From positions 3,472,001 to 3,536,000 of the forward strand of contig OX597828.1 in NCBI GenBank assembly GCA_951406725.2: a stretch of DNA of 64,000 bases. Reading direction: 5' to 3'. The stretch's first letter is position 1. Each line of letters starts with the position of its first letter. This DNA is from Octopus vulgaris (taxonomy: Eukaryota). Below the pieces are notes generated by a model. The model ran no database searches. It was not told the DNA's origin and was given only the letters and a program-made list of their open reading frames with translations. The translations under genes were made by a program, and so were the position numbers. This document shows positions 1 to 64,000 of this stretch, piece by piece.

Positions 1-372
1 TTCCCAACACCACCCACGCAATCACATCACTCATCCATTCGTTTATCGATGGATCGATCGATTCATCCATCCATCCATCCATCCATATGTCTACCCAACC
101 ATTTATACGGGCAGTAAGATAGGTGAGAAATCAGCGTAAAGGCATCTGATGTTGGTGAACGACTAGTACTTACGTCTCTATTGTGGTTTGGAAAGTATTA
201 AAAATCAAATCTCCTGTTCCTTCCAGTAGTTCAGTTTTTTAATTTATCAGCTGTATATATAAAAAGTCACTCATAAAAGCAAAGGAGTATTTGATTTTGA
301 AAGGTGAGAAAATGAATTCAAATGGTAGGAATAAATTAAAACTTCAAGTAAAAAACAATAATTTTTCTGAGA

Positions 373-593
373 GAAGGCGACGAGGTCGCAGAAACCTTAG
401 TACGCCGGGCGAAATGCTTAGCGGTATTTCGCCTGTCTTCGTGTTCTGAGTTCAAACTCCACCGAGGTTGACTTTGCTTTTCGTCCTTCCGGGGTCGATA
501 AATTAAGCGCCACTTACGTACTGGGGTCAATCTAATCGACTGGCCTCCTCCCCCAGAATTTCGGGCCTTGTGCCCAGAGTAGAAAAGAATATT
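373..593 (+). mobile_element. tRNA-derived SINE, family A (Nin/Deu-domain-like core)
   Basis: Head AAGGCGACGAG..., B-box-like GAGTTCAAACT, core CTTTTCGTCCTTCCGGGGTCGATAAATTAAG; about ten similar copies in this window. Confidence 0.85.
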
Positions 594-694
594 TCTTTCT
601 ATGAGAGAAAGGACAATTAAAACAGGGGAACTATATTGTACATAGAGTATTATATGATTACACAAAGATGATATATAATTTTACCATTTAACTT

Positions 695-1124
695 TTTCTT
701 CTTTCAGTCATTGGACTGTAGCCATGCTGGGGCACTGCCTTGAAGGTTTTAGTCAAAGATAGACACTTGTTTGTTATTTTTAAGCTTGGTACTTATATTT
801 ATATCTTTCGCTGAACCGTTATATTACAGGAATGTAAACAAAGCAACAGCAGCTGCCTAGTGTTGAGGAGGGGGAACAAACCACACATAAATATATATGT
901 CTCAAAGCATATAGCTCAAAAACACACGCATAACTATACATGCATAAATATTTATATTTATATTATTTACCGCGGGTTTCCACACAATTTCCGTTTACCT
1001 CACAAGGCCCTGGTTGGCCGAGACTTTAGTGGAAGATACTAGCTCTAGGTGCAGCACTTTGTACTGAACTCGAGACCATATGGTTGCAAAACGAGCTCTT
1101 CAACAACGCAACTATGCCTGCAAC
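695..1124 (-). mobile_element. tRNA-derived SINE, family B (diverged copy with internal CA/TA tract)
   Basis: Aligns by eye to 2433-2883 and 25818-26223 (CAGTCATT..GCCATGCTGG; CTCACAAGGC..GGCCCGAG..TAGTGGAAGA). Confidence 0.75.
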
Positions 1125-1420
1125 TAAACTCTACAAGCACCATATTCATTTTGGGAAGTCAACTTAGACTTGATCCATAGATCATAGCTTCAGAAATGAA
1201 ATTTGGTAATGTTTGAAAATAGTTTCCCGAATGCAATAGTGATGTAGTTTCCGAATGGAAAACGTTCTCTCCCCTTAGAAGTACGACATGTTACCGACAT
1301 ATGATCGTAAATATTTTCAAAAAGTTACGTATAGACGGACAAGGTGTATATCTATATAATAAATATGCATACATAGAATACATACATAGAAACTTTCAAA
1401 TAGAACACTTGCATACCTGC

Positions 1421-1489
<69 letters not shown>

Positions 1490-2239
1490 CTAGCTTAAGG
1501 TGACTCGCTCTACGCGCGGGTAAGAGTGTGGTTGTTACTTTCTGTTGCTTCCTTTCTGTTTTTTATCACCACATTCTCCCTCTTTTTTTCTCTCTCACTT
1601 TCCCACTCTCTTACTCTTCCTTTCTCTCTGAGTCTCCCTCGCTTTCTCTTACTCTCTATCTTTCTCTATCTATATCTCTCCCATTTATAAACAACAAAAG
1701 ATCTTGAGTAAGTTGAGAAAGAAAATATTTTGAAAGATCAATCATAAATATCAGGCAGTGACAACGGAAAGGTCTGCTTCAAGGCAGACAGCAAAACACT
1801 AACATTTAAAAGGGACTGACGAACTTGCGAGCTGAATAAAAAAAAAAATATTGGAAACCAAAGTTTGAAGGGATAGAATCTGAGGATAGTAGAGTCATCA
1901 TTTCTTAACGACGGACACCAACGTAGTGGCAGTTTAATGGCTGGCGTAAAATTTTGAACTTGATGTAAAAGAAAATTCCTAAACACCAAGTTTTGAAGTG
2001 ATTCTTTCTCACGACAGTAGACTCACCATGGCAAGCATTCAAAACTTCTTCATCATGGACGGCAACACATTGAAGATTTAAAGGCTGGCGCAAATTTTTT
2101 AGCTTGATGTAACAGAGAATTCCTAAACACCCGCTCCCGTCAATTTTAATCCCTCTCCAGCTCTATTTAGATCTCTTTTCACATTTTGGTTAATATAACC
2201 CGATTTCATTCGAGTCTACACGGGCTACATTTTATAAGA
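1490..2239 (-). mobile_element. Non-autonomous Helitron-type element
   Basis: On the minus strand it ends in a GC hairpin (ACCCGCGCGTAGAGCGAGT) then CACCTTAAGCTAG|T. Probable A|TC start near 2239. A homologous copy lies at 32040-32369 (+). Confidence 0.65.
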
Positions 2240-2432
2240 TGAAGAACATATTGCACACATTATATATATATACATCTTATGGAAATGAAAATGATGTCGA
2301 AAGATTGCAATTTCAGAATCACCCTGCAACTCCTCTGGTGAAACATTTAGTAGCATTTTTAGCCCATCTTCCGCATTGGTAAGTATAATTATTTTACACA
2401 GTTTCGAGATATTTTTTTTACTTCATCCATAT

Positions 2433-2661
2433 TCTTTTACTCTTTTACTTGTTTCAGTCATGTAACTGTGGCCATGCTGGAGCACCAGCTTTAGTCGAGG
2501 AAATCGACCGCAGGACGTATTCTTTGGAAGCCTAGTACTTATTCTATCGGTCTCTTTTGCCGAACCGCTAAGTTACGGGGACGTAAACACACCAGCATCG
2601 GTTATGAAGCGACGTTGGGGGATAAATATATATACATACAAACATATATACACAAACATAT

Positions 2662-2714
<53 letters not shown>

Positions 2715-2883
2715 TACATATATACGACGGGCTTCTTTTCAGTTTCCGTCTATCAAATCCACTCACAAGGCTTTGGTCGGCCCGAGGCTATAATAGAAGA
2801 CACTTGCCCAAGGTGCCACGCAGTGGAACTGAACCCGGAACTATGTGGCTCGTAAGCAAGCTACTTACCACACAGCTACGCCT
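2433..2883 (-). mobile_element. tRNA-derived SINE, family B
   Basis: Minus-strand head with A/B-box-like motifs (GCTGTGTGGTAAG..CCGGGTTCAGTTCC), internal (TA)n, AAAAGAGT-type tail; resembles octopus OR-type SINEs, name not verified. Confidence 0.85.
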
Positions 2884-2969
2884 ATATTGATAAATTGATA
2901 AATATTGATAAATTTTAGAGTATGTATTATGCATTATTATTTTTATTATCATTATTATTATTATTATTG

Positions 2970-3714
2970 TAGACGTCGCACAGTATACCATATCGTGAGG
3001 TTGTTGATTGTAGATATAGGGTCTGCCGGGAGTTTTTACTGTTTGTCAAGTCACAACAAGGACCTCAGACAGACAGTACTTTACGCAATATGCGTGTAGT
3101 TCCAAGTAATGCCGACGTTTGCAATACGTCTAGATTTCAGGGTATTTCTAAGGTTTTCAGATGTCTTTCAGTTTGGGTGGTATTGAACCCAATGCTCCGA
3201 TGACAAAAGGGATAGCCTTTATGCCTAATTACTGACGTGGCAGTGCCAGATCAATATATCACCATAAAAGAAAGAGAAAAGCTCGATAAATACGGAGACG
3301 TGAGCGATCTCAATTCTCAGGTCTCCACATTTATGGACCATTTCTCTTTCTTTCATGGTGATAGATTGATCATGCCCTGCCACGTCAGTTATCAGGCACT
3401 CTTGTTTGTCCCCCACCTAAAGGTTACTATATCCGGCCTTCGGCAATTTAGCACCTTGTCTGTCTGGAAGTTAAAGTCCATTACCTTTTCTGGTGTATGT
3501 TGGTACCAAGTACCCGTAACCTCATATCCATACTTACGGCATAAGTATGAGCTGCCTTGGGCTGCCTTCTTGTGTCTACGCTTGTACTCTTTCTGCACAA
3601 GACTTTCACACGCACTAACAATGTGACTCATGCTTTCGACCCTCTTCCCATACATTCTGCAGAGGTCCGTTGCACATGTGTGGTATATATTCTTTTTCAT
3701 TGAGTTGGTTCTCA

Positions 3715-3715
<1 letters not shown>
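2970..3715 (-). mobile_element. 5'-truncated R4/Dong-like non-LTR retrotransposon 3' fragment (CCHC plus REL endonuclease)
   Basis: ORF 3392..3715 reads CRMYG..ESMSHIVSAC..EYKRRH..W..HTPEKV..FQTD..RPDIV. Flanked on both sides by (TTA)n, which is (TAA)n on the element strand. Confidence 0.85.
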
Positions 3716-3799
<84 letters not shown>

Positions 3800-3874
3800 G
3801 CTGCTGCTGCTGCTGCTGTTGTTGTTGTTGTTGTTGTTATTGTTATTATTATTAATATTATTATTATTATTATT

Positions 3875-3910
<36 letters not shown>

Positions 3911-3953
3911 ATTATTATTATTATTATTATTGTTGTTGTTGTTGTTGTTGTTG

Positions 3954-4010
<57 letters not shown>
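3716..4010. repeat. Compound (TTA)n/(TTG)n/(CTG)n microsatellite
   Basis: Directly visible. Confidence 0.98.
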
Positions 4011-6097
<2,087 letters not shown>

Positions 6098-6284
6098 TAG
6101 GCAAAGATAACTTAAATGATTGATGTAGTCTTCTCCGCAACAATCTTTTGAATAATCGGTGACGTTGAACTCCTATGTATAATTCCAGAAACTCCAGTCT
6201 CAAATAAAATATACACACTCTACATTATATACCGAGCAGTTACCCCACGTGTAAACGAAAACGTCCACAAATATATATATATAA

Positions 6285-6335
<51 letters not shown>

Positions 6336-7173
6336 AACTTATACATGTACACAATGATCATCTCTTTCTTTATACATATCTACACAACTATTTATTTATG
6401 CAGTATTCTTTTTCTCATATTATCCATCCTTCTTTATCTATACATACACATCCATACAGTCATATACAATTTCAAGTTACAGCTATGATATATGTTTTCA
6501 TTTTCGCATTTTCTTTCTTCGTTTCACTCTGATATTTGGTGTCCGAATGCAATTATAATACTGGCGAATTTTGATTGAGTTATTCCAGATTCTGGAATGA
6601 TGTCTGCTATTTAACAGAAACATTTTCTGCTCTACGAAAAATATCACAATAAGAGAAATATAATAGTCTTAAATTTGGCAAAGAAAAGGAAAAAAAAATT
6701 GCTTACAGCTATATCTAATAAGAGAGTTAAAAAATGTATAAAATAAATGCTTATATGTTTATAGAGTTTATGCTTCCAGGCAATATAAATGTGTATGGTT
6801 TTATACAGACACACACACACACACACACACGCACATACACGCACACACACAAACACACACAAACACACACATATATATATGAGATGTGTACTTTATATCT
6901 AATCAATTTTGAATTTGAATATACGTGTGTGTGTGCATGTGTGTGTGTATGTGTGTGTATGTATGTGTATATAATTACATAAAGTTACAGACAGAGCAGT
7001 AATTACACAAATATATCTACGTACATGTATTTTTATGCATGTATTCATAGCAAACTATCCTGCTCGTTTCTCAGTCTAGTTATCTCTATACACAGACTCT
7101 GTCTTTCTACTTCTCCCCCTCTCTTTCTCTCTCTCTTTCACGATCTCTTTCTCTCTTACATACACACACACAG

Positions 7174-7221
<48 letters not shown>

Positions 7222-7435
7222 GTATATACAGACATTCATAGAGACATAATATACATGCAAATGACATTTCGTTTTATTCATTGATACTTACACACACAGA
7301 AATTCGCATAAAGTTATTCGATCCTGTAAGTTGTGTGCGTGTATACATGAATATAAATGTAAATATGCACTTACGCATGAAATCATAACAACGGACACAC
7401 AAGAACACACACATTTTCATAGATACATACACACA

Positions 7436-7489
<54 letters not shown>

Positions 7490-7549
7490 GATATATGTAT
7501 ATATACATATACATATATATATATATATTAGTACCTATATATATATTAG

Positions 7550-7609
<60 letters not shown>

Positions 7610-8135
7610 ATATATATACGTACATACATATATATACCTACATACATACATACGTACATACACACATGTATAAACATATCTATATTATTGCGTACAACAC
7701 ACGTATATATCTACATAGTAATGGAAAAGTAAATATATTTATTATATGCATATGAAAACTATCATCTATACATCTAATATTCTTTCTTCGGTTGTATGAG
7801 CAAATATACATTGCAGTGTCTCTGAAGAAATATCGATACAACTTTTATAAATATGTTGTCGGCCTCAAAAAATCGAACTCGAACACACGGTAAGAAGCAT
7901 ACCATACGTACACCACGCGAATGTACATACATATGTGCATACCAACACGCATACACTTACATACAAGCCCACGTATGTTTAGTTATGATATATATATATG
8001 AACATTTGCAATATAGTCTGAGAACGATTTTTCGTTGTCCATGCAATCGGTCATAGAAAAAGTCTTACAGGAACATTTTAAGAATATCTTCCGTACATCT
8101 ACTCATGTCTTTTTCTCATAAACATCCGTATTGAT

Positions 8136-8226
<91 letters not shown>

Positions 8227-8677
8227 ACATATGTGTGTAAAGCCTTGGCATCAAATATGACAAATATATACATATATGCATGCGCATATATATAACTATA
8301 CATATTTTCATGTATGTATATGTACACAGGCATGCCTGCATACATACATACATACATACATACATACATACATACATTCATATATACATACATACATATA
8401 TGCATATGTGTGGGTAAAGAGAAGAGAAAGAGGGCGAGGGAAAGGAAAGGAAGAAAGAAAGACAGAAAGGAAGAAAAAATGCCCGTGCGAGCAAGGCAAA
8501 CATATATATTTTCATAAAAATGTATATGTAATTAAAGGTTTTTTTTCAGTATTATTATATGGTTAATCGAAGAATGCATTTTTACATCTTTCACTGTCCA
8601 CAGAAGACCTATGAAAGAGAATAAATATGTATGGATTGTGTACTTGTTTCAGTTATATTTTCAGCTTGTGTATCTTT

Positions 8678-8750
<73 letters not shown>

Positions 8751-9379
8751 GCGCTCGCTCTTATGCACATACTCACATTCACACACACACACACACACAC
8801 ACATATGCATTATATATGCATACATAAATCTCCAATGGCTCTGTGAAACGGAAAATGTCTGTATGCATAAGTCTGTGATTGCTTATATACTCACGCAACA
8901 TCCGGAAATACTCAATGTTGACCATCACAATACTTAGATGCCAGTACTATTAGTTTCTGTTTTGTTTTCTTGTTGACAGAAACCGCTCTTCTCTTAGAAT
9001 TCAATAATGCTTTAGATAGACGTATATCCTCATATATAACACGAGTCTGATTCTATGTTTCTCAACTTCTCGTAAAAGAGCATTCCTGGCATATCGCAAA
9101 TAAAATAACTTCAGCCATTAATTAATTTGTCTGCATGTTATCGTATATTAGATTATTACCGGATGTATATTCTTACCCCCTCTGGGTACCTGGCTGTTGT
9201 TTGATGTAATTGATTGAATATACCCTGTAGTATTATTGTTGCTTTCCATTGACAACGGCAATGTAGCGTTACATGTGAGAAAAAATATACTAGAACGACT
9301 GCGTAACAGAGTAAATAGTAAAAATTGCTTCCCTTCATTTGACAGTTTCTACAACATTCATTTAAAAAATTATTTCTCT

Positions 9380-10300
9380 TTATCACAGATTTTGCTGGAG
9401 CTCCTGCTTGCTACCTGCAGCCTGTGGTATCATACTATCCGGTCGTTTCAGTTATCTAACCTTTTGTAACAGTTCTACTGAGCACTCTATTTCAATGTCC
9501 TTTATATTCCTCTTGATGCCTTCTGATACTGTTCCAATAATCGGGACTATCTTCACCTTCATTTTCCAAAGCCGGCCTATTTCGTACCTAAGCGGGTTGT
9601 ATTTACCTATCTTTTCGCCTTCCTTCTTGCCTATTCGTGGATCAAAGGGGCATCTAACATCAACTATATAGCATATATGGTGCACCTTGTCCACCATCAC
9701 TAGGTCCCGTCTGTTATGCTCTAGCACCTGATCTGTTAGGATTAGAAAATCCCAGAGGATTTACTAGTCTCCCACTCAGCCACTCTCTGCGGTCTGTGCT
9801 CATACCACGTTTTGCTTCTCTCCAGACCCCACTTTTCGCACAGTTTTCAGTGTAGCACTTTCGCTATCTGATCGTGTCGCTATAACTTGTTGTGGTTTGG
9901 GGCAAGTCTAGAGCATTCGTCCGTGGTATGGGTGATGGTTTCATTCACTCTAGTGCAGCTGCGGCACAGCGGACACTTGCTCATTCCTAAGTTTGGCACT
10001 CTAGTTCATGGTCAAAGCTTGGTGCTGCGCTGCTAGTATAGTGCTCACGGTCTCGTTTTTTAGTGTTCCTTTCATCAGCCAATCCCACCTATTTTTGTCC
10101 AGCAACTTCTGTTGTGGCTACATGGAATGGATTGTACAGTCCCTTCTTGCGTAATTCTTCCTCACTTCTTCCTTTGTTTTTCCTTTTTTTCTGTATTTTC
10201 AATACTCCCTCGTTTCTAACTGTCACTAGTTAGGTTTCCTTACTTTGGGCTAGGTATTTCATTAAGCTCTCGAGTTCGATACGCATGCAGTCTTCCACCC
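9380..10300 (-). mobile_element. R4/Dong-like LINE 3' fragment
   Basis: Minus-strand PLCRSC..ETITH..EC..RHD (~9870-9972) and ORF 9452..9727 (R.DLVMVDK..IVDVRCPFD..K..KY..L). Confidence 0.85.
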
Positions 10301-10559
10301 ATGTTTTCAGAGGTGAATTATTCAAACCCCAAAGAATCCCTCTCAACACATAGCTTTGATGCTCCCCCACTACTTCTGCTCGTGATCAGAGATGCACATA
10401 TCGTCAGCCACTAAGGGACATGCTCAACTGGTTAAGGCCAAACAACTGACAAGCAAATCTGTGATATTGAGCAGAATATTTGCTGTAGTCCATCTTTTAT
10501 ACCAAGACAAATCAATCAGTTAAGATCAGAAGCCACGAGAGTCACTGCCTGGCACTGCA

Positions 10560-10805
10560 TCATCATCATCACCACCGTGTATTTTGGATAAGTGCTCTGC
10601 GTGGAATATGCGTTGTGCCTAGAAGTATGTTATGTATATTCACATATCTTGGTGTTTTGGTTATGTACTAGTCTGTATGATTTTGTTCATACCTAAAACA
10701 TGTATTATAGGAATTGCTTCTGTCCTCAGGTTCCACACTTAGATTAGCTGAATTTCTAAATCGTTGTATTCTGGGAATTTCTCCTTTTCTTTTAGTTCCA
10801 TTGTT
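10560..10805 (-). mobile_element. Short R4/Dong-like LINE 3' end
   Basis: Minus strand reads EKFPEYNDLEIQL..VWNLRTEAIPII, like the C-terminus of ORF 5396; ends in (ATG)n. Confidence 0.65.
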
Positions 10806-11419
10806 ATAGGCACAGACATGGCTATGTGCTTAAATCTATAAAATTATTCCTCACAAGGTCATATTTGGCGACACGGCTTTACCATTGAACATACCTTACA
10901 TATACGCTCGAAGTACACCCTACATATTCCTCTAGCACAATGCCCTTCATCTACTAACCCTGTTGGCAGATAAGGCAAAATTAAACCAAATATAATGTGA
11001 ACGCAGTTAGACTTATCTCAGTATTGTGTTCAGTTAAATTCGAATATTCCTTGGTCTGTATATTACATTAATCAATATCAAATATTTGTTAATTTGTGCC
11101 TTAGGTTTAACGGTCGTATATTTTTAGACTTTAAATGAATGACTTCTCCCGAAACGGAAACAAAATTTGATTTAGAGATTACGCACGACGAGAGAATGAC
11201 CCTTACTCTATGGCCTTGGTCAGTATATGAATATGCAATAGCTACAGAAGACAACTTTTAGAACACTTTACATAAAGCATTTCGATTGCTTTGAGTAATA
11301 GTCTAAATAATGTCTAACACACTACATTTAAAAACTAAAAGATATCGATGTAATTGATAAATCAAACGTGTATATGTGTATGACCACAAACAGAGTATTG
11401 TTAAGACACAAGTGTTAAA

Positions 11420-11712
11420 TGTATGAGCACTCCGTCGACTATGACGACGAGGGTTCCATTTGGTCCGATCAACGTACAGCCTGCTAGTGAAATTAACGTG
11501 CAAGTGGCTGAGCACTTTACGGATACGCATACACTTAGCGTAGTTCTCAGTGAGATTCAGTGTGTCACAGTATGTGACAAGGCCAGTCCTTTGAATTCCA
11601 GTTACCACTCATTTTGCCAGCTTAGTGAACCGGAGCAGCGGGAAATAAAGTGTCTTCCCGAAGAACACAACGCGCCACCGGAAATCGAACGTGAACAATT
11701 ATACTAACCACA
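11420..11712 (-). mobile_element. tRNA-derived SINE, family C
   Basis: Homologous to 43310-43610 (GCACTCC..GACGAGGGTT..ACAGCCTGCT..AAATTAA.GTGCA.GTGGCT..GTAGTTCTCAG). Confidence 0.7.
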
Positions 11713-11852
11713 AAAACAAACAATTAATTAGAAACGTCATTACTTAGTGACTGTAGACAATCCCAAGAATCGAACTTACCAAGTACTGCTTAGGTATATT
11801 ATGTTGTTGTAAGTCACAATTATAAACTTAAGCAGCATTATAAAATGGACAT

Positions 11853-12614
11853 GTACAAAGTGCATTCCAGAAGTTTTTAGGAATTTCCAGGTGAGAAATG
11901 TACTCATTTCAAAGAAGTACAAAACTCGCTGATTGAAAGTAGACTAATCTGACTTCAATGGAACTGTTGTAGCGCTCCAGGCGTGAATGCCACATAGAAG
12001 TCATCCGAATTGATTTGGGGGAAAACAAAAGTCAGCGGGAGCAAGATCTGGACTGCAGGTGAATGAGAGGAAGCTTTTATATCCATCTCTGTCAAGTACC
12101 AAGTTGTTTGACACTTGGCACCTTTGCATAAATTTTGTGCGTGTGCAGATTTTCATTGACAATTCTGTGTATAGTTGGTACACCAATTCCAAGCAGTAGG
12201 CTTATTGCCTTGTAAAATATGACGGCCGTCATCCAGAGAACCGCGTGTTTTCTCAACCAGCTCTAATATTTTGATCTCCCCCTCCTCCTAGACCTCTCAT
12301 CATCTCTCACCTCCTCTCTACTCTCTTTGAACGAACCCTTTATGAGAGCCTGAAGCAATGTGGTGCAGTTCACAAGTTTCTGTAGCATTTTTGTCCTGTT
12401 TAACACAAAAACTGAAATCTGCAAACTAGTCAGCTGTGGCAGCAGAGTTTAGTAGGATGTGTTCAAAGTGCTTTTACAGCCTTGGAATACCAAAAGTTGG
12501 CAAGTCAGCTTATAATATGTTTAGTAATGATATACCAAACATTACTCTAATCTAAGTCAGTTATAACTGGATCTTCTAAAAGAGATTCACAAAACTTCTG
12601 GATTGTATCTCGTA
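11853..12614 (-). mobile_element. Internally deleted mariner fossil
   Basis: Imperfect TIRs (TACAAAGTGCATTCCAGAAGTTTT / AAAACTTCTGGATTGTATCTCGTA). ORF 12001..12192 has SPDLAPADF, the mariner YSPDLAP motif. Confidence 0.75.
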
Positions 12615-13074
12615 ACTTATTAATTTGCAGTTCGGAACTGTATCTGCGAGACAAATTGTATCTGATAAAAATATTTAACTTATACATGAAAAGCGTAGTC
12701 TTATTTGATTTATGTTACGGTTCACTACAATTCACAGATACATACATATATTTCAAGTTGAAGCTTCTGTTTACTTCGAAAGTATGAAAAATATAATATA
12801 AACTATTCTTAGTCTTCTTTACAAATCTTTCAGTGAAAACTTAAAGACATCCACAAATTTTTGTAGATATACTGTGGAAAAGAAATTCCAAAGATAAGGC
12901 ATTCTTTGCATTAGAAAATATAAAAAAATAATACAAGTAACATTAGAAAAGAAGGTTGCTTTAATCGTAAGTAGATCTAATGTTTATCATGCCATCCAGA
13001 AGTGGTTTTGATGTCAAAATTATAGATACTAAATTGGAGATTTTCATATTTTAATATGTGATAATATTGATTTA

Positions 13075-13283
13075 AAAATTTAACACAAGGTCAGTAAGTC
13101 CGGGGTAGGAGATAAGTCGTTTATAGCAAGCCCAACGTTCTAATGATATTAATTTTACCTATCACGAAAGAATGAAAGGCAATGGTCGACGTCGCTGAAA
13201 TTTGAACTAAGAACGTGAAAAAAAAATGATGAAATACTACTAAACGCCTTTCACGGTAACGTTTCCGCCAGCTCGCCGCCTTT
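13075..13283 (-). mobile_element. SINE family A, diverged
   Basis: GAATGAAAGGCAA..GTCGAC..TTTGAACT..CCAGCTCGCCGCCTT. Confidence 0.75.
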
Positions 13284-14030
13284 AATAAGTCATAATATCA
13301 AGTTTACAATGACAAGAAAGCCAGTTATCACTAGAAATATAATTTCACATTTGTTAGTAAAGAAATTTCCATATTTATATTTCTGAGGAATATACTCAAC
13401 GCTGTTTTATTACGCGGCACACTTATCTTTCTCCTATTTAATGCTTCACAAAATGAGGATAAGTATTGTTTAATGAACCCTTGATTCCTCACTACAAATT
13501 ATTCAGGTTTATCCTGCAGGAGCATACTTTTAACATGCAATAATAAGAAAAATTGTAAAGAGAAAATTCGAAAATATCTAGGGGAGCAGAAAAGAAGCCA
13601 TACGAGGAGGAAACAGATACATGCACACTGAGAAGTGTAATACTTACTAATAAGCAGTGATCGTATACATTATGAGTACCAATTTAAAAGAGAAAAAAAG
13701 TGCAATAAGACTGGATTCGATCCATGTAATATAGCTTACCACTAGGCCTCATTACCGATCACACTTCAAAGTGTGTTTTGCTCCATTACAACTAAATACT
13801 ATAAATCTTTTGTTTTAAATTAAGCGAAATTATTTTATGCTCACAAATTTCTGGGTTGCTTCAAAGCTGATACAGAAGGTACAATGTAGACAGAACTATT
13901 TCTAATTGTCTGGTCACTCACTCGGTTGCGTCCTCCGTTAAAGTATCATCGGCGCGTTGGAGCTGGGCTTCTTTTTTTGGTGTGTGGCATAATTATCGTA
14001 AGAGCCATCACACATACAGACACACTCCCT

Positions 14031-15110
14031 ATGCGTATCGCCTTCACCTTCGAAACGCAGAGTAGATGAAACCAAGGCGACTGAAGAAGGGGAATTTTCC
14101 TTGTATTACTTGTCCTGTACTCTATTTTTTTGTTGTTTAAGAAAAATGCTCAGTTCCTTGGTTTTGTGTTTATGTTTTCGTTTCTCATTGTGTTCGACGT
14201 TTTTTTTGGTGTCCTGTACCCATATATGCATGTATATATACATGTAGAGGTAGGTATTTACATATATGTATGTATATATGCATATGTTTTATTTATTAAT
14301 TTATTATATGACGGAACACACGCATCCATTTCTAAGTAAGATTGTTCTTGATATTAATAATGATGCGCACTCTTGACATTTTGTCCCCTCCCTTTCTCAG
14401 CCTTCATTCTTTCTGGTTTCCTTTTCTTCTACCTTACTGCCTCTCCCTCTCTCTCATTCTTCATTCTTTCTGGTTTCCTCACAACCATTCCCTGTTTTTC
14501 TCTCCCTTTCTCTCGCTCTTCCTCCTCTCTCCCGTCGTTGACCTGCGACGAGAGGTCTGATACTGTCTTTCTGGCCTGACTTCCTTGAAGTGTGGACGGC
14601 ATTTTCTGTTGCTCCTTCGCCGTTCTCAAAAATAACGTTTGTAATACTTTTTCTCGTTCGGCTTAACAGCCCTTCTTGTCTTGTTATTCTCCTTGTCCTG
14701 TCTTTTACTGTTTATATTTTGTACTGTCGTTACTGTTCTGTTGTTGTTACCATTTTTACCCCTCCGCAAAAAAATCTCAAATTTTATTTAATTTGGTTTT
14801 CGCGGGAAGGAAAGTTTCTATCGAAGATGCGTATCGCCTTCACCTTCGAAACGCAGAGTAAGTGAAACCATGGCGACTGAAGAAGGGGAATTTCCTTGTT
14901 TTATTTATCCAGTACTCTATTTTTTTGTTGTTTAAGAAAAAATGTCCAATTCCTTGGCTTTGTGTTTATGTTTTCGTTTCTCATTGTGTTCGACTTTTGT
15001 TTTTTGTGTCCTGTACGCATATATGCATGTATATATACATGTAGAGGTAGGTACGTACATACATGTATGTATGTATCTATGCATATGTTTTATTTATTAA
15101 TTTATTATAT
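14031..15110 (+). mobile_element. Element with ~280-bp terminal direct repeats (14031-14309 and 14827-15110), probably a Penelope-like partial tandem (pLTR)
   Basis: The direct repeat is visible. It has no TG..CA termini, the interior is pyrimidine-rich, and CGAAAC..GTA and CTGAAGA motifs occur in the repeat. Confidence 0.65.
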
Positions 15111-15111
15111 A

Positions 15112-15169
<58 letters not shown>

Positions 15170-15183
15170 TGTATGTATGTCTG

Positions 15184-15235
<52 letters not shown>

Positions 15236-15519
15236 CTAATATAGAATAAAATTGTTTTCGGAAAAAAAATTCATCAAAAGTGGCAGCATATTAAAATATC
15301 TATAAAGGTGAAAATTATAAACAATTTATAAACAAGGGCAAAAGAAAAGATATTGTTTATAAATTATCTGTCTATCTATATACATATATATATGTATGTT
15401 TAGTATATATGTATGTATGTGTCAATACATCTGTTCTTATAATTATGTATGCATGAGTATATGTACGTATATTATATATACTCATTGGGATTGGAGTTTT
15501 AGAGTCTGTCTTGATTGGT

Positions 15520-15630
15520 TACCCTTTGGGGTCGATTAAATAAGTGCCAGTATAGCACTGGGGTCGATGTAATCGACTTACACCCTCCCCACAAGTTTCA
15601 GGCATTGTGCCAGTAGGAGGAAGTATTTAG
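15520..15630 (+). mobile_element. SINE family A, 3' half
   Basis: CCTTTGGGGTCGATTAAATAAGTGCCAG..CTGGGGTCGATGTAATCGACT. Confidence 0.7.
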
Positions 15631-16033
15631 ATCGGCCACACCATAAGAGTAAGATTGCAAGAAAATATCTTTTAAAATTCTGATGTGGTTTAGTTCTTTT
15701 TGTCATCTTCGCACAACTATGCATCGTAAGAGTTTATCTAACAGATGATCTAACTAACGCTATCATCTGTTACGCATGAATTAGTAGAGCTACATTAGTT
15801 CTCCAGGAATGCAAGAATAACCAATCTTCACTTCAAACAGGTGGACGCATCGGTTGCTGCTTCACTGATATTAGGTATAAACCGCAACATGTATTCCTGG
15901 CGTTGGATTTGCAGGTTTCTTATTTACGGCCATACGGCCCGTCATTTTGTATTTTTCTTATTGATATCGAGTGGGCATCGTTTATGTATGTAATATGCGT
16001 AGTATCTGTCTATGAAAGTTATGTATATATATA

Positions 16034-16076
<43 letters not shown>

Positions 16077-16292
16077 ATCTATCTATCTATATATATATAT
16101 GTCTAAATGTATGTATATGTAAGTGTGCATATATTTATATGTAGTGCCTATGCACGAACGTATGTATGTATGTGTGCATGTGGGCTGTATGTATGTGTCT
16201 GTATATATGTCTGAGTATGCGTGTACATATGCATATGTCAGTATTATTGTTTTATGTATGTGTATGGAAGTACGCATGCATTCTCTATATAC

Positions 16293-16329
<37 letters not shown>

Positions 16330-17807
16330 TGTGTGTATACCTATCACAGATCATGGAAAATTTCGACAGGAATTCCTCTAAAGACATATAAAAAAAAAAA
16401 GAAAATAGATTTAATCGAAATCAACGCTACATCTGATTGATTTCCTTACTTCGGCTCTTGAACATGAACAAAAAAAAATGCAATTTTAATCAAATTGAAC
16501 AAAAGAAAAAATTAATGAATAAGTAATGAGTTGCTTTAGTGGTTTTAGTGTTAAAAGGTTGTTAGTTTATTTAATCCACTACAGTATTTTCGATTAAAGA
16601 CTCGGCTAACTTAATGACGAGGCGAAAACAAAGCAGGAGAAATCGTTTTTTTTTAATTAATTTGATAAATGAGGTCCTTTGTTTTAAAATTATTTCAATG
16701 GATATTACGGTCAGTGTTTGTTTTAGTTACATCTTCAATACTATTTCCTATTGTTTAGTTTTAATTTTCGTTAAACATTTCTCTATTTTCATTTCCATTC
16801 CTGTACGTTCATTATTTTTTTTATCTGAACCTTCGTGGTATTTTGTTTCTTCTTATTTGTACGTTTTATTTCTATTTTTAGTTAATTTTCTATGAATGTA
16901 TTTCCCTCCGAATTAATCTTTTTCTATATCTCCACTTCTTCACTTTTTAGTTTTCAACAGAACTAAGATGAATGATAAAACAGTACCAGAAGCTTGATAT
17001 GATGAAAGAAGTAAACAAACGACAGGTATACAGCAGTATATTTAAGTAAACCTTCTAAAATCTTCCAGTAAGAAATCGATTAAGTAATCTTAATTGTTCT
17101 ATAGTGTTCTGTAGAACCATATGGAATAATTATTATTATTATTAATAGTAACATAGGGATAAGTTTTGACAAAAGGAATGATATTTAAACCTTCCCATAC
17201 AACTGCTCTTTTATAATGCAATTAGCGTTAAGTAAAATGCTTATACATTGAAATATGGAAATAAAAGGAGATATATGAATATAGGTGAAAGCCCATCAAA
17301 TTGGAAATAAGTATCGACATTATGATGCGGAATAGAAGTCAGTTGTCATGGACTATCACATCATAGTTTATAATTAGATAAACTAAAGTCATTCAATGCT
17401 GCCCCAGTAGTTTCATGACTGAAGCAAATAAATAAAAAAAAAGAAACAGGTAAAAAACTATGTAACCCCGTATTTATTTATCCACATCGCTACGAAAGTA
17501 AAGTTATGAATATACAACGCTTCTGTTGCAATATTTTGTATGGACAAACACTTTTGTTTCCGGTCTCTGGTGACACAACAAAATATTGATAAAAGGTCAT
17601 TAAAAATAAACGAATGTTATGCCATAGGATATTCTATAAATTTGTATAATTGCAGTGAACAAGTTATCTTTGACTATCTTTGAATATTTCTGACAGATTC
17701 TTCTTCATTTTTGTCAGTCGTTTGCAAAACATCCTTACTAAAACATCCCTAATAAAACAAATTAATATTAACATTTTATTCATATTCCTTTTATTATGTC
17801 TTTGTAC

Positions 17808-17900
17808 CGTTTCCTTCATCCTCGCCGCGTGTTTTCTTTCGTCCGATATGACCGTCCCATCGAAGCTGATTTCCGTCCATTCTGGATGAGCATGATCTCC
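17808..17900 (-). CDS. Candidate 93-bp internal exon of an unidentified host gene
   Basis: Non-repetitive, GC-richer island with acceptor TTGTTTCAG| and donor ACG|GTACAA. Length is a multiple of 3 and two frames are open (one reads GDHAHPEWTEISFDGTVISDERKHAARMKET). Confidence 0.5.
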
Positions 17901-17977
17901 CTGAAACAATTCCAGAGCTATATACCTAAACTATGGAAATTCTCTTAAAACTTCTGGTTTTTGAGCTGTATAACTGA

Positions 17978-18034
<57 letters not shown>

Positions 18035-18302
18035 CTCAGTGATAAATTCAAGTTTCATAGTCTGACCTGTTTGCAGATCACTTAAGCACATCATTCGAGA
18101 ATCATTTAAGCTCAGACAACATGTCTACTTCGTGAGAATGCATTTCGTTGCAAGTCTGTCCAATTTCTGCACTATCCGAGCGTGAAACCTGAGGTAGTTT
18201 ACGTATAACTGCTGTATTCATTAGATAATGTATATTTCTCGGTGGACTAAGCAAATTTTTGATGATCATATTTTACCATTGTATATATATATATATTTTT
18301 TT

Positions 18303-18532
18303 TTTTCTTTACTAACCACAAGGGGCTAAACATAGAGGGGACAAACAAGGACAGACAAAAGGATTAAGTCGATTACATCGACCCCAGTGCGAAACTGGTA
18401 CATTATTATCGACCCCGAAAGGATGAAAGGCAAAGTCGACCTCGGCGGAATTTGAACTCAGAACGTAACGACAGACGAAATACCGCTAAGCATATCGCCT
18501 GGCGCGCTAACGTTTCTGCCAGCTCGCCGCCC
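18303..18532 (-). mobile_element. SINE family A, near full length; its 5' part is recopied at 18943-19044 (+)
   Basis: Clear match to 373-593 and 63322-63480. Confidence 0.9.
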
Positions 18533-19044
18533 TATGACCTCCTCTCCCTCCTAGACCTCTCATCATCTCTCTTATACATATATATAAGGTTGTTTCACCT
18601 GAAATGTCGCATTTTTAATTACTTGTTATTTCATTTCAATCATTTAAAAACTCAATTATGTATACCTTTTTCAAAATTCGTACCCACAGACCTTATGAAA
18701 ATGATAACAATCAAACTATGTTGAGTGAGTTTCTCGTACGAGAAACTCACTCAACATAGTTTGATTGTTATCATTTTCATAAGGTCTGTGGGTACGAATT
18801 TTGAAAAAGGTATACATAATTGAGTTTTTAAATGATTGAAATGAAATAACAAGTAATTAAAAATGCGACATTTCAGGTGAAACAACCTTATATATATGTA
18901 TAAGAGAGATGATGAGAGGTCTAGGAGGGAGAGGGAGGTCATAGGGCGGCGAGCTGGCAGAAACGTTAGCGCGCCAGGCGATATGCTTAGCGGTATTTCG
19001 TCTGTCGTTACGTTCTGAGTTCAAATTCCGCCGAGGTCGACTTT
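18432..19044. repeat. Spacerless palindrome, ~306-bp arms
   Basis: Centre GTTTCTCGT|ACGAGAAAC at 18737/18738. Arms differ by one C indel, giving mirrored ORFs 18452+ and 18751-. Confidence 0.98.
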
Positions 19045-20260
19045 TTTACAGGTGTCCAAAAATGGTTGTGCAAGATGTTTGGAGTTTTGATGAAAGTTTT
19101 CGAACTTTTGTTCTAAAATTTTGTTCAACCAAAGCATTTAATCCATCATGCATGATTTTGGCTTACCCTTTGGTTTATTTTCAAGGCTATCATCTCCTGA
19201 ACGAGCTTCGGAACCATCTCTGATGCTAACAAAACCATTACAAAAGGTCCGCTTGATATCCCGTAGACTCTACGGGATATCAAGCGGACCTTTTGTAATG
19301 GTTTTGTTAGCATCAGAGATGGTTCCGAAGCTCGTTCAGGAGATGATAGCCTTGAAAATAAACCAAAGGGTAAGCCAAAATCATGCATGATGGATTAAAT
19401 GCTTTAGTTGAACAAAATTTTAGAACAAAAGTTCGAAAACTTTCATCAAAACTCCAAACATCTTGCACAACCATTTTTGGACACCTGTAAAAAATTTGGA
19501 AAAGTCAAGAAAACAGATAGGTTTGTTCCACATCAACTGAACGAGATTTAAAAAAACAGACACCTCGAAATGTGCTCCTTATTGCTTTCTCGACTGGAAA
19601 AAGACCACTTTTGATTAAAATCATGACTTGTGATGAGGAATAGATAGACTTTGACAACAACAGGAGAACAGGACAGCGATTTGATGCAGGAGAGTCACCT
19701 AGACACTACCCAAACCCACCATTGCATTCTAAAAAGTTAGTGGTCAGTGAATGGTGGTCTGCGAAGGGAGTAATTCATTATTCATTTTTGCAATAAGGAA
19801 AAACAGTAACAGCAACATCGTATTGCCAGGAAATTGATTGCATGCATGAAAATTCGAAGAAGAAACCCAGACTAGTGAGTAGGGATGGCCTAATTTTGCT
19901 CTACGACAATGCACGTCCTCACACTCCTCAAGCTACGGTCCAAAAGTTGCAAACCTGACTTATGAGATTTTGCAACATCCTCCCTATTCCCCTCATATCT
20001 CTCCTACTGATCATCCCTTATTTAAGCATTTTGAGCTTTTCATAAGCAATAAAACATTCTTAAATAGAGAAGAGGTAATTGAAGCATTCGGACAATATAT
20101 CACAGCAATTTTTTAAAAGATGGGATATATAATATAGAGAAACGTTGGGTAAACGTCATAAATGAACATGGATCATTCTTTGATTAAATAAATCAGTTCT
20201 CTAACACTTCTGAAACATTTCATTGTTACCCTTCAAATACGACATTCCGTACGAAACAAC

Positions 20261-20264
<4 letters not shown>
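18585..20264 (+). mobile_element. mariner (D,D34D) transposon fossil, rearranged
   Basis: TA-flanked TIRs TAAGGTTGTTTCACCTGAAATGTCGCATTT and AAATACGACATTCCGTACGAAACAACCTAA. Broken transposase 19269-20185 reads GKVKK..FVPHQL, IMTCDE, LLYDNARPH and HPPYSPHISPTD. Confidence 0.92.
19042..19494. repeat. Palindrome, 226-bp arms with 1-nt centre
   Basis: Centre CCCGTAGA-C-TCTACGGG at 19268; one mismatch seen; mirrored ORFs 19146- and 19148+. Confidence 0.98.
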
Positions 20265-20323
<59 letters not shown>

Positions 20324-21524
20324 TCATGCGTGTGTGTGTACGTGTGTGTCTATGTGTGAGAAAGAGAGTGAGATAGAGAGAGTTTCTCTTATGGTTTGTT
20401 ATAGTGATTGTGACAGCACGTCAAAAGTTTAGTTTTTTCTTGATCTCGAAAAAATAGGAAAGATTCATATTACTATAAAAGATATTTGATTATTCTCTGT
20501 CGCTAGTTAACGCTGTTGAAACGCATTTATAAGAAAACGATGTATAGCTAGTGTTCACTATGTCATAAATATCAGTTATGTTTCAGAAATATTACCTCCG
20601 GCAACCTTTTAGTTTTTCGTCACTCATAGTCACTAGGTCAATCTCGAACATACCTTAAAGTACAATGAAGTTTTATAATATTTGCACACGTAGGATGAAA
20701 GTTGGAATGTTATACTGTAGCCCATTACACCTCTGTTTTAATATCGCAACTATAAATTTAGAATTCCAATTTTACCAAGACCCTAGGTATTTCATTCTTA
20801 TAAGATTTCTGGATATCAAAAAAAAGATAACTGGTGATATAGTTACCGAATCAGTTAGTTCTATCCTTCGTGCAACAATTGAATTGCATCAAAGGAAAAA
20901 TTGGTTTTACATCAAGCGATAGCTTATCCCACATGTAGTTGGTCTTTACTTAACCAATCTTTCAGTTTTAGTCTTTCGAGTTTAGCTAAAAGGAAAAAAT
21001 AAACCTAAATAAAGCAAGTTTTGCTTGTGAATGAAAACAAAAACATTATTTTATACAATGATGATTCAATAGTAAATGGGTTTAAGATACTAAAAGAATA
21101 TCTATAAACGCAGATACACACACATGCTTTCTCTTTCTCTCACACATACACACATACACTAACACACATATATACACACATATATACACACATACACTCA
21201 CACACATATATATACACAAAGTCACCTATATACGTACCTATTCATACAGGTTTCATTTTAAAATTGAATTAGAGTGATCAGTTGTGCACATCCCGCACAT
21301 TTTCAATATCTTCTTCTGTCTCTAAAAATACAAATGGTTAATGTTTTAAAATAAACTAGTGTTTATTGCAGGTAAATTTTCATCAAGTATGTTTCTGCTT
21401 TAGAAATACGACTCTATCCTTACTATAATGTATATAATCACTTTATCCCCCTACCACCACTCACGCATACACAAATGCAAAGAAACACTAGACCAGGACG
21501 CGCGTGTCTCCCCATATGTATGTG

Positions 21525-21564
<40 letters not shown>

Positions 21565-22240
21565 TATATACAGAATATGTGTATATATGCATTTATGTGT
21601 ATATGCGAGTGTATATATTTATATCTGTATTTGCGTTTGCCCAAGTGTGCGTGTTGTATCTTTGCACAAAGCAACATGGCACCTAAAATAATCATCTGTA
21701 TTAAAACTAAAGTGATATGCACTTTATCTTTTCTGAGCAAAACCACTTTGCCTTGTGTAAGTAATTGCTTACAGTCGACCGGGCGCCTTTGATGTTGCGG
21801 CTACACTACAATAATTTATGATTGGGTCTAGAAACCATTTAGCAGGTCACGCCTCGTGGTAATCTAACCGGGAGACGTATTGTTGTAAACATAGTATCAA
21901 GCATAAAACAATGGCCTTATGCTCATACACAAGCGCTCACACCAACCTACATACATGCATATATTCTTACACACGCACGCCAAGAGTACACCATATACAT
22001 ACATACATACATTCATACATATATATATATGTGTGTGTGTGTTTGTATATATGCATAACTCTTGACGACAATGATTAATAGTCGTGTTTGAGGTGAACTG
22101 ACTTGCCACCCCCATATTTTCCTTATCGTCAGCGGTAAATGACTTCATCTTCAAAGTTAGGTTTTGGCACCTCAAGTTCGCTATTTTTACTTTGTTTTGA
22201 TAACAATACAATGCAACTCTTCGGTTTCTTCCATTCATTT

Positions 22241-22245
22241 TATCA

Positions 22246-22297
<52 letters not shown>

Positions 22298-22305
22298 CAT
22301 CATCA

Positions 22306-22375
<70 letters not shown>

Positions 22376-22521
22376 CATTATTATTATTATCATCATCATC
22401 CTCATCATCATTACTACTACTACTACAACTTTCACAGCCATCATCGCTATCGACTTACCCCGCCCCCAGTCCCCTCTCCACCTCCTCTTCTCTTCATCAT
22501 CATCATCATCACCACCTCCAC

Positions 22522-22559
<38 letters not shown>

Positions 22560-22560
22560 C
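22241..22560. repeat. (TAT)n/(CAT)n compound microsatellite
   Basis: Directly visible. Confidence 0.95.
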
Positions 22561-23105
22561 CAGGATAACATACATAACAGGCTAAAACAGTGTTAGGGTC
22601 AAAATAATGTTTTGTAATCTTATCTCTGGTGGTTACGAAATTAAAAAAGATTGCAGCAAAAAGCTGAATGACATTAAGACAGCAGCAGCAGCAGCAGCAG
22701 CAGCAAAATCAACAACAACTGCAACTACAAACGTGACAAAAACAACAAAACCAACTCCACCACTAACAACAACAGCAACAACAGCAGTAGCTGGGACTGC
22801 AACAAGTATACCTTAAAAAAAACAGCTTATAATAAACACATACACACGCACCTCCATAGATACACACACGCATATAATACATATATATATACAGTATTGC
22901 ACAAGATCAACTAATGGGGAACTCAGCAATTATTTGCTGTAATATAAAAAAATACGTACATAGAGTATTACTAAAGTTAATTTCTCGTACACACACACAC
23001 GAGCGTGAGCGCAAATATGTCTGTCTTTTTGAAGAACACCATATATAAGCAGACGTAGACATTCTCTCATTTTATGCATATACATATGATGTATTTTCAC
23101 ATGCC

Positions 23106-23233
<128 letters not shown>

Positions 23234-24083
23234 CGTATACATACGTATATATATACATATATACAAATATACATCCAACTTATATGCATATATACATATG
23301 TGTATATATATATATACACACACACACAGAAACATACACACACATGCACACACACAAAAACATAGACACACACACACACACACACAAACACACATATATA
23401 TGTGCATCTATACATAGACATGAGCGCGCATTTAATTTGTTAGTCACGCGTAAACATATTTATATGACTGTGTTGTGTATATGTGCTTCGAGTGTTTTTA
23501 TTGTCACATATATGGAGGAGAGGAGGAATGCCATCAATGTTTAGAAGCTATAAATTACGAAACTGGTGTTAACCTTTGAATGTTGAGGAGAATAATGGGT
23601 GTTTATGAGAGTGGGCGGTATCTTTCATTCTTTATTTATTTCAGTGTCCCATTAAAGGTACACACGACAATCTAAACAAAACAAAATAAAGACAACATGA
23701 CAACATCAACGAAATCTTTTCTCCTAGTGACCTAATGGAAATGTGAGACAAATGAGTAGTTTCAGTTCAGAAATTGTTTTTTCAAAGTTTCTTATATTTT
23801 CTCATTGAAGATAACTCGATAACCCGAGTTCAACTAGATGAATGAATGCATTCTCTTGTTTCTGTTTACGTCTCTTCTCGTGTGATTGTTTTATCTCCGT
23901 GCAACAGATAATATCCACCTTGCAGCATTTTGTTAAATAAATCCTCTTTGGGTTTTAGTTTTCCTTTCTGTTTGATATTTGTTTTTCTATTGTTTAAAGC
24001 AAATGTGAAACCTATAGAAGGTCTGCTCAAGAATATAAATCAAATTTCGTATCACATACATAAATACATACATACATATACAA

Positions 24084-24177
<94 letters not shown>

Positions 24178-24203
24178 ATATATCAGAAGAGAACATATAT
24201 AAT

Positions 24204-24350
24204 AGGCGCAGGCGTGGCTATATGGTAAGAAGTTTGCTTCTCAACCACATTGTTCCAGTTTCAGTCCCATTGTCTTCTTCTATGGCCTCGGGCAGATCAA
24301 AGTCTTGTGAATGGATTTGGTAGACGGAAACTAAAAGAAGCATGTCTTAT
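24204..24350 (+). mobile_element. SINE family B, 5' part
   Basis: AGGCGCAGGCGTGGCTATATGGTAAG..GGATTTGGTAGACGGAAACT. Confidence 0.8.
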
Positions 24351-24364
24351 ATACATGTCTTATA

Positions 24365-25461
24365 TACCCCAAAATTAAGGTAACCGAATTTTCAAGAGTT
24401 AATAACTATCAATAATACCTCATTATAAAAGCTTAGTGTGTTTATTTTTGTTTCAGAGTAAATAGATTCAGATTTATAAATTAGATAATGGCTATAGACC
24501 GAAATAAAGCCATAAACTTCCACAAAGGAGGCAAAAGTTATACAGCTATACCGAACAAGCTTAAAATCAACCGAACAACAGTCTGGAAATTCGTCAAGAA
24601 ATTTAACGAGACTGGTTCCATGGCTGATCTACCTGGACGTGACCAAAAAAGAAGTACCCCTCAGCGTATTAAAAGTACCAGAGAAAAGGTAGAGCAAAAT
24701 CCTAGTCGTTCCGTCAGAAAATTGACTGCCACAGCAAAAGTAAGCCCAACATTGACGTATCGAATGCCGAAGAAGAATCTCAGGACCCAAGCCTACAAGT
24801 TAATACGCCGTCAGTAGTTCACGTAATTTTATAAGGCCATGAGACTGGAGAGAAGGCGTCTAATCCTGCGTCAGGTTACTATGAAAAGAAATTTAACATC
24901 AAATGGACAACAAACCACCAGAACGACCGACTTTAGAGTGTATCTGTCTCTGTCAATTGTAAAGTTGTACACCGACGTCAAAATCTACAGTCAGTTATGG
25001 TTTGAGTGGCTGTGACAGCCACTACGAGATCTCCCCTCGTTTTTGTACCCTCGGGTATTAAACTTAATACCCAGCGATACATTACCACATTCTGGAGTTT
25101 CCAACAGGACTCGACATTATCCCACAGTTCGAAACAGACATAACACTGGATTCAGAAAAGCATTCCGTCGTTCATAGACAAGGATGTACGGCCCTCAAGA
25201 ACCCCCAATCACAACCGGATTTTTCTGTTTGATTCATTTTGGAGACGAGGGTCTCGAGCAATCCTCATACTTTGTGTCGTGTGTGAAGCATTCGCACATA
25301 AACTTAAGGCTGTGATTCAAAACAGAGGTATTCATATGGAATGTAGTAGGGTCATAACTGCGTTTCCTTTACCATTGCATTACAAAGCTCGGAGCCGAAA
25401 TATAACAATATTTTGCTTTTGGAAAATTATAAAAAGCTGGTTGCCTTCATTTTGGCATGTA
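24365..25461 (+). mobile_element. Tc1/mariner-superfamily fossil, probably maT (DD37D)-like
   Basis: TIR cores CCAAAATTAAGGTAACC and GGTTGCCTTCATTTTGG. ORF 24488..24817 encodes an HTH region (..TVWKFVKKF.ETGS..DLPGR..NPSRSVRKL). Downstream remnants include NHQNDR, VMV.VAV..SPLVFVP, FQQDS..SH and RPSRTP. Confidence 0.85.
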
Positions 25462-25649
25462 TATATATTTTTTATGTATGTATGTATGTATGTATGTATG
25501 TATGTATGTATGTATGTGTGTATGTATGTATTTAAGTATGCATGTATGTATGTATATATATATATATACATATGTATATATATATGTATATATATATATA
25601 TATATGTATATATATGTATATATATACGTGCGTATGTATTTATATACAT

Positions 25650-25795
25650 ATGCGCCAGAATGGCTGTGTAGTAAGGAACTTGCTTCCCAGTCACGTGTTT
25701 CTTGGTACACTCCCATTACACGCAACCTTAGGCATATGTCTCCTACTATAAGTCAATTTGGTAAAAGGAAACTGAAAGAAACCCGTCCTATACAT
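25650..25795 (+). mobile_element. SINE family B, diverged 5' part
   Basis: ATGGCTGTGTAGTAAG..TTTGGTAAAAGGAAACTGAAAGAAACCCGTC. Confidence 0.7.
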
Positions 25796-25817
25796 ACATT
25801 CATACATACATATATTA

Positions 25818-26026
25818 CTCTCTTTCTCTTTTACTTGTTTCAGTCATTTGACTGAGGCCATGCTGGAGCACCGCCTTTAGTCGAGTAAATCGACCCCAGG
25901 ACTTATTCTTTGTAAGCCTAGTACATATTCTATCGGTGTCTTTTGCCGAACTGCTAAGTTACGGGGACATGAACACACCAGCATCGGTTGTCAAGCGATG
26001 TTGGGAGGACAAACACAGGCACACAA

Positions 26027-26057
<31 letters not shown>

Positions 26058-26223
26058 CACCACAGGCTTCTTTCAGTTTCCGTCTACCAAATCCACTCAC
26101 AAGGCTTTGGTCGGCCCGAGGCCATAGTAGAAGACACTTGCCCAAATTGCCACGCAATGGGACAGAACCCGGAACCAGGTGGTTGGTAAGCAAGCTACTT
26201 ACCACACAGCCACTCCTGCGCCT
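25818..26223 (-). mobile_element. SINE family B, full length
   Basis: Highly similar to 2433-2883, with intact head (..CACAGCCACTCCTGCGCCT on +). Confidence 0.9.
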
Positions 26224-26232
26224 AAATATATA

Positions 26233-27068
26233 TCTATAGTACATATGTGGGAAAGTCTGTCTGTCTGTGTGTTTGTGCAGTTGTTAGCTAACTCCTCCTA
26301 CATCGTTTTATCGGTTTTGCTGAAACGTGACACGTGAGTAAAACTCATGTCTAAAAACCTGATGGCATACTCAGATTGTTGATAAAAATCTATAATAGAG
26401 CCTCTGAAAGTGATCCTTATGTATATCTAATGTATTTCATTTTAAAAGCCAAGGGAAATAACACATTCGTCCAGATTTTAACAGCCAAGGAAAATAATCC
26501 GTTCATTTTCCTAAATTATTTGGTATATATCAAATTGAATATGCTTATTTCTTAGTATTTGAACTGTTAGATTTATTTTCGCAATTTATCCAATAAACCC
26601 TTAAACAAGTAAATAGTATTTTCCTAAACAATAAATCCACATATTTCGGTTAGCGAATAACACTAGCACCGCTGAGGGTAATATTCTGTGGGAACGCACA
26701 AAAGCCCTTTTCAGAGTTATTTACTTTGAATTGTTATTATCTCATATCTTATTAGCTTATTGTTACGTAACATGCTTCACAATTATAGTATACACATTTT
26801 CGGGTCTACTTTATTTGAACTCTTACTATCGGGTAACTATTTTCCTGTTATTACATAATTGACTTCACGATTTGGAATCCATAACTTATTGGAAATTCCT
26901 AAAAACAAGATCCTTTGTAAGACAGTTTGGTATTCTCTGTAAATGCACAAAAACCGTTTTAAGGGCTACATACTTTGTGTTGTTGTTATTGGATTAGCGA
27001 AACAATTATGAGTACGGAACCTAGGGATAAACCCCTCTTTCCCGGGAATGACCGGGTACGTCAGCTAG
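26233..27068 (+). mobile_element. Non-autonomous Helitron-type element
   Basis: A|TC start, (GTCT)n near the 5' end, terminal hairpin CCCGG-GAATGA-CCGGG then TACGTCAGCTAG|T. Confidence 0.8.
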
Positions 27069-27079
27069 TATACATATAC

Positions 27080-27290
27080 ATGGGTGTCTTTGTGTTAGTG
27101 TTTGTCCCCTACCACTGCTTGACAACCGGTGTAGATGTGCTTACGACCCCGTAACTTAGCGGTTTGTCAAAAGACCGGATAGAATGAGTACCAGACTTCA
27201 AAATAAAAGCACTGGCGTCAATTCTTTCGACTAAAATCATTCAAGGAGACACCTTAGCATGGCTGCAGTCTAATGAGAGAAACAAGCAAT
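27080..27290 (+). mobile_element. SINE family B, 3' half
   Basis: TTTGTCCCT..CTTGACAACCG..CCCGTAACTTAGCGGTT..AGCATGGCTGCAGTC. Confidence 0.75.
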
Positions 27291-27639
27291 TCGAAAGAAA
27301 CAGGAATAAATAACACAAGACACCTTTATTAAAAGACGTCAGTGTAATAGCGGGAACGTAGAGAATGGCAATAAAATCTATGACATTTCTCTACGTACTT
27401 CCTAGAACTGAGTTCACATTTATCTTTGTGAAACTATAAGAAACAGGTTATTAAATAGACATTTGTGAACAGACAAACTGAGGCCAAGATCTAGTTTCAG
27501 CTCCCATTTGTAGTTATTTCACTTTCTTGATGTCATCGATTCGCGCGAAATACAGCAATTTTATAACTAATTTATGTCATATTTAGTTTCGTAATATTTA
27601 TACCAGAGTGTTGGCTCAATTATCTTTTATCATTCACAT

Positions 27640-28110
27640 CTTTCAGTAATCAGACTGCAGTCTTGCTGGGGTACCGCCTTCAAGGATTTTAGTCGAATAA
27701 ATCGATTCCCGCTCTGATTCTTTGAGGCCTGCTACTTTCTTATGATTTCGAGCTTATAAGCCGAACCACTAAGTTACGGAGACGTAATCAAATCAACACC
27801 ATACTTCAAGCGGTGGCAGGGTAAAACGTAACCACAAGGATCACACACACGCACACACACATGCACTCACATACATACAAACATGCATACACACAAACAC
27901 ATACACATACATACACAATACACATACATACACAATACACATACATGTATATACAAGCACACATATTCGATAGGTTTCCTTCAGTTTCTATATACCAAAT
28001 CGACTCACAAGACTTTGGTCGGCGCAGGGCTATAGTAGAAGCCACTTGCCCAAGCTTTCATTCTGTGGTACTGAATTCGAAGCAATGTTTCGAAAACAAA
28101 CTTCTTACTG
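27640..28110 (-). mobile_element. SINE family B, diverged
   Basis: CCGAACCACTAAGTTACGG..CTCACAAGACTTTGGTCGGC..CTATAGTAGAAG. Confidence 0.75.
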
Positions 28111-28404
28111 TTACTCTGTTTAATTATATCGCCACTTGAATCACCACTGCACTCCATTTTGTTGTACTCCTCTTTGAGGTTGAAGAATGCATCACTAGTG
28201 AAAAATTTATGCACTCTTTGTACAGTGTTCTTCTACATAATAGAAAAGACATTAATGCAACACACTACCATTTTGAATGATAGGAGTAAAAGTAGAATTA
28301 ATCGGGTACTAACCAGATTAAATGGCTTCGAGATACCGTCTTTCACTTCGCCGTTCATTTTGACATTTTTTCATTTGGATTCGACAAGATTAAATACAAT
28401 ATTA

Positions 28405-28757
28405 CACTAACCCAGAGGTCGGGGAAATTTTTTAACCATTTACCCACAAAAAATTTATTTACGCCGATGCTACCCATTTAACTTGAAAGGAAGAAAATCA
28501 TAGATACTTTGAATTCGAAAGGCTTATTGAATCTATTTATATAGAGGCAAACGAGAAAGCATGCCACTGATCTGTAATACTCATACTTACAACATGTGGC
28601 CTTCTTTGAAAATCGTTGGCGAGACTTAATTGTCATATTCGACATAAATATTATGACTGACAAAGAAAAGTACGTTGTCGGAGCCTCATACGTTGAAACT
28701 GACTAAATACACTTTGGAGTAAATGTTTAAAAGAGTTCCCCGACCCCTGGGTTAGTG
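28405..28757. mobile_element. MITE with ~45-bp imperfect TIRs, flanked by TA
   Basis: TA|CACTAACCCAGAGGTCGGGGAAATTTTTTAACCATTTAC ... GTAAATGTTTAAAAGAGTTCCCCGACCCCTGGGTTAGTG|TA. Confidence 0.85.
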
Positions 28758-29208
28758 TATATGTTTTTATCTTATATTTAATTTTTTCTATAGGATGTAA
28801 TTTTTTTCGATATGGTATAATTCAATTTTTTCATTGTTGAATTGGTAAAAGGTGTTTTTTTTCTAATATATATATATATGTATATATATTATATTTTGTG
28901 AAATTTGATTTAGTATTACTATATTGAATTTTTCCCTGTAGGTTTGGAATGATATTTCCTAATATTATTATATATATATATAGTGAGAGAGAGATAAAGA
29001 GAGAGAGACACTATATGTTTTTCGGTAGGCGTGACGAGGAATTGGTAAATCAATCAATTGAAAGTACATAAGCTCACGTGTGCAAACCAGCATTATCAAT
29101 CGGTAGGAGTAAACACTGTTACCCGCTTGGATATTATATCTCCGTCAACTAAAAAAAAAAGATTTCGAAAATCTTGGAAACTTGACTATATACACACACA
29201 CATATATA

Positions 29209-29302
<94 letters not shown>

Positions 29303-29322
29303 TGCAAGTATGGATGTGTATA

Positions 29323-29528
29323 CGATAATTCCTCAACTATACCGGGTGTTACGCTCCAAAGCAACCCGCGATGTGTGAAAACCCGCGAGATAGAAACAGT
29401 ACTGTTCTGCATATTTTTAAAATTATTTTTATAATTTGTATATACTCATTTTATTATAAATGCTAAACAACACCACGGAGGACTCAACGTAGGCTTAAAT
29501 AATAAACCGCGATATGGCGAGGGATTAC

Positions 29529-29530
<2 letters not shown>
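29323..29530. mobile_element. pogo/Tigger-like MITE
   Basis: Right end AACCGCGATATGGCGAGGGATTACT is the reverse complement of a (C)AGTAATCCCTCG-type TIR; degenerate left end CGATAATTCCTCAACTATACCG; TA flanks. Confidence 0.6.
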
Positions 29531-29617
<87 letters not shown>

Positions 29618-29751
29618 TGCCTTTGCTCTTGTTCTACATAAAATTCTGTCTGAAACCCGATATTTCATAGAATAATACAAATTAATTGTTGTACTTAAAT
29701 ATTATTACTAGCTTACATTTTCGTTACTTTGCTATTAGTTGCTTTGTAAGT

Positions 29752-29805
<54 letters not shown>

Positions 29806-29959
29806 ATTCTCATACTCCTGCTCTATTCAGGAAATTTTTTGTTGAATCAAAGATTAATAGGAAGTCCAGTTTGCAGTGAAGCGCTAAATCGCGATTCTAT
29901 CGTGTCAAGTATAACATGTAGCTTTATAATACCGAGATACTTTTTTCAATGTGTGTATG

Positions 29960-30312
<353 letters not shown>

Positions 30313-31182
30313 ATGAACTCTACCTCTGCCCCTAGCTCTGTGTGTGCGTGTGTTTTTGTATAGTAAAAAAAGAATAAAACCTAAATATTAAATTATTCAT
30401 AATACATAAAAGTTACAAAACATAGCTGAGGAAAAACAAAATTTAGAATACGAAAAAATCCTCGTAATAAAATAGAGATACTATACACAAAGTATAGATG
30501 TGTGTGTGTGTGTGTATGATTGTATATACACATGCACGCACACATATATATATATATATTCCTAAAACTTATTTCGTTCTTGCATTCATTGCTACATATT
30601 GGACGTAAAAGATTGCCGTGCCTCTATTGTTAGATCAGATCAACTTAAATAGAAACTGGGAAAATAAAAGAATTTAAAGAATAATGAAACCCTGCAGAAT
30701 ATGGCAACCAGATCTCGTTGAATAATCTCACCATATCTGTCTCTGCAGTGCTATTTCACTGGATGCTTACAAATAATTTCGCTGAATGATTTTCCAACAT
30801 ACAATTGTTCAGAAACTGGGAATTGTATTATAAAAGGAAACGTGGTTGGACTTTATTTTCTCTACAAAAGGAAGGACAAAATTGAGTTGCTTACAATTTG
30901 TATGCTTCTTGATTTTATATCCAATAGAAGAAACTAGCAACCCTTCAGAATATAAACTCCCAAATACAGGCTCGCATACATATATGTGTATGTATATGCA
31001 TACATACACTCGTACATTCAAATATGCTTCTTTTACTTTATGTGTGCGGATATTTGTATTTTAATATATTTAGAAGTTGCTCTTCCTGCTATGTGCATGT
31101 CTGTGGGTGTGTATGTACGTACATATGTATGCATCCTCTCTTTCCATCACTCACACAAACACGACACACACATCCTTAATGC

Positions 31183-31240
<58 letters not shown>

Positions 31241-31561
31241 GATATGTACCTGTATATATGTTTGAGTGTATATGCTTGTATGTGTGTATGTACGCATGTG
31301 TAGGCGTGTATCAACACTAAGATGCCATATTCACACAAGAAGCTGTGACCTTAAGCCTGTATGTTCTTAAATATTTATCTCTTTCTGTAGTTTGGTTTCT
31401 GTCTCTTTGTCATAGCTGAAGACACTGCAATTAACTTTCCCTACACTGGCAATCCCGCATATATTAACAGCTCATACTGGTGCATAAACTCACTCATGTT
31501 ATATCACTAATATTGTTTATTACACAAACACACACACACACACACATATACACACGCATAT

Positions 31562-31826
31562 AGGATTAAATGTAAGAAGACGCAAGTTAGGCAAGTCAGT
31601 ATACAAAAATATTAAATACATTTAATACAAAAAATTTACATACGTTTATATGTATAAAGGTCTGACTTACACAATGGAAATGATATCAGGAATTAAAGGT
31701 GTTGAATAAGAGTTTTAGGAGTCCAACAGCTGGTCCTGGCACCTTGGTGGTTCAAAATAATGATTCTATATTTACAATCATTTTTGTATCGACTTGCCTA
31801 ACTTGCTTGTCCTTACATTTACTCCT
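31562..31826. repeat. Imperfect inverted repeat, ~48-bp arms and ~170-bp spacer
   Basis: AGGATTAAATGTAAG..GCAAGTTAGGCAAGTC..ATACAAAAAT versus ATTTTTGTAT..GACTTGCCTAACTTGC..CTTACATTTACTCCT. Confidence 0.8.
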
Positions 31827-31897
31827 CTACCTGCTCAAGTTGAAATCACTTGAACACTAAGAAGTGTATTCAATACAGAGAATAACTGTATCTAATC

Positions 31898-31969
<72 letters not shown>

Positions 31970-32039
31970 TATATGTGTGTGCGCATGAAGGCGCGTTGCT
32001 TAGTGGTTAGGATATTCGCTCCCGATTGTAAGGTCGTGA

Positions 32040-32369
32040 ATTCCTTATTTTTTATAGCTCAAATAGTGGTACGTACAAAAGGTAAGTGTGATTTCCGTTG
32101 TCACTGCCTAATATTTCCTGATATTGAACTTTCAAAATATTTTCTTTCTCATCTTACTCAAGATCTCTTGTTTTTTATAAATAGGAGAGAGATGGAAAAA
32201 AGATAGAGAGTAAGAGAAAGAGAGGGAGAGTCCGAGAGAAAGGAAGAGTAAGAGAGTGGGAATATGAGAGAGAAAGGAGAGAGAAACAAAGAGGGAGAAT
32301 GTGACGATAAGCAAGAGAAAGTAACAACCACACCCTCACCCGCGCGTAGAGTGGGTCACCTTAAGCTAG
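32040..32369 (+). mobile_element. Helitron-type element 3' part, same family as 1490-2239
   Basis: Reverse-complement match to ~1490-1850; ends ACCCGCGCGTAGAGTGGGT-CACCTTAAGCTAG|T. Confidence 0.8.
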
Positions 32370-32750
32370 TATAGATAATAATATTGTTATTATTATCGAA
32401 AGGAATACAAATAGTTTATAACAACAGTTTTAATGGTTGCAGGCCAATATCAGCATTATATAGCCATAGAATTAGAATTACATTAATTAAAGGAAACATT
32501 AAATTGTCTATCCGCTGGAAATAAGAGTTAAATCCCTCATTCGGACCACTAAATATAGACATATATACCTGTTCCGTTAAATATATAACTTTATGCTATA
32601 TGTATATGCGAGAGATCTTTTGGTTCGCTTGCCCGAATACTGCTGAATCTGTTATTCTCAATGTAAATATTTTTTGGTAGTCCAAATGAGGGTTTTGACT
32701 GTTATTTCTAGCTAGTAAACAGTTTCATGTGTCTTTTGATTAATGTAATT

Positions 32751-33070
32751 ATACACGGTTATTCAAACAGAACGAATCGATTTCTTTACGCAATATTTTA
32801 ATAAGGAAAAGCGATAGAAAACTCTAGCAAAGTCACAAGTGTTTACTTACAATCAAATTTTATTTCCTCACGGGCAACATCAATACGATAAGGGAATCCC
32901 TCCCAGACGCCTATCAGCATATCATGATCCACTGATTTCATCGCTGTTGTTATTCGATGTTATAGGTCATCGAGGTTAGTGGGTAGCGGTGGAACATAAA
33001 CGCGATCTTTTACAAACCTCCACAAGAAAAGATCACATACGGTGAGGTCTGGGGATTTCGCAGGTCAAGC
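32751..33070 (-). mobile_element. Tc1/mariner 3' fragment, rosa/DD41D-like
   Basis: Minus-strand translation PAKSPDLTVCDLFLWRFVKDRVYVPPLPTNLDDL resembles the WP.RSPDLTP.DFFLWG..K..VY motif. Confidence 0.8.
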
Positions 33071-33804
33071 ACATATATCTATACATATATTTGCATATAT
33101 GTAAATACTAATACTACACACATAAATACACATATACGCACATACATTTGTATGTACATACACACTTACGTGCATACGCGTTCACAAACAGGCAAATGCT
33201 GTCATACACACACTCATACCCAGATTAAATAGTCAGTCAGACACTCAATAATGTTTAGCCTTAATTACCTGAAACTATCAATTCGTTGAGATTTGCTTCC
33301 GCCCATTTTTTGACTTGTGACGTCTCGCAGACATTCCTTTCTCATTGATTTATGGCGTTCAGTCGTAATGGCACCCAATAGCAGCACGTTTTACGTTCAA
33401 CTTTTGCATTGTCTACGGCGACAGCATTCCAACACAAATACATACAACACATACGCATGTGTTCTACAGTAGAGGCAGGTTTAAATAATTTATATATACA
33501 TCTGACTTGATACTTTTATACATGTCTATACATAAATAAATACACATACATACTTACGTGTGTGTGTGTGTGTGTGCGTATGCGTGTGAAAATGTATAGA
33601 AATTAAGAGAAAATATCCACCAAACTAATAAGAGAACTATTTTGACCTTGTTAGTCTTGCAAAGCATTGATTAGAATTGTTGATTTCTGCATTCGATTCA
33701 GCATATTAAATGTTGAGCTTTGTTGAAAATTTTGGTCAACTATAAATAAGTACCAGTCAAGCACCTTCCACCAAAATTTTAGGACTTGTTTCTGTAATAA
33801 AGGT

Positions 33805-34811
33805 TTCTTCTTCTTCTTCTTCTTCTTCTTCTTCTTCTTCTTCTTCTTCTTCTTCTTCTTCTTCTTCTTCTTCTTCTTCTTCTTCTTCTTCTTCGTCTTC
33901 ATCTTCTTCTTCTTCTTCTTCTTCTTCTTCTTCTTCGTCTTCATCTTCTTCTTCTTCTTCTTCTTCTTCTTCTTCTTCTTCTTCTTCTTCTTCTTCGTCT
34001 TCTTCTTCTTCTTCTACTTCGTCTTCGTCTTCTTCTTCTTCTTCTTCTTCTTCTTCTTCTTCTTCTTCTTCTTCTTCTTCTTCTTCTTCTTCTTCTTCTT
34101 CTTCTTCTTCTTCTTCTTCTTCTTCTTTCTTCTTCTTTTTCTTTTTTTTTTTTTTTTTTTCTTTTTCTTTTTCTTCTTTTTTTTCTTTTCTTCTTCTTCT
34201 TCTTCTTCTTCTTCTTTTTCTTCTTCTTCTTCTTCTTCTTCTTCTTTTTCTTCTTTTCTTCTTTTTCTTCTTTTTCTTTTTCTTCTTCTTCTTCTTCTTC
34301 TTCTTCTTCTTCTTCTTCTTTTTCTTCTTCTTCTTCTTCTTCTTCTTCTTCTTCTTCCTCCTCCTCCTCTTCTTCTTTTTATTCCTCTTCTTCTTCTTCT
34401 TCTTCTTCTTCTTCTTCTTCTTCTTCTTCTTCTTCTTCCTCCTCCTCCTCCTCCTCCTCTTCTTCTTTTTCTTCTTTTTCTTTTTCTTCTTTTCTTCTTT
34501 TTCTTTTTCTTCTTCTTCTTCTTTTTCTTTTTCTTCTTTTTCTTTTTCTTTTTCTTCTTCTTCTTCTTCTTCTTCTTCTTCTTTTCCTTCTTGTTCTTTT
34601 TTTCTTTTTCTACTTCTACTTCTTCTTCGTCTTGCTCCTCCGCCTCCTCTTCTTCTTCTTCTTCTTCTTCTTCTACCTCTTCTTCTTCTTCGTCTTGCTC
34701 CTCCTCGTCCTCCTCGTCCTCCTCGTCCTCCTCGTCCTCCTCCTCCTCTTCTTCTTCTTCTTCGTCTTGCTCCTCCTCCTCTTCTTCTTCTTCTTCTTCT
34801 TCTTCTTCATC
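33805..34811. repeat. ~1-kb (TTC)n polypyrimidine/polypurine tract
   Basis: Directly visible, with TCC, TTT and GTC variants. Confidence 0.98.
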
Positions 34812-34949
34812 TTGAGTGAGAGAGCAGTGCATGCCATCAAAGTGACATTGGGATACAAATATACGAAGCCCAATATACACACCACGACCACCCGTCTGAT
34901 GATGGTACACCAGGCTCATGCATCACAACCATATATGCGCGACTTATGT

Positions 34950-36440
34950 TATTTTTTTTCCTATTGAGGCGCGGTGCAGTCTTTTGTTATGTTACAGCTA
35001 GTATTGTGCTTTGGGTTATCTAGCTTGCTGGTGGAAGTTTATTTCACTGGGTAAATGCTGCATAGAGTGCGTTGTGTATTTATGAGATGTTTTGTTTAGG
35101 TTGTATTATTGGATTGATAGTGTCTTGCGTAGGATGTAGGCTGTTCCTAGCAGGGTTATTGTTTGGAGAATGGGTAGTGTTGTGGATCCAACCAGAGCTT
35201 CTACATTTTTGTTCATGCTTTTTTTTATCGTACCCAATGCTCAAATATGGAGGCATATAGCCTAGTGGTTAGAGCAGCGGACTCGCGGTCGATGGATCGC
35301 GGGTTCGAATCTCAGACCGGGCGATGTGTGTGTTTATGAGCGAAACACCTAAGCTCCACGCGGCTCCGGCAGAAGGTAATGGCGAACTTCTGCTGACTCT
35401 TTCGCCACGACATTCTCTCATTCTTTCCTCCTGCATCTTGCAGCTCACCAGCGACGGACCGGCGTTCTGTCCAGGTGGGGAACCTAATTGCCGAGGAAAC
35501 CGGGAAACCGGCCCTTATGAGCCAGGCATGGCTCGCGAAGGAACAAACAAACAAATGCTCAGATTATTATTGGTATTGTTTCCACCTTCATGACCCACAG
35601 TTTGGATGCTTCAATTTCGAGGTTTTTGTACTTTGACAATTTCTCCACTTCTTTTTTGACTATATTTTGATCAGAAGAGACTGCACTGTCTATCAGTAAA
35701 CAGATGTTTTTTTCCCCAATCTTTGACTATTATGTCTGGGCGATTAGCTTTTATTTCTTTGTCGGTTTAACCGGTATATCCCAGATGATTGTGGCCTGGT
35801 CGTCTTCTTGTACCTTGTTTGGCACATACTTATGCCACCTATTGTCAGTTTTAATATTGTAATGTTGGCATATTTTCCAGTGGATATAACTGCTTACTTT
35901 GTCGTGTTTCTATACGCATTCAGACTTGGCAAGGACTGAACAGCCCAAGATAATGTGGTCAACAGTCACATTGTTTGGTTGTACATTTTGCATTTGGTGT
36001 TGGGGTCTGTCTTCATTATTTTGCTTTTATATTTTTTATATTTTTGTTTTTATAGACATTGCTCTTCCGTTTCGGGTTTTAGTCCAAAACGTTTGAGCCA
36101 TTGTTAGATTTTTCTTTGGCTCACGTCCACTCTGTTAAGCCTTGATGGGTATTCATCATGAAGTGATTCTTCTCTCCATTTCTTCTCAGTATATTTTGTA
36201 ATTCAGTTTTCGTACTGGGGTCAATCTAATCGACTGGCCCCCTCCTCAAATGTTTTGGGCCTTGTGTCTAGAGTAGAAAAGGATATCTAGTGTATCTTTT
36301 GATATGGTCATTATAACTTGTAAGGCTCTGTTGTATCTATTTATCCTTTCATAGAGCTGTTTATTTTTCTGCAGCCTGGGGAGACGTTTACGCTGGTCCA
36401 TATTTATCGACTGTGTGATGTTTAGTTCGTCTTCTACCTT
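34950..36440 (-). mobile_element. R4/Dong-like LINE 3' fragment interrupted by SINEs
   Basis: Minus strand reads KCKMY..TVDHIILGC..KHD..IHWKIC..IIWDIP..ANRPDIIVKD..KLSKYKNLEIE..IPIII.ALG. Confidence 0.85.
35248..35553 (+). mobile_element. tRNA-derived SINE, family D (V-domain-like), with target-site duplication
   Basis: A box TAGCCTAGTGG, B box GGGTTCGAATC, CAGCGACGGACCGGCGTTCTGTCCAGG, (AAAC)n tail; AATGCTCA is duplicated at 35236 and 35554. Confidence 0.85.
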
Positions 36441-36632
36441 TACCGCGCCGGGCAAAATGCTTAGCGGTATTTCGTCTGTCTTTACATTCTGAATTCAAAC
36501 TCCACCGAGGTCGACTTTGCCTCTCATCCTTTCGCAGCCAATAAAATAAGGGCCAGTTGAGCACCGAGGTCGATGTAATCGACTTATACCCTGCCCCGAC
36601 ATTGTTAGCCCTGTGCCAACATTTGAAATCAT

Positions 36633-36635
<3 letters not shown>
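36440..36635 (+). mobile_element. SINE family A followed by (TAC)n; a 3' piece of the same family lies at 36210-36285
   Basis: GCGCCGGGCAAAATGCTTAGCGGTATTTCG..GAGGTCGACTTTGCC. Confidence 0.8.
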
Positions 36636-36704
<69 letters not shown>

Positions 36705-37439
36705 CATCTCAGAAGACACAATCTGATGTATTTCTGATATCGCATTTCGTCTCTGGATTGTTTGTTCGAAGCTCAAACAGCGTAACAAAAATATTTTCTG
36801 TTAATACACTTTTATACACGATGTATTTCCAGTCTGCGGACAAAATGATCTGTGTTGGTAAATCATATTGTTATCAATATTGTGTGGATAAATGTATAAA
36901 CTGGTGATGTAGAAACCAACCAAAAAACAATCATATTGAAAACAAATGTGTTTCTTCGAATAAGAACATAAGGGGAAAATGAACAGGAGTATTTTATAGC
37001 AAAGTGCATGCAATTTATGATAGGAAAATATTGGTTTATCTGTGGAAAACTATTTTGTAGAGAGTGATTCTAGCGAAACATTTGGAAAAGATAATAACAA
37101 AAATAATACACAAACATCCACAGAAGTTTGTCAAATGAAAGTAAAGATACATACATGTGTGTAGAACTAGTTTCATCCCTTGTCAACAAAAGCTGCCACA
37201 GGCCAATTTTGTAAATTAGACGAACGAATAACCACATAACAATATTGTGTAACAAAAACGGTAGGTTTTTACTCGAATCTATTAGAGAAGAACTATAGAA
37301 AAGGAGAGTGGCCTAGCTGCAGTTTGCTAAAGCCTCAACAGTTTTTTTTGTGCCTTCCAAATACAAATTTAGGAGCTGCATTTGCGCAATACGTTTCATG
37401 AGATCAGATGCACAGATTGGGGGAAGAGATAGGCTCCTT

Positions 37440-37826
37440 AATCATACGTTAGACACAAAGCCTGAAATTTTGAGGTAGGGCGTAAGTCAATTACATCGGT
37501 CCCAATGCTCCACTGGTGCTTATTTTATCGAAAGGATAAAAGACGACCTGAGCGGGCATTTGAACTTCGAACGTAGTCAGAAGAAATGTTGCTAAGCATT
37601 TAGTATTGCGTGCTAACGGTTATGCCAGCTCGCCGCCTTAACCTGACCGTTTCTGTCATAGGCACAAAACCTGAAATCTTGGAAGAATAAAACCTATTTT
37701 ATTGACTCCGAAAGAACGAAAGGCCAAGTCGACCTCTGCGAAATCTGAACTAGGAACGTGAAGCCAGAAGAAATACCGCAAATCATTTTGCCCAGCAGCG
37801 AACGATTGTATCAGCTCACCGCCTTA
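37440..37826 (-). mobile_element. Two tandem SINE family A copies (37440-37639 and 37650-37826)
   Basis: Each ends CAGCTC.CCGCCTT on +; AACCTGACC flanks the second copy on both sides. Confidence 0.75.
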
Positions 37827-38007
37827 ACCTGACCAGAAATAATATAAAATGGCAGAGAACTAGACAGAAACAGAATAAGAGACAGGAAGGGAGAAAGAGG
37901 ACGATGAGAAACTACTGGAGTAGTAAAAATTTAAGAATCTCTGATCTGAATCACGTGGTAGTTCCTCACACCAATGAGTGTATATATGTGTGTATGTGTG
38001 TGTGATA

Positions 38008-38076
<69 letters not shown>

Positions 38077-38744
38077 TTTTATGTTTGTGCGTATGTGTGT
38101 TACTCAAACCTATACGTTTAAAATGTAACAAATATCTTCATTTAATAATTATGTGTCTTACATATGTGCGCAACAAATATCAAAGTTTTATACATTTTCT
38201 ATATGCGACCTCCTTAGCCTTAGGCTAAATTTTTCTTCCCATCACACCACTTTATTGTAATCTTCACGTGTAAGATTTCGTTTGGATCGTATGTAACTTA
38301 CAAATAAATTAGAATTCTTAGAGTGTCGGGCAAAGCTCCTGGCAGCATTTGATTACGGCTCTAATGATCATATCTGTGTGATATATTTTATAGTTCACAA
38401 ACAATGTTTTTATTTGATAGATTTCGTTGTTTCACGATGTTGGCTCAGCAGAATAGTGTTGTAGATGCTCCGCAATGACGAGCATTTTAGGCAGCCGACG
38501 TGTTTGCCTTAAGCACGAGTCAGCTCATGTTTTGCAAATGCAAAGGGTTGGTGGAAGAAGTGGAAGGCCGTTGGATGGATTGTAGCTCTAATTAAGAGGG
38601 TCAACCTTGATTCTGCATGAAGAAACAAATGTCGGTGGAATTCTACTTCAATTACATAATGCTTCAATGAATATAGCAGTTTATATGAATGAATAAGAGG
38701 TATACTCATTATGAAATGTACGGAGATTCATCATTAATTAATAT

Positions 38745-38865
38745 ACCTCCGCTGAAATCGGTTTTGCCTGTTATCCTTTCGGGGTCGATGAAATAAGTCC
38801 CAGTTGGGGTCAGTGTAATCGACTAGCTTCCACTCCCTAAATTCCCGGCTTTATACCTATAATAA
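38745..38865 (+). mobile_element. SINE family A, partial
   Basis: ATCCTTTCGGGGTCGATGAAATAAGT core. Confidence 0.65.
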
Positions 38866-39847
38866 CTATCGATTAGAAATAGAAATAATTAACAGTTACT
38901 TACTATGTTGAGTCATAAGAATTGAAAGATTGTTTTGATAGAATGCAAGAACACCTTCGGGCAGCCTTCCGCTTTTTCTATTCAAAGAGGTTTTTTTCAG
39001 GCCAATATTTACATGCAATTATTTATAGTTCTATGTGTTCGGTCCGAGGTATCTCGCTCTTAAAAGAATTATAAATTAATATAATTTCATAGACATTCGT
39101 GTGATCTTTCATTATGTTTTTGTTAATGATGGTGAGACTGATGGAAAAATTGGGAACATATGGGTCTCCCAACTAATTTTGGTACCTAACTGAAAATAAT
39201 TCACCACAATTTAACATCCTTGTCTTTTTGAAATGCATGAAGACCACCCCTACGTCATTCTGCCTTTAAATGTACGGTGATGTAGTGTGAGTAAGAAATC
39301 AATGTTATTTCTCGAGCAACTACATTATGTAAAGATTCTCTCATCTAAACACATATGCATGATAACTCATACGCAAGCACATGCACATCTTAACACATCC
39401 TCACGCCTCACACACACATACACACACACAAACACACACACATACACACACACAAACACACACACACACACATACATATACACTATTACACACACACTTA
39501 CTCACACATACACTCACACACGCACCACAGATACACATGCACACACACAATTCCAATATATATGCATATCTTTATATATATACACACACAAACACCGAAC
39601 ACATATATAAGTTAGACTCATTAATATATAGCACATACGCACCAATTTTCACATACATATATGTCTCTTAAACCTATACAACACAGACATTTAGTTATAC
39701 ATTTTCAGGTTCACATATTTACACATATATAGGCTTACACTTATACTCAGAAAGAAGCACGCACAAACATATACATACATACATACATACATACATACAT
39801 ACATACATACATACATACATACATACATACATACATACATACATACA

Positions 39848-39915
<68 letters not shown>

Positions 39916-39929
39916 TATATATACATACC

Positions 39930-39961
<32 letters not shown>

Positions 39962-41468
39962 AACATACTATTACCATACACTCGTAAATAGATGCTCTCA
40001 CATACGTTTATACACAATCTAAACACGCTATCACACACACACACACACACACAGTCTGTACAAATGAATACAAACTTTGACAAACACATTCACACGTACA
40101 AACATTCACCTACATACATTTACATTCACACGTACGCACATACACACGCTGCATTAACCAACTCACAGCTTTCCATAAATTAAGACTCAGTCTTTTACTT
40201 TAATAGCGGCATTCACACAAACACCAGCGAAACAACAACCACCACCATTACCACTCGTAACAACAAACATTTTAACATTGACGACGACGATGACGACAAC
40301 AACAACAACAACAATGACAACAACAACATTAACATCAATATAACAGCACCTCCCTGACCTTCTTCACTCTTTAGCAGCGCTTGTTACACCTACTTCTTTG
40401 GTGATTCCAGCATTTTCTGTTTATTAGTCTCGGTTTTAATAGCTATTGCTCAGTGCCGTTTCTAATACGACTTGTCTGAGAACAACATCGGAACTAATAT
40501 AATTTCCATTCTGCTTCCTTGACTCTTTTATACATGGTATTTTGGGACTTATTAGCTTCCACTCTACTCTTTTTATCCCCCACCTACACTATTTTCGCTT
40601 CTGTTCACTTTCTACTCGAGAAACATACTTTGAGACGATTTGTATGTTCAGACACAGCTCGCTTCCATGAAAGTATTAATACTTTTGCTGCAGGCACAAA
40701 GAATCTTATAACAAGGCTTATAAATTAGTGTGGCATGTTTTGACAATTGAGCAAAATTTCGTGCTTCAAATTGGACAGACTTTTGCAGCAGTGTCATTGG
40801 TCTTCTTTTATCTACAGCCAGAGCTGCTATTAGGAAGGAAATGCTGTGTGATCAAGGGTTAGAATTCAATACAACGAGAAGTGCTGTGCTCTGAGAATAA
40901 GGGCAATAGTTCTTCGCTTTATAGTTTTATTGGCGCTGGTTTGCTAGCTCATGCTGCAACATATTTAGTTCGACTGAAAATATTGTTAAACATATATGTC
41001 TGCATGTTGCTATATACATACATACATACATACATACATACATACATAAATACATACATACCTACATACTTACATATACACGTATATAGAAGATAGAAAC
41101 ATAGAAAAATATACATAGATATATATTTAACACACTACACACACACACAAGGTTGTGTGTGACTGAACGCATGTACGTACGTATGCATGTAAGTGTGTGT
41201 GTGTACATATATATGTATATAAATATATATATATAAACAGCGTTAGATTTCGACGTCACAATGTGAATAATATCAATGCACAGCCAGAACTATGCGTGTT
41301 TATATTAGAGTAAAAAGTCTATAGAGACGAATAGTAATGAATATTTGTTTATATCTGTACATATATGTATGTGATTATGTATGTGTGTATGTATATGAGG
41401 GGGGGTCTGTGTGAGCGTGTGTTGTCATTGTACATAAATATAATACTGTCTTCCCTCTATTTCCCCAT

Positions 41469-41539
<71 letters not shown>

Positions 41540-41663
41540 TATGTATGTATGTATGCATGTATGTATACGTCTATACATAAACATATATACATACATGTGT
41601 GTGTGTGGATTATACATACGTAATACATAAATACATGTATTCATGTATGCGCGCATATATCTA

Positions 41664-41809
<146 letters not shown>

Positions 41810-42021
41810 CAATAATAAATCTCTGAACGAGGTATAAACAGTAACTGCACGACAATGTAAGGTATACTAGCCATCTCAATATGGCTAACCACCAAGGGTG
41901 GGTGTTACTGTAGCTTGTAGCCCCAGGAGAACATCTCCTCCAGCTGGCTTTAAGCACACTTTCTGTGCTCTAAGGTATTTGCAAAGGGAGGTCACCCTTC
42001 CCTCGTCAACCTAAATGATAC

Positions 42022-42064
42022 GTACGGACTGCAGTTTCTAGGTATTGACCTGTCATTAGCGTAC
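42022..42064 (-). ncRNA. Second hammerhead copy with mutated core (CTAATGA), probably inactive
   Basis: Reverse complement is GTACG-CTAATGA-CAGGTCAATACCTA-GAAAC-TGCA-GTC-CGTAC. Confidence 0.6.
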
Positions 42065-42284
42065 GACAATCACCGGTTTTCGATGATAAAGTGTTCCAAT
42101 GCAAATCCTTATATATCGTTTTTCCAGTAACGATTCGTCACTGATCTCGATAAACTGCATGCAAGCAATAATAAATCTCTGAACGAGGTATAAACAGTAA
42201 CTGCACGACAATGTGAGGTATACTTGCCATCTCTTGCCAAGGATTTGCATTGGAAAACTTTTTCATTGAAAACCGGTGATTGTC

Positions 42285-42327
42285 GTACGCTGATGACAGG
42301 TCAAAACCTAGAAACTGCAGTCCGTGC
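42285..42327 (+). ncRNA. Minimal type I hammerhead ribozyme motif
   Basis: GTACG-CTGATGA-C-AGG-TCAAAA-CCT-A-GAAAC-TGCA-GTC-CGTGC: stem I GTACG/CGTGC, stem II AGG/CCT, palindromic stem III ACTGCAGT, GUC cleavage triplet. Confidence 0.75.
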
Positions 42328-42493
42328 GTATCACTTAGGTTGACGAGGGAAGGGTGACCTCCCTTTGCAAATACCATAAGGGCACAGAAAGTGTGCCTAA
42401 AGCCAGCTGGAGGAGATGTTCTCCTGGGGCTACAGGCTACAGTAACACCCACCCTTAGTGGTTAGCCATATTGAGATGGCAAGTATACCTCAC

Positions 42494-42536
<43 letters not shown>

Positions 42537-42899
42537 GTATGTATGTATGTATAGGCAAATATATGAATATATTCTTACATATATGTAGGTACGTGTACAA
42601 ATATGTATATGTAAATATATGTATATATATATATCCGTGTATAGGTATTTGTACTCCTTTCTGATTTTTGATCTACGCTGAACAAATATGCGGGGCATCT
42701 GACTTGGAAACGGGTTGCCTCTCTTTCTTTCTTTTTCTACCTTTCTCTTTCTCTCTCTTTCTCTCTCTCCCTCCCTCTCTCCCCCTCTCTCGCTCGACAG
42801 TCTCACCTCCACATTCTTTCTCCACCTAAAACCGCTCCGTTCTCGGCCTGGTCTCCAGCATAGGGCATATCTCGTACTACTTTTAGATAGAAGTGTGAC

Positions 42900-43995
42900 G
42901 CATTTTCTCTCTTAAAACCACACCCACCCATCTCTTGTTTTTCTTTATTTTCGCTTTCCTCAGCATCGCTAGAATTGCACACCGGTTGCCTTCTCTCTCG
43001 CTAACTAATATGTGCCCTTACTTTATTAGCATCCTCCCCACTACATAAATCTTACACCGCACCACCTCACAACCTCACACCTGTAGATTCACCCTCAAGA
43101 CATTTGCACAGCGTCCACATGCACACTAACACCTCATGTCAACTTTTTCACCTTCTATAATTTTCACTTGTGCATATACGCGTAGGTCATATACTCTCTA
43201 CTACCCATCCAACTTGTCCCTTTCACACACACATCGGTACGGTGAAAACAGCAGATCTACGTTCACCTACTGTTCACACATGCGCTCCACCACCAAAAAA
43301 GCACTCCCCAAACTGGCACTACGACGAGGGTTGCAGTTGATCCAATGAGCCGAACAGCCTGCTCATAAAATTAAAGTGCACGTGGCTAAGCATACCATAG
43401 ACACGCGAATTCTTAACGTAGTTCTCAGGTAGATTCTGCGTAATACAATGTGACAGGTACTACGCATTTTTGCCCACCGAGTAGACTGGAGCAACATAAA
43501 ATAAAGCGTCTTGTTCAAAGACACAACACGTTGCCGCTTTTAAAACTACCGACCTTACGATTGTGAGCCTAATAACCCTAACCAGTAAGCAATATGTTTT
43601 CACACACATGCGTACACTCAATGGAATTCTCATACATACGATCCTATACTCCACATATGTACGAATACATAGATACACAAAGGCAGATAGGCGGTCATAC
43701 GCAAACATACAATCACACACTCACTTACACACACCATTCTCCCTTCTACCTTGGTGCCTCTGCTTGACCTCTTCTTAATTTTTTAGTTTTCTAACCCAAT
43801 CCAATGCTTAGGATGCTTCTTCTGCTTCCCTCTCTTTATAGATAACTTTTTTTTCTTCCTCTCATGCTTCTTTTCTTTCTCTCTTTTGATGAAAGACTAA
43901 TGCCGAAAGGTTAAAATATTTTCTCCTTCCACTAAAGCGCTTAGCTAATAACCTATTTGTCAAATTTTACTTTTCCTGTGTTCTCCTTTAAAAGT
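42900..43995 (+). mobile_element. Highly decayed Penelope-like element (GIY-YIG remnant and terminal repeat)
   Basis: Frameshifted FTC..VIYSL..PTCP..HIGT at ~43163-43240. The tail at 43885-43995 resembles 47840-47955. Confidence 0.45.
43310..43610 (-). mobile_element. SINE family C
   Basis: Homologous to 11420-11712; a related tRNA-like head lies at 31987-32043 (+). Confidence 0.7.
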
Positions 43996-44209
43996 TTGTT
44001 GAACACACATACATATATACATACATACATAGATAAATACATACATACATACATACGTACATACACATACAAACTTACATACATACACATGCAAACTTAC
44101 ATGCATATGCGTGTATGTGTGTATCGTGTGTATTCGTGTATATGTATATATAAATGTATGTATATATAAGTATTTCTAGACATATGCATACGCCTAAATA
44201 TATACATAC

Positions 44210-44255
<46 letters not shown>

Positions 44256-44396
44256 ATATAATCGCACATATGCATATATATGTGCATACAGCATACATAG
44301 ACACACACTTACACACACAGACATATATATTTATATATGTACGCCTATATATTCAGATAGACATGTATAGAGAGAAAGAGAGAAAGTGAGAATGAA

Positions 44397-44449
<53 letters not shown>

Positions 44450-45368
44450 TATATATATATATATATATATATATCCACACACACAATACATACATATATA
44501 TATATCTATATATCTATATATGAATAGATACATATGCTGCGAATATCATTAATACGGAAGGAAAGAAGAAAATTATCAAGACAAAGTCTAAGCTATGTGA
44601 CATGCCTGTATCTGTGTAAAGACAAACGGCAAAAGCAGAAATGTCACGGACGACATTCTTTTAGCTTTAACAACCATGTAAAAGAGACAAACGCCAATTC
44701 GATCCTTTACTACACTTCCTTGCACATACGTGCTTAGTTTCAAATAAAATCAAGCAAAACTGCTGTTGTCTTCTTCGTATGGTTCTGTCTTTCTTCTACC
44801 GATATGCAGTCACGTGAAAGCAAGTTTTTCTTTCGGCACATTATGTAACTTTTATAATAAACAATATATGCAACAGACGCATGACGTCCATGCTTCTATT
44901 TTTCTTCTTGAAATACACAAACATAACTGTGTTCCTGTTTATATAACCACGTCCTTGTCTTATGCAACCACTCTTCCTCCCAGTCACACCCTACCCCGTG
45001 TTAGGTTGTCGTGATCATTAGAATCTTCATCCCAATTAAGAAAACTCCTCTCTTACCCTCTCATTGTTCTCGCAGACAAATATATTCAATTTGGCATAAT
45101 TCTCTTCCGCCTCCTCCGCATCCTTCTCCTGCTCCACCTCCTCCACTTCTTCCCACTACACTTCTACACGTCATCATCATCATCATCATCGTCGTTAACA
45201 CCAAAACGACGATCATCACCACCACCACCACCACCACCCCTAGCACCGTCACCATCAGCACTACCACTATCAATACCATCACCATCATCTTTGTCGTCGT
45301 CGACACTATGAAGAGAAATTTGAGTATTATTACCAATTCGATACCATCTCAATCAGTGTAGCATCTAT

Positions 45369-45369
<1 letters not shown>

Positions 45370-45423
<54 letters not shown>

Positions 45424-45564
45424 CAACAACAATAACGACAATGAGACAATAACAGCAACATTAACAGCAACACGACCAACAACAACGTCAACGACAATAA
45501 AAACAACAACGACAAGAAGAAGAAGAAGAAGAAGAAGAAGAAGAAGAAGAAGAAGAAGAAGAAG

Positions 45565-45599
<35 letters not shown>

Positions 45600-45768
45600 G
45601 AATAATAATAATAATGACAACAACAACAGTAATATAAACAACCAGAGGAACACGGCCAACAACATCAGCAACAACATCGACAACAAAAATAACAGCAACG
45701 GCAACAATAGCAATGATGATGATGATGAGGAGGAGGATGAATATGATGATGATCATAATAATAATAAT
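45370..45768. repeat. (AAT)n/(AAC)n/(AAG)n/(GAT)n compound trinucleotide tract
   Basis: Directly visible. Confidence 0.95.
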
Positions 45769-46416
45769 CCCCTTCATCGGCACCACACCATTTTCAACAT
45801 CACTGTGATTGTACCTTTCAATTGAAGTCGTCACCATCATCACGAGACTTCTTAATCTTAACAAACTTGTTATTTCTATTCTCATCGTGTTTGCAGGCAT
45901 GTATCAATTTAACGCCGTTTTCATTAAGAAAAAAAAAGTAAGACGTTTTTTTTATTTATATTTGTTAGAGAGAAACATGGAAGTTAGCAATACTAAGATG
46001 TTAGTTCAGTGCTATCCCTGAAATATCGTGAGGAAATTGCAAATACGTATATCGCTTCAGTGAGGTTATAAGGAAACTTGAGGGGAAGATTGGATGTGAT
46101 AGACAGTTAGGTGAACCATTCATTACTGTTTAATGAGCATTCTCGTTTTTTCCATTGTCACTTCAAGTGTAAATATTTTCTCGATTTGTATGAAATATAT
46201 AAAAGACAAATAAAACACAGGACAGTAAATGATGTAGGTTTCCAATAGTTATATTTTACAAAAAGGCATACAAAGATGTGTTTAAAGTTTTGAGTGTTCT
46301 AGTCCTCCATGTTTTATCATCCTTCGCTATATTTCTCTTTTATGTTTTCTTCATATTGTTCAGTATGGTTGAGCTTAATTTCTAATGCAAACACAACAGG
46401 AAAATACGTATATGTA

Positions 46417-46483
<67 letters not shown>

Positions 46484-46525
46484 GTACATATATGTATATA
46501 TATGCATATATATACATATATACAT

Positions 46526-46588
<63 letters not shown>

Positions 46589-46664
46589 ATAATAATATTA
46601 GGGAGTAAATCCAAACTTACAGGGAAAAATTAGATTTAGGATTAAATCTAATTTTATAGTATAA

Positions 46665-46972
46665 ATATATATTATATTGAATTAGAGATAAAACCACTAT
46701 TAGGCAAATCAAACAGTGAAAATCATAAACCAATACATAGAAATAAAATTAATTAAAAAAATATATAAAAAATATAAAATATATATAAAATTCCAAATTA
46801 AAATTAAAATTAAAATTAAAAATTAAAATTAAAATTTAATTTGGAATCTTATATATATTTTATATTTTTTATATATATTTTTATTTAATTTTATTTCTAT
46901 GTATTGGCTTACGATTTTCACTGTTTGATTTGCCTAATAGTGGTTTTATCTCTAATTTAATATAATATATAT
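46665..46972. repeat. AT-rich inverted repeat, ~138-bp arms around an (AAAATT)n spacer
   Basis: ATTAGAGATAAAACCACTATTAGGCAAATCAAACAGTGAAAATC versus GATTTTCACTGTTTGATTTGCCTAATAGTGGTTTTATCTCTAAT. The left flank is related to 28895-28970 (-). Confidence 0.9.
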
Positions 46973-47099
46973 ATATATCTGAGCCATCATCAGACTGCCG
47001 AAACGTCGAAGTTACTGTCAATAGCATTCTTATATGGTAATAATAAATTTGTAGTCTACAAAAGTATGGAGCAACCCATCGGATTAATGTAATGGTTAA

Positions 47100-47195
47100 A
47101 AGAATAAAAGAGTAGGACCAGTTAATTATGATTTCATTCAATTTATTCCTCTCTCAGATTCACACACTGATTGCAGCGGCTTGTCAGTTTTTTAA
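47100..47195 (-). mobile_element. mariner 3'-end remnant
   Basis: Minus strand reads KLTSRCNQCVNLREE*IE*, like the mariner C-terminus RW.KCV...G.YVE. Confidence 0.5.
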
Positions 47196-47774
47196 ACACA
47201 TGTATAGAGAGGCATCTCAACATATATTCATATGCATACTCACACATGCAAACATAACCTTACTTATATATAGAACCATGTACACACTCGTAAGGATGGT
47301 GCAGTTACACATGCACTCAGTAAACCTTAGCCGAATTTGTAATTGGTAATTCTTAATTGTATTCACCTGATGAAAATGTTTCCTATGGTATTTTCTTCTT
47401 TTTCTTTTGCAATGGTGGAACATTCCTGTTCATCAATACAGCTGTAGCGAACTACCATCCATCTGTTGCTATTATCATTCTTCATCTAACTCGGAACCTT
47501 CAATTTGCTTTGATCTGGTGTCTATAGACGCCGGTGCAATAGATGCAGTTAGTCTATCCATGTATGACTTAGATGAGACGTTGTGTATTAAGTCATCCAC
47601 TTACGAATGGACGCGTAACTGGAGGAACAAATCCGTATTTGCATTAGCAAGTACGCATTTGCCGCTATATATTGTTTGTACACAATCACACTATCCCTTG
47701 GTGTTTCAATATTTAAATACCTTGTTCTCTCAAAACCCGGAAATTTATATATATATATATATATATATATAAAT

Positions 47775-47953
47775 GGTGGACCGCTGAAATCTACGAGTTT
47801 TTTTTTCATTCTCTCTTTGTTTATTTTCTCATTTCTTTCTGTTGAAGAGCGTAGACTCGAAACGTAAAAGACTTTTTCATTTTCTCGAGTGTCAAACTCA
47901 TACACTTGCTTGTTCATACACCTGTCTTCGTCTTTTGTTTTTCTAAAAATTTC

Positions 47954-47958
<5 letters not shown>
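47775..47958 (+). mobile_element. Solo Penelope-like terminal repeat within a (TA)n tract
   Basis: TA-flanked; contains hammerhead-like TTGAAGA-GCGTAGACTC-GAAAC-GTA-AAAGA. Confidence 0.45.
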
Positions 47959-48002
<44 letters not shown>

Positions 48003-48274
48003 CATACATACATACATACATACATACATACATACATACATACATACATACATACATACATACATACATACATACATACACACATACATACATACAAAGT
48101 TCTTTGGGGTTCTCGAAATGCAGATAAATCTATAAACGATAACATATACATGCGTGTTAGTATTTATATTTTAAAATGTACTTGGAAACTCTGTTCCAAA
48201 GAAGAAATATTTCACGTTCTATCAAAAGATTATCATTACTTATGACGGTAACAATTTACATATATACATATGTT

Positions 48275-48486
48275 CTTTTATTCACGATTTAATTGCAACC
48301 GTGCTGGAGCACCGCCTTAAATGGTTTGAGTCGAAGGAATCGACGTCAGGTCTTATTCTTCGTAAACACAGTACTTTTACAATCGGCGTCTTTTTTGAAC
48401 CGCTAGTTATGGGGACATAAACACACCACCATCGGTTTTCAAGTGATGGGGGAAGAGACACAAAGACACACACTCACACACACACA

Positions 48487-48524
<38 letters not shown>

Positions 48525-48680
48525 GACAGGCTTCTTTCAGTTTCCGTCTACTAAATTCACTCACAAGGGTTTAGCCAGCCCGAGGTTATAGTAGAAGACA
48601 TTTGTCCAAGGTGCTACGCAGTGACACTGAACCCAGAACCATGTACTTGGGAACCAAGCTTCTTGCTACGCAGCCACTCA
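48275..48680 (-). mobile_element. SINE family B
   Basis: GCTGGAGCACCGCCTT..GGCTTCTTTCAGTTTCCGTCTAC..CAGCCACTC. Confidence 0.85.
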
Positions 48681-49451
48681 CACATAAAAAAAAACATTAG
48701 AATATTTTGATAGAAAAAGTTGACTTTTTCTGTTGAAAGCAGTTTTTCAATCCAGAGTATGTGTCCTTAGTTATAACTCTATGCACTGTGGTTCGAGAAT
48801 CAAGATTCCAAAACGAATTGTTTCGCGTTCTCTCGAACGTTTACACACGCACACACAAACACACACACGCAAACGCACACGCACACAAACATATATAGTG
48901 AATATGTGTGAGTGTGGTGCTGGTGTGTCTATATAGTTTGAGCTTCGACTATTAATTTCCTATTGAGAAACGTAAGGCCACCGTTAATGGAGAAAGCGTA
49001 GAGCTAGGTTTTGCAAGTTGTGATGGTTCAAATTCATGAAAACGATAATTAGACTATAAATACCATTTCTCCCATTAAATAATAAAATTTTTTATTTAAC
49101 TTCTAAACTGATCATTTACTACGTAATATATATGCATGTGCATAAGGACACAGTCGCACACATGCATTCACGCATATGCATTCACATACACGTACATACA
49201 TACGCACACACCCATATACAGTGTCCCAAAAACATTATGTACAAGTGTATAACGAAATATATATGTATATGTTTGTGTTTGTGCGTGTGCGCGCGCGTTT
49301 GTAACTGTGATTACATCCATGTTATCTGAAGCAGTCCCTTATAGATAGAAATATCGTAAATTCTAGTTATTTAATTATAAATGTATAAAATAACCGTTTT
49401 TTCGTGGAAATCAAACTCGCATACAGACATTCATTATTATATAGTGTGAAT

Positions 49452-49513
<62 letters not shown>

Positions 49514-49559
49514 CTCAATAAATGGTGGGGTTGTGTTGACCGCACGTGGAGAAATGATA

Positions 49560-50219
49560 AGCAAGGAGAAATTGTAAAAATGCAGAATGCTCAAACGAAA
49601 GAAAATTTTAATGAAATGAGAAATTGATAAAATATATAAATATATATTTATTCAACCGGTTTCCGTCATTGTATGACTTGTCAAGAATATTTAGGTTTAA
49701 AAAGTTTTTTTAAAAATGAGAAAGGGGAAAAAAGAAAATTGCATTGTTTTTTGCAAAAGAATAATAGTAAAAATGTACAAAAATTAAAAAATAAGTACTC
49801 CGATACATTGTGAGTTCGTTGTGTATCTTGAGCTTAATGATTGTTCACGAAAAAATTACCTTGAGGTATTAGGATCCAATGGGATTAAGAGCATGTGTTG
49901 TTTGGTTTAATTGAGGATGTTGGCAAAACAGGAAGTAGTAGTAATTACTACTACTTCGAACGAACTCACAATGTATCGGAGTACTTATTTTTTAATTTTT
50001 GTACATTTTTACTATTATTCTTTTGCAAAAAACAATGCAATTTTCTTTTTTCCCCTTTCTAATTTAAAAAAAACAACTTTTTAAACCTAAATATTCTTGA
50101 CAAGTCATACAATGACGAACCGGTTGAATAAATATATATTTATATATTTTATCAATTTCTCATTTCATTAAAATTTTCTTTCGTTTGAGCATTCTGCATT
50201 TTTATAATTTTTCCTTGCT
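49560..50219. mobile_element. Penelope-like inverted-repeat element, ~261-bp arms (49560-49820, 49959-50219)
   Basis: Near-identical inverted arms, each with a hammerhead-like motif followed by AATAAA; TA-rich flanks. Confidence 0.8.
50092..50130 (+). ncRNA. Minimal hammerhead-like motif, U3-A8 variant (mirror copy at 49649-49689, minus strand)
   Basis: TATTC-TTGACAA-GTCA-TACAA-TGAC-GAAC-CG-GTT-GAATA; the mirror copy has GGAAAC in place of GAAC. Confidence 0.6.
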
Positions 50220-50555
50220 ATATATATACATATATATATATGCGCGCGTGTGTGTGTGTAAAATATGTTTTAAGGGACACCATTTATTGGTGAAGGTGGG
50301 TGACTTACTTTCTTGTGTAGTTACGAAGTGAAAATTATGTATGGGTAAAAATAAGGAAATTATTATTCTTATCGTTGGTTTCCTCGCATGTAATCGACCT
50401 GTTTTAACCAATCACATGACCCTACTAAGCTTTCAGAAGATTAATGTAGCAGCTTTCTATGTTCATGTAGAATTGGCTGAGGAAAGATTTTGTTAGGTTT
50501 CCAGCCTGTTTGTGTGTATATATAAATATAAATATAAATATAAATATAAATATAA

Positions 50556-50606
<51 letters not shown>

Positions 50607-50647
50607 TAACATCTTCGTTCAACTCCATTTATTTATTTATTCATATA

Positions 50648-51455
50648 CTAGCAGCATAGCCCGGCGTTGCCCGGGTATGTAAGAGTCCCTAGTAGGCAAC
50701 GACTAATCCCAATCTAGTCCTTTCCCTCTAGGGAACGAAGGCGCATGTGTAGGTTGCAATCTCTTCTCTTCACTCCCAAATAACTATCAAACAGCTATCG
50801 ATAATTCAACCCAACCAATTCCTACCAGGAAGAAATTATATTCGAGACTTTACCCCCAACACCGCCACTTCTGCTAATAGCTGCTGTAGCCGCAAGTTAT
50901 TCGAATCCTTTTTTTGTTTACACTTTCTTTATAACTACCACCCCAAACGTTTTACCTTAAATTTTTGACGTACCCTAAGGGTCGTCGGACGCTACTTGCA
51001 AACTCTTGGTTTATTATAAACTGCTTTTGTCGTGTGCATCAAAAAACCTTTTCCATTCATTTGTTCAGTTTGGTCACTTTTGACTTTTTCGTTGTTGTCA
51101 CTCACATTGCTTCCCGCTTTTTTGCCGTTCTTGTACATTTTTATACATTTTGGGATACTTACCCCACTTGTTCCGAGAGTTAAAAAGGTCGAGTTGCGTC
51201 CCCTAGACTGTCTGTAGAAAATGTGTTGCATATAACAAGCTTAGATTCTCGACCCATGTCGAATTTATCGATTTTTTTTTCAGAACTGGGGGAACTTTTC
51301 AAAATTTTCGCTTCGTTAGTTTTGAATTATGATATTGGGCTATGTGTGTGTCAAGTTTCATCAGAATCGGTTGAAAGCCGCGGTCAGGGTGAGGGTGCAA
51401 TCTGACAGATACACAGACACACAGACAGACAAACTGCCGTTTATATATAGAGAGA
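50648..51455 (-). mobile_element. Non-autonomous Helitron-type element
   Basis: Minus strand: A|TC start, (TGTC)n near the 5' end, hairpin CCCGG-GCAACG-CCGGG then CTATGCTGCTAG|T. Same architecture as 26233-27068. Confidence 0.82.
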
Positions 51456-51599
51456 TAACACAAATTTCTGCACATGAACCCGGAGTTTCTACTCTTGGAT
51501 AGGTCGCTTCAACCGTGTTTGTGATGTGAATTTGCTACCCTGGTATCGGTTCATCGAATTTTCCATGTTGACGGTAAACATAGGATAATTCATTCACCT

Positions 51600-51647
<48 letters not shown>

Positions 51648-52159
51648 ATATATATATATACATACACATATATCAGGATGTGTGTAGAAGTTTAACAGTA
51701 GTATGTACATGAATCAAATTTTTTTTGCGGTCATCACTGGTAATTTTTAGAAAAACGAGACAAAGCAAATATAGAGAAACATAGGATACAATTTGTGTGT
51801 AAATTATAAGATACAAATAAAATGAGGTCAGATAGGCCAAGTAATATGTTAACTAGAGAGTCGTATTCGAACTAGTATTACAAAATTAAGAGGGGGAGTA
51901 ATGCATCAGCATTAATCCTGGTGATTTTCGAATATTTTGTGAAATGAAGTCAAATAAAGTTTGAAACTCTTTCCTTCATGCGTATAGAAAAATAAGGACA
52001 CTAAAACTTTCTCCAGTTACATCTGAATAAAAAAAACATGGTGCAGATATTGATATCAAGTAGAAGTTATTGACCGATACAGCACATATGGAAACGTAAT
52101 ATTTAGTAAAGATATTTGATACTCAGTTGAAAAGAGTATCAAATAGTTTCACTAAATAT

Positions 52160-52310
52160 TTTTTTCTACTACAGGCAAAAAGCTTGACATTTTGGGGGAG
52201 AGAGCTAGTTGTTTACAGCGACCCCAGGGCCCAATCGGTACTTATTTCATCGGTTGCGAAAGGATGAAAGGCAAAGTTGACCTCAGCGGAATTTAAACTC
52301 TGATCGTAAA
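52160..52310 (-). mobile_element. SINE family A, partial
   Basis: GAAAGGATGAAAGGCAAAGTTGACCTCAGCGGAATTTAAACTC. Confidence 0.75.
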
Positions 52311-52449
52311 GATCTTTACTAAATATTGTCACGTTAATATCTAACTCCGAAAATATTGTAATATTAAGATATCCAATTAAACGGACAAGCAATCAAATAT
52401 TACATAGTCTTAATATGTCACAATCTCACAGTCTTAGAATTTATATATA

Positions 52450-53332
52450 TGTAGTATGATCGATCAGTAGCTGACCTGTTGCCATAGTAACAAAGCTAAA
52501 GCACACACAGTGACGACTCTTGGCACAGATTGACCTTGAACTCTACTGCGCATGTGCGCTAAGTTTTAACGTTCTAGCTTACTTTCGCTATTTACGGCAC
52601 TGCTTGGAAATAACGTGTGTAATATGTGATCATCGCATTGATCATGACGGAGAAAATTGAAAAGAGAATTTGCATCACATTTTGCCAAATGCTTGGTGAT
52701 ACCTGTTCAGAGGCCTACACAAAGTTTTCAAAATGTTTTCATCGTTCTTGACACAATGAAGGAGATCTTGTGCAAAAGAAGTCCGAGTGTCGTTTTGGCC
52801 AACTGAAAGCAGTTTTGGCACAAACTAGGCAGACACGCGTCTCATACCCAAATCTTCAGCGATCATGAACTGAATTGGACCGTAATTAATCTGCACATCC
52901 TCTTATAACTCACAGATGGTAATTCGACGAATTACCATCTCAGTTGCACGCACATCTGCGATGTTTTTTCTCAGTTTTGCTGGCTGCAGGTCTCCCAGAA
53001 CGTTCGTCAATATCGACAATTTTTCGGCTGCCTTGGAAGCGTCTGAACCACTTGTACACCTGTGTACGACTCATACACTCTTCTCCATACACTTTTTGTA
53101 ACTTTACGTAGGCCTCTGAGCAGTTATCGCCATGACAACTTTTCTGTCATGGTCAATGCGACGATTACACGTTACACACCTTCCTTCCAAGTCCTGCTGT
53201 AAACAGCGGAAGTGAGCTAGAACGTTAAAACATAGTGGGCATGTATAACAGAGGTCAAGGTTAATCTGTGCCAAGCGGCATTACTCTGCGGGCTTTAGCT
53301 TCATTGCTATGGCAATAGTTCATATACTTATT
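52450..53332 (-). mobile_element. Non-autonomous mariner derivative with two 5' ends (long inverted arms)
   Basis: 52450-52730 is an inverted, diverged copy of 53095-53332. The minus strand encodes a transposase N-terminus (LQKVYGEECMSRTQVYKWFRRF..DERSGRP..RRITI..DLGMRRVSA*FVPKLL). Confidence 0.85.
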
Positions 53333-54892
53333 ATTTAGGTGACAGTCTTCAAATTTTACTTATTCGGAACATTGAAAATCTTGATAATTTCTTATGGTTT
53401 TCCGCATGGCATTTTCCTCCTATATTCATGATCTATAATTATTGTTCTTCATCATAAGAATTTTCACTTCATTAGTATGCAATGGATATTATCCACCTCC
53501 AAGTGAATTGATATGTCATGGATTGTGCAAATGTCGCGCAGCATAAAATATCCAAAAATCATATTATGAAAGTTTTAAACTTCATCAAGAAAAAGATGTT
53601 TATATCAGATAAAATTTATTTGGGGATTAGTTATCAACAAACCTCGAAGTTTCTATGAGTTATCTATGATATCATCACACTATATCACGTTATAACTACA
53701 TCTGTGTGTTTTACCTGTACATGATTATCAATGATGTCCGGAATACGGCTTGAAGTGGGTACACCTCTTAGTTGTCAGAGTAATACTCTGTAATGTTAAT
53801 TATTTCGCCCTATGTGCGGGAGCTTGTCCTCTTGGTGTACTATAAGGATTTTAAAACACTTGTAATCTGTCCCGTCACCCACCCCTCTATCAGTAATTAT
53901 TTATGCACCATATCCGATGTAAACGACTAACTCAATTCTGGTAATTTCCAATCATTGTGCTTATATTAGAAACAATTAGCGTTATAACTATCAGAAATCC
54001 AGTTAAATTGAGAACCGGCCCCGCCCCAAATTTGTGAATTTGTATGTCAGTTGAGTCCAGAGTTTGACCATTACTGGCCAGCACGATATTGGTTGTGTGG
54101 AGTTCTTCGATTAGGTCTAATTAGAGTCTCTCTTCTATCAAGAGGACAGCATCATCTATGTGTTCACATATTTTGTATACTATGTATACTTTTAATTCAT
54201 CTCTCCGTATCTTCCATTCTTGCTCACAACCTTTCATATAAACCCACGTGTAAATTGTAACCTGTCCTGGTAATGTTTCCCGCAACAGATGCCTCTGCGG
54301 CAAATAAACGAAAACACTACTGCTACTACTATTATTACTACGACTGAAATTTTCTAGTATCCTGCTGTTGAAAATTATCACGCCTATCTGTCGCACCTGG
54401 CTGTTGGTTGCTTTAATTTCGATATCATGATAATAACATGTTATTGTCGTTCAAATACATGTAATCAAATCCTGGAATCTTTTCTCTGCCACCCACGCGA
54501 AAGTTTCCAATATATTACGTGCATTCTGTAATTGTAATCGTAAACATTTTTCACATTTTGTTTTCTAAAACTCTCATTACCTATACGTATCCATTCATTA
54601 TACAAAAATGAAAAGTAAATGTCCAATTAATAACACACATATACGTATATACATATATGCATGCATACGCACATATACATACATACATACATATATACAT
54701 GCATACGCACATACATACACACATACATATACACATATATGCATGCACATGTACTCACACACATATACAATGTACATGCATATATACATATTCATAGACA
54801 CTAATACATACAACATATATATGTTGTATGTATGTATGTATGTATGTATGTATGTATGTATGTATGTATGTATGTATCTATCTATCTATCTA

Positions 54893-54942
<50 letters not shown>

Positions 54943-54969
54943 TTTCTATGTATCTATCTATCTATATTA

Positions 54970-55180
54970 ATTTTTACTTGCCTTCGTTATTGGATTGCGA
55001 CCATACTGGGACACCACCTCGATTAACCGAATAAATTTACCACAAATTATATTTTTAAGCCAAGTATTTATATACTCGGTCGCTTTTTGCGGAACTCATA
55101 AGATACGAGGACGTAAACAAAACAACAGCGCTTCTCAAGCGATGGTAGGGTCAAACACAAAGATACACGCACACACATAC
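54970..55180 (-). mobile_element. SINE family B, diverged 3' half
   Basis: TTTTACTTG..ATTGGATTGCGACCATACTGG..GGACGTAAACAAAACAACA..CAAGCGATGG. Confidence 0.6.
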
Positions 55181-55641
55181 GCGCATTTAATTCAGTAGTT
55201 GTTTATGGTCAGTCAGAAAGTTACAATTAGTTTCACGTCTATTCCTGCTGGCCGGAATCACATAACCTCTTTACTAATAGAAGTAAAAATACAGTCTTGG
55301 TCGGCTTGGGGAAAAAAAATTCGAGACAGACCACTTCTGGGAAAGACGGAGTTGTCTTGTTGAAAAGAAGGTAACTCTGTCTTTCCTCAAAGGGATTTAC
55401 GTTTCGAAAATAAAAGAAATGCTTTTTTGTTTCAGGTATTTTTTCACCAGAAAGTTGACCAGAACTGTATTATTCAAAGCATTGATCCAACAAGGCTGCA
55501 GTCAAATGCTTTAAACAAGTAAGAGATAAAAAGGTAATATGTATGTATCTATCTATATACGCGCCTATTATCACGTGTTTTCATATATATATATTATAAT
55601 AATAAAGGGTAAAAATCATTAATGATTTTTACTTGGTGGTC

Positions 55642-55720
<79 letters not shown>

Positions 55721-56339
55721 TAGATGAGCGTGTCTATGAAAACGTGTTTATATTTCTACTGAGAAGTTCGATACATGTTCAAGAGAATTGAAACCAGGTT
55801 AATTTTTCTAATTGATGTTTCTGAATGCCAATCGTATAATCTGTACCTAACACATTTTGATCCTAAATGTTATGTTCTAAAATTGATCACGGGAAAAGGG
55901 AAATAGATTTAGACTTACGTCCTTTCATCCTTCCGCAAACCAATTTTCATTTTATAACATATTTAGATCGATAAATCTAATATTGTTGAGATATACTCAG
56001 TTGATACAATTATTTCATTTTTCATACAAATTACATAATTATAGTGCAGTTAAATCAAATAAAGCTCTATGTGCTTCAAAGAAGAATTAGAATCACGTTT
56101 TCTCGAAAGTTTGTGAAATTCCTATGACGCCAGGAGCATACAATTCTAGCTGCTAAATCAATGTTATTATAATGGATAAAGACATTCGAAGGGTTAATTT
56201 GATACAATGGTAGAAAGCCTGCTATGTCTACCAACCTTCGCTTTTCTCTATCTGAAAGGACTTTTCCACTCAAAATTTACATGCAATCATACTCGACCAG
56301 TGTACAATCACTCAATTTGTATATATATATATATACATA

Positions 56340-56560
56340 TCATGTGATAGGTGACTGACCAGGTTATCAGATGTTGTGGCCAGTGATGTATACATCACTG
56401 GCCACAACACTTCTTTGCATTACTTTAGCCTTCAAATGACGCCACCCAGCTGGCTAGGCGAGGGAGCCAACATTCCAACCTGATCGAAAAGGGGACTTCA
56501 GCAACATGGAATAAAGTGTTTTGCTCAAAAACAATGCACCAAATCTAAATCTAAATTTTA
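56340..56560 (-). mobile_element. Probable SINE fragment containing a perfect 38-bp palindrome
   Basis: CAGCAACATGGAATAAAGTGTTTTGCTCAAAAACAATGCACC resembles family C (11630-11680); palindrome at 56372-56409. Confidence 0.5.
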
Positions 56561-57879
56561 TTTATCCATCGTCCTCAGCAAACTGTATTTACACTCTGTT
56601 ATCTCACCTTACCATTCTGTGTTTCCTTTTGGTAAGTGGTCACCTCAAGTGCTTTTTTCTATACCTATGGAACTATGTTATTGAAAGCAAGGTAAATGGT
56701 AACATACAGACCGATTTAAATAATTGTTTGAAAGTAACCAACATATAGTTTATGACATATATGTTAATTATAAACTATGAGAAGTTTTATATTCTGTTGT
56801 TTATTTGTATTGAAAGTTATATAATTTATATTTTTGGAAACATTTTTAATGCTAAATGAGACTGAAATTTCTGCCTAGTTTACCAACGACGATGATATAG
56901 TATTGAAATGGAATGCATAATATGATTCGAATGCAAATACTAGAGCAAGTTCGATGAAGGGAAGCAAGCAGTCTGAACAGTGTCCACTCTACCTTGTAAT
57001 TTCTTTCTCAACCATATATTTTTCAAATTAGATATTTTGCAATTTATTGAGAAGATCTAATGTCAAAATATTATCTTTCATGCAGCAAATGCTAAATAAT
57101 AAAATTCTATTTCGTCTTCTTTGTCCATAACACAGTTCAACAATATTCGAATTTCAGTAAGCTCTGTTACGTTTTCTTTCCTTACTTCGATAGTTTTAGC
57201 CATGAACTGTTTCCTACTTAAAATGCAGTATTTATAGTTATCTTAGTAAATGTAGACTTAGTCTACTATAGTTTACAAAACTCCAATCGATACGCAAATG
57301 ATATTCAATTTCTGGTGGTAACTTCCTAAGACAAAAATTCCAGTCCGAAAGAAAACCAGTTTTTGTCCAATTTATATTTTCCTTTATTTCCATAACTTCC
57401 AGTCACTTTCTCTCTTCACTCTTCTCTCTCTTCCCATCTTCCCCACTCTTTCCTTATCTCTTCTCCATTTTACATAACGGAGTCTACATCTAAATATTTC
57501 TCATGCTTCTGATAATCTTATTCCTTATTATTGCTGATACTACTATGGATGTTCTTCGCTTAAATATTGTTTTGCTTATTAAGTTACTCTCATTGTTATT
57601 ATTGCAATTATGGTTAGATTGCTTCCAGCACACTCTCCCCCTTCTTCTTTTCTCCTTTCTCCTCATTCCCCCCTCTCTCTCACACACACAAACACACACG
57701 CAAGCACGCACACACACTCACGCATACACACACACAAACACACACACATATATTTTAAATTATGCACAATCTTTTGCTTATGAAGTGGACCGTATACGTA
57801 CGTACCAGTTAACAATTATTAGTATATTTGTATGGAGTAATTAGCAAATTTTAGTCGTTTTTATGCGAGCATTTATTTA

Positions 57880-60415
57880 ATCTACTAGGTTCTTGTTATT
57901 TTTGCATGTAAGCCCAGGTCACCAAGCAGAATGAACAGGGTTAGTGTGAGGACCAGTACATCCAATGTTCCAAATATACCATGGATACATCTACATGTCA
58001 ACTCAACTTCATACTGAGGGATGAAATATAGGGAATTAAATTCCGCTGTATTCTCTCCCCTGCTCTTTTGATTTCTGTAACATTGTAGATTCTGATGGTG
58101 ATGGGTCACAGTGAAAGCGACTTGGTCAGTTACAATTACTGCTATCTACACATAATATATACAAATGGATTTAGGGCTTATGACGCTATTAGCTACTGTA
58201 ATTTTTACGGTGTGAATCTGTTTATGTTTGTAAGGGATTTACATTTTTGAGTTGGTATCTGGGAGTTTGGGGATGACTTTTTTTGCATATCATCAAGACT
58301 GAAGTAAGTGCAGCATCAGTCTCTGCTGCTCATAACACGTCTAGGATGTCTTTCAACTTTAGCATTTTTATTATAATTTTTTGTGTGTAGTGGATTTAAA
58401 ATTGTACACCGATATGATCAGCATACAATTTGTGAGGATGTGACGTGAGTGAGCTATCTGGAACTTCTTGAAATGATATATTGCTTTAGGTTCTAGGAAT
58501 TGGGGTCCTAGTCATTACAGGCATAAATTTATAATGGACCCAAATAATCCTTAGCACATCACTGTTATTTCTGAAGGCCAAGTATATGTAAATGCTTTAA
58601 GGTGCGTGTACCACTCTTTAGTTCCTGTTATTATGTCTCAGCATATACTGTGGACGTATGGTATGACATTTCTAAAATAGTTTTTATGCTCATGCTGCTA
58701 AGTGTTATGGTTGGATGTATTTGATATTCTCTTGTGTTGCTATTCACAAGAAAATAAGTGTAGAATCAGCAATTGTTTTGCAGTCAAGTTTCTAATTGAT
58801 TAATTTAAGGTCGTAGTTACGCAGTCTCCTCTGGAAAATGTTGGCTGAATGCTAGTACAATATCATCAGCAAGGTGTGTATTTTAGGAGGCGTGGGTTGG
58901 TTGTGTTAGAAGTATAGGCTAAAAGTAATCAGTGAGAGATTTTCTTTCAGGAGATTTATCAGACGACCCGAGGGACTTGTCGTGGATCATCATATGATGT
59001 TATTTAAAGAGGTATTAATTCATACATTAGTGGATAGCAGAGGAAGGAGCAACAAGTTTTATTTATGCAAACAGGAGTTAGTATGATACATGTATATGAT
59101 TTGCTGTACTTGAAGCCGCAAATTGCTTATGATTTAACAAGCGTTGGGATACATGTAATTTATAGAGGTGTATATAAAGTGGGGATAATGATGTTAAAAA
59201 GGGACTTTCTTCAACATGTTGAGGGTGTAATCAGAAAGGAGATAGGTCAATGAAATGATGCTTGATTTCGGGTTTTGTTGGACCTTAGAATTATAGGTAT
59301 ATTGTAGCGTTTGCAAGATTCCCTAGCGTAGCTAGCGAGATTTTCCTAAACCCTTTCGGTTGTGTTATAGATAGAAAAGACCCAGTTCATCGTATAGGTA
59401 GAACGAGCGTATTCTTCCTTCTGCATTCCCGTTTACCTTGTATATTTAGGGGCCAATTTGTGGAAAATATAGATGAGGTCATAGGAACACTTCTTGTTGA
59501 AATACAACCATGTTATGTGAGATACTCATTCTAATAAGAGGTGTGATGTGGAGGTTGCACTTGCAGAAGGCAATGCTAATAACGTCGCCTACGTATTTGT
59601 AGATTATGATGGATATAAATATTTTCAATCTGTTTTGACTTTCTTACTACTTTGGATTATTGATTTTATAATTTCTTTTTTAATTTTAAGACTATTTCCT
59701 TTTATTTCTGTTATATATGTTGTTGATATATTCTGGTTGTGCATCTGAGGTTGTATTTTTATTGGGTGCATCTACTGTCATTTTGCTGATAACATGTACT
59801 GCAGTGAGTATATTAGAACATTAGCATATATGAGTAAATATTTATATTAGTATATACAAACGTTGAACCTCTTCTTTGTTGAAACAAAATGGACTATGTT
59901 CTTTAGGAGTTTGTGAAGAAGTTATTTTATTCCTTGAAGTGTAGCTGTAGAGTAATAAAGATGCATAAGTGATAAGAGGAAAGTCTGAACATTGATATTT
60001 GCTGGTATTGTAATCGACGGGGTTACATATATGTCTGCATTGGTATCGTCTATTTATCATGTAAAGTGATTAGGGCCGGGATATTGTGTCGTTAGGATAT
60101 TGGATAGCATAATATGTAGTGTATATTCTGTCTGAGATCATATCCTTTGTCCATAATTCTTTCAGGGACGATAAAGTACCAGTCAGGGACAGTATATTCA
60201 CAGGATTTTCACGGCACCATTCCCTAGGACACTTGTACCAAGCTGTGTCACTTCTGCGATTTTCCTTGCACAAGATAAGTAGAGTGGAATGGAGAGACTT
60301 GCACTCAGGGTAACTGCCGGTCTTTTATTAAAATCTTGTCCAGCTCTACATATTAGTGAGAAACTTTCCCGCTACAGATCGATGGTTTCGTAAGGCATTC
60401 ATAGGCCAAGATTCT
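57880..60415 (-). mobile_element. Ancient decayed LINE, possibly CR1/L2-like
   Basis: A 2.5-kb microsatellite-free, GT-skewed block; minus strand reads KLYADH at ~58413-58430 (RT YADD-like) preceded by LGP.F. No long ORF. Confidence 0.4.
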
Positions 60416-60419
60416 TTTG

Positions 60420-61250
60420 CTTCTTTTATTTGTTTCAGCCTGTCGACTGTGGCCATGCTGGGGTCCTACCTTTAAGAGTTTAGTTACACAAATCAATCCC
60501 AGTACTCGTGTGTAAGCCTAGTCCTTATTCTGTCGTTCGCTAATGCCGAAGCGCCAAGTGACAGACTTAAATTAACCAATACCGGTTGTTCAAGCTGTGG
60601 TGGATGACAAACTCAAAGTAAATGCAAAGTGACGTACATAAATACATACATACACACATACATATATATACATACATGCATGTATGCATGCATGCATGCA
60701 TGCATCCATGCATCCATGCATCCATCCATCCATCCATCCATCCATCCATCCATCCATCCATCCATCCATACATACATACATACATACATACACACACAGA
60801 TACACATGACTAGCTTCCGAACAGTTTCTATCTCGCAAATTCAATTCACAAGTCTAGCAATCTGAGACTACAAAAAGTTTCTACGCCGTGGAATGGAATC
60901 CGTAATCTTGACCGTACGGCTTTGTATATTCTTTTAGTCTACCACAGGAGTCAGTCATTCTACAGAGGCCATCCCAGCGCAAATTCTTTAGTCGATCACA
61001 TCGAACGCAGATCTTATTTTAGTTTGTTACCTATTCAACATAGTTTTTCGAACCAATAAGTGACCAGAGAGTAAAGAACATAACATGCAATATCTATTTG
61101 TATTTGAGAACAGAAAAGACACACACATATCGACGAAAGACTTCTAATTTCTTTCCGTCTACTAAAACTTCAGTTATGATGTTATGGTCTGCATGAGGTT
61201 ACAATAACTGGCCATCACGCAAGGTTTGCGCATTGGGATGAAACCTGCCA
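60420..61250 (-). mobile_element. Two diverged SINE family B copies, with a (GCAT)n/(CCAT)n tract inside the first
   Basis: TTGTTTCAG..GACTGTGGCCATGCTGG; TTTAGTCGATCACATCGA..TTTCCGTCTACTAAA. Confidence 0.6.
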
Positions 61251-62911
61251 TAGGTCCTCCTTACAATAATTTTGAAAGTCCCTTTAAGCCATGTACCATG
61301 ATTCATTTATTTTTATTATATTTCCTTTGTTTTGCTTGTATTTACTTTCGTTTTTATGTTGACCTTTGTGAATCACTTTTTATTTGCAATCAACATCAGA
61401 CGATGCCTTCATCTTGTGACTAATGCTCTTCTTTACGGCAATTCATAATCGAGCAGTATTTCTGTGACCGAGAACTTGGCAGTGACTTGCAATAGCCTGT
61501 TGTGTGATTCTTCACTATTTTGCTTTTATGTTTTTAAACTCTTTTCTTCATTATTCTCTTTCGTTCACATAATTTATTAATTCTTGTATGAAAGATAGCA
61601 GAGCCATGCTAAAATAGGTTAATGCAGCAAAACAATAATGTATGTAACGGGTATATCCTGAGGCCATCTTAGCAGGCGGGCCACCTAGGTTGGTAGAGAC
61701 AATGGCATCACACATGTCATTAAACATACACAAATACATACACACAATTAAGATACATCACTACACACAAGACAGATACTCCACTACACGTGATACACAT
61801 ACCTCTAGAACTAGAAATGCGCACGCTCCATATCACATTTAGAACTAACCATTCAAAGACACATACACCGCTGTACACATAGAAGTACATACAGATATAA
61901 ATACATCACTACCCACAGGACCATACTACTTCACCAAACTTTGAACTGTAAGTACGTTAAATCAGACTGATTGTTATAACGCACAAACATGTATGTGAAC
62001 ACGCGTCTACGATCAGTTTGACTGCTGATATTAGAAGTTTGGTTGCTGATACTTCAGCTGACAATTGCGTCGTGGAATAGATTCTGTAACCATACTTGTC
62101 TGTCTTTGTCTGTCTGTCTGACATTCTGTCTTTCTGTCTGTTTGTCGCCTATCTATACATAGTTATTCCATTTTTTTCTCTCAATCAAAATCTGTCTCCA
62201 TCATTACACTTTAGTTTTCAATATCATGCTCTCACACTTCGAATTCATATCCAATTCTGTTTCTTTTTCCTATGCTTGTCGTTATTCTTAATAACCCCTC
62301 AATCTCTTTACCTTTATTCTTCGATTGTGGAACTTCTCTAATTATCCCACTCTATTGTAGATTCAATAATTCATCTTTGATAATTCTCTCTTATTAATTT
62401 CTTGCGTTATCATCCGCTGTCTGCTTGCCTGTTTGCTTGTTTGCCTGTCAGCTGGCTGATTGGTGATGACTCCCCCACTCTCTCTCTCCCTCTCTTCCAC
62501 TCTAGTAATTTCACACCTACCCCTTCATCCCTTTAATACTTTTCTTTTCATAACACTTTGTCTTCTTACCACTACTTTCAGCATAACAAGGGTCTTAAAA
62601 AATGGCATAGAGAGTAAGACGAACAAGCAAAAAAAGCTATTTGGTCTTTCAGTTACATAAATTATGGATATCAAGTGTAGGACAAAAGCATGTATCAAAA
62701 CCAAAAGTTTCAGAGAATCTTATATCTGATGTTCGTGCATATTCACAGGGAATGTGAAGAATATTTAACTGAGAATTGAAACTGAATCTCGGATTTGGTA
62801 CAATATAATGCTTTCATTAAATAAATGCTGCATGCAGATACATGCATACATACATACTTACCCAAACTCCTTTCCGACTCAACACAAGACATATATGCAC
62901 ATATGTACCCA

Positions 62912-62956
<45 letters not shown>

Positions 62957-63321
62957 AACCTCCTCTCGGACTCAACACAATGCCCCTCCTTTCTGACTAT
63001 CCACACATACCCATTTTTAAAAGAAACTGTTTACTCAATCTTTTTTATCCCCTTTTTATTCATTTTTTTATTCGTTTATTTTTGTTTCATTATTTTCTAC
63101 ACCCTTTTATATATTTTTTTAATAATTTCTTTAATAATAAAGTAATTATTTAATAATAAAGAAAAAATCTTTTAAATAATGTTTTTTATAATTTTTATTT
63201 CAGTTGCTGGTTCTGTTTCTCTTCCTGATTTATTTATTCACTTAATCATTGTCACTTTTTATTTATTATTACTAATTTTTATTTTTCATTTCTCATTATT
63301 TTTCATTATTCATTTATTGAT

Positions 63322-63480
63322 TAAGGCGGCGAGCTGGCAGAATCGTTAGCATGCCAGGCGAAATATTTAGCGGTATATCGTCTGTCGCTACGTTCTGAGT
63401 TCAAATTCCACGGAGGTCGAATTTGCCTTTCATCCTTTCGGGGTTGATAAATTCAGTACCAGTGAAACACTGAGATCGAA
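63322..63480 (+). mobile_element. SINE family A
   Basis: AAGGCGGCGAGCTGGCAGAATCGTTAGC..GAGTTCAAATTCC..CCTTTCATCCTTTCGGGG. Confidence 0.88.
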
Positions 63481-64000
63481 TATCCTAACCGCATGAAAAT
63501 AAGCAATATCACTTCAGCACCACCGTGTAATATTATCTGAGAAGAAAATTGCAGCCGGCTTCCAGGTTGACTCACAACTAGATTGATTACATTTTGTAAA
63601 CCATACACCAGAATACTTTTCTGTGTCTCTCCTGGCTCAACAACAATAGTCACGCTCCATTTCTTCAGAACAGTGAATGTCTTGGCATATCCTCGTTGTT
63701 TTTGCCTTCTCTACGGCACGAATTCTACCTGTATATGATGTCGCTGAAAACTTTTTCTACATCTAGTTTGAGTTCTCTATTCTTTCAAAAATCAGCCGCA
63801 CCTCTAGTATCACTTAAATATCTTTATCGTCCTCTTTTTAGCATTTTTATAATTTGTACGGCCATTAGTTTATGAACAACTAATATGGAATTCCGAGGAG
63901 GAGACAAAAATGTGAGAGATTTCTTGGCGAAACCGACACGAAAATGCATAAGAGCACCAAGATATGAATCGTCATCAAGAAATGGAAGAATGCCAATGTC

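What the first reader, a model, noticed from the sequence alone, without database searches (positions are those of the whole stretch)
18432..19494. Back-to-back giant palindromes (X X' Y' Y) splitting a mariner
Seen: a spacerless 613-bp palindrome (one indel) abuts a 453-bp palindrome (one mismatch, 1-nt centre), sharing TTT at 19042-19044. X is SINE plus the mariner 5' end and Y is the continuing transposase, with roughly 15 N-terminal codons apparently missing between them. The arms are almost identical although the mariner is heavily decayed, so the event is very recent. Inference: a double-strand break whose two ends each folded back or were hairpin-capped, extended by 200-300 bp and joined by microhomology, like giant P-nucleotides. 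A tandem duplication followed by inversion, or an assembly artefact, would give the same layout. Such palindromes are normally unstable.
Basis: partly seen in the sequence, partly recalled or inferred. Interest (0 to 1): 0.78.

Follow-up and report, generated by a model that had tools for sequence, protein, structure and literature searches.

The report
Double fold-back scar in octopus mariner
A dead mariner transposon in what is likely an octopus genome is split by two back-to-back mirror-image duplications (613 and 453 bases), likely the scar of a DNA break whose two ends each folded back and copied themselves before rejoining, which left a palindromic mini-transposon shape behind; a sequencing artefact is not excluded.

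Summary
The X X' Y' Y layout is confirmed: 613-bp spacerless and 453-bp 1-nt-centre palindromes, 2 differences in 532 bp of arm, sharing TTT. It splits a decayed mariner; its closest named relatives are Octopus proteins. About 34 nt (11 codons, not 15) lie between the arms in the family frame. The left tip sits on a likely natural imperfect palindrome (about top 2% of a null); the right tip shows none. No target-site duplication. Best reading (0.55): a double-strand break, both resected 3' ends folded back, copied 306 and 226 nt, and joined at microhomology. One-sided fold-back insertions are documented in yeast; two-sided events in mouse germline (1 of 12) and cancers (23 reciprocal foldbacks). 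By-product: 18585-18890 is a perfect 306-bp palindrome bounded by two mariner ends and TA, i.e. a fold-back MITE shape. Read support is undecided: my one lay was swamped by SINE copies and listed no record across any junction or the unrearranged allele; artefact about 0.19. The scan noted single palindromic scars in two other genomes, not this double form.

The parts
18365..18534 (.). SINE-like high-copy repeat; X begins inside it at 18432 (it probably starts somewhat left of 18365)
   Evidence: 10 other matches of 71-88% identity in the window; summed contig depth 5-8 x 10^7 in run X1 against 65 for unique flank. The label SINE is recalled, not tested.
18432..18737 (+). Arm X: SINE part, short spacer, mariner 5' end up to the first base of the Tyr codon of the family's V-I-F-L-Y-E motif
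18585..18616 (+). Mariner 5' terminal inverted repeat, preceded by TA repeats
   Evidence: 23 of 32 identical to the 3' TIR; matches the ends of related loci L002 and L003 at 84-88%
18585..18890 (.). By-product: perfect 306-bp palindrome bounded by two identical mariner 5' ends, TATATA on each side (fold-back MITE shape)
   Evidence: equals its own reverse complement
18727..18748 (.). Left tip (centre 18737|18738, no spacer); reads V-S-F-S-Y-E-K-L-T-Q-H-S in frame against family V-I-F-L-Y-E-Y-K-L-G-H-S
   Evidence: anchored score 5.0-5.5 against 3 family proteins, null 40 of 1935 at 5 or more
18738..19044 (-). Arm X' (inverted copy of X, one extra base)
19042..19044 (.). Middle junction X'|Y', 3-bp microhomology TTT; a 6-bp match to the X start lies 9 nt further along the right flank (19501-19506)
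   Evidence: 6-bp match within 15 nt in 269 of 20000 random pairs; window chosen after seeing it
19042..19267 (-). Arm Y' (inverted copy of Y, one mismatch)
19268..19268 (.). Right tip, single unpaired C
19269..19494 (+). Arm Y: transposase from family residue 24 to about 105
   Evidence: tblastn with P0002
19495..20264 (+). Rest of the decayed transposase (stops, frameshifts) and 3' TIR (20233-20264), followed by TA repeats

Best explanation
The assembly shows two abutting near-perfect palindromes inside a decayed mariner, and they are likely the inherited scar of one double-strand break repaired by fold-back (snap-back) synthesis at both ends. Inferred steps: (1) a break fell in the ~34-nt stretch between the present tips (family codons 13-24); (2) both ends were resected by roughly 200-300 nt; (3) each 3' tail folded on itself, the left one at a pre-existing imperfect palindrome, was trimmed and extended along its own strand for 306 and 226 nt, with stem mismatches corrected towards the template arm; (4) the new 3' ends were unwound and joined at TTT/AAA, perhaps first held by the 6-bp match 9 nt away, and filled in; (5) two mutations have since accrued between arms. 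Shown: the layout, the arm differences, the microhomology, the position of both tips in the transposase frame. The structure has no function of its own; as a by-product it makes a 306-bp palindromic mini-mariner with two ends and TA flanks.
For: Geometry: three junctions, both turn-points within about 34 ancestral nt, return to the original strand, both flanks continuous. The inserted piece X'Y' is not collinear with either strand of the ancestral order, so a flipped haplotype or a single-turn read cannot give it (sequence logic). Left tip on a likely natural imperfect palindrome: score 5.0-5.5 with 3 of 3 family proteins scored, against 40 and 22 of 1935 null centres at 5 and 5.5 or more. Middle join has 3-bp microhomology and a 6-bp match nearby, 269 of 20000 by chance. 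Arms differ at 2 of 532 positions; chance of two or more is 0.005 at a consensus error of 1e-4. Precedent: yeast fold-back insertions of 10 to over 150 bp from an imperfect 10-bp inverted repeat, joined with 0-5 bp microhomology (PMC11724301, section 15); imperfect 11-bp repeats corrected to perfect palindromes (PMC10622511, passages); mouse Atm-null germline deletions with inverted insertions of 16-709 bp, 1 of 12 with an insertion from each side (10.1101/2020.06.23.168138, section 13). Fold-back reads were about 0.55-0.6% of nanopore genomic reads and virtually absent from HiFi in one survey (PMC12870357, passages). The flanks are real DNA of this species: run X1 contigs match four unique pieces (236, 104, 99, 102 nt) without a difference.
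Against: No listed read or contig crosses 18737, 19043 or 19268 in any of 4 runs laid, and none shows the unrearranged allele; the tables were truncated by SINE matches (877 joints and 472948 pieces not shown), so this is undecided, not negative. The right tip shows no natural palindrome by the same test (score 1.5; 868 of 1935 null centres reach it), and the minimal tip stems do not fold on their own. The left-tip test rests on back-translated family proteins, not on the ancestral DNA. At a consensus error of 1e-3 two arm differences have probability 0.29, so they do not exclude an artefact in a poorly polished assembly. The yeast events are mostly 5-34 bp, one-sided and keep a loop; spacerless two-sided arms of 200-300 bp were not found in the passages read. 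Long spacerless palindromes are expected to be unstable (general knowledge).
Confidence: 0.55

Rival explanations
1. Library or assembly artefact: a doubly folded chimeric molecule (amplification or repair step) or a misassembly entered the consensus.
For: No junction-spanning record was listed. Amplification chimeras also turn at short inverted repeats and join at microhomology (general knowledge). Fold-back reads exist in nanopore data and can tangle assembly graphs (PMC12870357, passages). Sequencing method of this assembly is unknown.
Against: Needs three junctions in one molecule that outvotes normal reads; ordinary fold-back reads turn once. Arms differ at 2 of 532 positions including a substitution. 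In the bin over the right tip (19224-19297) contig depth is 85, 13 and 121 in X1, X2, X4 against about 65, 14 and 41 in the unique left flank; a single-copy Y laid once could give about 0.65 of flank depth, but other mariner copies and the tool's handling of two-place matches can explain this, so it is a weak hint only.
Confidence: 0.19
2. Breakage-replication/fusion: the unrepaired break was replicated, sister ends fused on each side (reciprocal foldbacks), and the two palindromic chromatids broke again 306 and 226 nt from their tips and rejoined.
For: 23 reciprocal foldbacks at ancestral breaks among 2,588 cancer genomes (PMC12807874, passages). Needs no stable hairpin, which suits the right tip.
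Against: Needs two further breaks very near the tips and survival of a dicentric and an acentric product in the germline. Sister-end fusion usually leaves a spacer equal to the stagger of the two ends; here the spacers are 0 and 1 nt.
Confidence: 0.1
3. Serial template switching at a stalled fork or at two converging forks (FoSTeS/MMBIR or leading-to-lagging switches): three switches, X to X', X' to Y', Y' to Y.
For: All three junctions carry short homology; switching between strands has no loop-size limit, which suits a 1-nt centre; arm lengths are near Okazaki-fragment size (general knowledge). Short perfected palindromes elsewhere in the window (49932-49957, 52914-52940) suggest template switching happens in this genome.
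Against: A single fork does not explain why the last switch lands about 34 nt beyond the first, nor the loss of the sequence between them.
Confidence: 0.08
4. Tandem duplication of X-gap-Y (junction at AAA) followed by inversion of the middle and loss of the gap twice.
For: The middle junction is the reverse complement of a tandem-duplication junction with 3-bp microhomology. A palindromic site present in both copies could act as an inverted repeat.
Against: Inversion at one palindromic site would give the same centre at both tips; the two centres differ, so a third symmetric step is needed.
Confidence: 0.05
5. Excision footprint of a hairpin-forming transposase (hAT or Transib type) with very long P-nucleotides on both flanks.
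For: Such enzymes seal both flanks as hairpins; a 1-nt centre fits hAT chemistry; inverted duplications of about 200 bp after Tam3 excision are recalled from memory (not retrieved by search).
Against: No shared direct repeat of 5-8 bp between the X end and the Y start, only one 4-mer that the family frame explains; about 34 nt separate the arms instead of a duplicated target; one tip is even and one odd.
Confidence: 0.03

Closest known systems
Local fold-back inverted insertions at HO-induced breaks in yeast (PMC11724301; passages and section 15 read)
   Same: Inverted copy of break-adjacent DNA, primed at an imperfect inverted repeat, other end joined with 0-5 bp microhomology.
   Different: One-sided, mostly 5-34 bp (up to over 150), keeps a 41-nt loop; here two-sided, 306 and 226 bp, spacers 0 and 1 nt, in an animal genome assembly.
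Deletions with local inverted insertions at mouse meiotic hotspots (bioRxiv 10.1101/2020.06.23.168138; passages and section 13 read; supplements closed)
   Same: Germline; inserts of 16-709 bp in opposite orientation; 1 of 12 had an inverted insertion from each side; fold-back is one of two models offered.
   Different: Atm-null mice, kb-scale deletions between two hotspots; whether the two-sided case forms spacerless palindromes would be in figures and tables I could not see.
Break-induced inverted duplications in sae2/mre11 yeast (PMC10622511; passages read)
   Same: Fold-back at an imperfect 11-bp repeat near a break, with mismatches corrected to a perfect palindrome.
   Different: Large one-sided chromosome rearrangements resolved by a second recombination event, not a local two-sided join.
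Reciprocal foldbacks from breakage-replication/fusion (PMC12807874; passages read)
   Same: Fold-back junctions on both sides of one ancestral break.
   Different: Somatic cancer events from fusion of replicated sister ends, usually with staggered breakpoints and larger segments.
Fold-back MITEs of the Tc1/mariner group (PMC3814204; passages read)
   Same: 18585-18890 is wholly palindromic with mariner ends and TA flanks; the paper states that such long-TIR MITEs cannot be explained by simple internal deletion.
   Different: Single copy in the window, still embedded in its parent element; no evidence that it has moved.

Membership tests
Fold-back inverted duplication at a double-strand break | Inverted copy of the DNA next to the break, abutting its template | tested here: met
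   both sides
Fold-back inverted duplication at a double-strand break | Pre-existing short inverted repeat at the turn-point | tested here: inconclusive
   left tip about top 1-2% of null, right tip at the null median; protein-based proxy for the ancestral DNA
Fold-back inverted duplication at a double-strand break | Short (0-5 bp) microhomology at the distal join | tested here: met
   3 bp
Fold-back inverted duplication at a double-strand break | Small loss of sequence at the break | tested here: met
   about 34 nt between arms by family frame, of which a few may be natural tip sequence
Fold-back inverted duplication at a double-strand break | Present in native DNA (junction-spanning reads) | tested here: inconclusive
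   tables swamped and truncated
hAT/Transib excision footprint with P-nucleotides | Remnant of a 5-8 bp target-site duplication at both tips | tested here: not met
Tc1/mariner transposon (host element) | Mariner-type transposase, TIRs about 30 bp, TA flanks | tested here: met
Fold-back MITE | Short, non-coding, palindromic, transposon ends and TA target at both sides | tested here: met
   18585-18890
Fold-back MITE | Dispersed copies showing that it has transposed | tested here: inconclusive
   no other copy in the 64-kb window; whole genome not held
Penelope-like inverted pseudo-LTR insertion | Arms made of element sequence foreign to the flanks | tested here: not met
   arms are local sequence continuous with both flanks
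Long-read fold-back artefact | One turn, read does not resume the forward strand | tested here: not met
   two turns and a jump, forward strand resumes; multi-turn amplification chimeras are not excluded

The most novel reading that the evidence does not exclude
Two-ended fold-back repair is a recurrent germline mutation class in octopus, leaves X X' Y' Y scars whose arm lengths record short-range resection tracts, and when it strikes near a transposon end it creates fully palindromic MITEs in one step; this locus would be a fold-back MITE caught at birth, and the long-armed mariner at 52463-53331 an older product.
Probability: 0.12. Interest if true: 0.72.

Novelty: new member of a known kind. 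Interest (0 to 1): 0.38.

Why it matters
If real, it is a clean, naturally inherited example of a repair outcome known mainly from mutant yeast, Atm-null mouse germline and tumours, in the rare two-sided and spacerless form, and it shows that 450-600 bp near-perfect palindromes can persist long enough to gain mutations. It also gives a concrete one-step route to wholly palindromic MITEs, whose origin by simple deletion has been questioned (PMC3814204). As a single locus in junk DNA with undecided read support it changes nothing yet; its value depends on a genome-wide count.

Tried and rejected
Whole-genome scan for more such structures: no genome held. Read test: 4 of 24 listed runs laid (X1, X2, X4 contigs; X21 raw reads, about 3 in 100 read, 12 reads laid); SINE copies swamped the joint and piece tables; no verdict. 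Protein search with a 53-residue piece found nothing. Metagenome loci L001-L029 are only 23-62% identical in protein and about 65-72% in DNA over the 3' part, too distant to give the ancestral DNA at the tips; 6 of 29 loci served as the null. P0154 was dropped from the tip test because the motif pattern did not match it and the first script stopped there. Target-site duplication test negative. Natural palindrome at the right tip not supported. Rfam scan of the window: 0 matches at gathering score. My hammerhead-core pattern hit none of the other inverted repeats (2 hits elsewhere, 0-1 per shuffle), so their Penelope-like label is untested. A splice-site (circular RNA) origin of the middle junction was rejected by eye: no GT/AG at the join. 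The ~34-nt gap resembles the recalled size of Spo11 double cuts; not testable here and not used as evidence. A promoter scan on 21 bases was irrelevant. Literature searches without a direct match: 0 papers; 6, none on this topic by title; 4, none on Tam3 footprints by title; 2; 0.

Full report
Observation. The layout is as described. The repeat finder gives arms 19042-19267/19269-19494 (226 nt, 1 nt apart), 18541-18737/18738-18934 and 18432-18542/18934-19044. Global alignment shows one 1-nt indel between X (306 nt) and X' (307 nt) and one mismatch (19130/19406) between Y' and Y. The longest perfect arm is 197 nt against at most 10 nt in 100 base shuffles of the 3-kb region. The window has no N and is rich in microsatellites.

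Host sequence. X starts inside a very high-copy SINE-like repeat (10 other matches in the window; summed depth up to 8 x 10^7 against 65 for unique DNA) and runs into a mariner whose ends are 18585 and 20264, TA-flanked, 23 of 32 TIR positions identical. The transposase has many stops and frameshifts; a piece read with X at two stops hits Pfam Transposase_1 and an Octopus sinensis SETMAR-like protein at 66%; 5 of the 18 proteins found with that protein's N-terminus carry Octopus names. I infer an octopus genome. The family N-terminus is M-L-T-T-E-Q-Y-R-V-I-F-L-Y-E-Y-K-L-G/D-H-S-A-T-E-A-L-R-N-I. tblastn places the start of Y at residue 24, and the end of X reads V-S-F-S-Y in frame, which I align by eye to V-I-F-L-Y, residues 9-13. 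So about 34 nt lie between the arms; a ~17-nt loss after the start codon and a ~10-nt loss at about 19317 are in both arms and are older.

Tips and junction. Read in frame through the left tip, the window gives Y-E-K-L-T-Q-H-S against family Y-E-Y-K-L-G-H-S: the start of X' resembles the sequence that naturally followed X, as expected if the turn happened at a natural imperfect palindrome. Scored against degenerate back-translations of 3 family proteins this gives 5.0-5.5; 40 of 1935 null centres in six related genes reach 5 and 22 reach 5.5; the homologous centre in those six genes scores 1.0-4.0 (P0154 dropped). The right tip scores 1.5, reached by 868 of 1935, so it has no such support, and neither minimal tip stem folds alone. 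The middle junction shares TTT; a 6-bp match to the X start lies 9 nt away in the right flank, seen in 269 of 20000 random pairs with a window chosen afterwards. No 5-8 bp direct repeat is shared by the X end and Y start, against a hairpin-transposase footprint.

Is it real? No whole genome is held. Of 24 runs listed I laid four on 18040-20255. Contigs of X1 match four unique flank pieces without a difference and X2 one; X4 (organism B) differs at 2 of 236, so the locus itself is genuine. The junction question stayed open: about 150,000-290,000 SINE-derived records per contig run filled the tables, 877 joints and 472,948 pieces were not shown, and none of those shown crosses a junction or bridges X to Y. 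The raw run gave 12 reads, all only partly fitting. Depth in the bin over the right tip (85, 13, 121) is at or above unique depth (65, 14, 41), more than a single-copy Y laid once should give, but other mariner copies and two-place matches can explain it. Indirect arguments favour a real locus: three junctions with return to the forward strand; an insert order (X' then Y') that no flipped haplotype contains; two arm differences (probability 0.005 at error 1e-4 but 0.29 at 1e-3); and low rates of fold-back reads in genomic libraries (PMC12870357, passages). I put artefact at about 0.19.

Mechanism. The simplest account of two turn-points 34 nt apart with the interval lost is one break with fold-back synthesis at both resected 3' ends, then joining of the unwound new ends at microhomology. 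All steps are inferred; each has precedent: one-sided fold-back insertions in yeast (PMC11724301, passages and section 15), correction of imperfect repeats to perfect palindromes (PMC10622511, passages), and in Atm-null mouse germline 12 deletions with local inverted insertions of 16-709 bp, one with an insertion from each side (10.1101/2020.06.23.168138, passages and section 13; its supplements are closed and may show how close that case is). Snap-back end joining in Drosophila (PMC5728401, PMC2943611) was seen as search listings only. Arm lengths of 306 and 226 nt would match short-range resection tracts (recalled sizes). Rivals are replicated-end fusion (23 reciprocal foldbacks in cancers, PMC12807874, passages), serial template switching, tandem duplication plus inversion, and a transposase footprint. 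Arms differ by 0.4%, so the event is young relative to the mariner's decay but probably not new-born, unless the differences are errors or came from the other homolog.

By-product. Because X contains the 5' end of the mariner, 18585-18890 is a perfect 306-bp palindrome with two identical transposon ends and TATATA outside each. This is the shape of a fold-back MITE, a class whose origin is said not to follow from simple internal deletion (PMC3814204, passages). There is no other copy in the window and no evidence of movement. An older mariner at 52463-53331 also has its 5' part at both ends in opposite orientation (78% arms).

Other inverted repeats in the window (41854-42496, 46660-46977, 49560-50219, 3222-3398) do not have the X X' Y' Y form. 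Three lie beside TA repeats, and one combines a direct and an inverted copy, as described for Penelope-like insertions (PMC8557442, passages), but my motif scan and Rfam did not confirm this. They show that this genome keeps 150-260 bp inverted repeats until they are 4-20% diverged.

Novelty and verdict. A new member of a known kind, in an uncommon two-sided spacerless form. Searches for this form or for cephalopod cases found no direct description, within a library limited to open papers. The scan's earlier notes hold two single palindromes in other genomes and nothing on this genome or sequence. Interest 0.38; the bold case (a recurrent repair class that breeds palindromic MITEs) has probability about 0.12 and would deserve about 0.72.

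Noticed in passing
window 52463-53331: A second, unrelated mariner whose 5' part stands at both ends in opposite orientation (194-bp arms, 78%); the minus strand reads as a transposase N-terminus, and a 27-bp perfected palindrome sits inside it at 52914-52940. Possibly an older long-TIR or fold-back derivative.
   Followed up: partly
window 41807-42496: 258-bp inverted repeat (94%) plus a 71-bp direct copy, between TA/TATC microsatellites; looks like a Penelope-like partial tandem with inverted copy; not confirmed by motif scan or Rfam.
   Followed up: partly
window 49560-50219: 263-bp inverted repeat (96.6%) with a 138-bp spacer that ends in a perfect 26-bp palindrome (49932-49957) abutting the second arm. 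Could be Penelope-like or a one-sided fold-back with a template jump.
   Followed up: partly
window 46660-46977: 318-bp AT-rich palindrome (92%) with an (ATTAAA)n centre; the left part matches 28758-28982 at 71%.
   Followed up: no
window 14031-14309 and 14827-15110: 285-bp direct repeat (91.6%) ending in a TA microsatellite; resembles a pseudo-LTR pair (recalled).
   Followed up: no
window 3222-3398 and about 4000-5875: 177-bp palindrome (80%) next to open frames that read like a non-LTR reverse transcriptase and C-terminal endonuclease region (label from recall, not scanned).
   Followed up: no
window 56372-56409: 38-bp palindrome with 15-bp perfect outer arms.
   Followed up: no
window 19296-19369: Depth in raw run X21 suggests one short read pair matching about 73 nt of Y across the ~10-nt deletion and then running on unlike; could be a short insert, a close paralogue or a different allele (inferred from bin depths).
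   Followed up: no
window 18725-18733: The two codons of X that differ from the family motif (Ile to Ser, Leu to Ser) both improve pairing with the sequence expected to follow the tip, as if this copy was already a better palindrome than its family or had an earlier template-switch correction (inferred).
   Followed up: partly

Follow-up and report, generated by a model that had tools for sequence, protein, structure and literature searches.

The window analysed here is a stretch of 64,000 nucleotides from Octopus vulgaris (contig OX597828.1, positions 3,472,001 to 3,536,000 of the forward strand). It contains an inverted element with a hammerhead-shaped motif in each arm, flanked on both sides by (TA)n runs. 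The main features are as follows, in window coordinates.

4016-4996 and 5366-5875 (+): non-LTR (LINE-type) reverse transcriptase (RT) frame, followed by a fragment downstream; its best match among features is RVT_1, eukaryotic
41808-42496: unrelated inverted element of the same geometry, with (TA)n flanks and a one-sided tail of about 46 nt
49477..49510: (TA)n run, the left target flank, with (CA)n before it
49511..49559 (-): tail of about 49 nt at the 3' end of the element, AC-rich on the sense strand, not present in the inverted arm
49560..49820 (-): left arm, the 3' region (pseudo-LTR-like) of the sense copy
49649..49689 (-): left type I motif, U3-A8 core, palindromic helix III; cut predicted between 49654 and 49653
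49821..49946 (-): family sequence lying further 5' in the sense copy, 5'-truncated near 49946
49932..49957: perfect 26-bp palindrome with the centre AATT, at the inversion joint
49959..50219 (+): right arm, an inverted copy, more strongly 5'-truncated and without the tail
50092..50130 (+): right type I motif, U3-A8 core, one A of GAAA gone; cut predicted between 50125 and 50126
50220..50241: (TA)n run, the right target flank

The inverted arms, 49560-49820 and 49959-50219, are 261 bp long each; their identity is 96.6%, with 5 substitutions and two 2-nt indels between them. The first-pass annotation had described arms of about this length, each with a U3-A8 hammerhead core overlapping an AATAAA, and both are present as described. 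It had also given 49560..50219 as the extent of the element; the arms do lie there, but the element is wider and begins near 49511, and the 138-bp 'spacer' between the arms consists mostly of further family sequence, as revealed by contigs of the family.

These contigs come from four sequencing runs (X1, X3, X5 and X8). The tail continues into the left arm from 49520 in X3, X5 and X8, positions 49511-49519 lying under a repeat mask. Contigs span 49753-49946 in X1 and 49696-49946 in X8, and behind 49946 the loose ends of X3, X5 and X8 pass into other sequence. The sense copy occupies 49511-49946 on the minus strand and is 5'-truncated; the unit is at least 435 nt long without a repeat and continues beyond 49946. 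No direct repeat of the element (tandem pseudo-LTRs) was found in the window, such a repeat being optional in truncated copies, and no contig of the four runs covers the whole locus.

At the inversion joint, the 11 nt after the central AATT mirror the 11 nt before it, and the DNA folded over 49900-49990 forms a hairpin at the joint with an MFE of -11.7 kcal/mol (z -3.1). We infer that the right half of the palindrome is a fold-back copy lying outside the family sequence. The inversion is made anew at each insertion, since an X8 contig has a different joint, leading from 49801 to 49988. Approximately 170 nt upstream of the motif, positions 49855-49862 (-) read AAG/GTAA and resemble a 5' splice site; a pyrimidine-rich, AG-free stretch follows, and a convincing acceptor was not found there by eye. 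In Penelope-like elements (PLEs), an intron ending near helix I is possible.

The unrelated element at 41808-42496, located 7 kb from the U3-A8 element, comprises a 356-bp unit, which is a retrozyme-like size, and the 71-bp start of the next unit, followed by the inverted arm. It carries a hammerhead-shaped motif with a C3-G8 core at 42290 (+), the left-arm copy of which has lost G5. The window also contains a perfect 394-bp palindrome with no spacer (18541-18934), situated between copies of a SINE-like repeat, which is either an artefact of assembly or a fold-back insertion of very recent date. Two older inverted pairs, 52463-52656 / 53140-53331 and 32473-32553 / 32673-32753, show 78-79% identity, and no hammerhead motif was found in them with the descriptor given below. 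The SINE-like repeat is dispersed (2430-2883, 25816-26217, 48299-48679 and others), and we take it to resemble the octopus OK SINE. At 14031-14309 / 14827-15110, two direct copies of about 280 bp share 92% identity and lie 800 bp apart.

Hammerhead-shaped motifs and their family

In each arm the core reads UUGACAA, helices I and II have 5 bp each, and helix II is closed by G10.1-C11.1. The helix III palindrome, ACCGGU, forms only 2 bp and a CG loop. In the left motif, helix I is formed by 49689-49685 paired with 49653-49649, with U3 at 49684, A8 at 49679 and A9 at 49678; helix II occupies 49677-49665, GGAAA begins at 49664, and U17 is at 49654. In the right motif, helix I pairs 50092-50096 with 50126-50130, the core is 50097-50103 (U3 at 50097, A8 at 50102), helix II occupies 50104-50116, GAA begins at 50117, and U17 is at 50125. 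The AATAAA starts at 49652 (-) and 50127 (+), within the 3' strand of helix I. The cores of the two motifs lie 433 bp apart, and the predicted cut is about 140 nt from the end of the tail, placing the motif near the 3' end of the element.

GUU, proposed earlier as the NUH cleavage triplet, was read in both arms. The GAAA strand had been considered damaged in both of them. This holds for the right arm, where one A is lost, but not for the left one, which retains a full GAAA after one extra G; one of the 2-nt indels separates the arms at this strand. An alternative register with a C3 core was rejected by inspection, as it requires two indels and places G at position 17. The ATG in helix II, likewise by inspection, starts no more than short frames in the two arms.

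A descriptor that accepts C3-G8 as well as U3-A8, written post hoc after the motif had been seen, matched three places in the window: the two arm motifs and the C3-G8 motif at 42290. When it was run on 100 block-shuffled windows, 3 contained a match, and of 5000 shuffled versions of the 447-nt element 1 did. Rfam gave zero matches in the window at the gathering score; a search of 41700-50400 up to E 5 returned 101 matches, none to a hammerhead family, the weak ones being microsatellite-driven miRNA models. The neighbouring C3-G8 motif was missed too, so the Rfam models do not cover such minimal forms.

Part of the sequence was present in 20 of 24 listed public run rows, from 9 studies; no listed run is recorded as RNA, and the list has no bearing on expression. 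Contigs were placed on the window in numbers of 807 (X1), 663 (X3), 336 (X5) and 18 (X8). The runs X1, X3 and X5 are DNA-like or untyped and bear three organism labels, while X8 is guessed to be RNA. The depth of the core relative to the unique right flank was roughly 2,400x in X1 and 3,900x in X3, values too rough to serve as a copy number. Mean depths around the two cores were 47,280 and 51,026 in X1, 52,541 and 15,955 in X3, and 6,100 and 37 in X5. The element belongs to a high-copy family.

The first-pass annotation had taken the U3-A8 pair to be a property of the family and had named a CUGACGA consensus as the result that would speak against it. Any contig of the C3-G8 form would show T>C at 49679 or 50097, depending on the arm, and no place with T>C at 5% of depth or more was found in X1, X3 or X5. 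In this pre-set check the family contigs displayed no CUGACGA consensus, and with no C3-G8 form at 5% or more of the depth, U3-A8 is confirmed as a family property and not a copy-specific deamination. The Watson-Crick 3-8 pair is present in both arms and family-wide.

Rows describing loose ends of contigs agree with this at position 3. Nine of the 24 rows examined (24 of 178) reach that position, and two of them were dropped for low agreement. The remaining seven, representing 14 contigs and at least two subfamilies by upstream sequence, all have U. Position 7 (N7) varies between C and U, as a free position should, with U in two of the seven rows, and position 8 is reached by two loose-end rows, one with A and one with G. 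A minority of single revertants is possible, as one A>G row per DNA run is among 9 rows outside those examined.

That the double change reflects selection for activity does not follow from these data. The family is young, and conservation among its copies is therefore no proof of selection. At 49596, 49766, 49767 and 49797 both arms depart in the same way from the majority of the family, which indicates a common source copy, so that the arms do not count as two independent observations. Over 49520-49946 the copy is a few percent diverged, with at least 9 listed places unlike the family majority.

The GAAA region is less accessible in the contigs, because the repeat mask cuts them at 49657 and 50122. 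The depth beside the mask, expressed in positions' worth, was 7.4 in X3, 8.5 in X5, 9.3 in X8 and 3.3 in X1; 8 would be expected if contigs stop at the extra G (a GAAA parent) and 14 for a GGAAA parent. This depth arithmetic hints weakly that most contigs stop at the extra G of the left arm. A GAAAA parent is disfavoured within the limits set by the repeat mask, as the 6 C>T places of X3 have all been assigned elsewhere.

A 20-nt pattern, used to look for the family elsewhere, matched 17 loci, of which 12 lie in metagenome contigs and the other 5 in genomes of prokaryotes. All are attributed to chance, because none resembles the element beyond the pattern itself. A second pattern gave 0 matches in viral contigs.

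Predicted folding and activity

In the parent of the family, which would have carried U3-A8 in place of the C3-G8 pair, helix III would be built by two copies of the motif in one tandem transcript, joined through ACCGGU. Dimer pairing is proposed because a single helix III is limited to 2 bp closed by a CG loop, and by analogy with other PLE hammerheads (PMC4209133). Cleavage of such an RNA after GUU would be weak and would probably be helped by a protein. On balance, measurable cleavage by the parent RNA is slightly favoured.

The double hammerhead lies 3.0-3.2 kcal/mol above the predicted dimer minimum, a misfold whose palindrome is lengthened to 8 bp by A14 and U17. With the C3-G8 motif at 42290 nearby, the double hammerhead is itself the predicted dimer minimum, at -26.7 kcal/mol. 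Within the isolated 435-nt sense unit, helix I has a probability of 0.0 and is predicted to be outcompeted.

At the locus itself, the read-through RNAs of the two strands were predicted to fold at -415.8 and -391.3 kcal/mol, with a helix II probability of 0.0. In these models the read-through RNA would be one 261-bp hairpin in which both motifs are buried, a source of dsRNA and not a ribozyme. The locus should not cleave, because the core is fully paired in the predicted hairpin. It is probably inactive, since the arms would pair into a long hairpin and the right arm is without an A of GAAA.

The earlier statement that U3-A8 is a tolerated compensation holds or fails with the context. Natural U3-A8 cases are on record (PMC3088659, PMC4209133); in deep mutagenesis of one type III hammerhead, only the G3-C8 swap rescued activity and U-A did not (PMC9901934).

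These observations bear on whether the motif does anything in the family. It may be a fossil in an otherwise PLE-derived element, U3 and A8 having spread passively from a master copy or having been kept only for pairing, with no selection for activity. Such an explanation concerns function only and is compatible with the insertion model given below. An Anolis PLE inserts in vitro despite mutations in the catalytic positions of its hammerhead (PMC11167929, in part), and the Naiad PLEs spread without canonical hammerheads, as far as the available text of PMC8557442 describes them. The active form is disfavoured in the predicted folds, G8A falls in a CpG, and at a divergence of a few percent conservation is expected without selection. 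However, C3U is not a CpG change, the two changes together restore a Watson-Crick pair, and G10.1-C11.1, both helices, the palindrome and UH are intact. Moreover, U3-A8 recurs in Schistosoma PLE families, with U3-G8 in Saccoglossus (PMC4209133, in the part available), and the U3-A8 form was reported active in vitro in earlier work cited in the accessible text of PMC3088659. A fossil motif is thus a serious possibility, although we consider it somewhat doubtful.

One loose end of X8 (record 27), compared by eye over 49667-49696, disagrees with the window at 7 of the 30 positions; at five of these seven an A of the ribozyme strand reads G, and A8 and A9 are among the five. The part containing A8 and A9 is a single contig with a depth of 2.96, the same one, judging by record lengths, that has the joint 49801 to 49988. 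This gives a weak hint of A-to-I editing of a hairpin RNA. A diverged genomic copy would explain it equally well. X8 is only guessed to be RNA and has no matched DNA, the row was picked after it had been seen, and single contigs under a depth of 5 carry a warning from the tool. Furthermore, X8 shows no T>C over 11 T positions in 49696-49717, where uniform hyper-editing should be visible. A broader scheme can be outlined, which we regard as very doubtful: a U3-A8 family with thousands of copies, probably of octopus, whose own inverted insertions would supply dsRNA edited A-to-I by the host at A8 and A9. A U-A core could then be switched off by editing, whereas a C-G core could not at position 8. 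If true, it would link host RNA editing to the control of a retroelement ribozyme, a link on which the literature search gave nothing related.

Proposed insertion route and alternative origins

It is likely that the locus is a single dead-on-arrival insertion of the 3' end of a PLE, or of a non-coding derivative moved by a PLE, from a high-copy family whose U3-A8 motif works, if at all, only as a dimer. The features of the PLE type present here are the inverted 5'-truncated partner, the one-sided tail, the palindrome at the junction and the hammerhead motif near the 3' end. No RT or GIY-YIG open reading frame was found: 9 short frames, among the 21 of at least 30 aa around the element, gave no Pfam match above the cut-off. 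PLE membership is nonetheless likely and is argued from architecture, not from an open reading frame.

All these features are described for PLEs in the available parts of several papers. An inverted 5'-truncated partner and a one-sided tail of 30-40 bp are known (Craig et al. 2021, PMC8557442). Palindromes at inverted junctions have been read as self-priming, Arkhipova et al. 2013 favouring self-priming on the antisense template (PMC3846280). The tail has been explained as the distance between two RT start sites, and targets are AT-rich (Frangieh et al. 2024, PMC11167929). Opposite-strand hammerhead pairs lie 100-700 bp apart in PLEs, a range that includes the 433 bp found here (PMC4209133). 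In comparison with the EN+ PLE insertions as presented in PMC3846280, PMC8557442 and PMC11167929, the truncation, the inverted copy, the tail, the palindrome and the (TA)n or AT-rich target are the same, but the tail is 49 nt instead of 30-40, and this copy has neither an ORF nor a tandem pseudo-LTR.

In the proposed route, the PLE endonuclease would nick the (TA)n run, and reverse transcription would proceed from the tail end (49511) and stop near 49946. The AATT end of the cDNA would then fold back and copy 11 nt of itself, after which it would jump by about 110 nt and copy back to 49560, giving an inverted arm without the tail. A route in which each of the target strands primes a cDNA of its own, with two start sites, would fit as well and is not separable from fold-back; the literature search returned no relevant paper on twin priming in Penelope. 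The helix III palindrome might also act as a dimerisation signal, joining two templates for priming from both strands. This would fit the geometry, but Naiads invert in the same manner without hammerheads (PMC8557442, in the part available) and fold-back already explains the joint, so that the idea is quite improbable.

Another origin to be considered is a non-LTR retrozyme, that is, a short tandem unit with an active hammerhead spreading through circular RNA. No ORF was found in this element, the neighbouring element has a 356-bp tandem unit, and animal retrozymes, for which an origin from PLE pseudo-LTRs has been proposed, contain hammerheads of type I (bioRxiv 10.64898/2026.07.22.740005). 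On the other hand, the unit of at least 435 nt, continuing past 49946, exceeds circles of 170-400 nt, a tandem copy is absent here, and the motif is of the minimal PLE type with no loop-loop signature seen. We consider this origin improbable.

The inversion could in principle be a fold-back chimera created during library preparation or assembly, as the junction palindrome is perfect, no contig spans the locus, and a perfect 394-bp palindrome occurs elsewhere in the window. However, the arms differ by 5 substitutions and 2 indels, the family base at 49568 is found in the right arm and not in the left one, and the tail and the (TA)n flanks fit a biological origin, which makes such an artefact very unlikely. 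Least tenable is a MITE or fold-back DNA transposon with long terminal inverted repeats at TA and a chance motif: it would account for the long near-perfect arms, the short non-coding interior and the TA flanks, but is largely refuted, since family contigs that begin in the left arm cross the 'spacer' and pass into other sequence, not into the right arm, so that terminal inverted repeats are not fixed parts of the family unit, and the tail is one-sided, another copy inverts elsewhere, and the motif is rare in shuffles.

Relation to known hammerheads

As a probable PLE insertion, the element has close counterparts in which the same core has already been described. Perreault et al. 2011 described hammerheads in nature that covary to U3-A8 (PMC3088659); the 3/8 covariation is the same here, but it lies in a minimal, putatively dimer-type motif of an animal retroelement. 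Cervera and de la Pena 2014 recorded about 1,300 U3-A8 motifs in Schistosoma by homology with a Cercyon PLE, motifs that their own descriptor had missed (PMC4209133, in the part available). The first-pass remark that searches restricted to CUGANGA would miss this core agrees with their account.

Among the 56 representative PLE hammerheads of that source (PMC4209133, available part), two are U3-A8, from Schistosoma PLE families, and one is U3-G8, from Saccoglossus. An extra base between A9 and G10.1 is present in 54 of the 56 rows, the other two being C3-G8 with palindromic loops, and one GAAA cell reads AGAAA. The octopus motif has no such extra base, and the combination of U3-A8 with this layout occurs in 0 of the 56. 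The mollusc rows (Lottia, Crassostrea) are C3-G8, and no cephalopod is among the 56. The similarity to the minimal type I form of the Cercyon PLE of Schistosoma mansoni extends to U3-A8, helix I of 4-5 bp, G10.1-C11.1, the palindromic helix III, the U-rich 5' and AU-rich 3' flanks and the high copy number; the Marsupenaeus PLE hammerhead has the same layout, without a base after A9 and with a CG palindromic loop (PMC4209133, as above). The Octopus Naiad PLEs share the (TA)n preference and the inverted architecture with a tail, but are without canonical hammerheads in the available text (PMC8557442). Six short motifs of the element gave 0 matches in the accessible Naiad supplement (PMC8557442), where line breaks or divergence could hide one.

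No published octopus hammerhead family was found by title and the start of the abstract, and Lunse et al. 2017 may hold closer examples; dimer cleavage of PLE hammerheads is reportedly treated there. A U3-A8 core is said to be active in vitro, by earlier work to which Perreault et al. 2011 refer.

U3-A8 hammerheads in animal PLEs are already known, and the octopus family is one more case of a known sort. It adds an animal lineage and a layout, with no base after A9 and a CG palindromic loop, to the U3-A8 PLE hammerheads, which is of modest weight. Entire high-copy families can be overlooked in searches with CUGANGA descriptors or with Rfam, as this case shows. Should the consensus dimer cleave while the single revertants stay uncut, nature would have supplied in this family a clean way of testing the 3-8 pair of a minimal hammerhead of the dimer type.
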